Positions 1-64,000 of a stretch of DNA of 64,000 bases are shown here, one piece after another. The notes under the pieces were generated by a model. That model worked only from the letters and a program-made list of their open reading frames with translations. It did no database searches and was not told where the DNA came from. Each line of letters begins with the position of its first letter. The stretch's first letter is position 1. The translations under genes were made by a program, and so were the position numbers. The stretch is from assembly GCA_963749915.1 (NCBI GenBank), contig CAVVOP010000005.1, forward strand, positions 1 through 64,000. Direction: 5' to 3'. The stretch comes from an uncultured cyanobacterium. Lineage in GTDB: Bacteria > Cyanobacteriota > Cyanobacteriia > Cyanobacteriales > Cyanobacteriaceae.

Positions 1-773
1 GTTCAATTTCTTTCCACCCTTGTTGATGAGCAAATTGAAACAACTGCACCACATCTTGGGTTTTGATTGGGATGATTTCCTTTCAACGCTAAAACATAAT
101 CTCCTTTTTGCTCGATAATAGTTTCGGCAATTTCCTTTTGACATCCCATGGCATCAATACTAACTATACTTCCTTCAATGGTAAGTATTTTTAAGAGTTC
201 GGGAATGGCAGTGATTTCCTTAGATTTAGCATTGACTTTCCTTTGTCCCAAAACTAAGCGATTTTTTGTGGCCCACGCACTTACCATATGTATTGCTCCC
301 CGACTCTCACCTCTTTCTAGGGTACTGCGTAAGCTTTTTCCATCAATGGCAATTACTTGCCCCTTCGTGATCTGAGTCACTGCCTCAATCCAAGACAGAA
401 AACATTGCTGTAATTCGTTTGGTTTTAAACGTGCAAAGAGTCTCATCAATGTATCGTGAGATGGAATTCCATGAGGTAACTCTAAAAATGTTTCTAACCA
501 TTCTTTTTTGCCATGGCCATAATTTTCAATTTCGACCCAGTTATTGGCACCACAAATCATGGCACAAATGGTGATTATTACTATATCAATAAGAAGATGA
601 TCAATACTATGTTCGGCACGAGGATCCGTTAAATTTTCAAAATGTTTTGACAAAGATGCTATTGGTGAGTTACTCATAAATTAGTCAAAATAATTACATT
701 GACTATTTATTTTCTCTCATCAACCAATTTCTTTGTTTTGCTCAATTGTTAAGTTTTGTGTGCGTTTGCCCTG
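1..773 (-). mobile_element. ISAs1-family insertion sequence, 5' part; runs off the window start; transposase frameshifted
   Basis: ORF 3-677 has ISAs1 motifs (DPR, PHGIPSHDT, IAIDGK, H-x-VSAW, IDAMGCQ). Terminal repeat CAGGGCAAACGCACAC at 758-773 (minus). Homologous-looking sequence QDVVQLFQFAHQQGWKEIE continues in another frame near nt 55-70. Confidence 0.85.
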
Positions 774-803
774 GTTCGGTTATCAGGCTTCTAAACCGTA
801 GGG

Positions 804-840
804 GTTTCAATCAATGTTTCCTGAAGGGGTTGATTGAAGG
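804..840 (+). CRISPR. Single 37-nt type V-K-like CRISPR repeat (minimal or degenerate array)
   Basis: GTTTCAATCAATGTTTCCTGAAGGGGTTGATTGAAGG has the GTTTCAA...TTGAA(A/G)G shape and length of cyanobacterial V-K repeats. Its 3' end resembles the partial repeat at 964-978. No second full repeat was seen. Confidence 0.7.
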
Positions 841-951
841 GTGATCTGAGGGGGATTAAGTAGTGCCATAGCAAGTGCGATTACTAAGAATACTAACAGA
901 GGCGATCGCACCTGTTATCTCCATGACAGGATACGAACAAAATAAATAGGC

Positions 952-957
952 TATAAT
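952..957 (+). promoter_or_regulatory. Putative -10 box (TATAAT) for the delocalised homing crRNA
   Basis: Perfect TATAAT about 6-7 nt upstream of the partial repeat AGGATAGATTGAAAG. No clear -35 element. Confidence 0.5.
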
Positions 958-963
958 CAACTT

Positions 964-995
964 AGGATAGATTGAAAGGCGCGCCTGTTTTGGGA
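964..995 (+). CRISPR. Truncated repeat plus 17-nt homing (anchor) spacer targeting tRNA-Pro
   Basis: GATTGAAAG is followed by GCGCGCCTGTTTTGGGA (979-995), 16/17 identical to the tRNA-Pro sequence GCGCGCCTGCTTTGGGA (1189-1173, minus), which is preceded by a GTA PAM. Confidence 0.9.
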
Positions 996-1017
996 TAAAA
1001 AATATTTCTCCTAGAAA

Positions 1018-1129
1018 ACGACATTAATTTGTCACTGCCATTTCAACGACAAGAATTTGTCATCACGACACTTAATTTGGCACAACGACAGGAATTTGTC
1101 ACCGATGACAATTAATTTGGCACTGTACA
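1018..1129 (-). mobile_element. Tn7-like (CAST V-K) transposon end, tRNA-proximal (conventionally left) end
   Basis: Terminal TGTACA at 1124-1129 plus five 18-19 bp repeats A(C/T)GACA-n2-3-AATTTG(T/G)CA(C/T) starting at 1018, 1046, 1065, 1085 and 1105. The minus strand reads TGTACAGTGCCAAATTAATTGTCATCGGTGACAAATT. Confidence 0.9.
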
Positions 1130-1137
1130 AGGAGCGA

Positions 1138-1211
1138 TCGGGATGACAGGATTTGAACCTGCGACATCCTGCTCCCAAAGCAGGCGCGCTACCAAGCTGC
1201 GCTACATCCCG
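1138..1211 (-). tRNA. trnP: tRNA-Pro(UGG)
   Basis: CGGGATGTAGCGCAGCTTGGTAGCGCGCCTGCTTTGGGAGCAGGATGTCGCAGGTTCAAATCCTGTCATCCCGA forms a cloverleaf with anticodon TGG. Confidence 0.97.
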
Positions 1212-1332
1212 TTACTAGCCTTACCAATCATAACCTATGTTTGAGTTGTTCGACAAGTTAAATTTTAATCAGGATACCAAAACTATCTCTCTTGAGTCAA
1301 TCCAGCTCTTTGAGCTGCCAGGGCAAACGTAT

Positions 1333-1465
1333 TTTGGTCAGGAAATTGACTCAAACATTGCTCAATTTCATCATCAAGGGCTTTAATTTGAGATTTATAC
1401 ATTTGATATAGTTGTAGTTCTTGAGACAAAATAAACAGTAATTCAGGACAATAATTTCCTGTCAA
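1333..1465 (-). pseudogene. IS110-like transposase internal fragment
   Basis: Peptide TGNYCPELLFILSQELQLYQMYKSQIKALDDEIEQCL resembles the helical mid-region of IS110 transposases; truncated on both sides. Confidence 0.55.
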
Positions 1466-1670
1466 AGCCCATTAGTGAGAAGTTAAACAAATGGGCAATA
1501 AGTCAAGAGTAAAGCAACACAAATTAACAAACGGCTCAGAGCCTTATTAATGATAAGATTTAAGAGTCTTTTCTTAAAAATTGATGCTAATGAGTAAGAA
1601 AATAAATCGAGATCATGCCAAGAAGAAACATCATCCCCTCATGGAAAATGAAGCTATTATTTCTCATTTG
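1463..1670 (+). pseudogene. IS4-family-like element end with transposase N-terminal fragment
   Basis: From 1584 reads MLMSKKINRDHAKKKHHPLMENEAIISHL, resembling N-termini of cyanobacterial IS4-family transposases, then breaks off. Confidence 0.45.
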
Positions 1671-1755
1671 TCTGATTATTATTTCCGAACTTCCCCCTTT
1701 GACAAAAACGAAAACCTGTGCTGTGTAAAGTTTTGAACCACTTATCTCCCCCTAT

Positions 1756-2235
1756 TTACTGGGGACAAATTAAGGAAATCTCCACCAAATCTAATGCCTT
1801 TTGTTGTAATCGTGTTGGTCGAGTAATGGTCTGGAAACTAGACTTTCCCTGAGCCAAATTACATTCTACTTCCACAAGACAAATTGTCCCTAAATCTTCT
1901 AATAAAGTCCGAAAACTATGTAGGGGATAATCATCTTTATTCCTTTTTTTTCTGTCTTTTAACTCGGCTGATTTACTCCGAGATGCTCTCACTATTTCTT
2001 TATATTTATTTTCTGTGTCCTCATCTTCAAATAATAATGATTTTAATGCTTTTTTCAAATGCCATTCCACATAATAAGCCAACATACATAAAAAAATATG
2101 AGCCTTAACTCTATCTCCTTTGTAGTGATAAAACGGATTTAACTAATTCATTAATCTTATTATTTGTTAAAATTCCTCTATCTGTTACCCATACCACATT
2201 GGTGACCCCAAAACGATTTCTTACCTTTTCAATAT
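1756..2235 (-). pseudogene. IS1634-family transposase, internally deleted fragment
   Basis: Fragments VVWVTDRGIL and DRVKAHIFLCMLAYYVEWHL...HSFRTLLEDLGTI...PTRLQQKALDL are typical of IS1634. The segment between them is missing. Confidence 0.75.
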
Positions 2236-2439
2236 TGACTGTCCACAAATCTTAAGAAAACCTTGAATTTACATGGGTACAAGCGAACTAAATTTATGAG
2301 GCTCTAAATTAGAACTGATATCGACTAGGAACGCAATCGGCTCTCTAGCCCAGTTAACATTTATAGAAAGAAAAAAACCATTAATTATTTTCAGTACTCA
2401 TCGGAATTTTAAACCCTGGTTCATTTACGTACCTGTCCA

Positions 2440-3933
2440 CTAGTATCCTAAATCGACAGCGATACGATGGGCACAACTGAAACCAGAAAAAGCCACTGCA
2501 TTTAAACCCTGTCCGGGGAATGTACTGTCACCGACACAATAAAGATTTTTAATAGCAGTGCGATTGAAAGGCATTGATAATAAACCCTTAAGTCGCTTGG
2601 CCGGAATGGGTCCATAAGTACCATTCATCCGTCCTAAAAATCTTCTATGAGTTCGAGGAGTGCCGATTTCCATATAATCTAAACCGGCGTCTAAGCCAGG
2701 GAAAATAGCCTCTAAACGTTCAATTAAACACCCGGCAGCCTCCTCTTTTTTATACCGATATTGTTGAGGAGATAAACCTTCCCAATATTCCATCGAGCTA
2801 GGGGTGAAAGCGTGGATGATATGATAACCTTCAGGTGCTAAACTGGGATCTAATAGGGTAGGAATCGAGACGAAAGTAGTACCCTGTTCAGCTTCCAAAT
2901 TACCCCATTTGTCTAAAATTATATGATGACATTCGGGATTATGGGCTAAAACTTTGGCTTCGACTCCTAAATGTAGGCTTAAAAAGCTAGGGGATTGTCG
3001 ATAATTTTTTTGCCATTTTTCTTCCGCCTCCGGTTTTTGTGTTTTATCGATTAATTTATCGAAGGTATCCCAACGGGTAGCATTGGAGACAATTTTTTCC
3101 GCAAAATATTCTTTCCCGTCAGCTAATTTTACCCCCACGGCTCGGTTATTTTTAATAATAATTTCTATTACCCTTGCTTGATAACGAATTTCTCCCCCTA
3201 ATTTTTCCAATCCCTCTGCTAAAGTTTCCCCTATTTTACCGACTCCTCCTTTGGGATAGTTGATACCACCATAATGGCGATCGGAAAATACCATTCCAGC
3301 ATTAATCATGGGGGTTAAATCTGCGGGGACAACAGACCAACAATAACACTCCATATCAATAAATTTGAGTAATTCACGGTTTTTGATATATTTACGGGCA
3401 ACATCACCCACATTCAAAGGTAAATATTTCACCAATCCGAGACAGGATAAAGGATGTTGGAAAAACACACGGGTTAAGTAACGGATTTCCTCAAGAGAAA
3501 GTAACTCCATCGAATTGAGACAGTTAAACACCCGCCAACACTCATCATAAAAACCCTTGATACCCTTTTGTTCTTCAGGGAAACGGTTATATAATTCTTG
3601 TAAAAACTGATCATAATCCCGATGAACTTTGAGATCTAGGTTATTGGGTAAATGATAATGAATTTGTACAGGATCCCGGATCGTTTCCATTGTCCTATTA
3701 ATGGCTGATAAGGCACGGGTTAGTAAATTAGTAGTCCCTTTTTCCCCAAAACCGAAAATCATCGAGGCACCAACATCGAAACGATAACCTTCCCTTTCAA
3801 AATAACCAGCACTGCCACCGGGAATAAGATAGCTTTCTAAAACTAATACTTTGATTCCTTTTGCGGCTAATTGGGTTGCTGTAACTAAACCGCCAATACC
3901 TGAACCAATGACAATGACTTCATACTGACTCAT
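2440..3933 (-). CDS. crtH: Carotenoid (prolycopene) isomerase CrtH/CrtISO
   Basis: GSGIGG FAD motif, FDVGASMIFGFG, C-terminal GDSTFPGQGLNAVAFSG. Confidence 0.92.
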   Translation of the reverse strand: MSQYEVIVIGSGIGGLVTATQLAAKGIKVLVLESYLIPGGSAGYFEREGYRFDVGASMIFGFGEKGTTNLLTRALSAINRTMETIRDPVQIHYHLPNNLDLKVHRDYDQFLQELYNRFPEEQKGIKGFYDECWRVFNCLNSMELLSLEEIRYLTRVFFQHPLSCLGLVKYLPLNVGDVARKYIKNRELLKFIDMECYCWSVVPADLTPMINAGMVFSDRHYGGINYPKGGVGKIGETLAEGLEKLGGEIRYQARVIEIIIKNNRAVGVKLADGKEYFAEKIVSNATRWDTFDKLIDKTQKPEAEEKWQKNYRQSPSFLSLHLGVEAKVLAHNPECHHIILDKWGNLEAEQGTTFVSIPTLLDPSLAPEGYHIIHAFTPSSMEYWEGLSPQQYRYKKEEAAGCLIERLEAIFPGLDAGLDYMEIGTPRTHRRFLGRMNGTYGPIPAKRLKGLLSMPFNRTAIKNLYCVGDSTFPGQGLNAVAFSGFSCAHRIAVDLGY

Positions 3934-3953
3934 AATCTCGATGTGTGATTTAT

Positions 3954-5054
3954 TTATAAACTGACGATTAAATAAGCATCTTGGAATTTTGCACTCTTGA
4001 CAGATTGCCCTTTTAATGGTGGTGGTAAGAATATATTACGACGTTGATCTCCGGCAGAAATAGTTATTTCTGGGCCAGATTGGCTCAATTTTACCTGTTT
4101 TTTATCAAATCCGGGCAAAAAGATCCTTACTTCTCGGTTATTTGTCTCGATAGTTAAGGGTTTTGGTGCTTTAATAGCTTGTTTTTGAAAATCAGGTAAA
4201 GCAGAAGATAATTCTTCCAAGTTGTTAGATTCTATATTGGGGATGGAGTTGATCGTTAAAAGGTTAAAGGCGGTTTCTATTTCTGGGGTTATTTCCCTTT
4301 GGTTGAGTAAGACTCCGCCAACGGTTAAACCAATTTGTTGTGCACTTCCCCACCAATATCTCGCTGTGGCGATCGCCTCTGGGGTAGAATTAGTAACGAG
4401 AAAACCAGCTACCCGACGAGGATCATTGACAGCATTTTTACCTTGATCTAAAATCTGATCAGCTTCATTACTAGGTTGTTGGACAAAATTGTCCGCACTC
4501 CAAGAAACATTTAAAATCGCACTGGTGACAGGTTGTACAAAAGGGGATAAGGTTTTAACAATATCTGAGTTTTCCAGTAAGTTGCGTACTCGTCTAAGAT
4601 ACCAACTTAAAGTCTCAGGAATGCCGAACATTCTGACAACATTAAGGCTACTTTTACCATCATAAACAATGACATCATATTTTCCCGTTTGATCCTGTTC
4701 CCTGAGATAATTTAAGGCTAAAGCATCGTCCATGCCGGGTAATAGTGCTAATTCTTGGGCAAAGATATTATTGAGTACTGGCGATCGTAAATATTTAGCC
4801 TCTATTTTTTTTAATTCTTCCCAACTAGTTTCCAATAATTGACTACTTTGCAATTGAATAGCGTCCAAGTTAGGACTTATTTCGGTGATGGTGGATTCCA
4901 CTTCTACTCCTATTTGCCAAGGAAAAGACGGCGTGGAATCTTGCACCACTAGCAAAACTTTTTTGCCTAATGTAGCGTATTTTTGAGCAGATGCGATTGC
5001 TGTTATGGTGCAACCAATACCACCTTTACCTAAGAATGTGAGTATAAAAGCCAT
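3954..5054 (-). CDS. ArsA/Get3-family ATPase-like protein with C-terminal alpha-crystallin-like domain (Get3d type)
   Basis: Likely start MAFILTFLGKGG with a deviant Walker A; ELALLPGMD; C-terminal FLPGFDKKQVKLSQSGPEITI. Confidence 0.85.
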   Translation of the reverse strand: MAFILTFLGKGGIGCTITAIASAQKYATLGKKVLLVVQDSTPSFPWQIGVEVESTITEISPNLDAIQLQSSQLLETSWEELKKIEAKYLRSPVLNNIFAQELALLPGMDDALALNYLREQDQTGKYDVIVYDGKSSLNVVRMFGIPETLSWYLRRVRNLLENSDIVKTLSPFVQPVTSAILNVSWSADNFVQQPSNEADQILDQGKNAVNDPRRVAGFLVTNSTPEAIATARYWWGSAQQIGLTVGGVLLNQREITPEIETAFNLLTINSIPNIESNNLEELSSALPDFQKQAIKAPKPLTIETNNREVRIFLPGFDKKQVKLSQSGPEITISAGDQRRNIFLPPPLKGQSVKSAKFQDAYLIVSL

Positions 5055-5161
5055 TTTGATAATTGATAATTGATAATTGATAATGAACAATTAATGTCTG
5101 TTGAAATTTCCTATGGGGAATCAAAATTAATTTGTTCTTGCTAATTGTTAATTGCTAATTG

Positions 5162-5362
5162 TTAATTGATTACCTGAACTTCATCTTCAAAAAACCAGTT
5201 AGTCGTAGCATCAGAAAATTGTACAAATACTCCTATACCACTACCATCAGTCATTTTAAAGGATTTGATTATTCCTTGTTGTCCTTGTTGTGCTTTCTCA
5301 ATAATCTCAGGGGATACTTTTTCTCTAAGACGACAAATTTTTACTTTTTGTCCTACTTCCAT
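5162..5362 (-). CDS. petP: Cytochrome b6f-associated subunit PetP (DUF2862)
   Basis: 66 aa with KMTDGSGIG...WFFEDE motifs. Confidence 0.85.
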   Translation of the reverse strand: MEVGQKVKICRLREKVSPEIIEKAQQGQQGIIKSFKMTDGSGIGVFVQFSDATTNWFFEDEVQVIN

Positions 5363-5446
5363 AATTAATTTCTAATAATTTATTTAATCAACAACTCTCA
5401 ATCCTATCATAAATGCTGTCACCAGAACAGATGATCCCCGATGGAA

Positions 5447-6283
5447 TTATTGATTATTTAACCGACAATGTCCTTCTCCTACATGACCCAATGAGTTAAT
5501 ATTATTCATTAATTTTTGATAGTCTTCAGGACTTAAACTTTTTTCAAGAGTGGCTAAATCCACCTTCAACTGGCCATTTTGGGCAAGAATAGCGAGGGGT
5601 TGAAAACCCAATGCACTAATATTCAAATCATCGTTGGCAGGAGTTTGTCCATCTCCAAATAAATGATCAAAATGGAAAGTAGTTTCTATTTCCGCTGTTT
5701 TTCCGGCTTCTAAAATTCCTTTTCTTTGATCTCCGATAAATTCCCCACAGGTATAATCAGAATTAATGGGCAAACTAATCAAAAATTTAACGGTTTCATT
5801 TTCTTTAACTGCCGTACCATCAAGGATTATACTACCAGTGTTTTCTTGATTATTAACTAATTTCCAAGCAATCGCATTATAAGACCCTACAGGAGCAGAT
5901 ACTTGGGTTACTTTTATCGGTGGTGCATTTTCGCCTCCTGCGGCTAAGTCAACGGTAGTGGCTTCACTAATCAAAGTAACAGATTCAGTGGGTTTTAGTT
6001 CTTCATCTTCTTCCGAATTAAAAGGGGGATTGGTTTGATAGGCGACAACATCGGCTAAAGTAACATGGGCGTGATTGAAGTCAATGTGCCAACCATCTTT
6101 ACTCACAAATCCTTGCCGAATAAAATCTTCTCCGTTAGCCACTAAGGTTAACGTTTCTCCTGGTAAATTTTCGGTGTTCGATTCCGTGGTGGTAAGTTTA
6201 TTATTAGGGTTACAACTGGACAAAATTACGGCGATGGTGGCAGTTTTGATGACAATATAGGGAATTTTTTTGACTATACTCAC
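5447..6283 (-). CDS. Putative lipoprotein (DUF4382-like)
   Basis: Lipobox-like ILSSC; ANGEDFIRQGFVSKDGW; His-rich motifs FHFDHLFGD and GHVGEGHC. Confidence 0.65.
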   Translation of the reverse strand: MSIVKKIPYIVIKTATIAVILSSCNPNNKLTTTESNTENLPGETLTLVANGEDFIRQGFVSKDGWHIDFNHAHVTLADVVAYQTNPPFNSEEDEELKPTESVTLISEATTVDLAAGGENAPPIKVTQVSAPVGSYNAIAWKLVNNQENTGSIILDGTAVKENETVKFLISLPINSDYTCGEFIGDQRKGILEAGKTAEIETTFHFDHLFGDGQTPANDDLNISALGFQPLAILAQNGQLKVDLATLEKSLSPEDYQKLMNNINSLGHVGEGHCRLNNQ

Positions 6284-6406
6284 GTTATTGATGGCAATTT
6301 AATTTTAAATTTCATGATGATTTAATCTTTATTTTTCTTCAATCCCCCTGTCAGGTATTTTGTAAAATTTTAGAAAAAATATGAATAGGGTCTGGAAGAG
6401 TCAGTT

Positions 6407-7456
6407 TTATGATTGGGAAGATAATTCATCACTCATAATCTTTAAGCGAATCATTTTATCTCCGCCATCGTCTAAACGTATTTCTATGACTTCACTAGTG
6501 AGTTTTTCTAAACAACTTAAAAGCGATCGTAAATTAGGACTACTAGACCCAGTTTCCACATAAAGACGATCGGCAACACTACCTATTTTTTTCCACATAG
6601 TGTATAGTTTGCCAACACTTTGTTCTAAGTTTGTCGCTTGTTTGACCAAATCGGCGGTAATATTTAAACAGTCTAATCTTAAGGCTTCGTCTAAGGCCCT
6701 TTCTATATCCACGGAAGAATCTCTTAAAGTTTCAACTTGAGAAGCGGAATCTAAATATTTAGCTAAATTTTTGGCAGTGGAAGTCATTTGTTTGACGGTA
6801 TCAATATCGGGATTCGCCTCGACCTCCTTCTGAATTTCCTCTATTTGTTCTTCCGGTAGTTTCTCTAATTCCTTCACTAAAGGTGCTAAATGACGGGGTG
6901 GTAATGAACCATCGACGGCTTTTTCTTTGACAATATCTGGCAATAAATCAGAATTCATCGCCGTATATTCATCAGTTAATTGTTTTACTTCTCTGCGGGT
7001 AATGCGATCGCCATTTTGTGCCGCCTCGCTAACTAATTTTTGGATTTCTGGTTCAGCTTTAGCGGTTTCCACAAAGGCACGTTTACTAAAATTATTGATG
7101 GCTTTAGGGTCTAAATTACCATCTTCTAAGAGAGTATCAGCACTATTGGCTAATTGAATAAAAGCATAGGCTTGACTTTTGGTAATTTCCCTATTTTTCA
7201 GCCAGTTGAGAAAACCGGTACCTCTACCTTCACCGCCGTGTTTTTCCCTATCTCTAACGGTCCTTAAGATTCGACCACGCCAAATATCCGTTTGTAAATC
7301 GAAGCGATCGCAAATCTTCCAAACATCATCAACTTGTTGCAGAAACTCCCCCTCGTCAATACCATCATCTTCAGGATTGGGTAAATCGAAATCTAAATCA
7401 GCGGGAATCGATAAAGCCTCAGCAATATCTACAGTTGAAGGGAGAGTCTCTATCAT
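6407..7456 (-). CDS. Conserved cyanobacterial hypothetical protein
   Basis: 349-aa uninterrupted ORF with helical composition; function not recognised. Confidence 0.7.
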   Translation of the reverse strand: MIETLPSTVDIAEALSIPADLDFDLPNPEDDGIDEGEFLQQVDDVWKICDRFDLQTDIWRGRILRTVRDREKHGGEGRGTGFLNWLKNREITKSQAYAFIQLANSADTLLEDGNLDPKAINNFSKRAFVETAKAEPEIQKLVSEAAQNGDRITRREVKQLTDEYTAMNSDLLPDIVKEKAVDGSLPPRHLAPLVKELEKLPEEQIEEIQKEVEANPDIDTVKQMTSTAKNLAKYLDSASQVETLRDSSVDIERALDEALRLDCLNITADLVKQATNLEQSVGKLYTMWKKIGSVADRLYVETGSSSPNLRSLLSCLEKLTSEVIEIRLDDGGDKMIRLKIMSDELSSQS

Positions 7457-7589
7457 GATCTTATATTCCTATGATTGAACCAAAAAACCAACACCTGAAT
7501 AAAATACCATTTTTTGTCGATAGACTGTTAGCTTTTTTGCTTTAATTTATTAGAAGTTACATTATGTATTCCGCATTGCATTGGTTAAT

Positions 7590-8081
7590 TTAGGTGATTT
7601 TGTTGAATCGTAAATTACTTAAAAACCTGAGCCATATTCTAGCAGGGTTATCATAAAAGGTAAAAATATCGCCATAAGCTGAGTTTATGTTGTCATGGTG
7701 TTGTTGATGAATTTCTGGGGTGGTGATAAACATAAATTGGCAAATATTAGCTATAGCAGAAGGGGTTTTTTTATGGGTACTATGTCGCCAAATAACGTGC
7801 ATTTCAGCGATCATTAAGCCGAAAATAACTCCCAGGGGAGAGAGATGCCAGAGGAAAGGAATTGGCATCAGGTAAGGTGTCACTCCCAGAAAACCACAGA
7901 TTAATACTTGAGGTTTTTTATGGACGATAGCATAGCTAATAAAACTACGATTAGGACTATGATGGATAATTTGATGATATTTACCAAAAACATGTTCAGG
8001 CACATGATAGAGAAATGTAGCAATAAAATCTCCTATCATTAGTAAAGATAAGGATACCAGTAACGATTGAATAATCAACAA
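7590..8081 (-). CDS. Sterol desaturase/fatty acid hydroxylase-family protein
   Basis: His boxes YHVPEH, HQIIHH, HVIWRH, HQQHH; hydrophobic. Confidence 0.75.
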   Translation of the reverse strand: MLIIQSLLVSLSLLMIGDFIATFLYHVPEHVFGKYHQIIHHSPNRSFISYAIVHKKPQVLICGFLGVTPYLMPIPFLWHLSPLGVIFGLMIAEMHVIWRHSTHKKTPSAIANICQFMFITTPEIHQQHHDNINSAYGDIFTFYDNPARIWLRFLSNLRFNKIT

Positions 8082-8191
8082 GGTTAACTCCTCAATTTAG
8101 CTTAATTTCAGTTATCAACTTAGAGGATATTGATTAAATTTATTTTAAGGAGTAGTTAAATTTACTTAAAAATTAGTGTAATTATCGATTA

Positions 8192-9268
8192 TTACTTGGT
8201 GGCGACCCAATATTTACTAAAACCATAGATTTTTACTTCAATATCTGTAAAACCTGCTTTCTCTAACTTTAACTCTATATCATCCCTAATATAGTCGTTA
8301 TAAAACGGTTCATGAAAAGCGATAGAAAAGTTAGCCATCATCGCCTCTAATTCTGGAGAATCAGATAATTGCATTGAATCACAAATCACGAAAACCCCTC
8401 CAGATTGTAAAACCCGAAAAGATTCATCAATGACTTTTTGTCTGACAGGATTTGGCAACTCGTGGAACAAAAAAACGTTACTCACCCCGTGAAAATAATT
8501 ATCTTGATAGGGTAAATTTTCAACATTGCCTTCTATTAATTGAGGTAACTCTTGAGGTAATTGGGATAAAAATTGATTGGCTTTGCGTAAATAAGCTGAA
8601 GATAAGTCAACTCCATATAAAGACACATCAGGAAAACTGGCCCTCAAGAATTGCAATGTTCTTCCTGTTCCACAACCACAATCCAATATTTTGCACTCAG
8701 AGTTACTATCAAAATTCCTTAATCTTTCTTGGAGGGGTTTTAAGATTCGGCGACGCATAGCATCAGCGATACCATTAAAAAGAATATCCACTTGTAAATC
8801 ATAAAGATTAGCAGATTTATCACTCAAGTAACCGTCTGTTTGATAGTGAAAGTTACGGCGGTAATATTGAGGATAGGATTCTAAATTGACATCGGCGGCA
8901 AAATCTTGAGGTTTTTGTTTTTGCATCCGCATCCAAATTTGAGGATAATCCAACCAAATATTTACATAGGCTTGTAAGAATGCTTGCCAATCGACGTCGA
9001 ATAACAAACTAATGGGATAAATTCCCCTTTCAGCATCTTGCCAATCTTCCTCAATAATTGTTTGCAATCTAGCTTGTAAAGTTTGCAGGGTTTCAGGGGT
9101 TATTTCCTTATATTGAAGACCATTAGTGGGAAAAAAGACTTTTTTGATTTCGGTACTAAGGTTTTTATGTGCTAGGCTGGAACCGGCTTTGATTTTTTGC
9201 CATGTTTCATAGGCATTCCTCAGCAACTCATTGGGTAAAAACTGCATTAAATCAAGATTCGGTTGCAT
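8192..9268 (-). CDS. Class I SAM-dependent methyltransferase
   Basis: ILDCGCGTG motif I; NFHYQTDGYLS; FLFHELP. Start uncertain (9298, 9268 or downstream). Confidence 0.85.
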   Translation of the reverse strand: MQPNLDLMQFLPNELLRNAYETWQKIKAGSSLAHKNLSTEIKKVFFPTNGLQYKEITPETLQTLQARLQTIIEEDWQDAERGIYPISLLFDVDWQAFLQAYVNIWLDYPQIWMRMQKQKPQDFAADVNLESYPQYYRRNFHYQTDGYLSDKSANLYDLQVDILFNGIADAMRRRILKPLQERLRNFDSNSECKILDCGCGTGRTLQFLRASFPDVSLYGVDLSSAYLRKANQFLSQLPQELPQLIEGNVENLPYQDNYFHGVSNVFLFHELPNPVRQKVIDESFRVLQSGGVFVICDSMQLSDSPELEAMMANFSIAFHEPFYNDYIRDDIELKLEKAGFTDIEVKIYGFSKYWVATK

Positions 9269-9481
9269 AATTGCGATACATAGTATAGTTATGATCAATT
9301 CGGGTGTAGGTTTTTAATATTTGGGCGAAGGTGAGACTTGGAAGAGGGGGAAGAGGGGGAAGATTCCTCAACCAAAGAATAGGCTTTTCACTCCCTTGTC
9401 TACTTTCCTTCCTTGTCCTCCTTATCTTGTCAACACCTAATTATAAAAAACCTACCCTTGTCAGAATGCCCACCCTAAGGA

Positions 9482-11275
9482 TTAGCGTTTGGCCAATTTT
9501 TTACTTGGTAGTTTGCGCAAACGGATAGATTCCGGTGTTACTTCTACTAACTCATCAGGACCAATATATTCTAATGCCCTTTCTAAACTCATTTCCATCG
9601 GTGCTTGTAATTGTACCAGTTCATCACCAGTGGCGGAACGATGATTCGTTAACTGCTTAGTTTTACAAACGTTAATTTCTACATCCTGAGCACGATTACT
9701 TTCACCTATAATCATACCTCTATAGACTTTTGTACCCGGATGAATGAAGAATACTCCTCTGTCTTCAGCGTTTTTCATGGCGTAGAAAGTGGATACTCCT
9801 TCTTCAAAGGAAATAAGTACACCGTTGTAACGAGTGTCTAAGTCACCAACTAAGGGGCGATACTCATGAAAACTATGATTCATAATTCCCTCACCCTTGG
9901 TTACACGGATGAAATCACCACGAAAACCGATTAAACCCCTTGCGGGTACGATAAACTCCAACTGAGTCCGTCCGTTACCGCTAGATTGCATATCTTGCAT
10001 TTCTGCTTTACGTTGTCCTAAACGTTCAATACAAGCCCCTTGAGCTTCTTCTGGTACGTCTAAAACAAGGTATTCGAACGGTTCGTAAGGTTGTCCATTT
10101 ACTTCACGATAAATTACCTGAGGCTGAGATACTTGAAACTCAAATCCCTCGCGGCGCATATTTTCGATGAGGATGCCCAAGTGTAATTCACCCCGTCCTG
10201 ATACCACAAATTGCTCAGCGGATTCTCCATCTTCTACCCTTAAAGCCACATTAGTTTCTAACTCTCTTGTCAGACGATCGCGAATTTGACGGGAAGTAAC
10301 GAATTTACCTTCTTGTCCAGCAAAAGGAGAGTTATTGACGGAAAATGTCATGCGCAAAGTAGGTTCATCAACTTTGATCAGTGGTAATGCTTGGGGTTCA
10401 GTGGGACAGGTGATCGTCTCACCGATGTTCGCATCGGAAAAACCAGCCACCGCCACAATATAACCAGCACTAGCTTCTTGTAACTCCACCCGTTGTAACC
10501 CTTCAAAGCCAAGTAATTTACTAATACGAGCCTTAACAATACTACCATCTTCTTTGATTAAAGCCGCTTGTTGTCCCGCCTGAATTGTACCGTTATGGAT
10601 TTTGCCGATAATAATGCGTCCTAAATATTCAGAATAGTCAAGGGTTGTGACTTGCAATTGTAAAGGTTTAGTCGGATCTCCGGCTGGGGGTGGAACATGA
10701 CCCAAAATCGCATCAAATAAGGGTTGCATATCCACTGCCTCATCTTCAATATTTTCCTTGGCATAGCCACTAATACCAGAGGCATAAAGAACGGTAAAGT
10801 CACACTGATCATCATCGGCACCCAACTCCACGAACAAGTCAAATACTTTATCCACAGCCTTGTCAGGTTCCGCTTGAGGGCGATCGATTTTATTGACAAC
10901 AACGATAGGACGTAAACCCTTTTCCAGGGCTTTTTTGAGTACAAAACGGGTTTGAGGCATAGGTCCTTCATTGGCATCGACGATTAAAACGCAACCGTCA
11001 ACCATTCCTAAAACTCGTTCAACTTCGCCGCCAAAATCAGCGTGACCGGGAGTATCAACAATATTAATTAATGTATCTTTATAACGGACTGCTGTATTCT
11101 TGGAAAGGATGGTAATTCCTCTTTCTCTTTCAATATCATTGGAATCCATTACGCAGGTGGGTACTTCTTCACCTTCTCTGAAGATACCAGACTGTTTCAA
11201 TAGTGCATCAACTAGGGTTGTTTTGCCGTGATCAACGTGGGCAATAATCGCAAGGTTGCGAATGGGGAGAGACAT
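9482..11275 (-). CDS. typA: Translational GTPase TypA/BipA
   Basis: [28 protein letters not shown]. Confidence 0.97.
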   Translation of the reverse strand: MSLPIRNLAIIAHVDHGKTTLVDALLKQSGIFREGEEVPTCVMDSNDIERERGITILSKNTAVRYKDTLINIVDTPGHADFGGEVERVLGMVDGCVLIVDANEGPMPQTRFVLKKALEKGLRPIVVVNKIDRPQAEPDKAVDKVFDLFVELGADDDQCDFTVLYASGISGYAKENIEDEAVDMQPLFDAILGHVPPPAGDPTKPLQLQVTTLDYSEYLGRIIIGKIHNGTIQAGQQAALIKEDGSIVKARISKLLGFEGLQRVELQEASAGYIVAVAGFSDANIGETITCPTEPQALPLIKVDEPTLRMTFSVNNSPFAGQEGKFVTSRQIRDRLTRELETNVALRVEDGESAEQFVVSGRGELHLGILIENMRREGFEFQVSQPQVIYREVNGQPYEPFEYLVLDVPEEAQGACIERLGQRKAEMQDMQSSGNGRTQLEFIVPARGLIGFRGDFIRVTKGEGIMNHSFHEYRPLVGDLDTRYNGVLISFEEGVSTFYAMKNAEDRGVFFIHPGTKVYRGMIIGESNRAQDVEINVCKTKQLTNHRSATGDELVQLQAPMEMSLERALEYIGPDELVEVTPESIRLRKLPSKKLAKR

Positions 11276-11479
11276 AAATCTGTTAATTTAATGTAATGAT
11301 TATTTATATTTCCCTCAATTCTAGCGGATGATTGTTATTTTTTGTAAAATTTTGTTTTTATTTTTTAATTTTTGAGTTAGTTATCGTCAATCTGTGTTAG
11401 TACTGAGAGAGTTTTGGAAATATAGTTGTCGGAGGAAAAAAAGATGACTTCTTCAACCCCAATCTCCAAACACCTTTAC

Positions 11480-13084
11480 TTATAATTTACGAGAAAATTT
11501 ACTATTAATTTTAGTGAATAACATCTCTAATTCTGGCAACTTTAACTGTATACTAATTAGCATAAAAATTATCAAGGCAACTAAACTAGAAGTTAATAAA
11601 TTTATGCCCTGTAATAGTAATCCGTTTGCACCCCAAAAAGAAGTAAGTAAATTACTTGTTCCCCAACAAGAAAAACCAGAGATAATAGAGGCAATTATTA
11701 AACCTAAGAAGATTAAAAACCATTTCTTCAAAGGTAGACCATTTAAGCGTTTATGTAGGATCCAAGTCATGGCGATCATCGAGAAAATATTAACACCTAT
11801 AGTAGCAAAAACTAAACCTTGAGTTGCAAATTCTTTTACTAATAAATAGTCTAAAATAACGTTAATAAAGATATTAATAATACTAACCTTAAAAGGAGTT
11901 TGTCCATCTCCTAAAGCATAAAAAACTCTCACTAAAACATCTCTACCTAAATAGAAAAACATTCCTACACCATAGGCTAATAAAACTGGTGCAACTATGG
12001 CTGAATCAGCGGATTTAAAAACTCCTCTTTCATAGATAATTTTGACAATGGGATTTGATAAAGCCACAAAAATAGCTGTGAGGGGAAGCATGGTTAAAGC
12101 CGTTAAAATTAATCCTTGTCTAATTCTTAGTTTTAATTCCTCCCAATTTTCCGGGGCGGCTAAACGAGAAAAAACAGGTAAAAATGGCACCAAGATCATA
12201 TTAGAAATAATGCCTAAAGGGGTTAAAACGACGAAATTTGCGTAACGCATCGCCGCCGCTGCATTTTCGATATAAGACGCAAAGTATAAATCTGTATAGA
12301 CATTAATATGTAACATCCCAGAGGAAAGAGTTGCCGGTGCCATTACTTTCATTACATCATTAACCCCTTCTCTACCCCAATCAAAACGCAATTTTAAGGT
12401 ACTAATGCCTAATTTTATTTGTGTTACCTGTTGCGCCAACCATTGCCAAATACCACCAGCAACCGTTGTACCTGCTAACATAATACTGCCCAGTTGGATA
12501 TATTCAGGAGAGCTAATTTTATCACCCAAAAACCAAAATAAACCGCCAACGCCGATGACAATAGTCAAACTAGAAAATAGTGGACTAATACTTGGTAGCC
12601 AATATTGATCTGAAGCGTTTAAACTACCAAAACCGATACCGATTAATCCGGCAAAAACGGCTAAAGGTGCCATGATTTGCAGTTGTAAAATCGCCATGTC
12701 TCGCACACTTAAGGTTAATCCAGGGGCTAATAAATCAATGAATTTATCGGCATAGATGATTAAGATAATCGTAACCAATAGTAAAATTACGCTCACTAAA
12801 GTGGTGATAGTTTCGATTAGGGGTGCGGCCTCTTTTTGATCTCTTTTCGCTAAGACACTGACTAATGAACTATGAAAAGGGCCATTAATACCACCCAAGA
12901 GAATTAATAAAAACCCCGGAATAACATAAGCATAAGCATAAGCATTGACTACAGCCCCAACCCCAAAGGCGGCGGCGACGATTTGTTCACGCACTAGGCC
13001 AAATACTTTGCTGATAAGGGTTGCTACGGCGACAATTCCTGCAATTCCAGCTAAAGATTTTTTACTTTTACTATTTGTATTCAC
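11480..13084 (-). CDS. murJ: Lipid II flippase MurJ (MviN)
   Basis: SKVFGLVRE...AFG; multi-pass membrane protein; RVFYALGD...P. Confidence 0.93.
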   Translation of the reverse strand: MNTNSKSKKSLAGIAGIVAVATLISKVFGLVREQIVAAAFGVGAVVNAYAYAYVIPGFLLILLGGINGPFHSSLVSVLAKRDQKEAAPLIETITTLVSVILLLVTIILIIYADKFIDLLAPGLTLSVRDMAILQLQIMAPLAVFAGLIGIGFGSLNASDQYWLPSISPLFSSLTIVIGVGGLFWFLGDKISSPEYIQLGSIMLAGTTVAGGIWQWLAQQVTQIKLGISTLKLRFDWGREGVNDVMKVMAPATLSSGMLHINVYTDLYFASYIENAAAAMRYANFVVLTPLGIISNMILVPFLPVFSRLAAPENWEELKLRIRQGLILTALTMLPLTAIFVALSNPIVKIIYERGVFKSADSAIVAPVLLAYGVGMFFYLGRDVLVRVFYALGDGQTPFKVSIINIFINVILDYLLVKEFATQGLVFATIGVNIFSMIAMTWILHKRLNGLPLKKWFLIFLGLIIASIISGFSCWGTSNLLTSFWGANGLLLQGINLLTSSLVALIIFMLISIQLKLPELEMLFTKINSKFSRKL

Positions 13085-13315
13085 ACCTTAAGATAAATAA
13101 TTGCTTGATTTATTATCTATCAAAATGGCCCAGAAATAAGTAAAAATAGGACGACTCTGTTAAAATTGAGTTAACTAAACTACTATTGCTCATTGCCCTT
13201 CTTCATCAAAATACCTTTTGAGCAACCCTTACATAAATTTTTTTGTGTGGGTTTTATATTTTTTAACCTCACTTACAACGAATATTTTAAACCCCAACAT
13301 TTTTATCAATAACCA

Positions 13316-14311
13316 ATGCTAATTACCCATAAAATAACCAACTTTTCTGAAAAAATAAATCATGACTTACCAAAAGATAAAATAACGGTTTTACAAATAA
13401 ATTTAGGAAAAAAATGCAACCTTGCTTGTAATCATTGTCATGTGGAAGCCTCCCCTAAAAGAACAGAAGAATTAACTCCAGAAATTTGTCAACAATTGGT
13501 AACAATTATTAATAAATTTTGTCAAATTAAAACCGTTGACCTAACAGGAGGTGCACCAGAAATGCACTATGGTTTTAAGGAATTAGTAGAAACATCCAGA
13601 AATAACCATAAGGAGGTAATAGTTAGATCTAATTTAACCATTTTTTTTCAGTCTGGTTACGAAGATTTACCAGAATATTTTGCTAGAAATCAAGTTAGAG
13701 TTATAGCTTCTTTGCCCTGTTATTTAGAAGATAATGTGGATACACAAAGAGGTCAAGGAGTTTATAATCAATCTATTCTTGCCCTACAAAAACTGAATCA
13801 ACTGGGTTATGGTATCAGTGCTGATTTAATCATTGATTTAGTATATAATCCTCCTTTACCAAAAGGTAATAAATTTAGTTTAACTCCCAATCAAGCAAAC
13901 CTTGAAAAAGACTATAAACAGTATTTAGCTGATCATTTTAATATTAAATTTAATCAATTATTTACTATTACTAATTTACCAGTGGGAAGAACTAATTTTT
14001 ATCTAGAAAAGCATCAAATTAAAGAAAGTTATTTAGAGTTTTTAGAAGCTAATTTTAATCTGGCAACTTTACCTCATTTAATGTGTCGGAACCAATTATC
14101 GATTGATTATTTAGGCAATATTTATGACTGTGATTTTAACCAAATGGCTAGTATTTATTCTGTAAATGATAATCAAAAAAGAGTTACTTTAACTCAAATT
14201 TTAGCAGAGAACAATCTTGATTTAATCTCTCAAATTCAAACCCCAAATCATTGTTATGGTTGCACTGCTGGTGAGGGTTCAAGTTGCGGCGGTTCTTTAA
14301 CAAATATATAA
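13316..14311 (+). CDS. arsS: Arsenosugar biosynthesis radical SAM protein ArsS
   Basis: CNLACNHC radical SAM motif, LTGGAPE, ASLPCY, C-terminal YDCDFNQ and HCYGCTAGEGSSCGG. Confidence 0.85.
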   Translation: MLITHKITNFSEKINHDLPKDKITVLQINLGKKCNLACNHCHVEASPKRTEELTPEICQQLVTIINKFCQIKTVDLTGGAPEMHYGFKELVETSRNNHKEVIVRSNLTIFFQSGYEDLPEYFARNQVRVIASLPCYLEDNVDTQRGQGVYNQSILALQKLNQLGYGISADLIIDLVYNPPLPKGNKFSLTPNQANLEKDYKQYLADHFNIKFNQLFTITNLPVGRTNFYLEKHQIKESYLEFLEANFNLATLPHLMCRNQLSIDYLGNIYDCDFNQMASIYSVNDNQKRVTLTQILAENNLDLISQIQTPNHCYGCTAGEGSSCGGSLTNI

Positions 14312-14381
14312 TGACAATGGACAATTGATAGTAAATTATCATAAAATTATTATTCTGAGTTTATAATCTTGAACTGAATTT

Positions 14382-15087
14382 ATGATGGGTTTAAAAGCAA
14401 TTATATTTGATTTTAATGGTGTAATTATTAATGATGAGGCGATTCATCAACAATTAATTGATGATTTATTATTAGGGGAAAATTTGCGTCCTTCAGGAAA
14501 AGAATATCAACAAATTTGTTTAGGGAAAAGCGATTCTTTTTTGTTTACGGGATATACTTGCACAAAGGGGGCGAATAGTCTCTGATGACTATTTAGATAA
14601 ACTAATCAAAAAAAAAGGGGAGGCCTATCATCAAATTGTCAGTCAAATGTCAAAATTGCCGATTTTCGAAAAGGTGATCGAGTTTATCCTTGATCTTCAA
14701 ACTCGTCACTTGCCCCTAGCAATTGTTACAGGGGCATTGCACGAAGAAACGGAGTATATCCTCAAAAAAATCAATATCAGACAGTATTTTACTGTCATTG
14801 TGGCAGGAGATGACATTAAAACCAGTAAACCCTCACCAGATGGCTACTTATTAGCGGTGGAAAAATTGAATCAGCAAAATCCTGATTTATGCCTTCAACC
14901 CTCAGAATGTTTAGTCATTGAAGATACCCCCGTCGGTATCGAGGCAGCAAAAAATGCCGGAATTTCAGTGGTAGGGGTGGCGAATACCTATCCCTTCCAT
15001 ATGTTGCAAAGACAAGCTAATTGGTGTGTGGATCATCTTATGCAATTAGATTTAGATTGGGTCAATCAAACTTTAGCAAAAGCCTAA
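14382..15087 (+). pseudogene. HAD-family phosphatase split by a +1 frameshift (or a sequencing error)
   Basis: FDFNGV motif I in the first ORF; KPSPDGY and IEDTPVG in the second. Removing one T from the T6 run at 14537-14542 joins them (SFCLRDILAQRGRIVSDDYL). Confidence 0.8.
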
Positions 15088-15113
15088 TTTTTGCTACAAT
15101 ATGTGATTATTCT

Positions 15114-15186
15114 GGGGAATTAGCTCAGTTGGTAGAGTGCTGCGATCGCACCGCAGAGGTGAGGGGTTCGATTCCCCTATTCTCCA
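15114..15186 (+). tRNA. trnA: tRNA-Ala(CGC)
   Basis: GGGGAATTAGCTCAGTTGGTAGAGTGCTGCGATCGCACCGCAGAGGTGAGGGGTTCGATTCCCCTATTCTCCA; anticodon CGC. Confidence 0.95.
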
Positions 15187-15189
15187 TGT

Positions 15190-15214
15190 TGTACAGTGAC
15201 GAATTAAATGACAG
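15190..15214 (+). mobile_element. Probable relic Tn7/CAST-like terminal sequence
   Basis: TGTACAGTGACGAATTAAATGACAG, 20/25 identical to the terminus at 1129-1105, located 3 nt after the tRNA 3' end. Confidence 0.55.
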
Positions 15215-16332
15215 AATCTAAACCATCTTTTATCCGAGAAGATTTACTAAATTTATCAGCTTATATACCAACTCCTATTAGTAAAAATCAGCAACAACTC
15301 ACTAGGCTAGATGCTAACGAAAGTCCTTATAATTTGCCTCAGGAATTAAAAACAAAATTGGCATTATTTTACGATCAAAAAATCGAAACTAATCGTTATC
15401 CTGATGGTGGTCATTTCCGGTTAAAAATTTTAATTACTGGCTATGTTAATGAATCGGTAAATATACCCAATTTTATCAATTATAGTAATATTTCTGTGGG
15501 TAATGGTTCAGATGAATTAATTCGCTCTATTTTAATCGCCACTTGTCTTAATAATCGAGGTTCAATTTTAGTAGCTAATCCCACTTTTTCGATGTATGGA
15601 ATCTTAGCTCAAAGTTTGGGCATTGTCACCCATACTATTAACAGAAATGAGTATAATTTTTCCTGGAATTTAGAAATAGCAAATAAGGTAATTTCTGACT
15701 CTAATAATCCTCCCATTAAAGTAGTTTTTGTGGTGCATCCAAATTCTCCTACTGCTAACTGTTTAACTCCGACAGAAATTCAATGGTTAAAGAATTTACC
15801 CTCAGATATTTTAGTCGTGATTGATGAAGCTTATTATGAGTTTAGTCAACAAACTTTAGTATCAGAATTACCTGACCATCCCAATTGGTTGATTTTACGG
15901 ACCTTTTCTAAGGCTTTTCGTTTAGCCGCCCATCGGGTGGGATATGCGATCGCTCATGGCGATGTCGTCAAAGTATTAGAGAAAATCCGCCTACCGTACA
16001 ATTTACCCACATTTTCTCAATTAGCGGCAGAGTTGGTGCTGGAAAATCGAGACATAATCTTACCTGCCGTGAAGGAAGTGATGACAGAAAAAGAGAGAGT
16101 CTATAAGGCCTTGGTCAAAAATCCTCTCTTTAAAGTATGGCATAGTGACACTAACTTTATTTATTTACGCTCAGCGAATAATCCTAGTAGGGAAAATCAC
16201 AATGGCATTATGACGCAACTCAAACAAGAAAATATTATTATTAGACACACAGGAGGGGGTTTAAGAATCTCCATTGGTACCCTAAGGGAAAATAACCATC
16301 TCTTGGATAAATTAGAAACCTTTGGTAATTAG
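15208..16332 (+). CDS. hisC: Histidinol-phosphate aminotransferase
   Basis: LDANESP, NRYPD, GNGSDELI, PNSPT, DEAY, LRTFSKAF. Confidence 0.92.
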   Translation: MTESKPSFIREDLLNLSAYIPTPISKNQQQLTRLDANESPYNLPQELKTKLALFYDQKIETNRYPDGGHFRLKILITGYVNESVNIPNFINYSNISVGNGSDELIRSILIATCLNNRGSILVANPTFSMYGILAQSLGIVTHTINRNEYNFSWNLEIANKVISDSNNPPIKVVFVVHPNSPTANCLTPTEIQWLKNLPSDILVVIDEAYYEFSQQTLVSELPDHPNWLILRTFSKAFRLAAHRVGYAIAHGDVVKVLEKIRLPYNLPTFSQLAAELVLENRDIILPAVKEVMTEKERVYKALVKNPLFKVWHSDTNFIYLRSANNPSRENHNGIMTQLKQENIIIRHTGGGLRISIGTLRENNHLLDKLETFGN

Positions 16333-16333
16333 A

Positions 16334-17173
16334 TTATTCTGGCTTATTCTGGCATTGGGGGCAAAAATGACTCGATCGCCCTCCTATTTTTGTCTTATCA
16401 ACTAAAGTACCACAAACTCGACAAGGTTGATTTTTTCTGCCATAAACCCATGCCATACCGCCATAATTGCCATTTACCCCCGTTATTTGCAGAAAATTGC
16501 TGAAACTTGTACCGCCGGCGGCGATCGCCTTTTTCAAGACCTCGATAATAGCTAATCGAAGGGCAGAAATTTGGGGAAACGTCAAATCACAAGCAAGAGT
16601 GAGAGGATAAACATTAGACTTAAACAAAGCCTCATCTGCATAGATATTTCCGATCCCCGCAACCAGACTTTGATCGAGTAAAATAGTTTTAATGGGGCGA
16701 CGACTTTTACTTAACTTCCATTGTAGATAAGAGTCGGAAAAATCGGCAGAAAAAGGTTCATAACCCAATTTTTGTAACCCAGTGATAATATTTTCTGGGG
16801 ATTTACTTTCAGGGATAAACCAAACCTTCCCAAAAGTTCTGGTATCCACAAAACGCAACTCTTGATTATCAGGGAAAAAGAAACGAATGCGAGTATGTTT
16901 ATGTAAAGGGACGTCTTGTTGCAGCCATAATAATTGACCTGTCATGCGTAAATGAACTCCAAGCCAACCATGAGACAATTGGGCTAATAAATATTTACCT
17001 CGTCTATGCCATGTGATAATTTTCCGTGACTTAATGCCCTGTGTAAATGTAGAGTCAACATCAGGATAAGCCAAAGTACGAGATAATAACACCTCTGCAC
17101 CCATAAAAGTGAGTTCGGAGGTTGCCTTGTTTAGCCCCCGACACACTGTTTCTACTTCAGGTAATTCAGGCAT
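16334..17173 (-). CDS. mutM: Formamidopyrimidine-DNA glycosylase
   Basis: MPELPEVE, RRGKYL, HLRMTG, GIGNIYADE, C-terminal zinc finger. Confidence 0.97.
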   Translation of the reverse strand: MPELPEVETVCRGLNKATSELTFMGAEVLLSRTLAYPDVDSTFTQGIKSRKIITWHRRGKYLLAQLSHGWLGVHLRMTGQLLWLQQDVPLHKHTRIRFFFPDNQELRFVDTRTFGKVWFIPESKSPENIITGLQKLGYEPFSADFSDSYLQWKLSKSRRPIKTILLDQSLVAGIGNIYADEALFKSNVYPLTLACDLTFPQISALRLAIIEVLKKAIAAGGTSFSNFLQITGVNGNYGGMAWVYGRKNQPCRVCGTLVDKTKIGGRSSHFCPQCQNKPE

Positions 17174-17206
17174 AAATTAAGCCCTATCACATTGAATCAA
17201 ACTAGG

Positions 17207-17437
17207 TTACTTTTTCGCAACGGGGGCGGAAACTAATTCTAGTTCGTTTTCAGCAAAATTGTTAGTGTTAATGCCACCGGGGCTACCACTGAAACCGCTA
17301 TAGTTAACTTTATCAAAACGGACAATTACAGGGTAAATGATACCGCTTTTATCAACACTAGCAACAGTTCCTACATCTTTGTACCAGTAGGATTCTTTAC
17401 GCAAAATTCTCACTTTTGAACCACGTTGAATTGCCAT
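17207..17437 (-). CDS. psaE: Photosystem I subunit IV PsaE
   Basis: [25 protein letters not shown]...[12 protein letters not shown]. Confidence 0.97.
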
Positions 17438-17554
17438 AAATTAATTATTCTTTCCGAAAATGACCATTAAATAACAGATTACTACTTGTTTGTCTCAATG
17501 ACATCAATTTTTACTTTAAGTTTTATTAAGTTTTGAATAACAATTGATAACTTA

Positions 17555-17944
17555 TTAGAGGTTAGAATTTAAGGGATGTTGATGAAACATATATTCTTGA
17601 ACTATTTGATTGTTGATCAGGTGTTGCTGAATAATTTTTTCGATCACTTCAGGGGTGGCATGACGATACCAAGTACCATCGGGATATACCAACAAAATTG
17701 GTCCCTCAACACAAACTCTTAAACAATTGGCCTTAGTGCGAAAAACACAATGAGGATTGTCTGAGGTAGGACAATCGAGGTTTAATTCTTTTAATCTAGT
17801 TTTGAGATATTGCCATGACTCTAAACTATCTTCTTTTGAACAGCATTTGGGTTTAGCTTGATCGCAACATAAAAATACGTGGCGTTGTATAGTTGACAAT
17901 CCTAGTTGTTTGACTGATTCAGCTAAGGGGTTTTTATTGCTCAT
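17555..17944 (-). CDS. Thioredoxin-like (2Fe-2S) ferredoxin
   Basis: RHVFLCC...CC...RTKANCLRVC.EGPILLVYPDGTWY. Confidence 0.85.
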   Translation of the reverse strand: MSNKNPLAESVKQLGLSTIQRHVFLCCDQAKPKCCSKEDSLESWQYLKTRLKELNLDCPTSDNPHCVFRTKANCLRVCVEGPILLVYPDGTWYRHATPEVIEKIIQQHLINNQIVQEYMFHQHPLNSNL

Positions 17945-18204
17945 ACAAAGATAATATAGTGGGTTGTGAGTTTTGTAGAAGTTAATGACATTAGGCCTCT
18001 TTCTGAGTCAGGAAACCATCAAATCTTCTCTTTATCATTGTCGGTAGTTAACTTTCACATGTCAACTATTCATTATCGTGTTAAGATATGCTCAGTAAAA
18101 TTCCATCCGTCTTTTCCTATACTTTTTCTTATTTTCTTTAAATTTTTTATCTCACCAAATTATATTTATTCTTCGAAGCCAATTTTAAATTAATCATTTA
18201 ACCT

Positions 18205-20052
18205 ATGACTACAAAAACTGAAAGTAATAATTGGAAAATTTCATGGCAGTTATTAAGTGTTATTTTAGCCCTTTCTTTTGGTGGTGTGGGATTTCTTGCC
18301 ACCACTGCTTTATTGCGTTTACCAAGTAATCCTAGTTGTAATCGTTTCTCTTTGTTTTTCAGTTCGGCTACCAATCGTATCTACTGCGCTCAATTACAAG
18401 CAGATAAAAATACCGTAGATTCTTTATTAGAAGCCATTGCTTTGTTAGAAGCCTTATCTGCTAATCATCCTCTTCGTAATGAAATTAATCGTTATGTGAC
18501 ACAATGGTCTAATGATATTTTATTGTTGGCGGAAAAAGAATTAAATCAAGGGAATTTGGAGGAAGCCATCGCCATTGCTCGTAAAATACCTCCACAGGTG
18601 GAAAATTACCACTCCATCGAAGAAAAAATCGCCCAATGGACAGAAATTTGGGATAAAGCTGAAGCAATTCAAGAAGAAGTAGAAGAGGAGTTACGAAATT
18701 CTCAATGGAATAAGGCTTTTTTAGTTGCGGTTAAATTGTTGAATATTGATAATGATTATTGGCAAAATACTAAATATCAAGAAACCGTTAAAACCATTAA
18801 TTTAGCTAGGGAAGAAAGCAAACAACTTGATGGAGCTTATGTTACTTTAAAAGCTGGTGGTGTGGATGATTTATTGAAAACCCTAGAAACTGCTTCACTG
18901 ATTGCCCCCTCTAGTTATTCTTACAATGAGGCAATTAAGTTAATTAAAGATGCGGAAGACAAAATTACCGCCATTGTTGAAAAATTTGTCGATGCTCAAA
19001 ATTGGGATAATTTAGCGGAATTAGCTGCGAAAATTCCTGACAATAGCAGTCTCATAAATCAAGTTAGAGATTGGACAACTATGGCTAGTGCTGGTAAAAA
19101 TTCTAATTTGGGTACGGTGTCTGGTATGGAATTAGCCATTGCTGAGGCAGAACAGATTCCCAGTGATAGTGAATTTTATAATAAAAGCAGAGAGTTAGCT
19201 TCTCGATGGATTGCTCAAAAAGAAGACTTGACCTATTTAGCCAATGCGAGAGATTTAGCCAGATCCGGTCAAGTGGTGGATTTAAATGCTGCCATCGCCA
19301 AGGCTGAATTAGTTAGTAACGGAAATCCCCTTTATCCGGAAGCACGGCAAGAAATACGACAGTGGCGAAGAGATATCCAAATCCAAGAAGATAAACCATT
19401 ATTAACCAAAGCCCAGGAATTGGCACGGGGGGGTAACATTCGAGCATGGCAAAATGCCATTAATCAAGCCAGTCAAATTAAGTCAGATCGAGCATTATAT
19501 ACTGAAGCCAGTAATTTAATGCGGGAATGGAGATATAACATTGAAAGGGTCGAGGATCAACCCGTTTTAGATCAAGCGATCGCCCTAGGTGACAATAAGA
19601 ACTACCAAGAAGCTGTTAATACTGCCAGTCGTATTGGCAGAGGAAGGGCATTATATTCGGATGCTCAAAACCAAATACGTCGATGGCGCAGAGAGATTAA
19701 CGCCCAACAAGATTTACAGAGAGCATATCAAATAGCACAAAATGGCGATCCCCAATCTTTATCTAGTGCTATTAGTATAGCCCGCAGAATACCATCATCT
19801 TCCACTGTAGAATCTCAAAGTCGTCAAGCAGTGAATCGTTGGTCAGAACAATTGTTAATTATGGCAAAAAGAGTCGCTGCAGATTATACAACACTCTCAT
19901 CCATTGAACAAGCCATTAGTATCGCCGAAATGATCCCCTCTGGTAGTTCAGCCTATAATCAAGCTGAACAGGAAATTATTGGTTGGAAAAACGTGCTAAA
20001 TCCGTATCCAAATCCAACTATTCCCGTTCAAGAAACTAATTTTGACAATTAA
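18205..20052 (+). CDS. Membrane-anchored helical-repeat protein (family often labelled chromosome segregation ATPase)
   Basis: N-terminal transmembrane segment, then repeated AIAxAxxIP...Y..AQ..I..W units. No ATPase motif seen. Confidence 0.7.
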   Translation: MTTKTESNNWKISWQLLSVILALSFGGVGFLATTALLRLPSNPSCNRFSLFFSSATNRIYCAQLQADKNTVDSLLEAIALLEALSANHPLRNEINRYVTQWSNDILLLAEKELNQGNLEEAIAIARKIPPQVENYHSIEEKIAQWTEIWDKAEAIQEEVEEELRNSQWNKAFLVAVKLLNIDNDYWQNTKYQETVKTINLAREESKQLDGAYVTLKAGGVDDLLKTLETASLIAPSSYSYNEAIKLIKDAEDKITAIVEKFVDAQNWDNLAELAAKIPDNSSLINQVRDWTTMASAGKNSNLGTVSGMELAIAEAEQIPSDSEFYNKSRELASRWIAQKEDLTYLANARDLARSGQVVDLNAAIAKAELVSNGNPLYPEARQEIRQWRRDIQIQEDKPLLTKAQELARGGNIRAWQNAINQASQIKSDRALYTEASNLMREWRYNIERVEDQPVLDQAIALGDNKNYQEAVNTASRIGRGRALYSDAQNQIRRWRREINAQQDLQRAYQIAQNGDPQSLSSAISIARRIPSSSTVESQSRQAVNRWSEQLLIMAKRVAADYTTLSSIEQAISIAEMIPSGSSAYNQAEQEIIGWKNVLNPYPNPTIPVQETNFDN

Positions 20053-20156
20053 TAACTGCCGAGGTCATTGAATTTTAGGAAAAAACAATATACCCACCTT
20101 TTTTGGTGACTAAATTACTACAAAAGAATGATCGCCATGGAGAATCATCCTCACCC

Positions 20157-20246
20157 GTAGGTTGGGTAAAAAGAAGTGCAACCCAACATTACCATGAGAG
20201 AACATGATCAGGATGATGTTGTGTTTCCTGCCTCAACTTAACCTAC
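20157..20246. repeat. GTAG-type REP-like inverted pair
   Basis: GTAGGTTGGGT...AACCCAAC followed by GTTGTGTTTC...TCAACTTAACCTAC. Confidence 0.6.
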
Positions 20247-20387
20247 AGACTAAATTTAATTGGCGTTTTTATTAATTTTGAGCATCTTCCTCTTCCTTTT
20301 CCCAAACTTCCCCCTCTTAACCTTCACCATTTTTCTTCCGTCGAACTCAGGTTGATAACCTATTGAGAACATACCCATATTTAATTT

Positions 20388-20428
20388 TTTAATCTAAAAA
20401 TGATCTTCTGATAATCTAAAAATGATCT
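20388..20428 (+). promoter_or_regulatory. Putative Pho box (SphR/PhoB) upstream of alkaline phosphatase
   Basis: Four 8-mers at exact 11-bp period (TTTAATCT, AATGATCT, GATAATCT, AATGATCT), similar to the cyanobacterial PyTTAAPyPy(T/A) repeat. Confidence 0.55.
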
Positions 20429-20505
20429 TTTGATAAAGTTGTCTTAATTTACAGTACTTACAGTTAGATTTTAGAAACGATCTACAACTTTTGAGAACTG
20501 AAAAT

Positions 20506-23500
20506 ATGGCCAATCCCAATCATGTAATTTTTATTCATCCGGATGGCACCAGCCCATCCCACTACGCCTTCGCCCGCTTTGTCGATCATGGTCCCGATGG
20601 ACGCTTGAACTGGGATAAACTAGACCACGCAGGTGTTTACCTCGGACACATGGAAGATCAGTTAGGCGGCACATCCAACGGCGGTGCAGTCACCCATGCT
20701 ACCGGAGCTAAAGTCTATGCCGAATCCTTCGGTTTTGAGGAGGGGAATACCTCCATTACCTCCCTCAATGGCACCAATGAAACGATCGTTGAATCCGCGA
20801 TCGCCGCTAACAAAGTCACTGCCCTCCTTCAATCCGGTGCTATTTTTGAACCCGGTACAGCAGCCTTTGTGGCGAAAACTGAAGAGATCGACAATGGTGA
20901 TGGTACTAAAACTGTACCCAGAGCCCAACAAGCAGAAATTGCTAAACAGGTTATTGAATCTGGAGTTGACTTCATCATGGGCGGTGGGGAACTGACCCTG
21001 CTTCCAATGGGTACAGATGGCTTCCACGGCACCGCAGCTCAACTAGATGCCCTCAGCACCAATCCTCTCGTGCGCCCTACCATTAATCTGATCGATCTGG
21101 CAGTGTCCTTGGGCTACACCGTAGTTTACACCGAGCAGCAACTGCGAGACCTGCTTGACCCCACTATAACCCCAGTTACCCCCACCAAAGTTCTGGGCGT
21201 ATTCGCTCCCATCCACACCTTCAACGATAAACCTGAAGAAGTCTTGGCAGCCGGTGGCTTGCCACTCTATTTAGAAACCGCGCCCACCATCGCTGAGATG
21301 TTGGAAGTGACCCAACAGTTAATGGAGAAACACCCTAACTTTAACAACGGTTCCATCGCCATTGTCGAAGAAGAGGGAACGGATAACTTCGGCAACAATA
21401 ACAACGCTGCTGGCACCCTAGAGGCCATGCGCCGAGGTGATGCCGCCATTGGGGTAGCCATGGACTTTGTTGAGAAGTATTCCAATACCCTAATTCTGAC
21501 CGCGGCGGATAGTGATGCGGGGGGCTTGCAGGTACAAGACCCTCGCACGGCCGGGCAAAACGTTGGCACCATTAACAATAACCCCATTGATTCTACCTCG
21601 GGACGGAATGTCCCCTTAGATGGACAGACGGGAGCAAATACTTTGCCCTTTGTCGCCGCCCCTGATGCCTCTGGCGATAGCTTTAACTTTGGGATTGCTT
21701 GGGCTGGAACTCCTGACTTTAGTGGTTCTATTGTTTCTAAAGCTCACGGGCTAAATTCCGAGAAATTACCCGCAACTCTGGACAATACCAAAATCTACGA
21801 GTTGATGTACGAGACCCTGTTCGACACCGAACTGGAAGCTCGTAACCCCGACCCCACTCCGGCTCCGGCTGCTACTGCTGATACCGGCAATGTGATCTTC
21901 ATTCACCCCGATGGTACCAGCCCTTCCCACTACATGGCCCTTCGCAATATCGACAAAGGACCTGATGGCCGTTTGAATTGGGATATGATGTCCGACGCCG
22001 GGGTCTACTTGGGACACATGGAGAACCAGCTAACCGGAACTTCTAATGCGGGTGCTGTTACCCATGCCAATGGAGTGAAGGTCTTTAATGAATCCTTTGG
22101 ACTTGAGGCAGATAACTCCCCTGTAATCCCAGCCTCGGGCAAAATTGGTAAGACCATCTTAGATGAAGCGATTGAAGCTGGCAAAGCTACTGCCCTGATT
22201 CAATCCGGTCATATCGGTGAACCCGGAACCGCTGCCTTTGCCGCCCAAACTACCAACCGCGATGGTGATGACATCCGGGCACGGGACAAAACGGCTGAGA
22301 TTGCTGAACAAGTCATCCGCTCCGGGACTAATGTCATTATGGCCGGTGGAGAAGTCTATCTCTTGCCCAAAGGAACCACTGGCTTCCATGTAACTGCTGA
22401 AATAGATGCCGCTTTCGACGATCCGGAGGACCGCCCCGAAACTAACCTGATTGATCTGGCCGAGTCTCTTGGCTATACGGTAGTTTACACTGAAGAGCAA
22501 ATGAATGCGGCGATAGCAACTGCCACTGCTTCCACCAAATTACTGGGAGTCTTTGCTGCCAACCACACCTTCGACGATCAGAGGGAAGAATCCTTGGGGT
22601 TAAACACTGACAACCCTCTACCCCTCTATGTAGAAACTGCTCCCACCGTAGCCGAGATGTTAGACGCATCTCTGAAGATCCTCAGCCAAGATCCCGATGG
22701 GTTCTTCGTGGTGGTCGAAGAAGAAGGTACGGATAACTTTGCCAACAACAACAACGCTGTTGGGACGATCGAAGCTATGCGGCGAGCCGATGCGGCGATC
22801 GGGGTAGCGATGGATTATGTCAACACCCAAGATCCTAATACCTTGGTACTAACAGCAGCAGATAGTGATGCGGGGGGCATGCAAGTGTTCCAGTTTGCCC
22901 CTATACCCGTCCCAGTGGTAATTTCGACGAAAAAAACCCTAACTTAGCTGATAGTCAACCTGAAGTTCCCTTCATTAACGTCAATCCCACCACTGTTAAT
23001 CAATCTCGGGTTTATCTTGACGGTGTTAATGGTAGCACCGCCAGCGCTGAACAACCTTGGATTCCTTTTGCTGCCGAAGGTAGCATTGATGGGCCAATGG
23101 GTAATTTTGGCGTGGGTTGGACCGGCACCCCTGACGTACCCGGCAGCATTGTCTCCAAAGCTTACGGAATGAATGCTGACCTACTGCCTTCTACCTTAGA
23201 TAATACTCAAATTTACGATTTGATGTATGAAACCTTATTCGGTGTAACTCCTGAAGAAGTCCAAATTCCTAAAGTAGTTAATGGTACTTCTGGCGATGAC
23301 TACTTTGACAGTGCTTTCCCCGATGAAAAAATGTTCAAAGGTGCAGAACAAAACTTATTCACTGGTAGCGACGACGATACCGTTGACGTTTCTGTAATGG
23401 GTGAAGGTAATCGCATCGATACTGGTAGCGGAGATGACATCGTGTTTGCAGGTACTAACAACCGCATTATTTTAGGTGCTGGTGATGACATCTTATTCGC

Positions 23501-23789
23501 TGGTTCTGGTGGAGGTGGCAACAACATCTCTACAGGTGCAGGTTTTGACCAAGTTTGGTTAATCGAGGACATCAATGCTATTCCAGAAAACATCAATCAA
23601 GTCAATGATTTTGATCCTGAGTTTGATGTGATTGGCTTTGCTAACAGTGGCTTAACCATCCAGGATAAAGGTTCCCTCTGGGATTACGAGCAAGTGGGTA
23701 ATGACGTCATGATTTCTGCCTTTGGACGAGAAATTGGTAAATTACTCAGTACTTCGGTTACTGATACTAACTTTGTAACCAGTGTATAA
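20506..23789 (+). CDS. Tandem two-domain alkaline phosphatase with RTX-like Ca-binding tail, interrupted by a -1 frameshift at about 22898-22901
   Basis: Two copies each of VIFIHPDGTSPSHY, GTSN.GA and EEEGTDNF.NNNNA...TAADSDAGG. Adding one C to the C4 run gives FAPYTRPSGNFDEKNP, in frame with ORF 23097-23789, which carries GSGDD/GAGDD repeats. Confidence 0.85.
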
Positions 23790-23971
23790 AACCCATTGCA
23801 AAAAAGACTTTTGCAACAGTTAGGGAGTGGGGCAATACTGCGAGGGATTTGAAGAATTTCTGTGGTGACAAGGATAGGGAAGAAAGGGAAGAGAAATCCA
23901 ATACTTCCCACACCTCCCACACCTGACAAGAGTAGGTTTTTTACAAAGGTTATCGGTAAGGGTAATGAGGT

Positions 23972-24514
23972 CTATTGTAACAAGTTACCAGGTATGTTCA
24001 AAGCATTTCCTTTTATATCCGCTACCACTATATCCCATTGACCATTATTTGCTATTTCAAAAGCTATTTTTTCACCGTTACTGCTAATCATTGGGTTTCT
24101 AATTTCGTTTCTTATTTGAGTAATTAAAGGGCGTTTTTGTTGAGTTGTGCGATCATATAAATATAATCTTGATTTTCCCTGAGTTAAGGCAGTAAAGACT
24201 AAATAACGTCCATCCTCTGAGATAGAGGGATTTGAAGCAATCTCGTCAATGGAATTTAAACCGGGTAAATCAATTAAACGGCGATTTTTGGCGTCAAATA
24301 AAAATATATCCTGAGAACCATTGCGATCGGAGACAAACGTAATATATTGTCCGGAAATAGAAGGATTTAATTCTGATGAACGACTATTGAAACTTTTATT
24401 ATTATCAGAAAAAGGAAAACTTAATAATCGGGGATAATTGCTACAACTGGTTAAAAAAAAAGCAGACACCAGAAAATTGATAAGAGGAAATAATTTCACG
24501 CTATTTACAAGCAT
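23972..24514 (-). CDS. TolB-like (WD40/PD40 repeat) lipoprotein
   Basis: Lipobox LTSC; FVSDRNGSQDIF; PSISEDGRYLVF. Confidence 0.8.
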   Translation of the reverse strand: MLVNSVKLFPLINFLVSAFFLTSCSNYPRLLSFPFSDNNKSFNSRSSELNPSISGQYITFVSDRNGSQDIFLFDAKNRRLIDLPGLNSIDEIASNPSISEDGRYLVFTALTQGKSRLYLYDRTTQQKRPLITQIRNEIRNPMISSNGEKIAFEIANNGQWDIVVADIKGNALNIPGNLLQ

Positions 24515-24662
24515 TTAAGCAAAAAGGGGGAATTGGGAGTAGTTGAATACTACCCCTGACAAAACATCTGTAAACCCAGGGAAATTATAACATGAATTTA
24601 AAGAGAAAAGGAGTTTTACCAACCACATTCCCCAGATAAAAAAGGGAAAGAAAAAAAGGAAA

Positions 24663-25870
24663 TTAACAAGTAATAAATATATATTTACGTCTAGCTGCCG
24701 TTTTTTCATCGGAGGTTTCTTCCGCAATTACCTCATAAAGAATCGCTAATTTTTCAGTGTGGTTGGCTTTACGCAAGATTCTCCCTAATCTTTGGATATA
24801 TTCTCTAGTTGAACCAGTACCAGAGAGGATAATCGCTATTTTAGCGTCTGGGACGTCAACTCCTTCATTAAGTACATGAGAAGCTGCCAAAATTTTATAC
24901 TCTCCACTACGATATTTAGCTAAAATTTGATGGCGTTCTTTTACAGGAGTTTGATAAGTAATTGAGGGAATTAAATATTGTTGAGAAATTCGATAAACTG
25001 TAGTATTATCATTGGTAAAAATTAAAATTTTATCAGGATAATGTTTTTCAATTAACTCACTTAACACTTTTAGTTTTGCATTAGTACCAGAGGCAATTTC
25101 TTTTGATTCTCTATGGGCTAACATTGCTTGTCTGCCTTGATTTGTCCTTGCACTAGCTTTAATGAATAATTGCCAGCCATCGAGACTAGAAAGAGAAATA
25201 TTTGATTGTTTTAGAAAGTTATTTCTAATTTTTATTGCTTGTTCATATCTTCTTTTTTCTTCGATTTCTAAAGAGACTTTTATAGGAATAACTTGATATT
25301 CGGCTAAAGTATTTTTTGATAATTCTTCAGGAGTTTTACGATAAATAACTTTGCCAATTAAACTGTCTAAATAACTATGGCTTCCGTCGCCTCTTTCGGG
25401 AGTCGCCGTCAACCCCAGGCGATAAGGTGCAATGGATTCTTCCGCAATCACCTGAAAAAAATCCGTCGGCAAATGATGACATTCATCGAAAATCAACAAC
25501 CCATAATGATTTCCTAAAGTCTTGGCATGAATCGCTGCACTATGATAGGTTGCTATTAAAATTGGCGATCGATCATGTGAACCGCCCCCTAACAATCCCA
25601 CTTCAATATTGGGAAAAGCCTGTTCAATTTGTGCATACCACTGGTGCATTAAATCCAAGGTAGGAACTACAATTAAAGTTGTTCTCGGAGTACAGGCGAT
25701 CGCCAATTGTGCCAAATAAGTTTTACCAGCCGCCGTTGGTAAGACAACAACACCCTTTCTTTGTTCTGTTTTTCAAGCTTCTAAGGCTTCTTTTTGATGA
25801 GCATAAGGAGTTTTTTGTAGGTTGGACTGAATTTCGAGGGGGAAAAATTCTTTAGCGGAGTCGATAAGTC
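24663..25870 (-). pseudogene. XPB/Rad25-like DEAD/DEAH helicase, 5'-truncated with a nonsense codon
   Basis: Upstream of the listed ORF the frame reads PYAHQKEALEA*KTEQRKGVVVLPTAAGKT (TGA at 25773-25775). DECHH, GLTATPER and QRLGRILR motifs present. The N-terminus is replaced by an IS remnant. Confidence 0.8.
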
Positions 25871-26035
25871 TGGGAGCAAACGAAAGTAACGGCAAGGTTA
25901 GTGGTCAGCTATTTCAATTGGATTTGGGAAAATAGTCGGTTAGGAACGACAGCAGCGCAGAGGGGGGGATTGACTGAAGAGAGATGGAGTTGGAATGACT
26001 TAATCAGCTATCCCACAGTTATTTGATGCACGACC
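25871..26035 (+). mobile_element. IS1-like element 3' remnant
   Basis: Reads WEQTKVTARLVVSYFNWIW...TAAQRGGLTEERWSWNDLISYPTVI*, then terminal TGCACGACC. A similar AAQRAGLTQER fragment lies at 1283-1320. Confidence 0.6.
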
Positions 26036-26062
26036 AACAAAAGGCACATTCGACATAACTTA

Positions 26063-26136
26063 CGGGTGCGACAGGACTCGAACCTGTGACCGACTGCTTA
26101 GAAGGCAGTTGCTCTATCCATCTGAGCTACGCACCC
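26063..26136 (-). tRNA. trnR: tRNA-Arg(UCU)
   Basis: GGGTGCGTAGCTCAGATGGATAGAGCAACTGCCTTCTAAGCAGTCGGTCACAGGTTCGAGTCCTGTCGCACCCG; anticodon TCT. Confidence 0.96.
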
Positions 26137-26365
26137 AATAATCAAAATACGCTTAGACATTGTATCCTATTTATTCTTAAATTAGCAAGTACTGATAATT
26201 CTGAAAAACTTGAGAAGGCTGAAATAGATAGGGATAAAAGAATATACTAAATAAGCATTTTTACTTATGTTTACTAAAATGTTAAATTTAATTAACATAA
26301 TCCCCCTCTTAAGAAAACATTTGATAGTCTGAAAAAGTTAAGAAATAAAAGTTCGCGAAAGGGTA

Positions 26366-26677
26366 ATGAAACATTTTTCTGATGATTGGATTAAAGAATG
26401 GTGTCAAGATAACGGTTGGACAGACTTGTTTGTGGAACGTCTTGACTATTGGGCATTTCCTCCTCATGCTGTTATTCCCCTACCCATTCCCAAAGAAACT
26501 TTAATTCAAATCAAGGCAGAAAAAGGTTTTTCTCAGGAAGAAAGAATGTGGTTAGGGGCAGTGGTCGCCATTAGCATAACAGCAATGATTTTGAGTTTTT
26601 TGTTAAACTCTCCTATGCCTTTAGTATTTGCTTTTGCGTTTACTTCCATCATCATCGGCAATTTTGAATTAGATTAA
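26366..26677 (+). CDS. Conserved cyanobacterial small membrane protein
   Basis: WIKEWCQDNGWTDLF...WAFPPHAVIPLPIP followed by two hydrophobic segments. Confidence 0.75.
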   Translation: MKHFSDDWIKEWCQDNGWTDLFVERLDYWAFPPHAVIPLPIPKETLIQIKAEKGFSQEERMWLGAVVAISITAMILSFLLNSPMPLVFAFAFTSIIIGNFELD

Positions 26678-26741
26678 GACAATTTATTTTTCCGTGTACT
26701 TATGTTATGTTGAATAAACATGTGCAAGTTTATCGTGGGAA

Positions 26742-27572
26742 ATGAATATCAGAACAAAGAATTTTCCTCGCAACAATATACCTTTTGGCTTAACCCAAAT
26801 AATTAGTTTTTTAGTACTTTTTAGTGGGTTAATTATTGTTTTATCGCCTGTAATAATTGTTCTGTATACTTCCTTTTTTACTTATTCTGCTGAACCTCAT
26901 TTTACCTTTAAATATTACCAAGAAGCATGGCAAAAAGGGAATTTTTTACTCGCTTTTGTTAACTCTAGTATTGTAGCGATTGTCGTCACAATTTTACAGA
27001 TAATCACGTCAATTTTAGCTGGTTATGCCCTCGCAAGACTAAAATTTAGAGGTCAAAATATAGTATTATTATTAATCTTATCAACCTTAGTAATTCCCTT
27101 CCAAATATTAGTAATTCCAATTTTTTTAATTCTCAAATCAGGGCACTTAATCAACACTTATTGGGCGTTAATTTTACCCACCGCCGCCAGTGGATTTGGT
27201 ATCTTTTTAATGCGTCAATCTTTTACAACTATTCCCGTGGAATTGGAACAAGCCGCCACCTTAGATGGTGCAAATCGTTTACAAATAATTTGGTATATTC
27301 TTTTTCCTTTGGTCAAACCAGGGATTATTACTCTCTCTCTGTTTACCTTTATCGGTGAGTGGAATGACTTATTTAAACCCCTCGTCTTCACCAATAACCC
27401 TAATTTAATAACCGTACAACTATCATTAGCTTCTTTTCAAGAACAGTTTACCAGTAATTGGTCATTGCTAATGGCGGCGGTGGTAATTGCAACTATTCCC
27501 GTCATCATTCTATTTATAATTGGTCAAAAACATTTTATACAGGGAGTTGGCACCACAGGAATCAAAAATTAA
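26742..27572 (+). CDS. Carbohydrate ABC transporter permease
   Basis: EAA-like loop ELEQAATLDGA; AGYALARL; WNDLFKPL. Confidence 0.9.
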   Translation: MNIRTKNFPRNNIPFGLTQIISFLVLFSGLIIVLSPVIIVLYTSFFTYSAEPHFTFKYYQEAWQKGNFLLAFVNSSIVAIVVTILQIITSILAGYALARLKFRGQNIVLLLILSTLVIPFQILVIPIFLILKSGHLINTYWALILPTAASGFGIFLMRQSFTTIPVELEQAATLDGANRLQIIWYILFPLVKPGIITLSLFTFIGEWNDLFKPLVFTNNPNLITVQLSLASFQEQFTSNWSLLMAAVVIATIPVIILFIIGQKHFIQGVGTTGIKN

Positions 27573-27716
27573 CAGGAGTTTATACGGAGAGGGAGACTAT
27601 AGAAGCTCACAAGGCCAGGATTTATTTTTACATTTAAAGTTATAATGGGGGTAAAACAAGGGGGAAAAAAAGAATTGTGATAGTTATTGTTGAGGATTTT
27701 TAATTTACATTGGAAC

Positions 27717-28874
27717 ATGGTAAGAGTTTTGGTTGATTGTAGTTCCATTCGGGATTGTCCTAGTGGGGTCGCCTTTTATACTTATAATCTGATTAAGGGG
27801 TTAAAGGCACATGAAAGCAATATTCCCGGTTCTATCGGGGTTTATCGTCAACCGTCCCTTAAACATTGGTTGACAAATAATCGCACCACTCCCAATATTT
27901 TGACAGACATTTCGCCTCTTCAATTTTTACCCTTGCCTGTTACTGTTAGTCACTTGTTAGGTAAATCTGCCAGTCTTTTTGTGAAAAATAGCGATCTTTT
28001 TTTCCCTGATGTAGATATAATTCATGGTACAGATCATTATGTCTATCCTTTTCCTTACGGCAAAAAAGTGATGACAATTCATGATTTAACTTTTTTAAAA
28101 TTTCCTTTTTGTAGCACTAAAATAGTTAAAACTTATACCCAAAGAATTAGAAAATGTTTGCAATGGACAGATTTGATAATTACCTTTTCAAAAAATACGA
28201 AGCAAGATATTATCCACTATTTTGGAATTGAAAATAATAAAATAGCCATTACCTCTGAAGCGAGTAGATATAATACAAATTACCTAAAAGATAAGAATAT
28301 TCAAGAAATTAAGAGTAAAATTAATTATGATTTTGAGCAGCCCTTTATATTATTTGTGGGTACGATGGAGCCGAGAAAAAACATAGTCAACTTAGTCAAA
28401 GCCTTTAACATTCTAAAGGAAAAATATGCTGTTAATCATCATTTAATTTTAATTGGTCAAAAAGGTTGGGAATATGAGAAAATTTTTGCTGAAATAGATA
28501 ACTCTAATTTTCGCCACGAGATACTCCATTTAGGTTATTTATCCGATGAAGCAGTGGCCGTTTGTTATAGTTTAGCCGACGTTTTTGTCTATCCCTCTCT
28601 TTATGAAGGTTTTGGATTACCAATTTTAGAAGCCATGACATTAGGTGCGCCAGTGATTACTTCTAAAACTTCTTCCTTACCAGAAGTGGCACAAGAGGCG
28701 GCGATGTATATTAATCCCCGAGACTACGAGTCAATAGCGACAACTGTTCACGAGGTCATTAGTCAACCAGATTTACGGGAAGATTTGATTACCAGAGGAA
28801 AAAATAGGGCAAAATTATACTCATGGGAAAAAGTCGCCGAAGAAACTGTTAAGGCTTATGAGTTAATATTGTGA
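27717..28874 (+). CDS. Glycosyltransferase family 4 (GT-B)
   Basis: TIHDL, FVGTMEPRKN, YPSLYEGFGLPILEAM. Confidence 0.9.
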   Translation: MVRVLVDCSSIRDCPSGVAFYTYNLIKGLKAHESNIPGSIGVYRQPSLKHWLTNNRTTPNILTDISPLQFLPLPVTVSHLLGKSASLFVKNSDLFFPDVDIIHGTDHYVYPFPYGKKVMTIHDLTFLKFPFCSTKIVKTYTQRIRKCLQWTDLIITFSKNTKQDIIHYFGIENNKIAITSEASRYNTNYLKDKNIQEIKSKINYDFEQPFILFVGTMEPRKNIVNLVKAFNILKEKYAVNHHLILIGQKGWEYEKIFAEIDNSNFRHEILHLGYLSDEAVAVCYSLADVFVYPSLYEGFGLPILEAMTLGAPVITSKTSSLPEVAQEAAMYINPRDYESIATTVHEVISQPDLREDLITRGKNRAKLYSWEKVAEETVKAYELIL

Positions 28875-29350
28875 CATATTCCCATCGCCGACAAATGCGT
28901 TATGGCGTGGGCTTCTCAAAGGCAAAAGCCCTTAAGCATTTCATAGTGAGACAATGCCCAACCCCACTTTTTTGATTAATTTTGTACTAGCCTCATCCCT
29001 GTCAATGGAAACTCCGCAATGGGAACAATCATGCCATCTATTCAGAGAGAGTTTTTGGTACTGAGTTTAAACAGTTATAGCAAACTTGGCTAGTTTTTCT
29101 CGGATTGATTTTAACGACTTTATTCCCAAACTTTTTAGCCTGATGCTCTAAAATCTCCAAGAATTGAGCCATGCCACAATCTGAAAAACTCTTGTTTAGC
29201 CCAGATTTTGCACTTTGCCCATTTTGACATTTAAAAGCTAAATATCCACTTATCACGAAGTCCCTCAAGCAAGTTAATGAGTTAGATTTTTATTTTTCAA
29301 ACACCCCCTCCAATCACGACCATTGTACGCACTTTTTACAGAAAGTGGGT
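28871..29350 (-). mobile_element. Degraded IS200/IS605-family (tnpB) element
   Basis: TnpB C-terminal fragment (SGLNKSFSDCGMAQFLEIL...TSQVCYNC). Right-end hairpin ends in TCAC at 28871; possible left-end hairpin near 29330-29347. Confidence 0.7.
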
Positions 29351-29406
29351 AATAATAGAGATAGAGACTCACACTTTTACCGAATGCAAATAAGGAGGAA
29401 AAGACT

Positions 29407-29535
29407 ATGATGAGCGTTGTTTATCCCAGTGGGATTATATACTTATTAGTTAATGTTTTAGTCTTAATGTTGGTTTTACTAGTTTTTGCTATATCCCTTC
29501 ATTCTGCTAATTATAGCAGTCGTCATGATACTTAG
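29407..29535 (+). CDS. Putative 42-aa single-transmembrane small protein
   Basis: MMSVVYPSGIIYLLVNVLVLMLVLLVFAISLHSANYSSRHDT, with a strong SD TAAGGAGG 8 nt upstream of the ATG. Confidence 0.5.
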   Translation: MMSVVYPSGIIYLLVNVLVLMLVLLVFAISLHSANYSSRHDT

Positions 29536-29795
29536 GACGGAAGTAAGAAGTAAAAGGAAAACTAGGGTTAGGGAGGGGGAACTTTCTGTTGTGCCTTGCT
29601 GTTCCTTTTCTCTTAAGGACAAAAAACATCTCTACGAGTAAATTATGTCGGTGAGGAGGAGCTTTTCCTCCCACATCAAAGATTTCTAAACATACAGTTA
29701 AAGAAGCGTTGGCAATTATGAGATCAAAAATAATTGTAACTCGTATCCGATAAATTTTTCCAGTTTTTAGGGGACACTTTCATGAATAATGCAGG

Positions 29796-32711
29796 TTAGA
29801 TGGGAAAACGTTTCATTTTTAAAGCCGCCTCTTTCGCTGTTTTAATTAAATTGGTGGCAACTCCCGGCACTTGGGGTATTTGTACTAACACGTCCACTGT
29901 ACGTCTCAAAATGCGGACAATATCACCTTCATCAAGGGTTGTATTAGATGAAATTTCTTCCCATGTTGCCCCTAAACACCAAGCTTCGGATAATCCTATC
30001 ATATCTCGCTCTAACCACACAGGCATAGCAATATCATGTCGTTTTTGGGTTTGATACAGTCGGCGGCGAATTTCCCACAATTCCTGTTCAGGGTTATAGT
30101 TAAGATCTTCTATTTTTTGTAACCCCAAAGCGTCCAATACCTCTGGCGATGGTTGAAAACCAACCCATGTATCAAATCGCGGCGGTTCAGTAATTAATGC
30201 CGTAATGACAGGTGCGAGGTGATGGGGAGGTAAAAAATCGAGACGATGAGACGTCAATGCTAATCCTAACCATAATTCATTTTCCCCTCTGATGACGGCG
30301 GCGGCTTCTCCTAAGGGGGTGGGAGTAAATTTGTCTAAAGCACCAAATTCTCGTAAAATTTCAATTAATGCCATAAATTCTTGCCAATAATACGAACTAC
30401 TCGACTTATATCTTTGATATTGGGTTTGAATTTTGCTCAATTCTTGTTTTAACATTTGTCTTTTGCGGTTATTTTTGAGGATTTGGGCAATTTTTTCGAC
30501 ACTATCTAGGGGATTTTTAGCGATCGCTTTATCTAGTTCTAAAATTCGCTGTTGTTGTACAATAATTTCCTCACTAGGGGGTGTATATTCTTGTTCATAC
30601 TCACTAAGAAGTTGACTGATAGCTCGAGTATTCTCATCTCCATGACACCATAAACCAATTTTCACCTCTTGACCATCGGGAATATACAATTGTTCGATAA
30701 GATTACTAGGAATACTAGCCTTGTTAATATCAATTACATCGGTAAAAGAAGCAATATACCAGTTATTATCTTTACCTAAACACAGCAAAAATTTTTGATT
30801 GCCGTTAGGAATATGTGCCACAAAAACCCCTTGCATACTATAAGGATTTTTCTTGTTTTCTCGGCTTAAATTGAGAATGTCACCCGGGGATAAATTCTCT
30901 AAATAAGGCATAGTCGCCCGTTGTCTTTGCTGTACCCAATTTCTATGGAATAATTTAAGGATTTTCTTCTCTTGTTTCCGTGTTTCTTTTAATTTCTCGT
31001 AACTAGCCAGATCTTTGCTGTTAAATCCCGCTAACATAATATCCAATTTTGTTAACTCTGTAGTGTAATCTGCGATCGCTTCTTCTTGGGGAGAAAGTTG
31101 TAATTGTGCCAAATATTCCGCAAAACTCAACTCTAGTAACTGTTTCGCCTGGTCAATGGTATGTTTCTGTAATAAATTCAAGACCATGCCATAACTAGGA
31201 GTAAACTGACTGCGTAAAGGTTCAGGGGGGGCTTTTGCTAATTTGGAGGCGATTAAAGCACCTTCAAAAGGGGTTTGAACAGTGATAACGTATCCCACCC
31301 TATCCATCCCTCTGCGCCCTGCCCTCCCCGCAATTTGTGAAAACTCTGAGGGAGTTAATAAACAGTGTCCATCATCACTTCTTTTTTTCAACGCCGAGAT
31401 AACGGTAGTACGTGCCGGCATATTAATCCCGGCGGCAAGAGTGGCGGTAGCAAAAACAATCTTTACTAAACCCAACTCAAATAATCGTTCGACTAATTCT
31501 TTCCATGGGGGTAAAATTCCCGCATGATGGGCGGCAATTCCCCTGGTTAAAGGCTCAATTTGACTACTTCTAACTAGCTCACTATGATCTGCTAAAAATC
31601 TTAATAAACGTTCCTTAAATAAAGGTTTGTCAATCAAATAATTAACTAAATCTTCCCCCGCTTGATCATTATTACCGATAAAAGCGATAATTTTTTGATA
31701 GGCTATTTCATGCTCTTTTTTGGCAAAATCGACTATTTTAGCTTGTAAGTCTAAATTTTCAATCATTAAAAAATAGAGCAAATAAAGCAAAATTTTCCTA
31801 CTTTCCTCTACATTAACTAAATTCAAATAACTTAAAGATTCCACCGCTTGATCACAACCTCGACGACTAAAAATAATATAGATAGCCGGAAGCATATTAT
31901 TATTACTTAATTGCTGTACAATTGTCTTAATAGTCGGGCAGTCTTTTTGATTAAATTTACCTCTTTGATTACTACCTAAAATACCTTTTAATTGTGGATT
32001 TAACTTGTGATTTTTTTCGTTAAAGAGTGGATATAAACCTTTATTATGACTAAAATAAAACTTTAATGGGACGGGACGAAAATCAGAGTTAACTAATTTG
32101 CATTCGCTAATTATACCCTGTTGAAAATTGGCCTGACGAACATTATTAATCCAACGGCACAATTCTTGGGGGTTCCCAATAGTCGCCGATAAAGCCACTA
32201 ATTGAATATGAGGAGGACAATAAATAATTGATTCTTCCCACACTGTACCCCGACCAGGATCACTAATATAATGACACTCATCTAATACTACCGTCTGCAC
32301 ATCCCGAACCGAAGTACCAACTTCACCGATGGGGGTACTATAAAGCATGTTGCGAAAAATTTCTGTCGTCATCACAATAACAGGGGCAGAAGGATTGATT
32401 AACACATCACCAGTAATCAAGCCAATTTCGGCATAAGTGCCAGTTTCTGATAATAAATTTTGACCAAATTTATCTTGAAAATCTCGAAATTTTTGGTTAG
32501 AAAGGGCTTTTAATGGAGTGGTGTAAAAAACTCTTTTTTCCTCTATTAAAGCTCGATAAATGGCATATTCTCCTATTAACGTTTTGCCTGATCCTGTTGG
32601 TGCAGTGACAACCACAGATTTATTTTCATCTAAATAACTCATCGCTTCTTGCTGAAAATCATCTAACTTATAAGGAAAAATGGTATTAAAATCTAGGACA
32701 ATGGGATTCAT
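29796..32711 (-). CDS. Ski2-like (HelY/DSHCT) superfamily II RNA helicase
   Basis: APTGSGKT, DECH, LSAT, QIAGRAGRRG, C-terminal LDEGDIVR. Confidence 0.92.
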   Translation of the reverse strand: MNPIVLDFNTIFPYKLDDFQQEAMSYLDENKSVVVTAPTGSGKTLIGEYAIYRALIEEKRVFYTTPLKALSNQKFRDFQDKFGQNLLSETGTYAEIGLITGDVLINPSAPVIVMTTEIFRNMLYSTPIGEVGTSVRDVQTVVLDECHYISDPGRGTVWEESIIYCPPHIQLVALSATIGNPQELCRWINNVRQANFQQGIISECKLVNSDFRPVPLKFYFSHNKGLYPLFNEKNHKLNPQLKGILGSNQRGKFNQKDCPTIKTIVQQLSNNNMLPAIYIIFSRRGCDQAVESLSYLNLVNVEESRKILLYLLYFLMIENLDLQAKIVDFAKKEHEIAYQKIIAFIGNNDQAGEDLVNYLIDKPLFKERLLRFLADHSELVRSSQIEPLTRGIAAHHAGILPPWKELVERLFELGLVKIVFATATLAAGINMPARTTVISALKKRSDDGHCLLTPSEFSQIAGRAGRRGMDRVGYVITVQTPFEGALIASKLAKAPPEPLRSQFTPSYGMVLNLLQKHTIDQAKQLLELSFAEYLAQLQLSPQEEAIADYTTELTKLDIMLAGFNSKDLASYEKLKETRKQEKKILKLFHRNWVQQRQRATMPYLENLSPGDILNLSRENKKNPYSMQGVFVAHIPNGNQKFLLCLGKDNNWYIASFTDVIDINKASIPSNLIEQLYIPDGQEVKIGLWCHGDENTRAISQLLSEYEQEYTPPSEEIIVQQQRILELDKAIAKNPLDSVEKIAQILKNNRKRQMLKQELSKIQTQYQRYKSSSSYYWQEFMALIEILREFGALDKFTPTPLGEAAAVIRGENELWLGLALTSHRLDFLPPHHLAPVITALITEPPRFDTWVGFQPSPEVLDALGLQKIEDLNYNPEQELWEIRRRLYQTQKRHDIAMPVWLERDMIGLSEAWCLGATWEEISSNTTLDEGDIVRILRRTVDVLVQIPQVPGVATNLIKTAKEAALKMKRFPI

Positions 32712-32991
32712 AGTTATGTAATAATATGATAATTAAGAGCAATTTTAAAATAATTTAATTCCAAAAATTTAACTGTAGAGATATAGTCAAAATATTATAC
32801 TTTTTACATCAAGTAAGAAATAGTAAAGAAACAATAAAAAAGTTAAAAAAGAAGTAACAACTTGTTTGAAAAGTTAAAATAGAGCTCAATATTTTGAGAT
32901 TTAGTTTCTAATTGTCTAACCATAATATGAATCATACTAGCAGAAATCATCTTTTTTCCTCAACTGGGTCAAATTACTCTTTAAATAGATA

Positions 32992-33020
32992 TTGACATTT
33001 TTAATTGTTGTTGCTATAGT
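32992..33020 (+). promoter_or_regulatory. Sigma70-type promoter for the MerR-vWA operon
   Basis: TTGACA (32992-32997), 17-bp spacer, TATAGT (33015-33020). The ATG follows 6 nt later. Confidence 0.7.
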
Positions 33021-33026
33021 AGAAGT

Positions 33027-33728
33027 ATGAACTTAGAAAATCCAGAATCCAGCCATGAGGAATGGTTAATTGATGAATTTGTGGGGGTAGCTAACCAATT
33101 ATTACCGAATTATCTGCCTGAGATTAAGGGCAATACCAAAGTCAAAGAGGAAATTAATCCTCGTTTAGTCAGGCATTATACTAGTCTGAAATTGATAGAT
33201 GAGCCTACCCGGAAAAATCGTTATGCTTTCTATAATTACCGTCATCTTTTGCAACTACTTTTAGTGAGACGGTTGTTAAGTGATGGTGTTGGTGCGGCAG
33301 CGATTAATGATTTGTTAACAACTAAAACTAATGAGGAATTAAAAAGCCTACTCATCGGCGGTATTACTATCAATATTACCACTGCCCATCAATATCCTAC
33401 TGCTACGAACTCCGCTTTAGAATATTTAGCTAATTTAAAGCATAAAAAGCAAGAAAATTCCCGTGACAATTATCAAGATATTCAGCAAAATCAAGCCAAT
33501 TTTATCCTTAAGAAGGAATCTTTTCCGTCATTACAAAATAAAGAGATTCAAAATCAATCATCTTTTTCTAACCTTGAACAATGGACACATTTACGTATAT
33601 TAAATGGTTTAGAATTACACATTCGAGATGATTTTGTTTATCCTAATAGTATCAAAGAACAAGAATCTCTTAATCAACATTTAATTAACATTTTCGCTCA
33701 ATGGTTAACAAGAAAAAAAAATGAGTAA
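33027..33728 (+). CDS. MerR-family HTH regulator
   Basis: RLVRHYTSLKLIDEP...YNYRHLLQLLLVRRL MerR-like winged HTH. Confidence 0.75.
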   Translation: MNLENPESSHEEWLIDEFVGVANQLLPNYLPEIKGNTKVKEEINPRLVRHYTSLKLIDEPTRKNRYAFYNYRHLLQLLLVRRLLSDGVGAAAINDLLTTKTNEELKSLLIGGITINITTAHQYPTATNSALEYLANLKHKKQENSRDNYQDIQQNQANFILKKESFPSLQNKEIQNQSSFSNLEQWTHLRILNGLELHIRDDFVYPNSIKEQESLNQHLINIFAQWLTRKKNE

Positions 33729-34959
33729 TTTAACGCCCCAAGTCCAATTTATTCCCCTTCGCAATGCTATTTCTCGTGATAGTGTTACTCACCTGGATTT
33801 AATTGTCAGAATTATGACACCAGAAATAAAAACTAATAAATCACGTCCGCCTTTAAATTTAGGTTTGGTGATTGACAGATCTGGCTCAATGCAAGGTAAA
33901 AAAATAGAATATGCCCAAAAAGCCGCTTGTTATGCAGTTACTCAGTTATTATCAACTGATAGAATTAGCATCACTGTTTATGATGATCAAGTAGAGGTAA
34001 TTGTTCCTAGTATTTTGGCTACTGATAAAGAATATATCCTCAATAAAATTAAGAGAATAACTCCTCGAAATATGACGGCTTTGTATGATGGTTGGTTGGA
34101 AGGTGCAACCCAAGTAAGTAAATATATTCAACCTGAACAGTTAAACCGTGTTATTCTTTTATCGGATGGTTTGGCTAATGTGGGGGAAACTAATCCCGAC
34201 ACTATTGGTAATAGTGTCCACGGTTTAAGTCAACACGGGGTCAGCACTACAACTATGGGCATCGGCGACGACTTCAACGAAGATTTAATGCAGGGTATCG
34301 CCCTTAGCGGTGATGGTAACTATTATTATATTCAAGATCCTGAACAATTACCGAGTATTTTTGACGGTGAATTGCAAGGGATTATAGCAACCATCGGACA
34401 GAAAGTGAGTATCGGCATCAAAACCTTAGCACAAGTGCAATTGGTGGATGTTTTCAACGATTTAGAAAAAACCGAATTTGGCAATTATAAATTACCTAAT
34501 CTCATCGCTGGTAATCATATTGATGTGGTGTTGCGTTTAAAAATTCCTGGTTTGTCACAGTCAATGATATTGGCTGATTTTCGCTTAGCATTTGACGATA
34601 TTGAGACAAAATCGAGAAAAGTGTCCCATCACCAACTACAGTTACCCATTGTCACCAGTGCGGAATTGTCGGAATATCCTGTCAATGAGAAAGTGAAGGC
34701 AAAAGTTGTTCAATTAAGTACGTCACGGGCGAAGGAAGAGGCGATCAAAAGCCTTGACAGGGGGGATATTGCTGGTACAAGAGAACGATTACAAACAGCT
34801 AGACAAGAGATGATAGATGCTGGTGTCAGTTTCAGTTTCCAAGAACCAGAAATGAAGGAAATTGATGAATTATTGGACGATTTAGAGACGGGAAATAGTA
34901 AGAGTATGCGTAAAAAAGCCAGTTATCAAAACTATCAAAAACGCCGTAACCGAGAATAA
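33721..34959 (+). CDS. von Willebrand factor A domain protein
   Basis: MIDAS motif DRSGSM, T-x-L, LLSDGLAN; overlaps the upstream gene by 8 nt. Confidence 0.9.
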   Translation: MSNLTPQVQFIPLRNAISRDSVTHLDLIVRIMTPEIKTNKSRPPLNLGLVIDRSGSMQGKKIEYAQKAACYAVTQLLSTDRISITVYDDQVEVIVPSILATDKEYILNKIKRITPRNMTALYDGWLEGATQVSKYIQPEQLNRVILLSDGLANVGETNPDTIGNSVHGLSQHGVSTTTMGIGDDFNEDLMQGIALSGDGNYYYIQDPEQLPSIFDGELQGIIATIGQKVSIGIKTLAQVQLVDVFNDLEKTEFGNYKLPNLIAGNHIDVVLRLKIPGLSQSMILADFRLAFDDIETKSRKVSHHQLQLPIVTSAELSEYPVNEKVKAKVVQLSTSRAKEEAIKSLDRGDIAGTRERLQTARQEMIDAGVSFSFQEPEMKEIDELLDDLETGNSKSMRKKASYQNYQKRRNRE

Positions 34960-35005
34960 AATAAGGAGGGATTATTATAGAGAGAGGAAGAAGGAGGCTA
35001 AAAAT

Positions 35006-35563
35006 ATGATTACTACTCTTAAAAAGACTCTAACTTTAGGGGAGTTTTTACAACAACCAGAAACCAAACCACCCCAAGAATTTATTGAGGGAGAAATACG
35101 ATTAAAACCCATGCCCCAAGGACAGCATAGTCGTCTGCAAATCAAACTCTGTACTGCTATTAATCAGGTGACGGAATCGCAAAAAATAGCTTATGCTTTC
35201 CCTGAATTACGTTGTACTTTTGCTCAAAGATCCATCGTTCCTGATGTGGTAGTTTTTGAATGGGATAGAATCCCCCGTACAGAAAAAGGAAGAATAGCCA
35301 ATCGTTTCAATAATTACCCTGATTGGAGTATCGAAATTTTATCCCCTGAGCAAAGTTATATAAAAGTGTTAGATAATTTATTATTTTGTTCTGAACATGG
35401 CACTCAATTAGGATGGTTAATTAATCCAGAAGAAGAAGTTCTTTTGGTTGTTTTTCCTGAACAAAAAGTTAAGTTATTTAAAGCAAATGACCCCTTACCA
35501 GTTTTAGATAAAATAGAATTAAAATTAACTGGTAATGACGTTTTTGATTGGCTGAATATGTAA
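35006..35563 (+). CDS. Uma2-family endonuclease-like protein
   Basis: PMPQGQHS, PELRCTF, VPDV, PDWSIEILSP, GWLINP. Confidence 0.9.
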   Translation: MITTLKKTLTLGEFLQQPETKPPQEFIEGEIRLKPMPQGQHSRLQIKLCTAINQVTESQKIAYAFPELRCTFAQRSIVPDVVVFEWDRIPRTEKGRIANRFNNYPDWSIEILSPEQSYIKVLDNLLFCSEHGTQLGWLINPEEEVLLVVFPEQKVKLFKANDPLPVLDKIELKLTGNDVFDWLNM

Positions 35564-35664
35564 AGGTTCCAGAACAGATAATTGCAGTTGTTTTCGAAGT
35601 TTGACAAAAGAGGGACAAGAAATAATATTTTTATCGATTTAAAAATTAACATTCGACAAAGCTT

Positions 35665-36402
35665 TCAGACTTTTTTGTCTCCCTTCAGCAATGGCACGAA
35701 CCGCACAGGAATAGTTCTCTCCTCAATCACGCCCTTGGGTTTCTTCGTCAGCACCACAATATTCTGATACCGCTTCCCGACTGGAATCACCATCCTCCCC
35801 TCGATGGCCAGTTGGTCAATTAAAGGTTGAGGGATGTGGTCTGGTGCGGCCGTAACTAAGATTGCGTCGTAGGGTGCGTGTTCCGCCCAACCCCAATATC
35901 CATCACTCGTCTTGAAGTGGATGTTTTTATAGCCAAGGGTTTTGAGGGTGCGGTGGGCCAGTTCAGCGAGTTCGGGGATAATCTCGATGGTGTAAACTTC
36001 TCCCGCTAATTCACCCAAGATCGCCGCCTGATAGCCACACCCTGTGCCAATTTCTAACACTCTATCCTCTGGGGAAATCTTCGCCGCCTCAGTCATGTAA
36101 GCAACAATATAGGGCTGAGAGATAGTCTGGTCATGGCTGATGGGCAGGGGATTATCTGCATAAGCAAGGTGGGCAAGGGGAGGCTCGACGAATCGATGAC
36201 GAGGTACGGTTAACATGGCCTGCAAAACTGCTTTATCCTCTATCCCCCGTGCCCGAATCTGATGCTCCACCATGTACTGGCGGTCAACCGTCAACCGTTT
36301 GGCTGTCAGGTCTGCGTCCTGTCCGATCATTGAAGAGAAATTCTGATTCGCTACCGCCCAATTGGGCAAGCTCAATAAGATAATGGAGACAAACATAGAC
36401 AC
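35665..36402 (-). CDS. pcm: Protein-L-isoaspartate O-methyltransferase
   Basis: VPRHRFV, QTISQPYIV, VLEIGTGCGY, APYDAILVTAA, VRFVPL. Confidence 0.93.
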   Translation of the reverse strand: MSMFVSIILLSLPNWAVANQNFSSMIGQDADLTAKRLTVDRQYMVEHQIRARGIEDKAVLQAMLTVPRHRFVEPPLAHLAYADNPLPISHDQTISQPYIVAYMTEAAKISPEDRVLEIGTGCGYQAAILGELAGEVYTIEIIPELAELAHRTLKTLGYKNIHFKTSDGYWGWAEHAPYDAILVTAAPDHIPQPLIDQLAIEGRMVIPVGKRYQNIVVLTKKPKGVIEERTIPVRFVPLLKGDKKV

Positions 36403-36874
36403 AACCTCCCTTTATAGCATCCGAATAGACAAAAGTCTGTGGCGGGGCAAAAGCACTTTATTCTTATAAAGAGCTCACAGCAAAGATCCCACTTATAATC
36501 CTCTCGCGAATGCAGTCTAAAACCAATATGAGAGCAATGACACTGTAGTTGCAACTCAAGTTACAGGCTCCCCCACTACCCCCATTCTAAGTCAAAAACT
36601 TTTTGATGTCAATTACTTTTGGACTTTTCTCAGGGTAATCGCATTTTGATTGAGTAACTGAGTGAACATCAGTTAACGTAGGCGGTGTTTAAGCGAAGTG
36701 AGATGAATATGGAAGGCGATCGCGTTTACTATCATTAAGATTCCAAGTTTTTTACTCAATGGCAAAACTTCCGGCTTGACGCAAATAATTTTGATAAAAT
36801 AAAATGCCTAGATAAAGCAAAACTTCTTTACCACACATCAAAAACACCAGAAAGTTACTGCCAACAGTTATCAC

Positions 36875-38572
36875 ATGAAATTTACGATACTCTTTGTTAT
36901 TGTTTTGTGCCTATCGATTATTTATTCTCTAAGAGTCTCACCATTCTCTGTCAATATGGCAACTACATCCCCCGGTCTGTTAAGCGATCCTTTCTTACAA
37001 TTACCGACTTCTGATTCTATAAGAGTAGTTTGGTTTACTGAATTCCCGAGTGATCGCTCTTATGTTAAATATGGTGGACAATTAGAAAAGGAAACGGACG
37101 CCACTACGACTAAAGTTAGTCGGCTCAGAGAAGACCAAGACTCCCTCGTAAATCGAGAATATGCTCAACCTACGGTAAGGGATATTTGGCGACATGAGGC
37201 CATAGTAACGGGGTTAACTCCTAACCAAAGAGTTCCCTATCAAGTAGTAAGTGTCAAAGACCAAGAAGTAATTAGTAGTCAACAATTTAATCTAGCGAGT
37301 ACCCCCCCACCAGACACACCCCTCAAAATTTTGCTAACTTCCGATCATCAATTAATGCCAATGACTACTGCTAATTTACAAAAAGTAGTAGAAACAGTAG
37401 GAAGATTAGATGCGGTTTTTTTGGCTGGAGATTTGGTAAATATTCCCGATCGGGCTTCAGAATGGTTTGATGATAGTAGAGGTGGTGCTTTTTTTCCTAG
37501 TTTGCAAGGTCGAGGCCACTACAAGTTAGGCGATGTTACTTACAAAGGAGGGAAGATTCTTCAGTATGCACCTTTATTTACCGCTTTGGGTAATCATGAA
37601 GTAATGGGGCGATTCTCCACTACTAAGTCCCTCAAAGATCAGTTTGATGATTCAATTCCTCGCTCTGTCGCCAAACAACTTTATCCCCAAGAAGATCTCA
37701 AAAACAATTCTTTTAACACTGATACTTACGAAGAGATATTTACCTTACCACAAAGTCAGTCGGGAGGAGAAAAATATTATGCTGTTACTTTCGGCGATGT
37801 TCGGTTAGTGGTTTTGTGTGTAACTAGTATGTGGCGATCGCCATCAATGGACTCTGATGTTAAGGGAAGATATCAAGAAAGCATCAAAGATTTAAACTAT
37901 CCGGAAAATTGGGGTTATGGACAGCATATTTTTGAACCAATAAGCCGAGATAGTCCGCAATACATTTGGTTAAAAACAGAATTAGCCAGTGATGCTTTTA
38001 AGGAAGCCAAATATAAAATAGTCATGTTTCATAATCCCCCTCATACTTTAGGGGGTAATATTGTGCCTCCCTACACCGATCCTCAAGCTGTTATTCAGCA
38101 TAACCACGATGGTACAATTCAATCTATCAAATATGAATATCCCATGGAGCAAGACTATATTGTTCGCGATCTGATTCCTCTATTAGAACCTGCTGGCGTG
38201 CAGTTAGTTTATTATGGACATTCCCATCTCTGGAATCGTTTTGCGACTACATCAGGAATGCAATTTTTAGAATCATCTAATGTAGGCAATACTTATGGAG
38301 CACATTTAGGAGAGAAGAAACGTCCAGTTCCTCCTCATAACCCCAATTATGCACAAGTGGGCAATCCTAATGGTTTAAAGCCAATTATTCCTACTATTGC
38401 CCCGTTACAGGATGAAAACGGTGGTGATCTCCCCTATATTGCCAGCAATGATCTTACTGTTTTTAGCATCCTCGATACTGAGAAGGGAGAAGTAAGCAGT
38501 TATCGCTTTGATACTCGTCAACCATCTTCGGAAGTGATTAAGTTTGATGAGTTTAAGATGAGCAAGTCTTAA
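36875..38572 (+). CDS. Secreted metallophosphoesterase (purple acid phosphatase-like)
   Basis: Signal peptide; SDHQ, AGDLV, GNHE and GHSH motifs. Confidence 0.85.
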   Translation: MKFTILFVIVLCLSIIYSLRVSPFSVNMATTSPGLLSDPFLQLPTSDSIRVVWFTEFPSDRSYVKYGGQLEKETDATTTKVSRLREDQDSLVNREYAQPTVRDIWRHEAIVTGLTPNQRVPYQVVSVKDQEVISSQQFNLASTPPPDTPLKILLTSDHQLMPMTTANLQKVVETVGRLDAVFLAGDLVNIPDRASEWFDDSRGGAFFPSLQGRGHYKLGDVTYKGGKILQYAPLFTALGNHEVMGRFSTTKSLKDQFDDSIPRSVAKQLYPQEDLKNNSFNTDTYEEIFTLPQSQSGGEKYYAVTFGDVRLVVLCVTSMWRSPSMDSDVKGRYQESIKDLNYPENWGYGQHIFEPISRDSPQYIWLKTELASDAFKEAKYKIVMFHNPPHTLGGNIVPPYTDPQAVIQHNHDGTIQSIKYEYPMEQDYIVRDLIPLLEPAGVQLVYYGHSHLWNRFATTSGMQFLESSNVGNTYGAHLGEKKRPVPPHNPNYAQVGNPNGLKPIIPTIAPLQDENGGDLPYIASNDLTVFSILDTEKGEVSSYRFDTRQPSSEVIKFDEFKMSKS

Positions 38573-38661
38573 TGACAAAAAAGCGGCGATCGCAGTTTAG
38601 CCTACTTCACCTGAGTTCTATCAGAAAAAAAGTAGAGAGTTGAGTTATAAGAGACGTCTAA

Positions 38662-39066
38662 TTAAAGATTAGTGGTAATGGCTTGTACTGGACAAGTAGG
38701 AATACACTGTTCACAGACAATACAGGTTTGTTGGCGAAATTGTAATTTATAGGTATTCGGATTGAGAGTTAAGGATTCCGTAGGACATACTCCTGTACAT
38801 AATCCACAGTGTACGCAGGTTTCTTCATCGATAACAATTTCCCCTGTGGTGAGGGAAACGTTGATATTATTGGCTTTCATCCAGTCAATGGCGGCATCTA
38901 ATTGATCTATGTCTCCGGACAATTCCAATACTAACTTCCCCACTTGATTCGGTGCGACTTGTCCTCTGATAATGTTAGCAGCGATGTTAAAGTCCTTGGC
39001 CAATCTATAGGTAACGGGCATTTGAACTACTGTGTGCGGAAAGGTCAAATTTACTCTTTTTTTCAT
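38662..39066 (-). CDS. NIL-domain 4Fe-4S ferredoxin
   Basis: MKKRVNLTFP NIL domain; two CxxCxxCxxxCP motifs. Confidence 0.9.
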   Translation of the reverse strand: MKKRVNLTFPHTVVQMPVTYRLAKDFNIAANIIRGQVAPNQVGKLVLELSGDIDQLDAAIDWMKANNINVSLTTGEIVIDEETCVHCGLCTGVCPTESLTLNPNTYKLQFRQQTCIVCEQCIPTCPVQAITTNL

Positions 39067-39195
39067 AATATTGGGAAAATTAGTTATTAATAAAAGTTGT
39101 TGCCAGATCAAAAAATTCAGAAATATTTATCCCTAATTCGCCACAAGTTTCTTTATGGGGGAAAATAGAGAAGAATTAAAGAAGGCAGAAGTTGA

Positions 39196-39272
39196 AAGGC
39201 AGTCTCCATGAAAAAAAATTCCCACCATCAGGGATGAAAGTTGGCACTTTCAAGTCAGGAAGGAGGCAGGAG
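39196..39272 (+). repeat. Dispersed intergenic repeat, copy 1
   Basis: Near-identical to 57540-57613; contains hairpin TGAAAGT-TGGC-ACTTTCA. Confidence 0.8.
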
Positions 39273-39412
39273 GAGGGTTAGCGGGGCAATACTGCCTTCT
39301 GCTTCGCCCGAAGGGCAGTTAACTGTTATACTCTATAGAAAATAATTTATTATCGTCTCAATCTTATCAATTATTATATTAGTTCTCAATTATCAGTTAT
39401 TAATCAATTACT

Positions 39413-39964
39413 ATGTCCAAACATAACATTAATCCTGTTAATCGAATCCGTAATATCATTATTGCCTTAACCGCTGTGATTTTTGGGATAGTATTGGTAT
39501 TTAGTTCGCAAACAACTCTTAATTCTGAATCTTTGGAGGCACAATCTCAACAAGCTATCCCCCTAGAAATGGCTGTAAATAATGGTAAACCCTCCCTGGT
39601 AGAATTTTATGCGAATTGGTGTACCAGTTGCCAAGCTATGGCTAGGGATTTGGCACTTTTAAAACAAGAGTATCAACAGGATGTTAATTTTGTGATGCTT
39701 AATGTCGATAACAATAAATGGTTGCCAGAGATTTTAAATTATGGAGTTGATGGCATACCTCACTTTGTCTTTTTAAATACTCAGGGTCAAGCGATCGCTG
39801 AAACCATTGGAGAACAAACGTTAAGCATTTTTGAAGGTAATTTACAAGCACTATTAGCGAATCGACCCCTACCCTACGCCAACACTAGCGGGAATATTTC
39901 TTCCTTGAAACCTAAAAATCAGATTATTGAAGGAAACAAGGATAATCCCAGAGATCACGGTTAA
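39413..39964 (+). CDS. Membrane-anchored thioredoxin-like protein (TxlA/HCF164 type)
   Basis: N-terminal transmembrane segment; EFYANWCTSC; VDGIPHFVF. Confidence 0.85.
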   Translation: MSKHNINPVNRIRNIIIALTAVIFGIVLVFSSQTTLNSESLEAQSQQAIPLEMAVNNGKPSLVEFYANWCTSCQAMARDLALLKQEYQQDVNFVMLNVDNNKWLPEILNYGVDGIPHFVFLNTQGQAIAETIGEQTLSIFEGNLQALLANRPLPYANTSGNISSLKPKNQIIEGNKDNPRDHG

Positions 39965-40049
39965 AAATTGATCATGTACGGACAAAAGTGTTGCTCCCGA
40001 ATTTATCATAACTACCCTGACAGAGCTATATTTAATAGCATTAATTAAC

Positions 40050-40523
40050 ATGAAAAAAACTAAATTATTGTTTGTATGTTTAGGCAACATTTGTCGTTCA
40101 CCTTCTGCAGAAAACATTATGAATTATTTGATTGAAAAAGAAGGTTTAAGAGATAAATTTGAGTGTGATTCTGCTGGAACATCAAGGTATCATATAGGAT
40201 CTTCTCCCGATAAAAGAATGAGAAATTCAGCCCAAAAAAGAGGGATAGAATTAAAGGGAAAAGCAAGACAAATAGAAGATTTTGATCTCGAATATTATGA
40301 CTTGATTTTAGCGATGGATAAGTCTAATTATTATGATATTTTATCCCTGGATCACCAAGGAAAATATAAAGATAAAATTAAATTAATATGTGATTTTACC
40401 ACGAAATTTAAAGAGAAAGAAGTACCAGATCCTTACTATGGGGGAGAATCAGGATTTGATTATGTAATTGATTTATTATTAGATTCCTGTCAGGGATTAT
40501 TAGAATATTGTCAATCAAGCTAA
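40050..40523 (+). CDS. Low-molecular-weight protein-tyrosine phosphatase
   Basis: FVCLGNICRS, DSAGT, VPDPYYG. Confidence 0.95.
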   Translation: MKKTKLLFVCLGNICRSPSAENIMNYLIEKEGLRDKFECDSAGTSRYHIGSSPDKRMRNSAQKRGIELKGKARQIEDFDLEYYDLILAMDKSNYYDILSLDHQGKYKDKIKLICDFTTKFKEKEVPDPYYGGESGFDYVIDLLLDSCQGLLEYCQSS

Positions 40524-40629
40524 CTTCCATTGTTTGAGTCATGTTCAAATCTTCTGGCACTGAAATAGCTTGATATATGGCAGTATTTGGAAAAAGTGGG
40601 ATTATCTGACAAGGCTAATTTCTATACAA

Positions 40630-42039
40630 CTATTTTATCAAAGTTTCTAAAGAACGAGTTAAAACGGGAATTGTTTGCCCAGAAACACTATAAACTAACG
40701 CTTCTCTGTAAATTCTGTTAGCGCAATGATATTCTTGATTGGCTTCTCCTTTTGAACTTATAATAGCTGCAATCGCACAACGATAGGCTAAACTAATAGC
40801 CTGTACCCTTAAATCTAACTTTTGCTCAAAATTATCGTTAGGGTGAATAACCATATCTAACATTTTGCTTTGCAAATTCTCCGTTTGAGCCTTTAATCGA
40901 CTATGACTATCTGTAACCCTGGGTAAATTTATTTTTTGACAGTTATCCCCTAAAACTCTTAACCCTGCTAAACTACAACCCAAGGCAAAAAATCCATGAT
41001 GTAAAACATTTTCTTCATCTTTTTGATGGATAGCCTGATAAGGTTTAATCATAACTACATCTTCTGAGGATAAAAACCAATGATTTAATCTAGCAGTTAC
41101 AGTATTAGTACTATTCATCGCACTAAGTTTCATAGTAGGGCTAAATTCGAGGTTATAATTGTTCTTAAAAGGCACAATGCCATATAATTCTTGTCCATCA
41201 GGTAAAGTAGCACCGATAATAAAATAAGAGAAAATATCATAACCTGTAATCCACGGCACAAATCCAGTTAATTTATAGCCTCTTTTGGTGGGGATCGCCA
41301 TTACCGATGGTTTTTTTCGTCTTCTTAAATGGGAAAAACCGACACCACAAAATTGATTTTCTTTGGTGATTTTTCGTAAATATTTTTCTTGTACTATGTC
41401 ATTTTTGCTCTGACTTAGCATGGCGATCGCACTTTGATGTTGAGTTTGTAAAAATGATAAAGCCCCTGAATATTTAGCAATCATTATTTGCCATGAATAA
41501 AAACCTAAATTACTGATACCGGGACCGCCCCAATTTTTGGTTAATTTCAGTTGAAAAAAACAAGGATTAATTTTATTCATTTTGTCTAGAGTTTCCTTGA
41601 GAACATTACTATGCTTATCGAGTGTCTCTCCCTTTAACAAGACTTCCTTTTCTAAAAAATCCTCTCCTTGTTGTAAAATATTTTGCTCTAATTCTGTTAA
41701 ATTATTACTAATACTTTTTGCCGATTCTATGGAAATCAAAAGAAGCTTTTCATTAAATTTTCCTCTCAATTTACCCTTGTGTTTTTGAACCTTAATAATA
41801 TCTTTTTTCTCTAATTTATAAACTTTGATTAATGCATCGATTACTTCATAAACATCAGCAATTTCTTCTAGCAAATTATTTTTATTAGCTGTTAATACTT
41901 CTTGTGATTCTTCTATTAATTTATGTTTTAAAGCCTCTTTATATTCAGAATTAGATAACTTTTTTACTTGACATTTCCGATTATTTGAGTTAATAATCTG
42001 AGGAATTTTATCTCTAATTAATTTTTGATATTCACTCAT
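40630..42039 (-). CDS. Fusion of a MazG-like NTP pyrophosphohydrolase domain and an acyl-CoA dehydrogenase-family domain
   Basis: N-terminal YQKLIRDKIPQII...KLIEE..E...LEEIADVYEVI...RGKF; C-terminal GALSFLQTQHQSA, GVGFSHLRR, PWITG, ANRIYREALV. Confidence 0.75.
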   Translation of the reverse strand: MSEYQKLIRDKIPQIINSNNRKCQVKKLSNSEYKEALKHKLIEESQEVLTANKNNLLEEIADVYEVIDALIKVYKLEKKDIIKVQKHKGKLRGKFNEKLLLISIESAKSISNNLTELEQNILQQGEDFLEKEVLLKGETLDKHSNVLKETLDKMNKINPCFFQLKLTKNWGGPGISNLGFYSWQIMIAKYSGALSFLQTQHQSAIAMLSQSKNDIVQEKYLRKITKENQFCGVGFSHLRRRKKPSVMAIPTKRGYKLTGFVPWITGYDIFSYFIIGATLPDGQELYGIVPFKNNYNLEFSPTMKLSAMNSTNTVTARLNHWFLSSEDVVMIKPYQAIHQKDEENVLHHGFFALGCSLAGLRVLGDNCQKINLPRVTDSHSRLKAQTENLQSKMLDMVIHPNDNFEQKLDLRVQAISLAYRCAIAAIISSKGEANQEYHCANRIYREALVYSVSGQTIPVLTRSLETLIK

Positions 42040-42270
42040 AATTTAAAATATAATAAAAATCGGGATGTTATTTAGGTGGATTCTTAATACATTTTGTTAA
42101 GTCACCTGAATAAAACATGCCGTTGTAGCTATGTTTATATTTAAGTTAGATGTTTATTTCTCATTGTTGGACGCCGAGAAAATTTGCATAACAAATTGTA
42201 CACAGACTCAATGTTCTCGAATTTATTCCAAACTATAATATTTAATTATAAGTAATCAGATTTATAAATT

Positions 42271-44070
42271 ATGTCAATGGATAATAATTTAACCCCAAAA
42301 GTTTATCAATGTATTATTAGTTGTCCTGTTCCCCAACTACCCCATATCCCCTTTATTTTCATCGTAGAAGAAGATTCCCCCCATAGGTATGTGTTAACGA
42401 CAGCCCTTCCTGATACTGCTTTATCTCCTTTTGCGGTCGTCGGCGATCGCCAATTTTTTTCTGTAGAAATAAAGGACATCAAACCTACAGAAAGAGGAAT
42501 TTTAGACGAAAATTTAGATCAAGTAGAGAGTTTTGACCGTGAAAATTTAAAATCTGCCGGCATACCTGATTTAGCTTTTTCTTATCTCACCTTAACGGAA
42601 TATAACCCCACAGTGCCAGAATTATTTGACGGCTGGCAAGATTCAGAACATAATCAGGAATTAGTTATTATCAGTAACTATCAGACATATCAAACACTAT
42701 CTGATTATTTGAGTAATACTCAGCCAGAAACAGTGGAGGTTTTAGAGTATTTACAGAAAACCGCTGGACTGTGGAAAAGTTTTGGGAAAACTAATTGCTG
42801 CGAAACATTATTAAAATTAGATAACTTAAAAATCGCCGAAGATGGAACATTAATTGTTGAGAAAATCTATTTTGACGATCCTAATAATCCTTCTTTATTA
42901 AGACAATTGGTCGAAACATGGGGTTATTTATTAGAGCATTTAGGAGAAGACTATAAAACCATTATTACTGATTTGATGATCAAAATTGAATCTGGTGATA
43001 TTGATGATCCTCAACAGTTGCGCTCGGAATTAGAAATAATCATTCAAGAAATGGAAATAGAGTCCATCCTAGAAGAACAAATAATGGAAGAAGGAGAGGG
43101 CGCAATTTTCGTTCACGGAAAAGAAGAATTAAACGCCTTCGTAGATCAATTTGATTATGAAGAATCTGAAGATGAAGAAGTCACCCAAATTAATAAGCTC
43201 GATGATGATGATCAACCGACCTTAGTGCTTCCCATGAGACTTTTAAGCCTTAATAGTGCGGGTTTGAGTGATGTGGGGCGAAGAAGAGAACAAAATGAAG
43301 ATTGTTTTGCCATTGACACTAATATTCAAAATAAAGAAAGTCCCCAAGGTACTTATTATGAGGCAAAAGGCTTGTTTATCCTGTGTGATGGGATGGGTGG
43401 TCACGAGGGTGGAGAAGTGGCCAGTACCATGGCGGTTAAGCACATCTATCAATATTTTCAAGATCATTGGACTGATGAACTGCCAGAACCAGAAATAATC
43501 AAAGAATGTATCCTTGGGGCCAACGAAGCAATCTACTCCACCAATGTCGAAAAAGGGCAAACGGGTTCTGGTAGAATGGGTACAACCTTAGTTCTTACTC
43601 TCCTAAAAGGGACAAAAGTTGCCATCGCCCATGTGGGGGATAGTCGGATTTATCGAATTACCCGTAAATGGGGATTAGAACAATTAACCAGGGATCATTC
43701 TGTGGCACAGCATGAAATTCAACACGGTGTGGAATCGGAAATCGCTTTTGCCCGACCCGATGCTTATCAATTAACTCAGGCATTAGGCCCCAGAAATACC
43801 CCTTTCGTCAATCCTGATATTAATTATTTAGACATTAAAGAAGATACATTATTACTCATGTGTTCTGATGGTTTATGTGACAATGACTTATTAGAAAATC
43901 ATTGGGAGAGTGCACTTTTACCCTTAATAAGTTCTAAACGGAATCTCGAAGAAGGCATTAGTCGAATTATCGATCTCGGCAATCAAGTTAACGGTCATGA
44001 TAATATTACCTGTCTTTTAATCCGTATTAAAGTACAGCCCCGTTTAGACCAGAAAAATTTGATTTTCTAA
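42271..44070 (+). CDS. PP2C-family Ser/Thr phosphatase with N-terminal extension
   Basis: DVGRRREQNED, CDGMGGH, MGTT, HVGDSR, CSDGL, GHDNIT. Confidence 0.9.
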   Translation: MSMDNNLTPKVYQCIISCPVPQLPHIPFIFIVEEDSPHRYVLTTALPDTALSPFAVVGDRQFFSVEIKDIKPTERGILDENLDQVESFDRENLKSAGIPDLAFSYLTLTEYNPTVPELFDGWQDSEHNQELVIISNYQTYQTLSDYLSNTQPETVEVLEYLQKTAGLWKSFGKTNCCETLLKLDNLKIAEDGTLIVEKIYFDDPNNPSLLRQLVETWGYLLEHLGEDYKTIITDLMIKIESGDIDDPQQLRSELEIIIQEMEIESILEEQIMEEGEGAIFVHGKEELNAFVDQFDYEESEDEEVTQINKLDDDDQPTLVLPMRLLSLNSAGLSDVGRRREQNEDCFAIDTNIQNKESPQGTYYEAKGLFILCDGMGGHEGGEVASTMAVKHIYQYFQDHWTDELPEPEIIKECILGANEAIYSTNVEKGQTGSGRMGTTLVLTLLKGTKVAIAHVGDSRIYRITRKWGLEQLTRDHSVAQHEIQHGVESEIAFARPDAYQLTQALGPRNTPFVNPDINYLDIKEDTLLLMCSDGLCDNDLLENHWESALLPLISSKRNLEEGISRIIDLGNQVNGHDNITCLLIRIKVQPRLDQKNLIF

Positions 44071-44171
44071 ACATTTGCGTCAATAAGTAAGGTCTTCTCC
44101 TTACTCAGTGGCATGGTGTGCGCGATCGCAGTAAAATAGAAAGAGGAATCAAAATTAAACTGAAAAAAGTA

Positions 44172-46106
44172 ATGACAGAAAGTTCAACTGCCCAGAAAAA
44201 AAGGTCTAAAGTCGAGGGTATCAAGGAGCGTAGTAATTGTTTACGAGAGCCGATCGCAACAGAGTTACAACAAGATACAACCCATTTTAGCGAAGATGGT
44301 ATTCAAATTCTCAAGTTTCATGGTTCATATCAACAAGATAACCGAGATAATCGGGTTAAAGGGCAAGAAAAAGACTATCAATTTATGTTACGCACCCGTA
44401 ATCCCGGCGGTTTTATCCCCCCCCAACTATATCTTACCCTTGAGAATCTTTCTGAGCAATATGGAAATCATACATTGCGAGTCACAACTAGACAAGGTTA
44501 TCAAATTCATGGTATCCTTAAAAAAAATCTGAAGACGGTCATTGGTAGTATTGTCAAGAGCATGGGGTCAACTTTGGGTGCTTGTGGTGACTTAAATCGT
44601 AATGTCATGGCACCTCCTGCCCCCTATAAAAACCGTCCTGACTATCAGTATGCATGGGAATACGCCGAAAAAATCGCCGACTTACTTACCCCTCAAACTG
44701 GTGCTTATTATGAAATTTGGTTAGACGGTGAAAAAGCCATTACTGCCGAAGAAGCCCCCAAAATTAAGGCCTATCGCCAAAAAGACCTAAATGGCGGTAA
44801 TTTCAGCGATTCTGAAGAGCCCATTTACGGCACTTATTATCTGCCCCGTAAGTTCAAATGTTCTGTTACTGTCCCTGGGGATAACTCCATCGATATTTAT
44901 ACCCATGATCTTAGCTTAGTCGTTATTGCCAATGATAAAGGAGAATTACAGGGATTTAACATTCTTGCCGGAGGTGGCTTAGGACGCACCCATCGTAAAG
45001 AAGAAACCTTTGCTCGTAGTGCTGACGAAATTGGTTATGTTAGCAAGGAAGATGTTTTTGATTTAGTTAAAGCAGTAGTGGCAACTCAACGGGATTATGG
45101 CGATCGTGTAAATCGTCGTCATGCACGGATGAAATACTTAATCAATGATTGGGGAGTAGCCAAATTTACCGCTCAACTAGAAGAATATTTCGGTAAAAAG
45201 TTAGAGGCTTTTAAACCCTTGCCAGAATGGAAATATGAGGACTACTTAGGATGGCATGAACAAGGGGACGGAAAACTATTTATAGGGATTTCGGTGGAAA
45301 ATGGGAGGGTAAAAAATGAAGGTAATTTTAAACTCAAAGAAGCCTTAAAAACGGTCATTGAAAAATATGAATTGCCCACTCGTTTAACCCCTAACCATAA
45401 CATTATTCTTTACGAAATTGATCCTCAATGGCAAGAAGATATAAGCCAAATTTTTATTAATCATGGCATAGAAATTAACCCTGAAAATGTTAATCATCTT
45501 ACCCGTTATTCTATGGCTTGTCCGGCCTTACCAACCTGCGGATTAGCTACCACAGAATCTGAGCGAATTTTACCCAGCATTCTCGAAAGAATTGACGCAC
45601 TGTTAGCTCAATTAAATATGGCAGAAGAAACCTTTGTGATTCGGATGACAGGATGCCCCAACGGTTGTGCTCGACCTTATATGGCAGAATTGGGCTTTGT
45701 GGGAGATTCCCCTAATGTTTATCAAATATGGCTGGCAGGTTGCCCAAATCAAACCCGTTTAGCACGAGTTTATGTTGATAAATTAAATATAGCCAATCTG
45801 GAGAAATTTTTAGAACCTTTACTCGTCTTTTTCCGTGATAATAAAGAAAATGACGAGACTTTTGGTGATTTTTGTCACCGTGTGGGTTTTGATAATTTAC
45901 GAGGCTTCGCAGATAAATATAAACCTAGGAAGAAAAAAGTGATGAAAAAAAGCGAAAAACAACCCCGTAAAAAACGTAATGAGCATCGCATCAGTGTTAA
46001 TGACCAATGGTATCAAAAATTAAAAACTACTTCCACTGAGCAGAACAAAGGGATGAATCAAATTGTATCTGAAGCCTTATCTGCCTATTTTGGTAAAGAG
46101 AAATAA
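44172..46106 (+). CDS. sir: Ferredoxin-dependent sulfite reductase
   Basis: [37 protein letters not shown] siroheme/Fe-S motifs. Confidence 0.95.
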
Positions 46107-46191
46107 TAATCAAAAATGGCTCTTCAACTTTAAGTATAATAAAAGTTTCTAATATGTTTTAGAGCCTTAATGGTTAATGGTTAATTAATAT

Positions 46192-47286
46192 CTAGCCCAA
46201 TTGTGCTAAGGTTTCTTTTAGTGCGGCTAAGGCACTTAAAACATCTCTTTCTGATACAAAGCCTAAATGCCCCATACGGAAAATTTTACCACTGAGATGA
46301 TCTTGTCCACCGGCTAAGGCAATGTCAAATCTCTTTCTCATGGTTGAGCGAATTGCCTCTGCATCATGTTTGTCAGGTATTACCGCTGTGATAGCTAAAG
46401 CGGCGGCCTCGTCCCTAGCAAATAAAGGTAAACCTAATGCCTTAATTCCTTCACGGGCAACTTTAGTTAAACGTTTATGGCGATCGAAAATATTTTGTAA
46501 CCCTTCCTCCTTCATCATTTCTAATGAGGCTTTCAAGGCGAACATTAAATTAATGGCAGGGGTAAAAGGAGAACTATTTTTGGCGTTGGCTTTCTTATAG
46601 GGTGCTAAATCTAAGTAGAATTTAGGTAAATTAGCATTTTTATAGGCTTCCCATGCTTTTTCACTGACCGCCACAAAACCCAATCCGGGAGGGATCATAT
46701 AGCCTTTTTGTGAGCCAGAGGCTACAATATCTAAACCCCATTCATCCATAGGCACATTGACAGCCCCTAAACTGGTAACGGCATCGACAATTATTAAGGC
46801 TTCGCCGTGTGCTTTTACGTATTTGTTGATGGTTTCTAAGTCATTTAACACCCCCGTGGAAGTCTCAGAATGAGTGATGATGACAGCTTTGATTTTTTTC
46901 TCTCTATCGGCTTCTAGTTTAGCTCTAAAATCTTCAGGATCAAGTTGTTTTCCCCATTCTGCCGTAATTTCTTCTACTTGTAAACCAAAAGCACGACTCA
47001 GAATAGCCCATCTTTCGCCAAATTTACCGTTATTTCCGACTAAAACATGATCACCAGCACTTAAGAAGTTAATAATACCGGCTTCCATCGCCCCAGTACC
47101 TGATGAGCACAAAGTTAGAACTTCGTTTTTAGTTTGATGTAACCATTTTAAATTTTCGTTTAACTCACCCACAATTGTGCTGAAATCACCGCTACGATGC
47201 CCTATGGGATGTTGTGCCATGGCTAACAATACTCTTTCTGGCACGGGAGTAGGTCCGGGAATCATTAACATTAATTTGTCTTGCAT
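46192..47286 (-). CDS. Class V aminotransferase (alanine/serine-glyoxylate aminotransferase family)
   Basis: MIPGPTPV, HSETSTG, DAVTS, SGSQKG. Confidence 0.9.
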   Translation of the reverse strand: MQDKLMLMIPGPTPVPERVLLAMAQHPIGHRSGDFSTIVGELNENLKWLHQTKNEVLTLCSSGTGAMEAGIINFLSAGDHVLVGNNGKFGERWAILSRAFGLQVEEITAEWGKQLDPEDFRAKLEADREKKIKAVIITHSETSTGVLNDLETINKYVKAHGEALIIVDAVTSLGAVNVPMDEWGLDIVASGSQKGYMIPPGLGFVAVSEKAWEAYKNANLPKFYLDLAPYKKANAKNSSPFTPAINLMFALKASLEMMKEEGLQNIFDRHKRLTKVAREGIKALGLPLFARDEAAALAITAVIPDKHDAEAIRSTMRKRFDIALAGGQDHLSGKIFRMGHLGFVSERDVLSALAALKETLAQLG

Positions 47287-47337
47287 ATTTTTTAAACCCT
47301 CGAGTACAGTAAATAATTATCAATGAAAAATTGTCAA

Positions 47338-48318
<981 letters not shown>

Positions 48319-48644
48319 TTAGTTAATAATATCTAGGAACTTAAAATTATACAGAATAATGTGTAAGGGTCAGCAAATTTTAGGACTTTTTTTAATAAAA
48401 ATAGTCTTTTTGCTAATGATCAACCTTGTCTGACTCGGATTAGTTACGGCATAATGGTAAAGTTGACTTCCCATAATCATAGAACATTTTGAGGCAGAAA
48501 ACAATAATGATGTAATTGTCCTTGATCCTGTCCTAAAAAAAAAGTATTTTCCTAATTCTGAATCTGTTAATTCGACTTTAACTTAAGAAATTCATTGAAG
48601 TTGATTTCTCAAAAGATGCAAAATTTCAAGGCTAATATAAATTA

Positions 48645-49724
48645 ATGAATGATTTTGATCGGAAAATAATGCAACGATGCCTTGAATTAGCGAAAAAAGC
48701 ACAAGGCAAAACATCTCCGAATCCTTTAGTTGGTGCAGTGGTTGTCAAGAATGGTCATATTATCGGTGAGGGTTTCCATCCCCAGGTCGGACAACCCCAT
48801 GCTGAAGTTTTTGCACTACAAGCTGCCGGTTTAGAAGCAGAAAACGCCACAGTATATGTTAATTTAGAGCCTTGTAATCATCATGGACGTACACCCCCCT
48901 GCACCGAGGCCTTAATCAACGCTAAAGTTAAGAAAGTGGTGGTAGGAATGATCGATCCTGATGGTCGTGTTTCTGGCGATGGCATCAGAAAATTGGTAGA
49001 AGCAGGAATTGAGGTAAAAGTCGGCATTGAGGAAGAGGCCTGTTTAAAATTAAATGAGGCTTTTATCCATCGAGTGAAATATCAACGCCCTTTTGGTATC
49101 TTTAAATATGCCATGACTTTAGACGGTAAAATCGCTACAAATACAGGTCATAGTCAATGGATTACAGGCACTTCCGCTCGAAATTTTGTCCATCATTTAA
49201 GAAGTAGTTGTGATGCAGTTATTGTCGGTGGTAACACTGTTAGACGTGATAATCCCCACTTAACGACTCATGGGATGACGGATCACAATCCCTTGCGGGT
49301 AGTAATGACGAAAACCCTAGATTTACCCTTAAACCTTCGCCTTTGGGATATAAAGGAGGCAAAAACGGTTATTTTTAGCAATCACCAATCTAATCATACC
49401 CTTAAAAATCAATTATTAGATCAAGGAATAGAAATTATTGAAATAGAAGACATTAACCCTTCTCTCGTTATGGATAATCTTTATCAACGGGGTTTAAATA
49501 GTGTTTTGTGGGAATGCGGTGGTAATTTAGCTTCACAGGCCATCGCCTGTGGTAATGTACAAAAAGTTTATGCTTTTATTGCTCCAAAAATTATCGGCGG
49601 AGAAAATGCCTCTACTCCCGTTGGTGATTTAAGTATTAATAATATGAGTGACGCTTTATTGCTCAAAAATACTCAAATTCACCACATTGGCGGTGATTTT
49701 TTAATAGAAGGCTATCTTACTTAA
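48645..49724 (+). CDS. ribD: Riboflavin biosynthesis deaminase/reductase RibD
   Basis: PNPLVG, HAE, LEPCNHHGRTPPC, KYAMTLDGKIA. Confidence 0.96.
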   Translation: MNDFDRKIMQRCLELAKKAQGKTSPNPLVGAVVVKNGHIIGEGFHPQVGQPHAEVFALQAAGLEAENATVYVNLEPCNHHGRTPPCTEALINAKVKKVVVGMIDPDGRVSGDGIRKLVEAGIEVKVGIEEEACLKLNEAFIHRVKYQRPFGIFKYAMTLDGKIATNTGHSQWITGTSARNFVHHLRSSCDAVIVGGNTVRRDNPHLTTHGMTDHNPLRVVMTKTLDLPLNLRLWDIKEAKTVIFSNHQSNHTLKNQLLDQGIEIIEIEDINPSLVMDNLYQRGLNSVLWECGGNLASQAIACGNVQKVYAFIAPKIIGGENASTPVGDLSINNMSDALLLKNTQIHHIGGDFLIEGYLT

Positions 49725-49904
49725 CATTTGACTATATTTGTAGTCTATTTATGTCTACAATAAGTTATAGCACGCAAGAAGTAATATATAATTAATTGAC
49801 AAAATTCGAAAAAATGAGATACGATGGTAGATTGTCACTGGTAATATATACTAGAGGCAAATGATATTTATATATACAAAAAATGTGTATAAAAAGCATA
49901 CCTC

Positions 49905-50279
49905 ATGCCAACTATTCAACAACTAATTCGTAGCGAACGTTCTCTAATTCGGAAAAAAACTAAATCCCCCGCCCTTAAAGAATGTCCTCAGCGTCGGGGT
50001 GTCTGCACAAGGGTTTATACGACAACGCCGAAAAAACCCAACTCAGCTTTAAGAAAAGTCGCAAGGGTCAGATTAACTTCAGGATTTGAAGTAACCGCTT
50101 ATATCCCCGGTATTGGTCATAACCTCCAAGAACACTCCGTTGTTTTAATTAGGGGGGGCAGGGTGAAAGACTTACCCGGTGTCAGATACCACATCGTCAG
50201 AGGCACTCTTGATGCTACTGGGGTAAAAGACAGAAAACAAGGACGCTCCAAATATGGAGCAAAACGTCCTAAAGCCTAG
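49905..50279 (+). CDS. rpsL: 30S ribosomal protein S12
   Basis: MPTIQQLIR...[11 protein letters not shown]. Confidence 0.99.
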
Positions 50280-50326
50280 ACTAAATGATTGATCTAACTA
50301 GAAATAACATTAAGGATAATAGATAA

Positions 50327-50797
50327 ATGTCTCGCAGAAGCAAAGCTAAAACAGTAGAAGTTCCCCCAGATCCAGTATATAACAGTCGTCTGGTGAACAT
50401 GACCATCCGTCGTATTATGAAAGACGGTAAAAAATCCCTTGCCGCCAGGATTTTATATGACGCTTTAAGTATCATCTCTGAAAGAACTGGTACTGAACCG
50501 ATGGAAACTTTTGAAAAGGCCATTAAAAACCTCACCCCCTTAGTAGAAGTTAAGGCTAGACGGGTTGGTGGTGCCACCTATCAAGTACCCATGGAAGTTC
50601 GCACATCTCGTGGTAGTAGTCTTGCCTTACGTTGGTTGATCCAATTCTCTCGCAAAAGAAGTGGTAAAACCATGTCCATGAAATTGGCTAACGAAATCAT
50701 GGATGCGGCTAACGAAACTGGTGGTGCTATCAAAAAAAGGGAAGAAACCCATAAAATGGCTGAAGCAAACAAGGCTTTTGCCCATTATCGTTACTAA
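50327..50797 (+). CDS. rpsG: 30S ribosomal protein S7
   Basis: [24 protein letters not shown]. Confidence 0.99.
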
Positions 50798-50959
50798 ATC
50801 CGTATTTGATTGACAAAAAAAATTTGCTTTCTACATTATTGTAATTTTCCTCTTCCCCAAAGTGGTAAGTTTTGTAAATAACGGTGTAGAATAGTCAACG
50901 GTGTCAATTTTTACCAGAAACCACTTTAATAGTGTTGCTCTAAGTCAAGGGAGGGAACT

Positions 50960-53035
50960 GTGGCTCGTATAATTCCGCTAGAGAAAGTCCGCAATATTGG
51001 TATTGTGGCTCATATAGATGCGGGTAAAACCACTACGACAGAAAGAATACTTTTTTACTCCGGTATTGTTCACAAGATTGGGGAGGTTCATGATGGTAAT
51101 GCTGTCACTGACTGGATGGAGCAGGAAAGAGAGCGGGGAATAACTATCACTGCCGCTGCTATCAGTACTGATTGGCGAAATCATCACATTAATATTATTG
51201 ATACCCCCGGTCACGTTGACTTTACCATTGAGGTGGAAAGGTCTATGCGTGTATTAGATGGAGTTATCGCCGTATTTTGTTCTGTGGGTGGTGTTCAACC
51301 TCAGTCGGAAACTGTTTGGCGGCAAGCCGATCGCTATCATGTTCCTCGTATTGCTTTTGTCAATAAAATGGATCGCACTGGGGCAAATTTCTTTAAAGTA
51401 TATGAACAGGTGAAAGAGCGTCTTCGTGCGCCCGCTATTCCTGTTCAAATTCCCATCGGTAGTGAAGATCATTTCCAAGGCATCGTGGATTTAGTTACCA
51501 TGAAAGCTCATATCTACAAAGATGATTTGGGTCAAGATGTAGAGGTAACGAAAATTCCGACAGAACTGCAAGAGTTGGCCCAGGAATATCATGGCTATCT
51601 GATCGAGGCAGTAGCGGAGTCAGACGAGCATCTTTTGGAAAAATACTTGAGGGAAGAAGAAATTACCGAGGCGGAAATAAAACAAGCCCTCCGTCAAGGC
51701 ACTGTTGAGGGAGCAATTATCCCGATGCTGTGCGGTTCTGCTTTTAAAAATAAGGGTGTACAACTACTGTTAGATGCGGTGGTAGATTATTTACCGGCAC
51801 CAACGGAAGTCCCCGCTATTAAAGGAGTATTACCCGAAGGAGGAGAGGCTTTTAGACACTCCGGTGATGATGAACCTTTTTCGGCTTTGGCCTTTAAAAT
51901 TGCCTCAGATCCCTACGGTCGTTTAACATTTATTCGGGTCTATTCGGGGGTTTTGGAAAAGGGTAGTTATGTTTATAATGCTACTAAAAACAAAAAAGAA
52001 CGCATCTCTCGTTTAATTATTCTCAAAGCTAACGATCGCATTGAGGTAGATGAGTTAAGGGCTGGAGATTTAGGAGCAATTATTGGCTTAAAATTTACCA
52101 CCACAGGGGATACTTTATGTGATGATCAAAACCCGATCATTTTAGAGTCCTTATATGTACCTGAACCTGTCATTTCCGTGGCCGTAGAACCAAAAACTAC
52201 CGAGGACATGGATAAGTTATCGAAGGCTTTACAATCTCTTTCTGATGAAGATCCCACTTTTAAAGTCAGTGTAGATCCCGAAACTAACCAAACGGTCATC
52301 GCTGGCATGGGAGAATTACATTTAGAGATTTTAGTCGATCGCATGTTACGAGAGTTCAAAGTAGAGGCCCATGTGGGACAACCCCAAGTATCTTATCGAG
52401 AAACTATCCGTAAAGCGGCAAGTGCTGAAGGAAAGTTCATCCGTCAAAGTGGAGGTAAAGGACAATATGGTCATGTAGTGATTGAACTTGAACCTCAAGA
52501 AGAAGGAAAGGGTTTTGAATTTGTCTCGAAAATAGTCGGCGGTACAATTCCTAAAGAATATATCCCTTCTGTGGCTCAGGGCATAAAAGAAGCCTGTGAG
52601 TCCGGCATCATAGCGGGTTATCCAGTAATTGATCTCAAAGTAACACTGGTTGATGGTTCCTATCATGATGTGGACTCCTCAGAAATGGCGTTTAAAATAG
52701 CCGGTTCAATGGCAATTCGGGATGGTGTTGAAAAAGCAGCACCTGTGTTGTTAGAACCGGTGATGAAGGTTGAAGTAGAAGTCCCAGAAAATTTCTTAGG
52801 AGATGTAATGGGAGATCTCAACTCTCGTCGTGGCACTATTGAGGGCATGAACTCAGAATACGGTTTAGCTAAAGTTACAGCCAAAGTTCCTTTAGGGGCG
52901 ATGTTCGGATATGCGACTGATATTCGCTCTAAGACCCAAGGACGTGGTATATTTAGCATGGAGTTTAGCAATTATGCTGAAGTTCCCAGCAATGTGGCAA
53001 ATACCATTGTTGCTAAAAATAGAGGTTATCTATAA
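50960..53035 (+). CDS. fusA: Elongation factor G
   Basis: [24 protein letters not shown]; located in the str operon. Confidence 0.99.
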
Positions 53036-53068
53036 ATTAATTAATTAAACAAAGGAAAAAACACAAAA

Positions 53069-54298
53069 ATGGCACGGGAAAAATTTGAAAGAACGAAACC
53101 CCACGTTAATATTGGTACAATCGGTCACGTTGACCACGGTAAAACTACCCTTACCGCTGCTATTACCTTAACTTTATCTGCGATTGGTCAGGCAAAAGCT
53201 CGTAAATACGATGAAATCGACGCGGCACCTGAAGAAAAAGCTCGTGGTATTACCATCAACACCGCTCACGTTGAATATGAATCTCCTGATCGTCACTATG
53301 CTCACGTTGATTGTCCCGGACACGCTGACTATGTTAAAAACATGATTACTGGTGCGGCTCAAATGGATGGAGCTATCTTAGTAGTATCTGCTGCCGATGG
53401 TCCGATGCCTCAAACCCGTGAACACATCCTCTTAGCTAGACAGGTTGGTGTACCCAGTCTCGTAGTCTTCTTAAATAAAGAAGATCAAGTGGATGACGCT
53501 GAATTATTAGAACTCGTTGAGTTAGAAGTTCGTGAGTTATTGACCGAGTACGGTTTCCCCGGAGATGATATTCCCATCGTTGCCGGTTCTGCCTTAAAAG
53601 CTGTTGAGCACATGACTGCTAATCCCAAAACTCAAAAAGGTGAAAACGAGTGGACTGATAAAATTCACGCCCTCATGGAAGCTGTAGATAAGTATATTCC
53701 TACTCCTGAGCGTGACATTGATAAGCCTTTCTTGATGGCTGTGGAAGACGTGTTCTCTATTACTGGTCGTGGTACCGTTGCCACCGGTCGTATCGAACGT
53801 GGTAAAGTCAAAGTTCAAGAAACCGTTGAGTTGGTGGGTATCCGTGACACTCGTAGTACTACAGTAACTGGCGTTGAGATGTTCCAAAAAACCTTAGAAG
53901 AAGGTTTAGCCGGCGATAACGTTGGTGTACTTCTTCGTGGTGTTCAAAAAGAAGATATTGAACGTGGTATGGTATTAGCTAAACCCGGTTCTATCACTCC
54001 TCATACCAAGTTTGAAGCCGAAGTATATGTACTCAAAAAAGAAGAAGGTGGTCGTCATACTCCTTTCTTCCCTGGCTATCGTCCTCAGTTCTACGTGCGT
54101 ACAACTGATGTAACCGGAACTATCAGTGACTTTACCGCCGATGATGGTAGTGCTGCGGAAATGGTCATGCCTGGTGATCGTATTAAAATGACCGTTGAGT
54201 TAATCAACCCCATTGCGATCGAACAAGGTATGCGTTTCGCTATTCGTGAAGGTGGTCGTACCATTGGTGCGGGTGCTGTGGCCAAAATTTTAAAATAG
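53069..54298 (+). CDS. tuf: Elongation factor Tu
   Basis: [25 protein letters not shown]. Confidence 0.99.
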
Positions 54299-54506
54299 GC
54301 TAATAAATGGGCGTACAAACAACATTTTGTGCGTCCTCTTTGATCGAAGTCGGCAAGATGGGTTATCAGAGATTTGAGTTTAAATTCCAAATTCATCCAT
54401 CTTTCTTTTACAACCTAACTCATCTTAAATTTCTCCGAACTCTGAACGAACTCTGAACTCTGAAATCATTATTCACCGTACCTTGAAAATTTAGGAAATA
54501 TTCATC

Positions 54507-54824
54507 ATGGCAACTTTGCAACAACAAAAAATCCGTATCCGCCTCAAAGCATTCGATCGCCGTTTACTAGATACTTCTTGTACTAAAATTGTGGAAACTG
54601 CTAACCGTACTAATGCTACACCAGTAGGTCCTATTCCCCTCCCCACCAAACGTAAAATCTATTGTGTGTTGAGATCTCCTCACGTTGATAAAGATTCCAG
54701 GGAACATTTCGAAACCCGTACCCACCGCCGGGTGATCGACATTTATCAGCCTTCTTCTAAAACCATCGATGCCTTGATGAAATTAGATTTACCTGCGGGG
54801 GTAGATATTGAAGTAAAATTATAG
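54507..54824 (+). CDS. rpsJ: 30S ribosomal protein S10
   Basis: [31 protein letters not shown]. Confidence 0.99.
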
Positions 54825-54940
54825 ATTTTATTTTTGCATTTTAGGGAATAAAGTTGATTTTCGTTAAAATGCAACGTTTTTTATCAGGATGTTTAAAAAT
54901 TTGCTTCAGTAATTTAAAAATCTATAGGGAAAAATAAACT

Positions 54941-56602
54941 ATGGCAACACCGACGATTAGAATACAAGGTTCCACTTCTGGAGTTTTCAAAAATCCTATT
55001 GGTGGCACATTTTCTGGTGTAGGCACTAATAATTTTATATGGGGAGTTCCCATTACTTCTAATAGCAGTCTAAATTTTACAGGAAAACCTTACAGTACTG
55101 ATGTAGTAACAGGATTTATTTTTGGTTCCAATGCCAGGAAAAACAGAGAATTCTTTTCTCTGGGTACTTTAAACTATTTTAATGGCACGATAGAAGGTGG
55201 AACTGGATCTACTGGCGTCGATTTAGATATTACTCTACAAGTTAGCGAACCTCTTAATACCAGTCCTCAAGATTTCACAAGTTCACTGACTTTTACTAAT
55301 ACTCCTAACACCAATGACCCCATAGCTAGTGCCGATTCAGTTTTTTTACCGTCTAGTAATCTGCCACCTGTTATTTTGACAGCATCTAATGGAGCGGAGT
55401 TAACACTCGATGTGTTCGGATTTGGAGAGGTTACAGATGGTGGATTTACCAGAGAAAGAGAATTCTTTGTAACAGAAGAAAATACTGCAAGTGCAGAATT
55501 AATTGCACGGTTTCAAAATCCTTGTGAAGAGATTATTGATGGTGCTGTATCGGTAAATACGGCCAATAGCAATCGCACTCTAAATGCAACATTTACACCA
55601 AATTTTGGTCTAAGTTTGGATGAAGCTGCTGAGATTTGTGGTTATGATCATTTCAATTGGTATCAAGTTATCACAATTGATCCATATGCCCCAGGAGGAT
55701 TGGTAGTACCATACGTTGATCCTCCTTCTGGTGGAGGTGCTTCTTTTGGCGGTTTTGCCGATAATTTACCTTTTTATTGGGATGAAGAAGGTGCGACTGG
55801 AACAGGATACCATTTGAGTGACAATGAAACGAATACGGCATTGTTATATACGGATACGCCGGCTGAACCACTGTTACAACCAGGAGAATCTTTAGGATTT
55901 AATACTTCTTTGGTAGGAATTTTACCAGATGGAAGTTGGGATATACTTTATAATTTTGAATGGCAAAGTAATTATAATGGAACATCTGGAGGAGTTACCA
56001 CAAGGAGAAATATTATTACCCCAGATGATAATGGTACTGGTGAAGTCTTTGATATTAAGTTAGACTTAAGTGCGGCTGACTTATCTGATCAAATCAAAAA
56101 TCAAATGAGTGCAGATGGTGCACAAAATGCTTTTCTCTCTCCTAATGACTCAACAAGTTTATTAAATACTCCTATTAATCGATTTCAAAATAGTGAGCTA
56201 CCTGGGACATATTTATTTGCCGGAGAAGAAGAAAGTATCAGTATTCGTCAAAACTTTCCCAATTTTATTGAGGAAGGACAAGCATTTAAAGTCGCAGTTG
56301 AGCCAGGGGATGATTTAATTGTCATGAATCGGTTTCAAAATAGTTCCGTCCCTGGTACCTATCTTTATGCCGGACAAGAAGAAAGTATCAGTATTCGTCA
56401 AAACTTTCCTAATTTTATTGAGGAAGGAGTTGCATTTTATGTATATTCTGGTACTGCTAATAAAGGGGAAGACTTCTACCGTTTTCAAAATAGTCAACAA
56501 CCTGGCACTTACCTTTTTGTTGGTGAACAAGAGCGTCAAAGTATTATCGCTAATTTCCCAGCCTTTATTGAAGAAGGTGTTGCTTTTGAGGTTGCAATTT
56601 AA
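54941..56602 (+). CDS. Putative surface protein: choice-of-anchor-K-like N-terminal domain plus three C-terminal 50-aa repeats
   Basis: N-terminal G.F.NP...WG...F.LG.L.YFNGTI...NTPN; three repeats RFQNS..PGTYL..G..E..SI..NFP.FIEEG.AF at about 150-bp period (about 56177-56590). Confidence 0.65.
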   Translation: MATPTIRIQGSTSGVFKNPIGGTFSGVGTNNFIWGVPITSNSSLNFTGKPYSTDVVTGFIFGSNARKNREFFSLGTLNYFNGTIEGGTGSTGVDLDITLQVSEPLNTSPQDFTSSLTFTNTPNTNDPIASADSVFLPSSNLPPVILTASNGAELTLDVFGFGEVTDGGFTREREFFVTEENTASAELIARFQNPCEEIIDGAVSVNTANSNRTLNATFTPNFGLSLDEAAEICGYDHFNWYQVITIDPYAPGGLVVPYVDPPSGGGASFGGFADNLPFYWDEEGATGTGYHLSDNETNTALLYTDTPAEPLLQPGESLGFNTSLVGILPDGSWDILYNFEWQSNYNGTSGGVTTRRNIITPDDNGTGEVFDIKLDLSAADLSDQIKNQMSADGAQNAFLSPNDSTSLLNTPINRFQNSELPGTYLFAGEEESISIRQNFPNFIEEGQAFKVAVEPGDDLIVMNRFQNSSVPGTYLYAGQEESISIRQNFPNFIEEGVAFYVYSGTANKGEDFYRFQNSQQPGTYLFVGEQERQSIIANFPAFIEEGVAFEVAI

Positions 56603-56629
56603 AATAAAGAATCGATAGATAATTGTTGT

Positions 56630-57391
56630 TCAATTATTATTTTGTTCCAGCTTATGGTCGTATAAATTAAATTGCCAAGAACTTTTTAAATATTTGTTGT
56701 CAAATAAAACCGTAGTATTTTTGAGAAAATACAAATCTGAATTTTGCGAAAAGGTGCCTATTTCTACTACCCTTAATTTTGAAAATTCTTGTATTTCTTC
56801 ACAATTATTAGTGGTAAATAATTTACTATATCTAATGGATCTTCTTAAGGGTCCCGTTTGGGGATAATATTGATCATTAGCTGGTCTTCCTGTAGCAAAA
56901 ACTATAGCTAAAAATTTATCATCAGGGGAAAATTTAAACTCTTCTGGTCCTTCATTAAAAGAATTTAAAGATTCACATAATTTATTCATATTGTGATAAT
57001 TATATAAAATAATTTTCCCTGATTTATAAGTTAAAAAAGTTTCTTGATCATGAGAAAAACCATAAATTCTTTGGTTAAATTTACTTATTATTTTTTCTGT
57101 TTTCAAATCCCAGAACGTAGTATTGTCTTTTTGAGCTGCGGCTAAGACATTGCCACCATTGAGTATAAATAGTTCCCTAATAACGAGGTTGTCCATTTGA
57201 AACTCATGAAGAATCTTTTTACTATGTCTATCTTTAACTATAACTTCTCCTTTTCTTGTTCCCAAAATTTCATAATTATTATTAGTAACTACTATATCTT
57301 GAGCATTTGTTTTTTGAATACTGCCAAAACCTAACATCCCTATTAAGAGTATCAAATTAAATTTAATCATAAATGATAATGATCTCCTCAA
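56630..57391 (-). CDS. Secreted WD40/beta-propeller-like hypothetical protein
   Basis: Signal peptide ending TNA-Q; FWDLKT, GFSHD and FSPDDKFLA blade motifs. Confidence 0.6.
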   Translation of the reverse strand: MRRSLSFMIKFNLILLIGMLGFGSIQKTNAQDIVVTNNNYEILGTRKGEVIVKDRHSKKILHEFQMDNLVIRELFILNGGNVLAAAQKDNTTFWDLKTEKIISKFNQRIYGFSHDQETFLTYKSGKIILYNYHNMNKLCESLNSFNEGPEEFKFSPDDKFLAIVFATGRPANDQYYPQTGPLRRSIRYSKLFTTNNCEEIQEFSKLRVVEIGTFSQNSDLYFLKNTTVLFDNKYLKSSWQFNLYDHKLEQNNN

Positions 57392-57539
57392 ATTGTATGG
57401 ATCTAAAGTAAATTTTTACGCCCCAATAAAACAAGATCTGTGTTTTTCAAAGTGTAATGCCTAAGCTAAAGCTAACATATAAAGCGATTGCTGAAAAAAC
57501 CAAATCTCGTTCCAATGTGCAAGTCCTGCATTATTGAAG

Positions 57540-57613
57540 AAGGCAGTCCCCATGAAAAAAAATTTTCACCATCAGAGATGAAAGTTGGCACTTTCAAGTC
57601 AGGAGGCAGGAGG
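57540..57613 (+). repeat. Dispersed intergenic repeat, copy 2
   Basis: AGGCAGTCCCCATGAAAAAAAATTTTCACCATCAGAGATGAAAGTTGGCACTTTCAAGTCAGGAGGCAGG, matching the copy at 39196. Confidence 0.8.
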
Positions 57614-57640
57614 CAGAGGGCATAATAAGTAAATAAAACG

Positions 57641-58201
57641 ATGAATAATCCATGGCAAGTTGTCAGTAAATTGGTAGAAATAACATCTCCTTGGCTAACA
57701 TTAATTGGGGAAAAAGTCAAGGATGATCAAGGTACAATACTAGATTATTGGCGAGTAGAAAAAGCCGATTCTTTAATTATTATTACCGAATATCAAAATC
57801 AGTTAATCTTCCCTAAATTAACTTATCGCCACGGCATCGAAAAAGTTACCCTTGACTTCGCAGGAGGTAGGGTTAACCTTGATAAAACTTTAGAAAATAA
57901 TGCTTTATCTATCTTAAAAAGGGAGTTAAATCTTGAAGAAAAAGATCTGAAAATTTTAAGACCCATTAATCAAGAGGCATGGGCAATTAATAGCGCCTTT
58001 AACAATCAAAAATTGTGGGGTTTTTATGCACACATAAAGCCGGAAACTAGTCTTCATCCTGATTTTATTGGTGCTACTTATTCTTTAACGAAAGAAAATC
58101 TTAAATGTTTACTCAAGGATTTAATCTGTCTCCAGTGTCGATCACTACTATTAGAGAGCATTTGTCAAAATTTGTTGCAACTTCTTCAAGAAACAGTATA
58201 A
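57641..58201 (+). CDS. NUDIX-fold hydrolase with degenerate Nudix box
   Basis: SPWLTLIGE, DYWRVEKADS, YRHG...LDFAGGR...LKREL. Confidence 0.7.
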   Translation: MNNPWQVVSKLVEITSPWLTLIGEKVKDDQGTILDYWRVEKADSLIIITEYQNQLIFPKLTYRHGIEKVTLDFAGGRVNLDKTLENNALSILKRELNLEEKDLKILRPINQEAWAINSAFNNQKLWGFYAHIKPETSLHPDFIGATYSLTKENLKCLLKDLICLQCRSLLLESICQNLLQLLQETV

Positions 58202-58258
58202 AATTTAACTGAAAGATTTATTATTTTAGTTAATCACGATTTCACTCATCATTTAATT

Positions 58259-58501
58259 ATGAACACTTATATTTTACCTTCCACTTATTCTTACCATTAC
58301 ACCCTTGATTTTATTCGTGACGAAATTAGAGGCTTATTGGAAAGAGGTATTATTAGCCGTCATCAGCCGATTTATAGCTTGGCTAAATATATTCCCCCAA
58401 GGGAATGGTTATCAGTAGAAAAACAACTAGAGGAAAAAGATTATTTATTGCGGGATCGTATCGGTGATTTATTAGGGGCGGAAAATTGGGATAATGACTA
58501 A
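58259..58501 (+). CDS. DUF4327-family protein
   Basis: IRDE...LLERGIISRHQPIY.L..YIP.REW..VE..LE..DYLLRDRIGDL...WDND. Confidence 0.8.
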   Translation: MNTYILPSTYSYHYTLDFIRDEIRGLLERGIISRHQPIYSLAKYIPPREWLSVEKQLEEKDYLLRDRIGDLLGAENWDND

Positions 58502-58643
58502 GGACAATTCTGAGTTCCGAGTTATTATCAGTTTCTCCCTTATCCCCTATGGACGAGAATAAATAACAACAAACAATAAATTAAAACTTAGAAGTTAATC
58601 ATTAACCCTCAATATTTTTTACTGATAAACCAATTTTTCGTTG

Positions 58644-58994
58644 TCAAACATTAAGTTTTTCTACTTCTTCCCTTAAAGCGACAATTTCTCTGATAAGTTC
58701 TTGGATATCATTACTCTGGTTATCTACAGACTTAACCTGTATGTCCTCACAAGATTTACTGCCGCCACTACTATAACCTTTAAAAAACTGTTCGATGATT
58801 TTTCGAGCTTCTTGTTCCGTCATCGTGCCTTTTTCAGCCCATTCTTGAGATTTTTGTTGCCATTCAGCATTCAGATCCGATAACATCTGACTGCGTTTTT
58901 GATTGTCTTGTAAGGTTTCTACCACTGAAGCAGCAGCCCCAACAGCGGTTCGGAAACCTTGTTGAATGGTATCAAATATAGTATTACTTTCCAT
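58644..58994 (-). CDS. Conserved hypothetical protein (phasin-like coiled coil)
   Basis: QQGFRTAVGAAASVVETLQD...EKGTMTEQEARK. Confidence 0.65.
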   Translation of the reverse strand: MESNTIFDTIQQGFRTAVGAAASVVETLQDNQKRSQMLSDLNAEWQQKSQEWAEKGTMTEQEARKIIEQFFKGYSSGGSKSCEDIQVKSVDNQSNDIQELIREIVALREEVEKLNV

Positions 58995-59146
58995 GACTGT
59001 TAATATACTCCACATTGAGAAAATATCTTGGACTTTTTTACTATAATCTAACTTCTAAGGGGAAAAGTTGGACTAGTTATAGTAATAACCACACATTGAC
59101 ACTCCCACCGACAAATCAAAGATTATGTCGGGGGATTCTTACCTCA

Positions 59147-60031
59147 TCAGCACTTAACTAGATTGACCAAGTTACCTTGCTTAATCCCCGTCAGTACGCC
59201 TTCGTAAGCAATTTCATTCACGGTATGCCCTACCGCTACTAATCCTCTATTTTTAATTACCTTTGCACTTACTACATCTCTTGGTGCAATATAACCACAA
59301 TACTGGCAATTATGTACTCTTTCATTTAACTGTTTTTTGCCTGTATGACTTCCGCAGTTGCTACATTCTTGAGATGTCCCATCTTTGTTGACTTTTCGAT
59401 AAAATTTACTGCGTTTCCAACAAACATAAGGCAATATCTCATTAATAAATTGCCCTATTCCAGAGTCCAAAGATTGCTTTGTGACAATCCCTCGACCCCA
59501 CGAAATAAAGTTTATATCCTCAACAAAAATGTTATCCGTTAAGTCGCAGAGGTAATTTGCTGATTTAAAGTGCCAATTCCTACGGGTATTAGCTACTTTT
59601 TCATGTAATTTAACTATCTTATTTTGAAGTTTTAACCAATTATTTGAGCCTTTGATTTTATGTTTCAAACGTCTTTGTAGCGATTTCAGCTTACTCTGTG
59701 CTTGCAACAAAAATTTTGGGGCTTTGATTAATTCTCCTCTATCGGTAGCTACAAATGATTCTATCCCAGCATCAATACCTAAGCTTAATTTTCCTACTGG
59801 TGCGTCAGGGCAAGATTCTTGAGACTGAAAAGCAATCATCAAATAATAACCCGTTGCCTTTTTTACAATTCGAGCCTGTTTCGGCTCAAAACCCGTAGGA
59901 TAATCTCTTGATTGTTTTATTTTCAACCAACCTAATTGGGGTAACTTTACCTTACCTTGTGCCAAGCAATTTTTCAACATTTGAGGAAAGACAAAACTTT
60001 TCATCTGTTTCTTATAAGTAAGGGTAATCAC
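59147..60031 (-). CDS. tnpB: RNA-guided endonuclease TnpB, shortened (apparent in-frame internal deletion)
   Basis: RuvC I GIDAG, RuvC II VEDI, zinc finger CSNC/CQYC, RuvC III RDVVSA. Only about 294 aa; the start (V)ITLTY is joined directly to KKQMKSF. Confidence 0.8.
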   Translation of the reverse strand: MITLTYKKQMKSFVFPQMLKNCLAQGKVKLPQLGWLKIKQSRDYPTGFEPKQARIVKKATGYYLMIAFQSQESCPDAPVGKLSLGIDAGIESFVATDRGELIKAPKFLLQAQSKLKSLQRRLKHKIKGSNNWLKLQNKIVKLHEKVANTRRNWHFKSANYLCDLTDNIFVEDINFISWGRGIVTKQSLDSGIGQFINEILPYVCWKRSKFYRKVNKDGTSQECSNCGSHTGKKQLNERVHNCQYCGYIAPRDVVSAKVIKNRGLVAVGHTVNEIAYEGVLTGIKQGNLVNLVKC

Positions 60032-60061
60032 TTGATTCACAGTTAATTATTTGCTACACTC

Positions 60062-60190
60062 TAATTATAAAACTTAAAGAAATTTTCGCAGATACATTAA
60101 TTAAGTGGGAATGTAATTTAATCGAGTTTAATGGTGAATCAGACCATGTACATTTACTAATTGATTACAAGCCCGATATATCTTGATCTA
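60062..60190 (+). pseudogene. tnpA: IS200 TnpA (Y1 HUH) fragment
   Basis: IIKLKEIFADTLIKWECNLIEFNGESDHVHLLIDYKPDIS*; HUH motif present, no start, premature stop. Confidence 0.8.
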
Positions 60191-60227
60191 ATATGTGGAG
60201 AGTCAAAAAACTCCTCAAGAATAAGGA

Positions 60228-60318
60228 TAAGCTCAGACGCACCTAAGCTGCGTTTGTATAACCCACAATCCCTTTTTATGCCTAATCCAAGGATGTAAAT
60301 TAAATGCGTCCAAGCTTA
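60228..60318. mobile_element. Putative 91-bp MITE
   Basis: Imperfect terminal inverted repeats TAAGCTCAGACGCACCTAA and TAAGCTTGGACGCATTTAA (15/19). Confidence 0.5.
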
Positions 60319-60472
60319 TCGTTATCGCTCCATTTTTCTGGTTGGTCAAAATTCATCTCCTGTTCATTTCAATGGTATTTTTTTCGGGAGAAATTGAACG
60401 GGAGTCCTCTTTAGACATCTAAGATAGAAATAAAAATAAGATAGAAATAAAAAGAAAATGGATTAAGGGTGA

Positions 60473-61276
60473 ATGGTTAGACAGATTGTAACCGGATTTG
60501 GTTTTTTTACTGGCATAAGTTATCCTTTTTTAGCAGTAAAATTTTTGGCGGAAAATAAAAAGTTATGGCAATATTTAATTATTCCTATTATTATTAATTT
60601 TGCTGTAGGAATTACCACTTATATCTTATTATTAAAACCTAGCTTAAAGTTGTTTAATATTATTACTAATAATATCGTTATTTGGGTGGATAAAGCCATC
60701 GATAAACTACCAGATTGGTCAAACTTTGTAATTTATATTATTATCTTTCTTAGTTTATTAATAAAAGTAATCTTATTTATTTTATTATTGATAATAATTG
60801 GCTTTATTATGACCCAATTTGGATCAATTTTAGGTTCACCTTGGTATGGTAAATTATCAGAACAACTGGAAATTTTACGCACAGGAAAACTAGAAATAAT
60901 AGAGTATAACATCTTTCATGATATATTCAGAGCGATTTTATTTGAATTAAAAAAGTTATTATTAATCACAGCCATAAGTGTACCATTATTTTTATTTAAT
61001 TTTATTCCTAGCGTGGGCAACTTAGTTTCTTTAATCGGGAGCATAAGTTTAACCACTACTATTATCTGTTTAGATTTTTTTGATGCAATTTTAGAAAGGA
61101 AACGATTAAATTTTCGACAGAAATTAAAATTTGTGCAACAAGGATTTCCTACTACGGCTGGTTTTGGTTTAATGTGTTTAACCTTAATTAGTATTCCGTT
61201 ACTGAATTTAATTATAATTCCCCTTTGCGTTTCCGCAGGTACTTTATTGGTTTGCGATAAAACAAGAAATAGTTAA
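60473..61276 (+). CDS. EI24/CysZ-family membrane protein
   Basis: LWQYLIIPIIIN, GSPWYGKLSEQLE, LDFFD..LER. Confidence 0.8.
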   Translation: MVRQIVTGFGFFTGISYPFLAVKFLAENKKLWQYLIIPIIINFAVGITTYILLLKPSLKLFNIITNNIVIWVDKAIDKLPDWSNFVIYIIIFLSLLIKVILFILLLIIIGFIMTQFGSILGSPWYGKLSEQLEILRTGKLEIIEYNIFHDIFRAILFELKKLLLITAISVPLFLFNFIPSVGNLVSLIGSISLTTTIICLDFFDAILERKRLNFRQKLKFVQQGFPTTAGFGLMCLTLISIPLLNLIIIPLCVSAGTLLVCDKTRNS

Positions 61277-61447
61277 TGGGAGTTGGGGGTTATATATAGT
61301 AGCAATTCTCTTTGCCTTCCTGACTTCTATTTGTCGGCATTTCCTTATATTCACCATCGCTGAGGATTGAATATGACACAATAAGAAATAATTGTCAATC
61401 AGAAGGAATTTATCATATCCTTAAGATCTAAAATCAGGAGTAAATTT

Positions 61448-62701
61448 GTGACTATAGTAACACTAGAACCTAATACCAATACTGGTTTTAATCAAGATAC
61501 TTTCAATACCTATGTAATGAACACCTACGGACGTTTTCCCGTCACCATCGAGAAAGGTTCAGGTTGCCGACTTTGGGATACAGATGGTAAAGAATATCTT
61601 GACTTTGTAGCAGGTATTGCTACTTGTACTCTAGGACACGCTCATCCTGCTATGGTAAAAGCTGTCACCCAACAAATACAAAAAATACATCATGTATCTA
61701 ATTTGTACTATATTCCCGAACAAGGAGAATTAGCTAAATGGATTGTAGAACATTCTTGTGCTGACAAGGTATTCTTCTGCAATTCCGGTGCTGAAGCCAA
61801 CGAAGCCGCAATCAAATTAGTGCGGAAATATGCTCATACGGTTTTAGAATTTTTAGAGCAACCCGTTATTCTTACCGCTAAATCTAGTTTTCATGGGCGC
61901 ACTTTAGCTACTGTCACCGCTACAGGACAACCAAAATACCAAAAACATTTTCAACCTCTTGTGCCAGGATTTGAGTATGTCCCTTACAATGACATTACTG
62001 CCGTTGAAGAAGCTATCACTAACATTGATGAAGGCGATCGTCGTGTAGCTGCCATCATGATTGAACCATTACAAGGAGAAGGAGGAGTACGCCCAGGTAA
62101 TTTGGATTACTTCTTGCGGTTAAGAAAAATTTGTGATGAGACTGGTATTTTATTGGTATTTGATGAGGTACAAACGGGGGTCGGTAGAACTGGTAAAATG
62201 TGGGGTTATGAAAACCTAGGAGTTGAGCCAGATATTTTCACCAGTGCGAAAGGTTTAGCCGGAGGAATCCCTATTGGGGCGATGATGTGTAAGGCTTTTT
62301 GTGATGTGTTTGAACCCGGTAACCATGCCAGTACTTTTGGCGGTAATCCTTTTGCTTGTGCTACCTCCTTAGCTGTTTTACAAACCTTAGAAGAAGAAAA
62401 CATCCTCCAAAATGTTCAAGTCAGAGGAGAACAGTTACGGACAAAACTCAGAGCAATTACTAAAAAATATCCTCAATTATTCACGGAAGTGCGGGGTTGG
62501 GGTTTAATTAACGGTATGGAAATCAAGGCTGATATTGAGCTAACCTCCCTTGATATTGTCAAAAAAGCCATGGAAAAAGGCTTATTACTAGCACCGGCTG
62601 GACCTAAAGTGTTGCGTTTTGTCCCACCTTTAATTGTTTCGGCGGCGGAAATTGATCAAGCTAGTGATATTTTAGACAATGCCATCGCTGATTTGATTTA
62701 A
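61448..62701 (+). CDS. argD: Acetylornithine aminotransferase
   Basis: MNTYGR, FCNSGAEANE, FHGRT, EPLQGEGG, DEVQTG, AKGLAGG. Confidence 0.93.
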   Translation: MTIVTLEPNTNTGFNQDTFNTYVMNTYGRFPVTIEKGSGCRLWDTDGKEYLDFVAGIATCTLGHAHPAMVKAVTQQIQKIHHVSNLYYIPEQGELAKWIVEHSCADKVFFCNSGAEANEAAIKLVRKYAHTVLEFLEQPVILTAKSSFHGRTLATVTATGQPKYQKHFQPLVPGFEYVPYNDITAVEEAITNIDEGDRRVAAIMIEPLQGEGGVRPGNLDYFLRLRKICDETGILLVFDEVQTGVGRTGKMWGYENLGVEPDIFTSAKGLAGGIPIGAMMCKAFCDVFEPGNHASTFGGNPFACATSLAVLQTLEEENILQNVQVRGEQLRTKLRAITKKYPQLFTEVRGWGLINGMEIKADIELTSLDIVKKAMEKGLLLAPAGPKVLRFVPPLIVSAAEIDQASDILDNAIADLI

Positions 62702-62789
62702 AGAAAAGAGGTAAAAGTCCCCAAATTTGGGGATTTAAGGGCTAAAGGAATTGTTCACTGTTTATGCAATGCATGATTAATTACTATAA

Positions 62790-63344
62790 TTACGAAAGGT
62801 GTTCCGTTAAAATTTTAATACCAATGCCGATAAGAATAATTCCGCCAATTGTTTCTGCTTGTTTTTCAAAAAGATGACCAAATTTATTGCCTATATAGAC
62901 ACCAAATAAACAGATTAAAAAAGTAATAACACCGATGATAATAGAGGCTCCCATAATGGGAGTTTTAATAACAGAAAAACTTAAACCTACTGCCAAAGCG
63001 TCTATACTCGTAGCAATCGCTAAAGTTAATAAAATATATAAATTACGAAAATCTGTACCTTCTTCTTCTTCTTGTTGGAAAGATTCATAAATCATTTTAC
63101 TGCCAATTAGCCCCAATAAACCAAAGGCAATCCAATGATCAAAACTGATAATAAAATCTCGAAAAAATAAGCCTGAACTCCATCCCAATAAGGGCATGAT
63201 AAACTGAAATCCACCAAAAAAAGTAGAAATAATCAAATAATCTTTTAAAATAACTTTTTTAATGCTAATTCCACCCCCAATAGATACGGCAAAAGCATCC
63301 ATAGCCAATGCAACAGACGTCAACAAAACAGTAATTAAATTCAT
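62790..63344 (-). CDS. mntP: Manganese efflux pump MntP
   Basis: ALAMDAFAVS, FQFIMP, DHWIAF, ATSIDALAVG. Confidence 0.92.
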   Translation of the reverse strand: MNLITVLLTSVALAMDAFAVSIGGGISIKKVILKDYLIISTFFGGFQFIMPLLGWSSGLFFRDFIISFDHWIAFGLLGLIGSKMIYESFQQEEEEGTDFRNLYILLTLAIATSIDALAVGLSFSVIKTPIMGASIIIGVITFLICLFGVYIGNKFGHLFEKQAETIGGIILIGIGIKILTEHLS

Positions 63345-63365
63345 AAAAATATCAACGGTTTTTGT

Positions 63366-64000
63366 TTATACAAATCTTGTTAAATTAATGCGATAACGGT
63401 CTTTTTTGGTAACTTGAATATCACCAATTTCTAATCTGCCTTTACCTCGAAAAGAAATTAAATCACCATTTTTGACATTATAACTAGGTTGGGTAATTTC
63501 TTTCCAATTAACTTTCACATCACCGTTACTAATGGCCTCCGTCATTTTGCCCCGAGACATGCCAAAACCGAAAGAAGCCACCGCATCCAACCGTAAAGAA
63601 GCCTCTACTGTTTTCATTTCTTTGATTTTCGGGGGGCGAATTTTTAAGTCTGATAACTCAATCCTTGTAGTTTTCACCGGCACGGAACGTACTTGAACTA
63701 AAGTAGTTTCAAGAAAATCCACCATTTCTTCCACAACAATAACTTGTGCACCTCTTTCTCCCAAAACAATAATATCACCGATTTTCTCCCTCACAATGCC
63801 AGTGCCTAAAATTGAGCCCAAAAAGTCTCGATGGGTTGCGGTGTCAAACAAAAAATTTCCAGAGATGTCTAAAGCGGCAAGGGGAATTTGACTTTTATCA
63901 GCAACAATTTCTTCTCGGTGAATGCCAACCCGTTGTCTTTCGGCTTGAGGATAACCCCCCCAAGTAATGATTTTTACTTCGGTTAATTGGGAAAAAATTT
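63366..64000 (-). CDS. Photosystem II S4-domain protein (YlmH/Sll1252 family); 5' end beyond the window
   Basis: Frame stays open to the window end (WGGYPQAERQR...GNFLFD.ATHRDFLG); S4 domain SLRLDAV...SR.K. Confidence 0.9.
   Translation of the reverse strand, partial: IFSQLTEVKIITWGGYPQAERQRVGIHREEIVADKSQIPLAALDISGNFLFDTATHRDFLGSILGTGIVREKIGDIIVLGERGAQVIVVEEMVDFLETTLVQVRSVPVKTTRIELSDLKIRPPKIKEMKTVEASLRLDAVASFGFGMSRGKMTEAISNGDVKVNWKEITQPSYNVKNGDLISFRGKGRLEIGDIQVTKKDRYRINLTRFV

Follow-up and report, generated by a model that had tools for sequence, protein, structure and literature searches.

Contig C5 of a cyanobacterial assembly (G000, 4.69 Mb in 34 contigs) opens with a 64-kb stretch that very probably carries, at positions 779-1129, the orphaned left end of a Tn7-like transposon of type V-K, guided by Cas12k, that had homed to a tRNA-Pro(TGG) gene. 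The assignment of G000 to the cyanobacteria rests on a match to the NblS equivalog. This 64,000-nucleotide stretch of C5 is referred to as the window, and "left end" denotes the CRISPR-side, tRNA-proximal end of the element. Elements of this kind, the V-K CRISPR-associated transposons (CASTs), are well described, and the remnant is a decayed copy of one and not a new kind of system. V-K CASTs are restricted to cyanobacteria, as reported in the part of PMC12416283 drawn upon here. The features of the locus, in the order in which they lie, are:

1..773, minus strand: partial, decayed insertion sequence (IS) with an ISAs1/IS4-type DDE transposase, clipped by the contig start
774..778, unstranded: IS-leader junction GTTCG, 5 nt
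779..803, plus strand: CRISPR leader remnant; in intact relatives, this sequence lies directly before the first repeat
804..840, plus strand: single full V-K type CRISPR repeat, 37 nt, GTTTCAATCAATGTTTCCTGAAGGGGTTGATTGAAGG
952..957, plus strand: TATAAT box, 4-5 nt 5' of the truncated repeat
962..978, plus strand: truncated repeat R*, TTAGGATAGATTGAAAG
979..995, plus strand: anchor (delocalized, homing) spacer, 17 nt, GCGCGCCTGTTTTGGGA
1016..1123, plus strand: five left-end direct repeats that resemble TnsB-binding sites (motif scan, homology)
1124..1129, plus strand: TGTACA transposon terminus, invariant in all five aligned loci (alignment A1)
1130..1137, unstranded: element-tRNA junction, 8 nt, AGGAGCGA
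1138..1211, minus strand: tRNA-Pro(TGG), intact, the homing target (ARAGORN; Rfam tRNA, 69.5 bits)
1173..1193, minus strand: anchor protospacer (1173-1189) and PAM GGTA (1190-1193), on the tRNA sense strand

Anatomy of the left end

Four traits of a V-K left end are present at the locus: i) a tRNA gene oriented toward the element; ii) a truncated repeat with a spacer whose target has a GTN PAM; iii) a full repeat with its leader; and iv) homology to the end of a CAST. The tRNA-Pro, which an earlier note made from the sequence alone had described as intact and pointing toward the element, is called by both ARAGORN and Rfam, and its 3' end faces the element at a distance of 8 nt from TGTACA. The truncated repeat and short spacer named in that note are found at 962-978 and 979-995. 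The spacer matches nt 23-39 of the tRNA sense strand at 16 of 17 positions (94%), with the mismatch at position 10. Between the PAM and the terminus lie 60 bp, and TGTACA, the terminus named in the note, sits at 1124-1129 and begins at the 61st nt. The first five junction nucleotides, AGGAG (1130-1134), would be a candidate copy of the target-site duplication.

The five TnsB-site-like repeats that had been read in the sequence stand up to counting. They have the form (A/G)(C/T)GACA-N2-3-AATTTG(G/T)CA. The motif GACA-N2-3-AATTTGKCA occurs five times in the 64-kb window, always within 1020-1122, against a chance expectation of 0.01, and none of 100 shuffles reaches five. The same five copies are the sole exact matches across the whole 4.69 Mb assembly.

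Upstream of the TnsB sites, the TAGGATAGATTGAAAG part of R* is identical in G000 and in two related genomes, G005 and G006. The TATAAT box is kept in all four loci that retain the region (G000, G005, G006 and G003, alignment A1), and by its sequence it is a possible -10 element of an anchor-guide transcription unit; a scan for consensus sigma-70-type promoters called no promoter at 952-957. The full repeat at 804-840, which the earlier note had called a 37-nt CRISPR-like repeat, is 87-90% identical to each of the eight repeats of the G005 array (32/37 positions when read by eye), and its 3' GAAAG has become GAAGG. Window positions 780-838 align with G006 C1:28311-28369 at 88%, and positions 782-842 with G005 C1:41419-41479 at 87%, in both cases across the leader and first repeat. 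As the alignment of the window repeat to G005 and G006 takes in 25 nt of leader as well, this repeat corresponds to the first one of the array.

Two other candidate features in this region were rejected. A 48-aa ORF on the minus strand (1032-1178) appears at a 40-aa cut-off, so the statement that no ORF is listed here does not hold at that threshold; the ORF overlaps the tRNA and the TnsB-type repeats and is treated as spurious. An inverted end-like stretch at 862-877, which is 75% complementary to 1109-1124 and about 60% end-like when aligned by hand, was judged to be a chance resemblance.

The contig break and the missing part of the element

The IS now abuts the CRISPR leader at 773, and contig C5 begins inside it, at window base 1. 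Its minus-strand ORF (3-677) matches the Pfam families DDE_Tnp_1_assoc (7e-34) and DDE_Tnp_1 (1e-11). A full, 1467-bp copy of the IS on C21 has a 380-aa frame, and over 773 nt the window copy is 91% identical to it. The transposase frame of the window copy is shifted near 66-70, and base 773, the last of its terminal inverted repeat, CAGGGCAAACGCACACA, lies 31 nt from the CRISPR repeat. The GTTCG that follows could be an IS target duplication or a part of the leader. A 233-nt contig from the public run X3 spans 736-968 with one difference; thus the IS-leader junction is not an assembly chimera, although a link between this run and the source sample is possible. Contigs of the best-matching public metagenomes confirm the junction, through X3, but do not reach across the IS, and the other half of the IS is not on any other contig end of the assembly.

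The tracrRNA, cas12k, cargo, tniQ, tnsC, tnsB and right end expected of the element are absent from the assembly. At the remnant itself, the components of a functional V-K CAST, namely cas12k, a tnsB-tnsC-tniQ set, a tracrRNA and two inverted ends, are lacking, and the contig ends within the IS with no cas12k beside the remnant. In a blastn search of the assembly, window positions 780-1140 matched only themselves. The earlier note had predicted a second end with the same TnsB repeats, and none exists in the 4.69 Mb assembly by either exact or loose motif scans. A single cas12k match is present in the assembly; it belongs to the C22 element and has 45-46% identity to the cognate lineage, represented by G005. 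Beyond the C22 genes, a tblastn search of the assembly with the four CAST proteins of C22 gave no further copy of V-K type, the other matches being a Tn7-like TnsB on C15 (28%), a 24-aa piece on C8 and a borderline TnsC-like match on C28. When 14 ORFs of the G005 element were searched against the assembly, the four core CAST proteins matched only the C22 genes (45-51%), except that TnsB additionally matched the C15 gene at 28%, and the remaining matches came from cargo ORFs. The TnsA-like and TnsB-like pair on C15 belongs to a different Tn7-like type, and the only V-K-type tnsB/tnsC/tniQ set without tnsA in the assembly is that of C22. Pfam-based scans of the assembly likewise found no cognate CAST genes. 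The cognate tracrRNA was not found in the assembly either: the G005 tracrRNA region matched only the C22 tracrRNA (71% over 117 nt) and a small repeat. Synteny did not recover the original neighbor, as the genes flanking tRNA-Pro(TGG) in six relatives scatter over many G000 contigs.

The earlier note had allowed that the rest of the element either lies upstream of position 1 or has been lost, and had regarded the locus as an orphan relic should neither cas12k or tns genes nor a matching second end turn up in the genome. The assembly contains no cognate cas12k or tns genes and no second end, in keeping with an orphan relic. Because an IS stands at the contig start and no cognate genes, tracrRNA or second end are found in the assembly, loss is favored over an upstream location. 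Position 1 is, however, a contig start inside an IS, and with the assembly broken off on that side, the remainder could exist in the cell and be absent from the assembly.

An element that is complete but interrupted is the first alternative to be weighed. The IS would then separate the tracrRNA from the array, and the tracrRNA, cas12k, cargo and tns genes would be on unassembled or unbinned DNA. Such an arrangement would agree with a contig that begins within the IS at window base 1, with the other IS half being on no contig end, and with the intact state of the anchor guide and the five TnsB sites. Furthermore, the closest public matches of the stretch are contigs of three sediment metagenomes from one study, with a depth of 2-5, so G000 may be a binned genome that has lost its mobile contigs. 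Against this, the assembly has a completeness score of 100% with 34 contigs, and a second cas12k, tnsB, tnsC, tniQ or tracrRNA is missing from it altogether, with not so much as a partial copy at the end of a contig. The sole repeat is degenerate and the IS copy is decayed, which point to an old lesion, and scars without genes (described below) also occur in closed or near-closed relatives, for example G006 (1 contig) and G001 (6 contigs). On balance a complete but interrupted element is unlikely, and an orphaned end is the preferred reading.

One complete V-K CAST is present in G000, at approximately C22:163080-178137, next to a tRNA-Pro(GGG). Its 635-aa Cas12k is a full-length match to ShCas12k (E 1.6e-189), its TnsB matches Mu-transpos_C, its TnsC matches TniB, and its TniQ match is weak (21.2 bits, under the 27-bit cut-off). 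The element carries a 4-repeat array and, as cargo, a type I restriction-modification system, and its two ends match each other; its anchor spacer matches its tRNA at 16/17 positions, with 61 bp between the PAM and the end. It is of the same class and layout as the remnant and differs from it in the repeat, the end sequence (ATTGAATGTACA) and the tracrRNA anti-repeat, and its proteins share only 45-51% identity with their counterparts in the G005 lineage, to which the remnant belongs. The terminal sites of the two ends have the core GACAATTAATT in common. Since the C22 element is of another lineage and has both of its own ends, the window end is not its missing end.

Whether the resident C22 system might use the orphan guide was also considered, by RNA duplex prediction of guide-tracrRNA pairing. 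The repeat part of the orphan guide is predicted to pair with the G005 tracrRNA at the canonical anti-repeat (positions 335-350, dG -14.2 kcal/mol), where G005's own guide also forms its duplex (dG -12.8). The C22 guide is predicted to pair at the C22 anti-repeat (positions 358-375, dG -18.6), whereas the best predicted duplex of the orphan guide with the C22 tracrRNA (positions 478-496, dG -11.2) lies off the anti-repeat. Because the predicted duplex misses the anti-repeat, cross-use by the C22 system is unlikely, and this candidate was rejected.

Related elements and scars

The comparison set consisted of 61 related genomes, G000 included. G005, of the same genus, carries on its contig C1 (~40.6-61.7 kb) an apparently complete V-K CAST of the remnant's lineage, whose left end is 94% identical to the window end. 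The order is tRNA-Met(CAT), left end, R*, 8-repeat array, tracrRNA region, a 636-aa Cas12k, cargo, TniQ, TnsC and TnsB, and an inverted far end (…TTTGGCACTGTACA) lies ~21 kb from the left end. The CAST proteins of this element were identified by their 45-51% identity to the C22 proteins, the C22 Cas12k being the one that matches ShCas12k. The G005 element shares with the remnant the repeat family, R*, the TATAAT box and the five-site architecture. It differs in that it targets tRNA-Met(CAT), with an anchor spacer that matches this tRNA at 16/17 positions, and in that its eight repeats, tracrRNA, cas12k, tniQ, tnsC, tnsB and far end are all present.

The same lineage of ends is found with other spacers, directed at tRNA-Ala(CGC) in G003 and G006 and at tRNA-Thr in G017. 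Thus, one end lineage occurs with anchor spacers swapped for at least four tRNAs. In the alignment of the five loci (A1), the five sites and TGTACA are near invariant and the spacer varies with the target. A rule of exactly one mismatch per anchor spacer was rejected: it is true of four of the five distinct well-matched guides, and the tRNA-Thr guide of G017 matches at 17/17. A tRNA-Val case in G001 (15/17, PAM CGTT, 48 nt) was set aside as doubtful in this mismatch count. The anchor of an incoming CAST of this lineage may itself point to another tRNA.

Matches to window positions 780-1137 occur in 29 of the 61 genomes, G000 being one of them. The earlier note had proposed to compare related strains for an empty tRNA-Pro site. 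In six relatives, the 420 nt that adjoin the 3' end of tRNA-Pro(TGG) were inspected. Two of them, G002 and G003, have no sites in these 420 nt; the other four carry left-end scars, all shorter than that of G000. The G004 scar retains all five sites and nothing else, with a SpoU methylase gene following within ~25 nt; G017 has two sites and G006 about one, and G001 has a decayed terminal site (read by eye). The scar junctions are unrelated in sequence, with lengths of 8 nt in G000, 13 nt in G004 and 9 nt in G017.

The window end has 96% identity with the scar of G004 and 94% with the end of G005, whereas for the adjoining host gene identity to orthologues of the same genus is no higher than 80-85%. 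Ends this similar beside more divergent host genes, joined through differing junctions, suggest recent independent acquisitions that were followed by deletions. By this comparison of identities, the G000 scar would be younger than the species splits of the genus and independent of the similar scars in the relatives, and the deletions after acquisition would have spared only the part adjoining the tRNA.

Decay is also seen among the cas12k genes. Matches to cas12k occur in 25 of the 61 genomes. Of 54 matches listed, 18 are near full length and 36 are pieces, and 8 of the 18 near-full-length matches carry one or two internal stops. No cas12k match was found in 8 of the 28 relatives that have an end-like match, although these include G012, which is only 67% complete. 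A literature search on V-K CAST remnants found no V-K scars at the level of titles and abstracts; the supplements of PMC9938897 may list degenerate systems.

History, significance and comparison with known systems

From the published V-K mechanism and the complete relatives, the following history is proposed. The element would have homed to tRNA-Pro(TGG) by means of its own anchor guide. Cas12k, together with the tracrRNA and the transcript of R* and the 17-nt spacer, would have recognized the anticodon-arm sequence of the tRNA beside the GTA PAM; TniQ and TnsC would have set the distance, and TnsB would have attached the left end immediately outside the tRNA, at a point 60 bp downstream of the PAM. 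The remnant would be non-autonomous and is most likely inert; the full repeat is mutated at its 3' GAAAG and the anchor-guide unit is without a cognate tracrRNA or Cas12k, though the TATAAT box, R* and the 16/17 spacer look undamaged.

A second alternative is that the scar has been kept for a function, either as TnsB sites that confer target immunity or as a guide used in trans by the C22 CAST or an incoming one. TnsB-TnsC target immunity is stated for these systems (PMC9798831), a scar recurs at tRNA-Pro(TGG) in four of the six relatives surveyed, the end is more conserved than the host genes, the TATAAT box and R* are conserved, and the GACAATTAATT core is common to the C22 and window terminal sites. 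Against this, the nested truncations all keep the tRNA-proximal part, and deletions that spare the tRNA suffice to produce them with no need for selection; recent horizontal arrival explains the high identity equally well; and the best duplex of the orphan guide with the C22 tracrRNA is off the anti-repeat. Retention for a function is therefore very improbable. A related speculation is that the TnsB sites of the scar serve as a lasting immunity mark against related CASTs and that the guide redirects an incoming CAST of the same lineage to tRNA-Pro(TGG). It is highly doubtful; if true, a guide and an immunity mark would be opposed at one locus. The last alternative, a chance likeness or an unrelated cluster of repeats beside a tRNA, is refuted by the shuffles (none of 100 with five motif matches), the 16/17 anchor spacer and the 94-96% identity to the ends of elements that carry cas12k and tns genes.

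As the orphaned end of a CAST, the locus is a clean natural footprint of RNA-guided homing, in which a span of no more than 250 nt takes in the guide together with its PAM, protospacer and insertion point. Annotation based on genes or on arrays would overlook such a scar. Together with its relatives, the remnant shows how V-K CASTs die and provides a data point on CAST turnover. It is of use for genome mining of CASTs and for dating their turnover, and leaves the known mechanism unchanged.

ShCAST of Scytonema hofmannii is the prototype of these elements, and its terminus is also TGTACA. Cas12k structures are available (7n3o, 7pla, 8axa). ShCAST inserts 60-66 bp downstream of the PAM, and target immunity has been described (PMC9798831). 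The remnant resembles it in the probable insertion by a Cas12k-tracrRNA-crRNA complex, at a distance within the range reported for ShCAST (PMC9798831). It differs in having no proteins to compare, the ShCas12k match in the assembly being that of the C22 Cas12k.

The closest published description is that of Ziemann et al. 2023 (PMC9938897), on AnCAST of Anabaena sp. PCC 7120 and 118 systems; homing by delocalized crRNAs is also summarized in PMC11656645. In the sections of Ziemann et al. relied upon here, the tRNA is directed toward the V-K left end with the array close by, R* is followed by an anchor spacer of roughly 17 nt that matches the tRNA, and a GTN PAM lies 46-82 nt from the end. Compared with the V-K CASTs as these sections describe them, the remnant is without cas12k, tracrRNA, the regulator gene, the tns genes and the right end, its array is reduced to one degenerate repeat, and it is truncated by an IS in the leader. 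It is like them, within the same sections, in the tRNA orientation, the nearby array, R*, the 17-nt anchor, the GTN PAM and the 60-nt distance. The tRNA-proximal layout of a Cas12k CAST, which the earlier note had recognized at this locus, agrees with that description, and the same left-end layout is found in the two elements with genes compared here, on C22 of G000 and C1 of G005.

A complete CRISPR-associated transposon and other Tn7-like traces in the source genome

Outside the window, the tRNA-Pro(GGG) gene of the source genome is adjoined by a complete type V-K CAST, C22:163080-178137 (contig C22; excerpted loci L050, L012 and L014), which belongs to a different lineage from the remnant. 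Its parts are:

Core: anchor spacer, 4-repeat array, tracrRNA region, 635-aa Cas12k, TniQ, TnsC and TnsB
Cargo: hsdM, hsdS, a 647-aa SLFN_AlbA_2 / HATPase_c_4 / Fic-like_C protein, hsdR and a YgjP-like peptidase

On its tnsB side this element ends in TATACA, not TGTACA, and a second short repeat-like piece, GTATTGAAAG, is found with a spacer at approximately L014:17390-17378.

At the end of contig C15 (C15:24229-27084; L011:17030-19885), a TnsA-sized ORF (212 aa) is followed by a 713-aa TnsB-like gene, which carries Mu-transpos_C and shows 28% identity to V-K TnsB. Together with a borderline TnsC-like match (E 0.001) near the end of C28, this pair probably represents a separate Tn7-like element. 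Also outside the window, an intergenic stretch of 21-24 aa at C8:335040-335111 is 81% identical to residues 213-233 of TnsB of the G005 lineage, that of the remnant, and 71% identical to TnsB of the C22 element. It could be what remains of a tnsB that has been lost; its surroundings hold no end-like repeats.

Same-lineage elements in relatives and their anchor spacers

An element of the remnant's lineage lies at 4081-6660 of L045 (G006:C1:22000-41999), with one full repeat in its array and a cas12k match that contains an internal TGA and is divided between two ORFs, 164 and 407 aa long. Of the adjacent tRNA-Ala only a 21-nt 3' fragment is left, so the element shows rearrangement as well as decay. 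The apparently complete element on contig C1 of G005 (L040/L041) has ORFs of 774, 279 and 799 aa between tnsB and the tnsB-side end (17854-23413 in element coordinates); the 5 nt outside its ends are ATTGT and CAAGT, with no target-site duplication.

Five distinct, well-matched anchor spacers were compared (window, L014, L017/L044, L040 and L021). Four have exactly one internal mismatch to the tRNA target, at positions 10, 7, 14 and 10, and two of these four belong to apparently complete elements. The fifth, the tRNA-Thr guide of G017, matches perfectly.

tRNA-like stretch and other repeats in the window

Within the remnant, the 16 nt at 923-938, ATGACAGGATACGAAC, are identical at 14 of 16 positions to the 3' region of tRNA-Pro (1143-1158); by estimate, about 0.05 such matches are expected by chance in this 600 nt. 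GCGATCG precedes this stretch, just as it does at the junction. The corresponding place in G003, a related genome, has no counterpart of the stretch.

A short dispersed repeat at ~1680-2130 looks MITE-like, with copies of ~230-290 nt at 98-99% identity on C19, C8, C31 and at C5:209684-209915. Two of the 13 Cas12f1-like_TNB matches in the genome fall in the window:

29062-29166, minus strand, Cas12f1-like_TNB match
59255-59440, minus strand, Cas12f1-like_TNB match

Cas12f1-like_TNB is a zinc-ribbon domain typical of TnpB/IS200-IS605 elements.

Follow-up and report, generated by a model that had tools for sequence, protein, structure and literature searches.

A probable homing crRNA gene of a type V-K CAST, retained on what is most likely a transposon remnant beside tRNA-Pro(UGG)

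The short module at positions 952-995 is, with high confidence, a homing crRNA gene (an anchor, delocalised or truncated repeat-spacer unit) of a type V-K CAST whose left end lies at 1016-1129. It was found in the first 64 kb (positions 1-64000) of contig C5, hereafter the window, of a 34-contig, 4.69-Mb assembly (G000) with 100% marker completeness and 2.09% contamination. A truncated repeat, a 17-nt spacer, a GTN PAM, a left end facing the target and a spacing of 60 bp are all present (Table 1). The guide is of a kind already described, the V-K anchor crRNA of papers from 2021-2023, and what is new is one more member, carried on a decayed transposon.

Table 1. Features at the guide locus and its surroundings, in window coordinates
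Feature	Position	Strand	Remarks
ISAs1-like IS, partial	1-773	-	ORF 3-677 encodes a truncated DDE transposase (224 aa); the start of the contig falls within the IS
CRISPR leader 3' remnant	774-803	+	truncated by the IS; ~25-30 nt homologous to leaders of relatives
37-nt V-K CRISPR repeat, single copy	804-840	+	degenerate tail, GAAGG replacing GAAAG
tRNA-Pro-like 16-nt stretch	923-938	+	14/16 identity to tRNA-Pro 1143-1158
TATAAT -10 box	952-957	+	6 nt ahead of the truncated repeat; predicted transcription start ~963-965
Truncated repeat AGGATAGATTGAAAG	964-978	+	15 nt, directly 5' of the 17-nt spacer
Anchor (homing) spacer	979-995	+	17 nt
Transposon left end	1016-1129	+	five TnsB-site-like direct repeats and terminal TGTACA (1124-1129)
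Candidate 5-bp target-site duplication	1130-1134	unstranded	AGGAG, from sequence
tRNA-Pro(UGG), intact, attachment site	1138-1211	-	ARAGORN; Rfam RF00005, 69.5 bits
Anchor protospacer	1173-1189	-	16/17 match to spacer
PAM GGTA (GTN = GTA)	1190-1193	-	5' of the protospacer on the minus strand

The spacer pairs with positions 1189-1173 of the tRNA-Pro(UGG) gene as an inverted repeat with 94% complementarity, and its sole mismatch, at position 10, sets T against C of the tRNA-sense strand, corresponding to an rU:dG wobble in the crRNA. The sequence of the spacer occurs, at two mismatches or fewer, at just two sites in the 64-kb window, the guide and the protospacer, and at none in 100 shuffles, and a genome-wide blastn-short search with the 17 nt returned no additional match of at least 16/17. 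Between PAM and terminus the gap is exactly 60 bp (1130-1189), with the left end facing the target and the insertion point 8 bp beyond the tRNA 3' end. The left end contains the direct repeats D1 (1016-1034, 1044-1062 and 1083-1101) and D5 (1067-1083 and 1107-1123), and shares 78-96% identity with the ends of elements in relatives. An Rfam scan of window positions 1-3000 found nothing besides the tRNA. Much of this geometry had been set out in a preliminary description, whose 16/17 match with a mismatch at position 10 is confirmed from the sequence and by a repeat search; the GGTA that it placed ahead of the protospacer on the minus strand lies at 1193-1190, the TATAAT just 5' of the partial repeat is where it was reported, and the distance of 60 bp from PAM to terminus (1189 to 1130) is correct, the TGTACA itself being the last six bases of the left end.

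The last 11 nt of the truncated repeat are identical to the tail of the array repeat of a second CAST in this genome, on contig C22. The single full repeat upstream is homologous to the 37-nt array repeats of G005, G006 and G001, and no extra copies of it were found elsewhere in the genome. In the alignment that supports the leader remnant, only the leader-proximal repeats of G006 and G005 align from query positions 6-9 (window 779-782), the remaining repeats aligning from positions 26-31 (window 799-804); the remnant was also judged by eye against the leader sequences of relatives. Leader remnant, repeat, guide (964-995) and left end all lie on the plus strand, and the IS is inserted in the leader, directly ahead of the remnant. 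The tRNA-like stretch at 923-938 falls in a block (~910-938) that is also present upstream of the G017 guide, which targets tRNA-Thr, and it may be left over from an earlier attachment site.

The truncated repeat is an exact partner for the tracrRNA of intact homologues. In G001, G005 and G006 a CTGAAYCACC hairpin in the tracrRNA region is followed by AATCTATCC, which reverse-complements without a mismatch the nine bases preceding GAAAG in the window truncated repeat, GGATAGATT. The available part of one report (PMC12416283) describes a second anti-repeat at the tracrRNA 3' end, in a position matching that of AATCTATCC. Pairing with the cognate tracrRNA had been proposed as a check in the preliminary description; the cognate tracrRNA is absent, and the check succeeds by proxy through this perfect 9-nt complement with the 3' anti-repeat of the homologues. 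We located the anti-repeat by covariation instead of naive duplex energies. Across 24 distinct loci, the anchor paired with the tracrRNA anti-repeat better than the array repeat did in 17, equally well in 6 and worse in 1, counting G·U as a pair, with the loci mutually related and one of the 17 (L039) representing a misdetected anti-repeat. The truncated repeats of anchors are usually perfect or near-perfect complements, and array repeats of the same elements have an internal mismatch. The portion of the V-K CAST literature that was searched, which excludes Saito 2021 and all supplements, contains no statement that anchors pair better than arrays.

The layout recurs widely in other cyanobacteria. 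A search with a single Cas12k query yielded only one true relative, and a family search was used instead; of 401 genomes sampled from the class, 73 had Cas12k. We surveyed the 4 kb downstream of 40 full-length Cas12k matches from other cyanobacteria for GAAAG (at most one mismatch) followed by a 17-mer matching a site 57-717 nt downstream with at most two mismatches. Such an anchor unit was found in 36 of the 40 regions, the misses being L041, L046, L061 and L048, the last with only 1.1 kb available. As tallied by hand, 22 of the 36 spacers match perfectly, 13 have one mismatch and one has two, all mismatches falling at positions 6-16 and none at 1-5; the PAMs, also counted by hand, were GGTA (21), GGTT (8), AGTG (4), GGTG (1), AGTT (1) and GTTC (1), giving GTN in 35/36. 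The distance from PAM to TGTACA was 43-72 bp with a median of 60, based on the 21 of 36 loci with an exact TGTACA between guide and protospacer. The window values lie at the centre of these distributions.

ShCAST-type elements are said, in work by Saito and co-workers from 2021 (as cited in PMC9798831 and PMC11656645), to encode a delocalised short crRNA outside the array that targets a chromosomal homing site beside a tRNA. The window guide is likewise encoded outside the array, with a tRNA-adjoining site as its predicted home. In their available parts, Hsieh and Peters (2021; 10.1101/2021.02.06.429022) and Ziemann et al. (2023; PMC9938897) describe units with a 17-nt spacer, a 12-13-nt truncated repeat, a GTN PAM and 46-82 nt between PAM and left end, for which a mean of 62 nt is given elsewhere (PMC12416283, seen in part). 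The Tn7-CRISPR-Cas12k truncated repeat-spacer units of Hsieh and Peters share with the window the GTN PAM and the perfect or near-perfect protospacer match; the accessible text reports no conserved motif outside the unit, whereas the window clade has an invariant TATAAT 6-7 nt upstream, and the window element, unlike theirs, has lost its genes. The anchor spacer and R* of Ziemann et al. (PMC9938897), as far as the available text describes them, combine 17 nt with a preceding truncated repeat of ~12 nt, GTN and a spacing of 46-82 nt, within which the 60 bp of the window falls. The AnCAST array is reported to be promoterless and co-transcribed with the tracrRNA, whereas the IS of the window closes off such read-through and the guide has a -10 box of its own. 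The atypical-repeat homing guides of type I-F3 CASTs (Petassi et al. 2020, as summarised in the accessible part of PMC11406308) are also self-targeting, mismatch-tolerant and kept off the array, but differ from the window guide in their Cascade/TniQ effector, full-length atypical repeat, 32-nt spacer and other att genes.

A DNA search with positions 940-1130 over 41 genomes (G000 and 40 relatives) returned homologues of this stretch, and the clade has eight members: the window and copies in G001, G003, G005 (two copies), G006, G008 and G017. Their cassette reads TATAAT-N6/7-(A/G)GAT(A)GATTGAAAG, followed by the spacer. TATAAT and most positions of the repeat, including the GATTGAAAG tail, are invariant in all eight, and variation is concentrated in the 6-7-nt discriminator, the upstream sequence and the spacers. 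Six different spacers target tRNA-Ala, Met, Thr, Val, Pro(CGG) and Pro(UGG) genes, and those of the relatives fit the adjoining tRNA at 17/17 for Thr(CGU) and Pro(CGG), with one mismatch for Ala(CGC) and Met(CAU) and with two for Val(GAC). Directly upstream of the cassette lies cas12k in G001, G005 and G006; in the copy on contig C17 of G005 the guide is degenerate.

The homing guide in this clade seems to have a dedicated promoter, to judge from sequence conservation. That the guide has its own promoter had been suggested in the preliminary description, and the comparison supports this in that TATAAT is kept in 8/8 clade members, but a sigma-70 scan at the guide listed no promoter, finding no match to a -35 element, and no terminator. 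The perfect -10 box is placed such that transcription is predicted to begin exactly where the truncated repeat does. In the window such a promoter would be the only drive for the guide, because the IS separates it from any upstream tracrRNA promoter. Each of the 24 RNA runs found shares only 0.14-0.16 of the sampled words, approximately what the conserved portion of the tRNA would account for. That V-K anchors in general are preceded by a -10 box was considered and rejected: among 35 non-redundant survey loci, TANNNT starting at -31 to -23 was present in 12, and the background averaged 4.9 with a maximum of 11.

The mismatched spacer of the window is shared with another CAST lineage. Among 301 genomes sampled from the order, the exact 17-mer is present in two, G000 and G007, and there only in the guides; no tRNA matching the spacer exactly was found in the 301. 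In G007, which belongs to another genus, the identical spacer (at ~1501-1517 of locus L070, G007:C4:1022757-1025773) is the anchor of a CAST of the C22 type, with a truncated repeat, array repeat and left end that differ from those of the window. This anchor also stands beside tRNA-Pro(UGG), from which it differs in the same way (T/C at position 10), and its GGTA PAM lies 70 bp from TGTACA. Since two CAST lineages share the wobble-mismatched spacer, random decay of the window spacer after insertion is argued against. It is possible that guide modules were exchanged between lineages, that the spacer derives from an unsampled source tRNA, or that the wobble is tolerated or selected.

We regarded as complete an element with cas12k, a tracrRNA and tnsB-tnsC-tniQ within one pair of ends, and by this definition the window element, as assembled, is incomplete. 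The genome holds one Cas12k (NF038191, 864 bits), at C22:164324-166180, with the one TniB-type TnsC above the cut-off adjoining it, and two Mu-type TnsB matches, on C22 and C15. The C15 TnsB is part of a separate Tn7-like element unrelated to the V-K remnant, an assignment made because it is next to TnsA; the region C15:21038-27084 reads as a Tn3-family transposase, then TnsA and TnsB, up to the contig end. Outside C22, no second cas12k, tnsC or V-K tnsB was found in the 34 contigs, and there were no further V-K arrays or repeats anywhere in the genome. A Pfam TniQ search of the genome gave no matches and none in controls either, despite a weak TniQ ORF on C22, and cannot be read as showing that the gene is absent. 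The element in the window is most likely the remnant of a V-K CAST, a state not mentioned in the preliminary description, and this reading is limited by the contig break at the start of C5, which conceals any DNA beyond the IS. The truncated transposase has matches to the Pfam families DDE_Tnp_1_assoc (7e-34) and DDE_Tnp_1 (1e-11); positions 1-773 are 91% identical to C21:763451-762683, and matches to the IS end (741-776) occur on many contigs.

The second CAST, at C22:163080-178137 beside tRNA-Pro(GGG), is complete and of type V-K. From the tRNA inward its order is left end, anchor guide, an array of 3+1 repeats, tracrRNA region, cas12k, cargo, tniQ, tnsC, tnsB and right end, with cargo comprising a type I R-M system, a Schlafen/AlbA-domain protein and a YgjP-like peptidase. 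The anchor of this CAST agrees with tRNA-Pro(GGG) at 16 of 17 positions, the exception being position 7, and its GGTA PAM lies 61 bp from TGTACA. With the C22 anti-repeat AATCTTACT, the window truncated repeat forms five contiguous pairs and two more, equal to the C22 array repeats, and the C22 anchor itself forms 9/9; RNAduplex energies of truncated repeats against the C22 tracr region were no better than those of shuffles. From the pairing it is plausible that the orphan window guide is loaded in trans by the C22 Cas12k and tracrRNA.

Could the 17-nt match be an inverted repeat that arose by chance, or the duplicated att site of an integrase-type element, with no guide involved? tRNA genes are often integrase targets and the tRNA-like 16-mer lies close by, but the shuffles produced no such match, the 17 nt start exactly after GAAAG and come with a GTN PAM and the 60-bp spacing, the layout recurs in 36/40 Cas12k loci, and no integrase was found among the ORFs scanned at the site; we hold this explanation to be extremely improbable. 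The att-repeat version was rejected outright, the copy being inverted and not direct like attL/attR. It is also distinctly unlikely, though less so, that the element is intact in the real chromosome, with the rest of it beyond the IS and lost from the assembly and the guide working in cis. The contig begins within a multi-copy IS, as is typical where an assembly breaks, and the guide module and left end are undamaged. Against this, an assembly at 100% marker completeness yielded no second cas12k, tnsC or V-K-type tnsB and no other V-K repeat, the sole array repeat has the mutated GAAGG tail, and the other half of the IS is on no contig end. Moreover, the C22 CAST was assembled unbroken, so a collapsed near-identical copy is unlikely.

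A dead fossil, neither transcribed nor loaded by Cas12k and intact merely by recent history, is a serious possibility to our minds, if somewhat short of an even chance. The element's own machinery is lost, and the guide-less solo left ends of G004 and G015, together with the degenerate guide on C17 of G005, show that such remnants decay. Yet TATAAT and the full truncated repeat were preserved while the neighbouring array repeat degenerated, the spacer is identical to that of the apparently working G007 CAST, and a compatible Cas12k and tracrRNA are encoded on C22.

Under our preferred reading of the module as a homing crRNA gene, the mechanism is drawn from the V-K family. A short RNA would begin ~7 nt beyond TATAAT, its 5' end coinciding with that of the 15-nt truncated repeat, with its GAAAG predicted to pair with the internal anti-repeat of the tracrRNA and GGATAGATT with the 3' anti-repeat. 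Cas12k would then read the 17-nt spacer against tRNA-Pro(UGG) beside the GTA PAM, and TniQ, TnsC and TnsB would integrate the element with its left end leading, at a point 60 bp downstream and 8 bp outside the 3' end of the tRNA. The preliminary description had inferred that this crRNA directed the insertion. Every structural expectation agrees with that claim, which we infer for a past event only, since the element is now most likely a remnant. The 44-bp guide module on it is itself intact, and could still be loaded in trans by the C22 Cas12k and tracrRNA.

By itself the window is one more natural footprint of RNA-guided V-K CAST homing and adds little. Three side results may interest the CAST field, namely the apparent dedicated guide promoter, the better match of anchor to tracrRNA, and the identical wobble spacer in two lineages. 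They bear on the choice between homing and plasmid targeting, which the literature, in the parts available, treats as unresolved. A broader proposal, which we advance tentatively and regard as rather doubtful, is that the clade's homing guide is a self-contained mini-gene with a -10 promoter and the best partner of the tracrRNA (9/9), that guides are ranked by pairing such that homing beats the array, and that orphan guides outlive their transposon. If so, orphan homing guides could provide the second resident CAST, on C22, with one more attachment site, or could signal that the site is already occupied.

Several related elements were noted at tRNA genes in the relatives. L016 (G004) and L022 (G015) are solo V-K left ends without a guide cassette at tRNA-Pro genes, the former at tRNA-Pro(UGG) and the latter with a protospacer that, by eye, is the tRNA-Pro(CGG) site of G008. 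The G004 end lies 17 bp from the tRNA, versus 8 bp in the window, and because these distances differ the two are suggested to be separate insertion events at the same site. Beside tRNA-Ala(CGC) in G003 (L068, G003:C1, ~1777-2578) is a miniature element of ~800 bp made up of a right end bearing TnsB-site repeats, a short run of non-CAST sequence, the TATAAT-anchor cassette and a left end. It is flanked by an 8-bp ATTAGAGG repeat and encloses none of the CAST core genes. Because G003 carries two cas12k loci elsewhere, the miniature element might be mobilised in trans. The tRNA-Ala(CGC) at 15113-15187 of the window is the isoacceptor used as attachment site by the elements of G003 and G006.

A solo TGTACA end was also detected at C8:305656-305679 in the window's own genome, with 20/21 nt identical to the terminal repeat of the window. 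The six bases ahead of it, AGGAGC, are also those found just after the window left end, and IS and resolvase fragments lie on its other side. Only ~24 bp of end sequence is left, and the C8 site and tRNA-Pro(UGG) are non-syntenic, lying 0.4-2.2 Mb apart in G001, G003 and G006. This stub may be the right end of the window element after a rearrangement.
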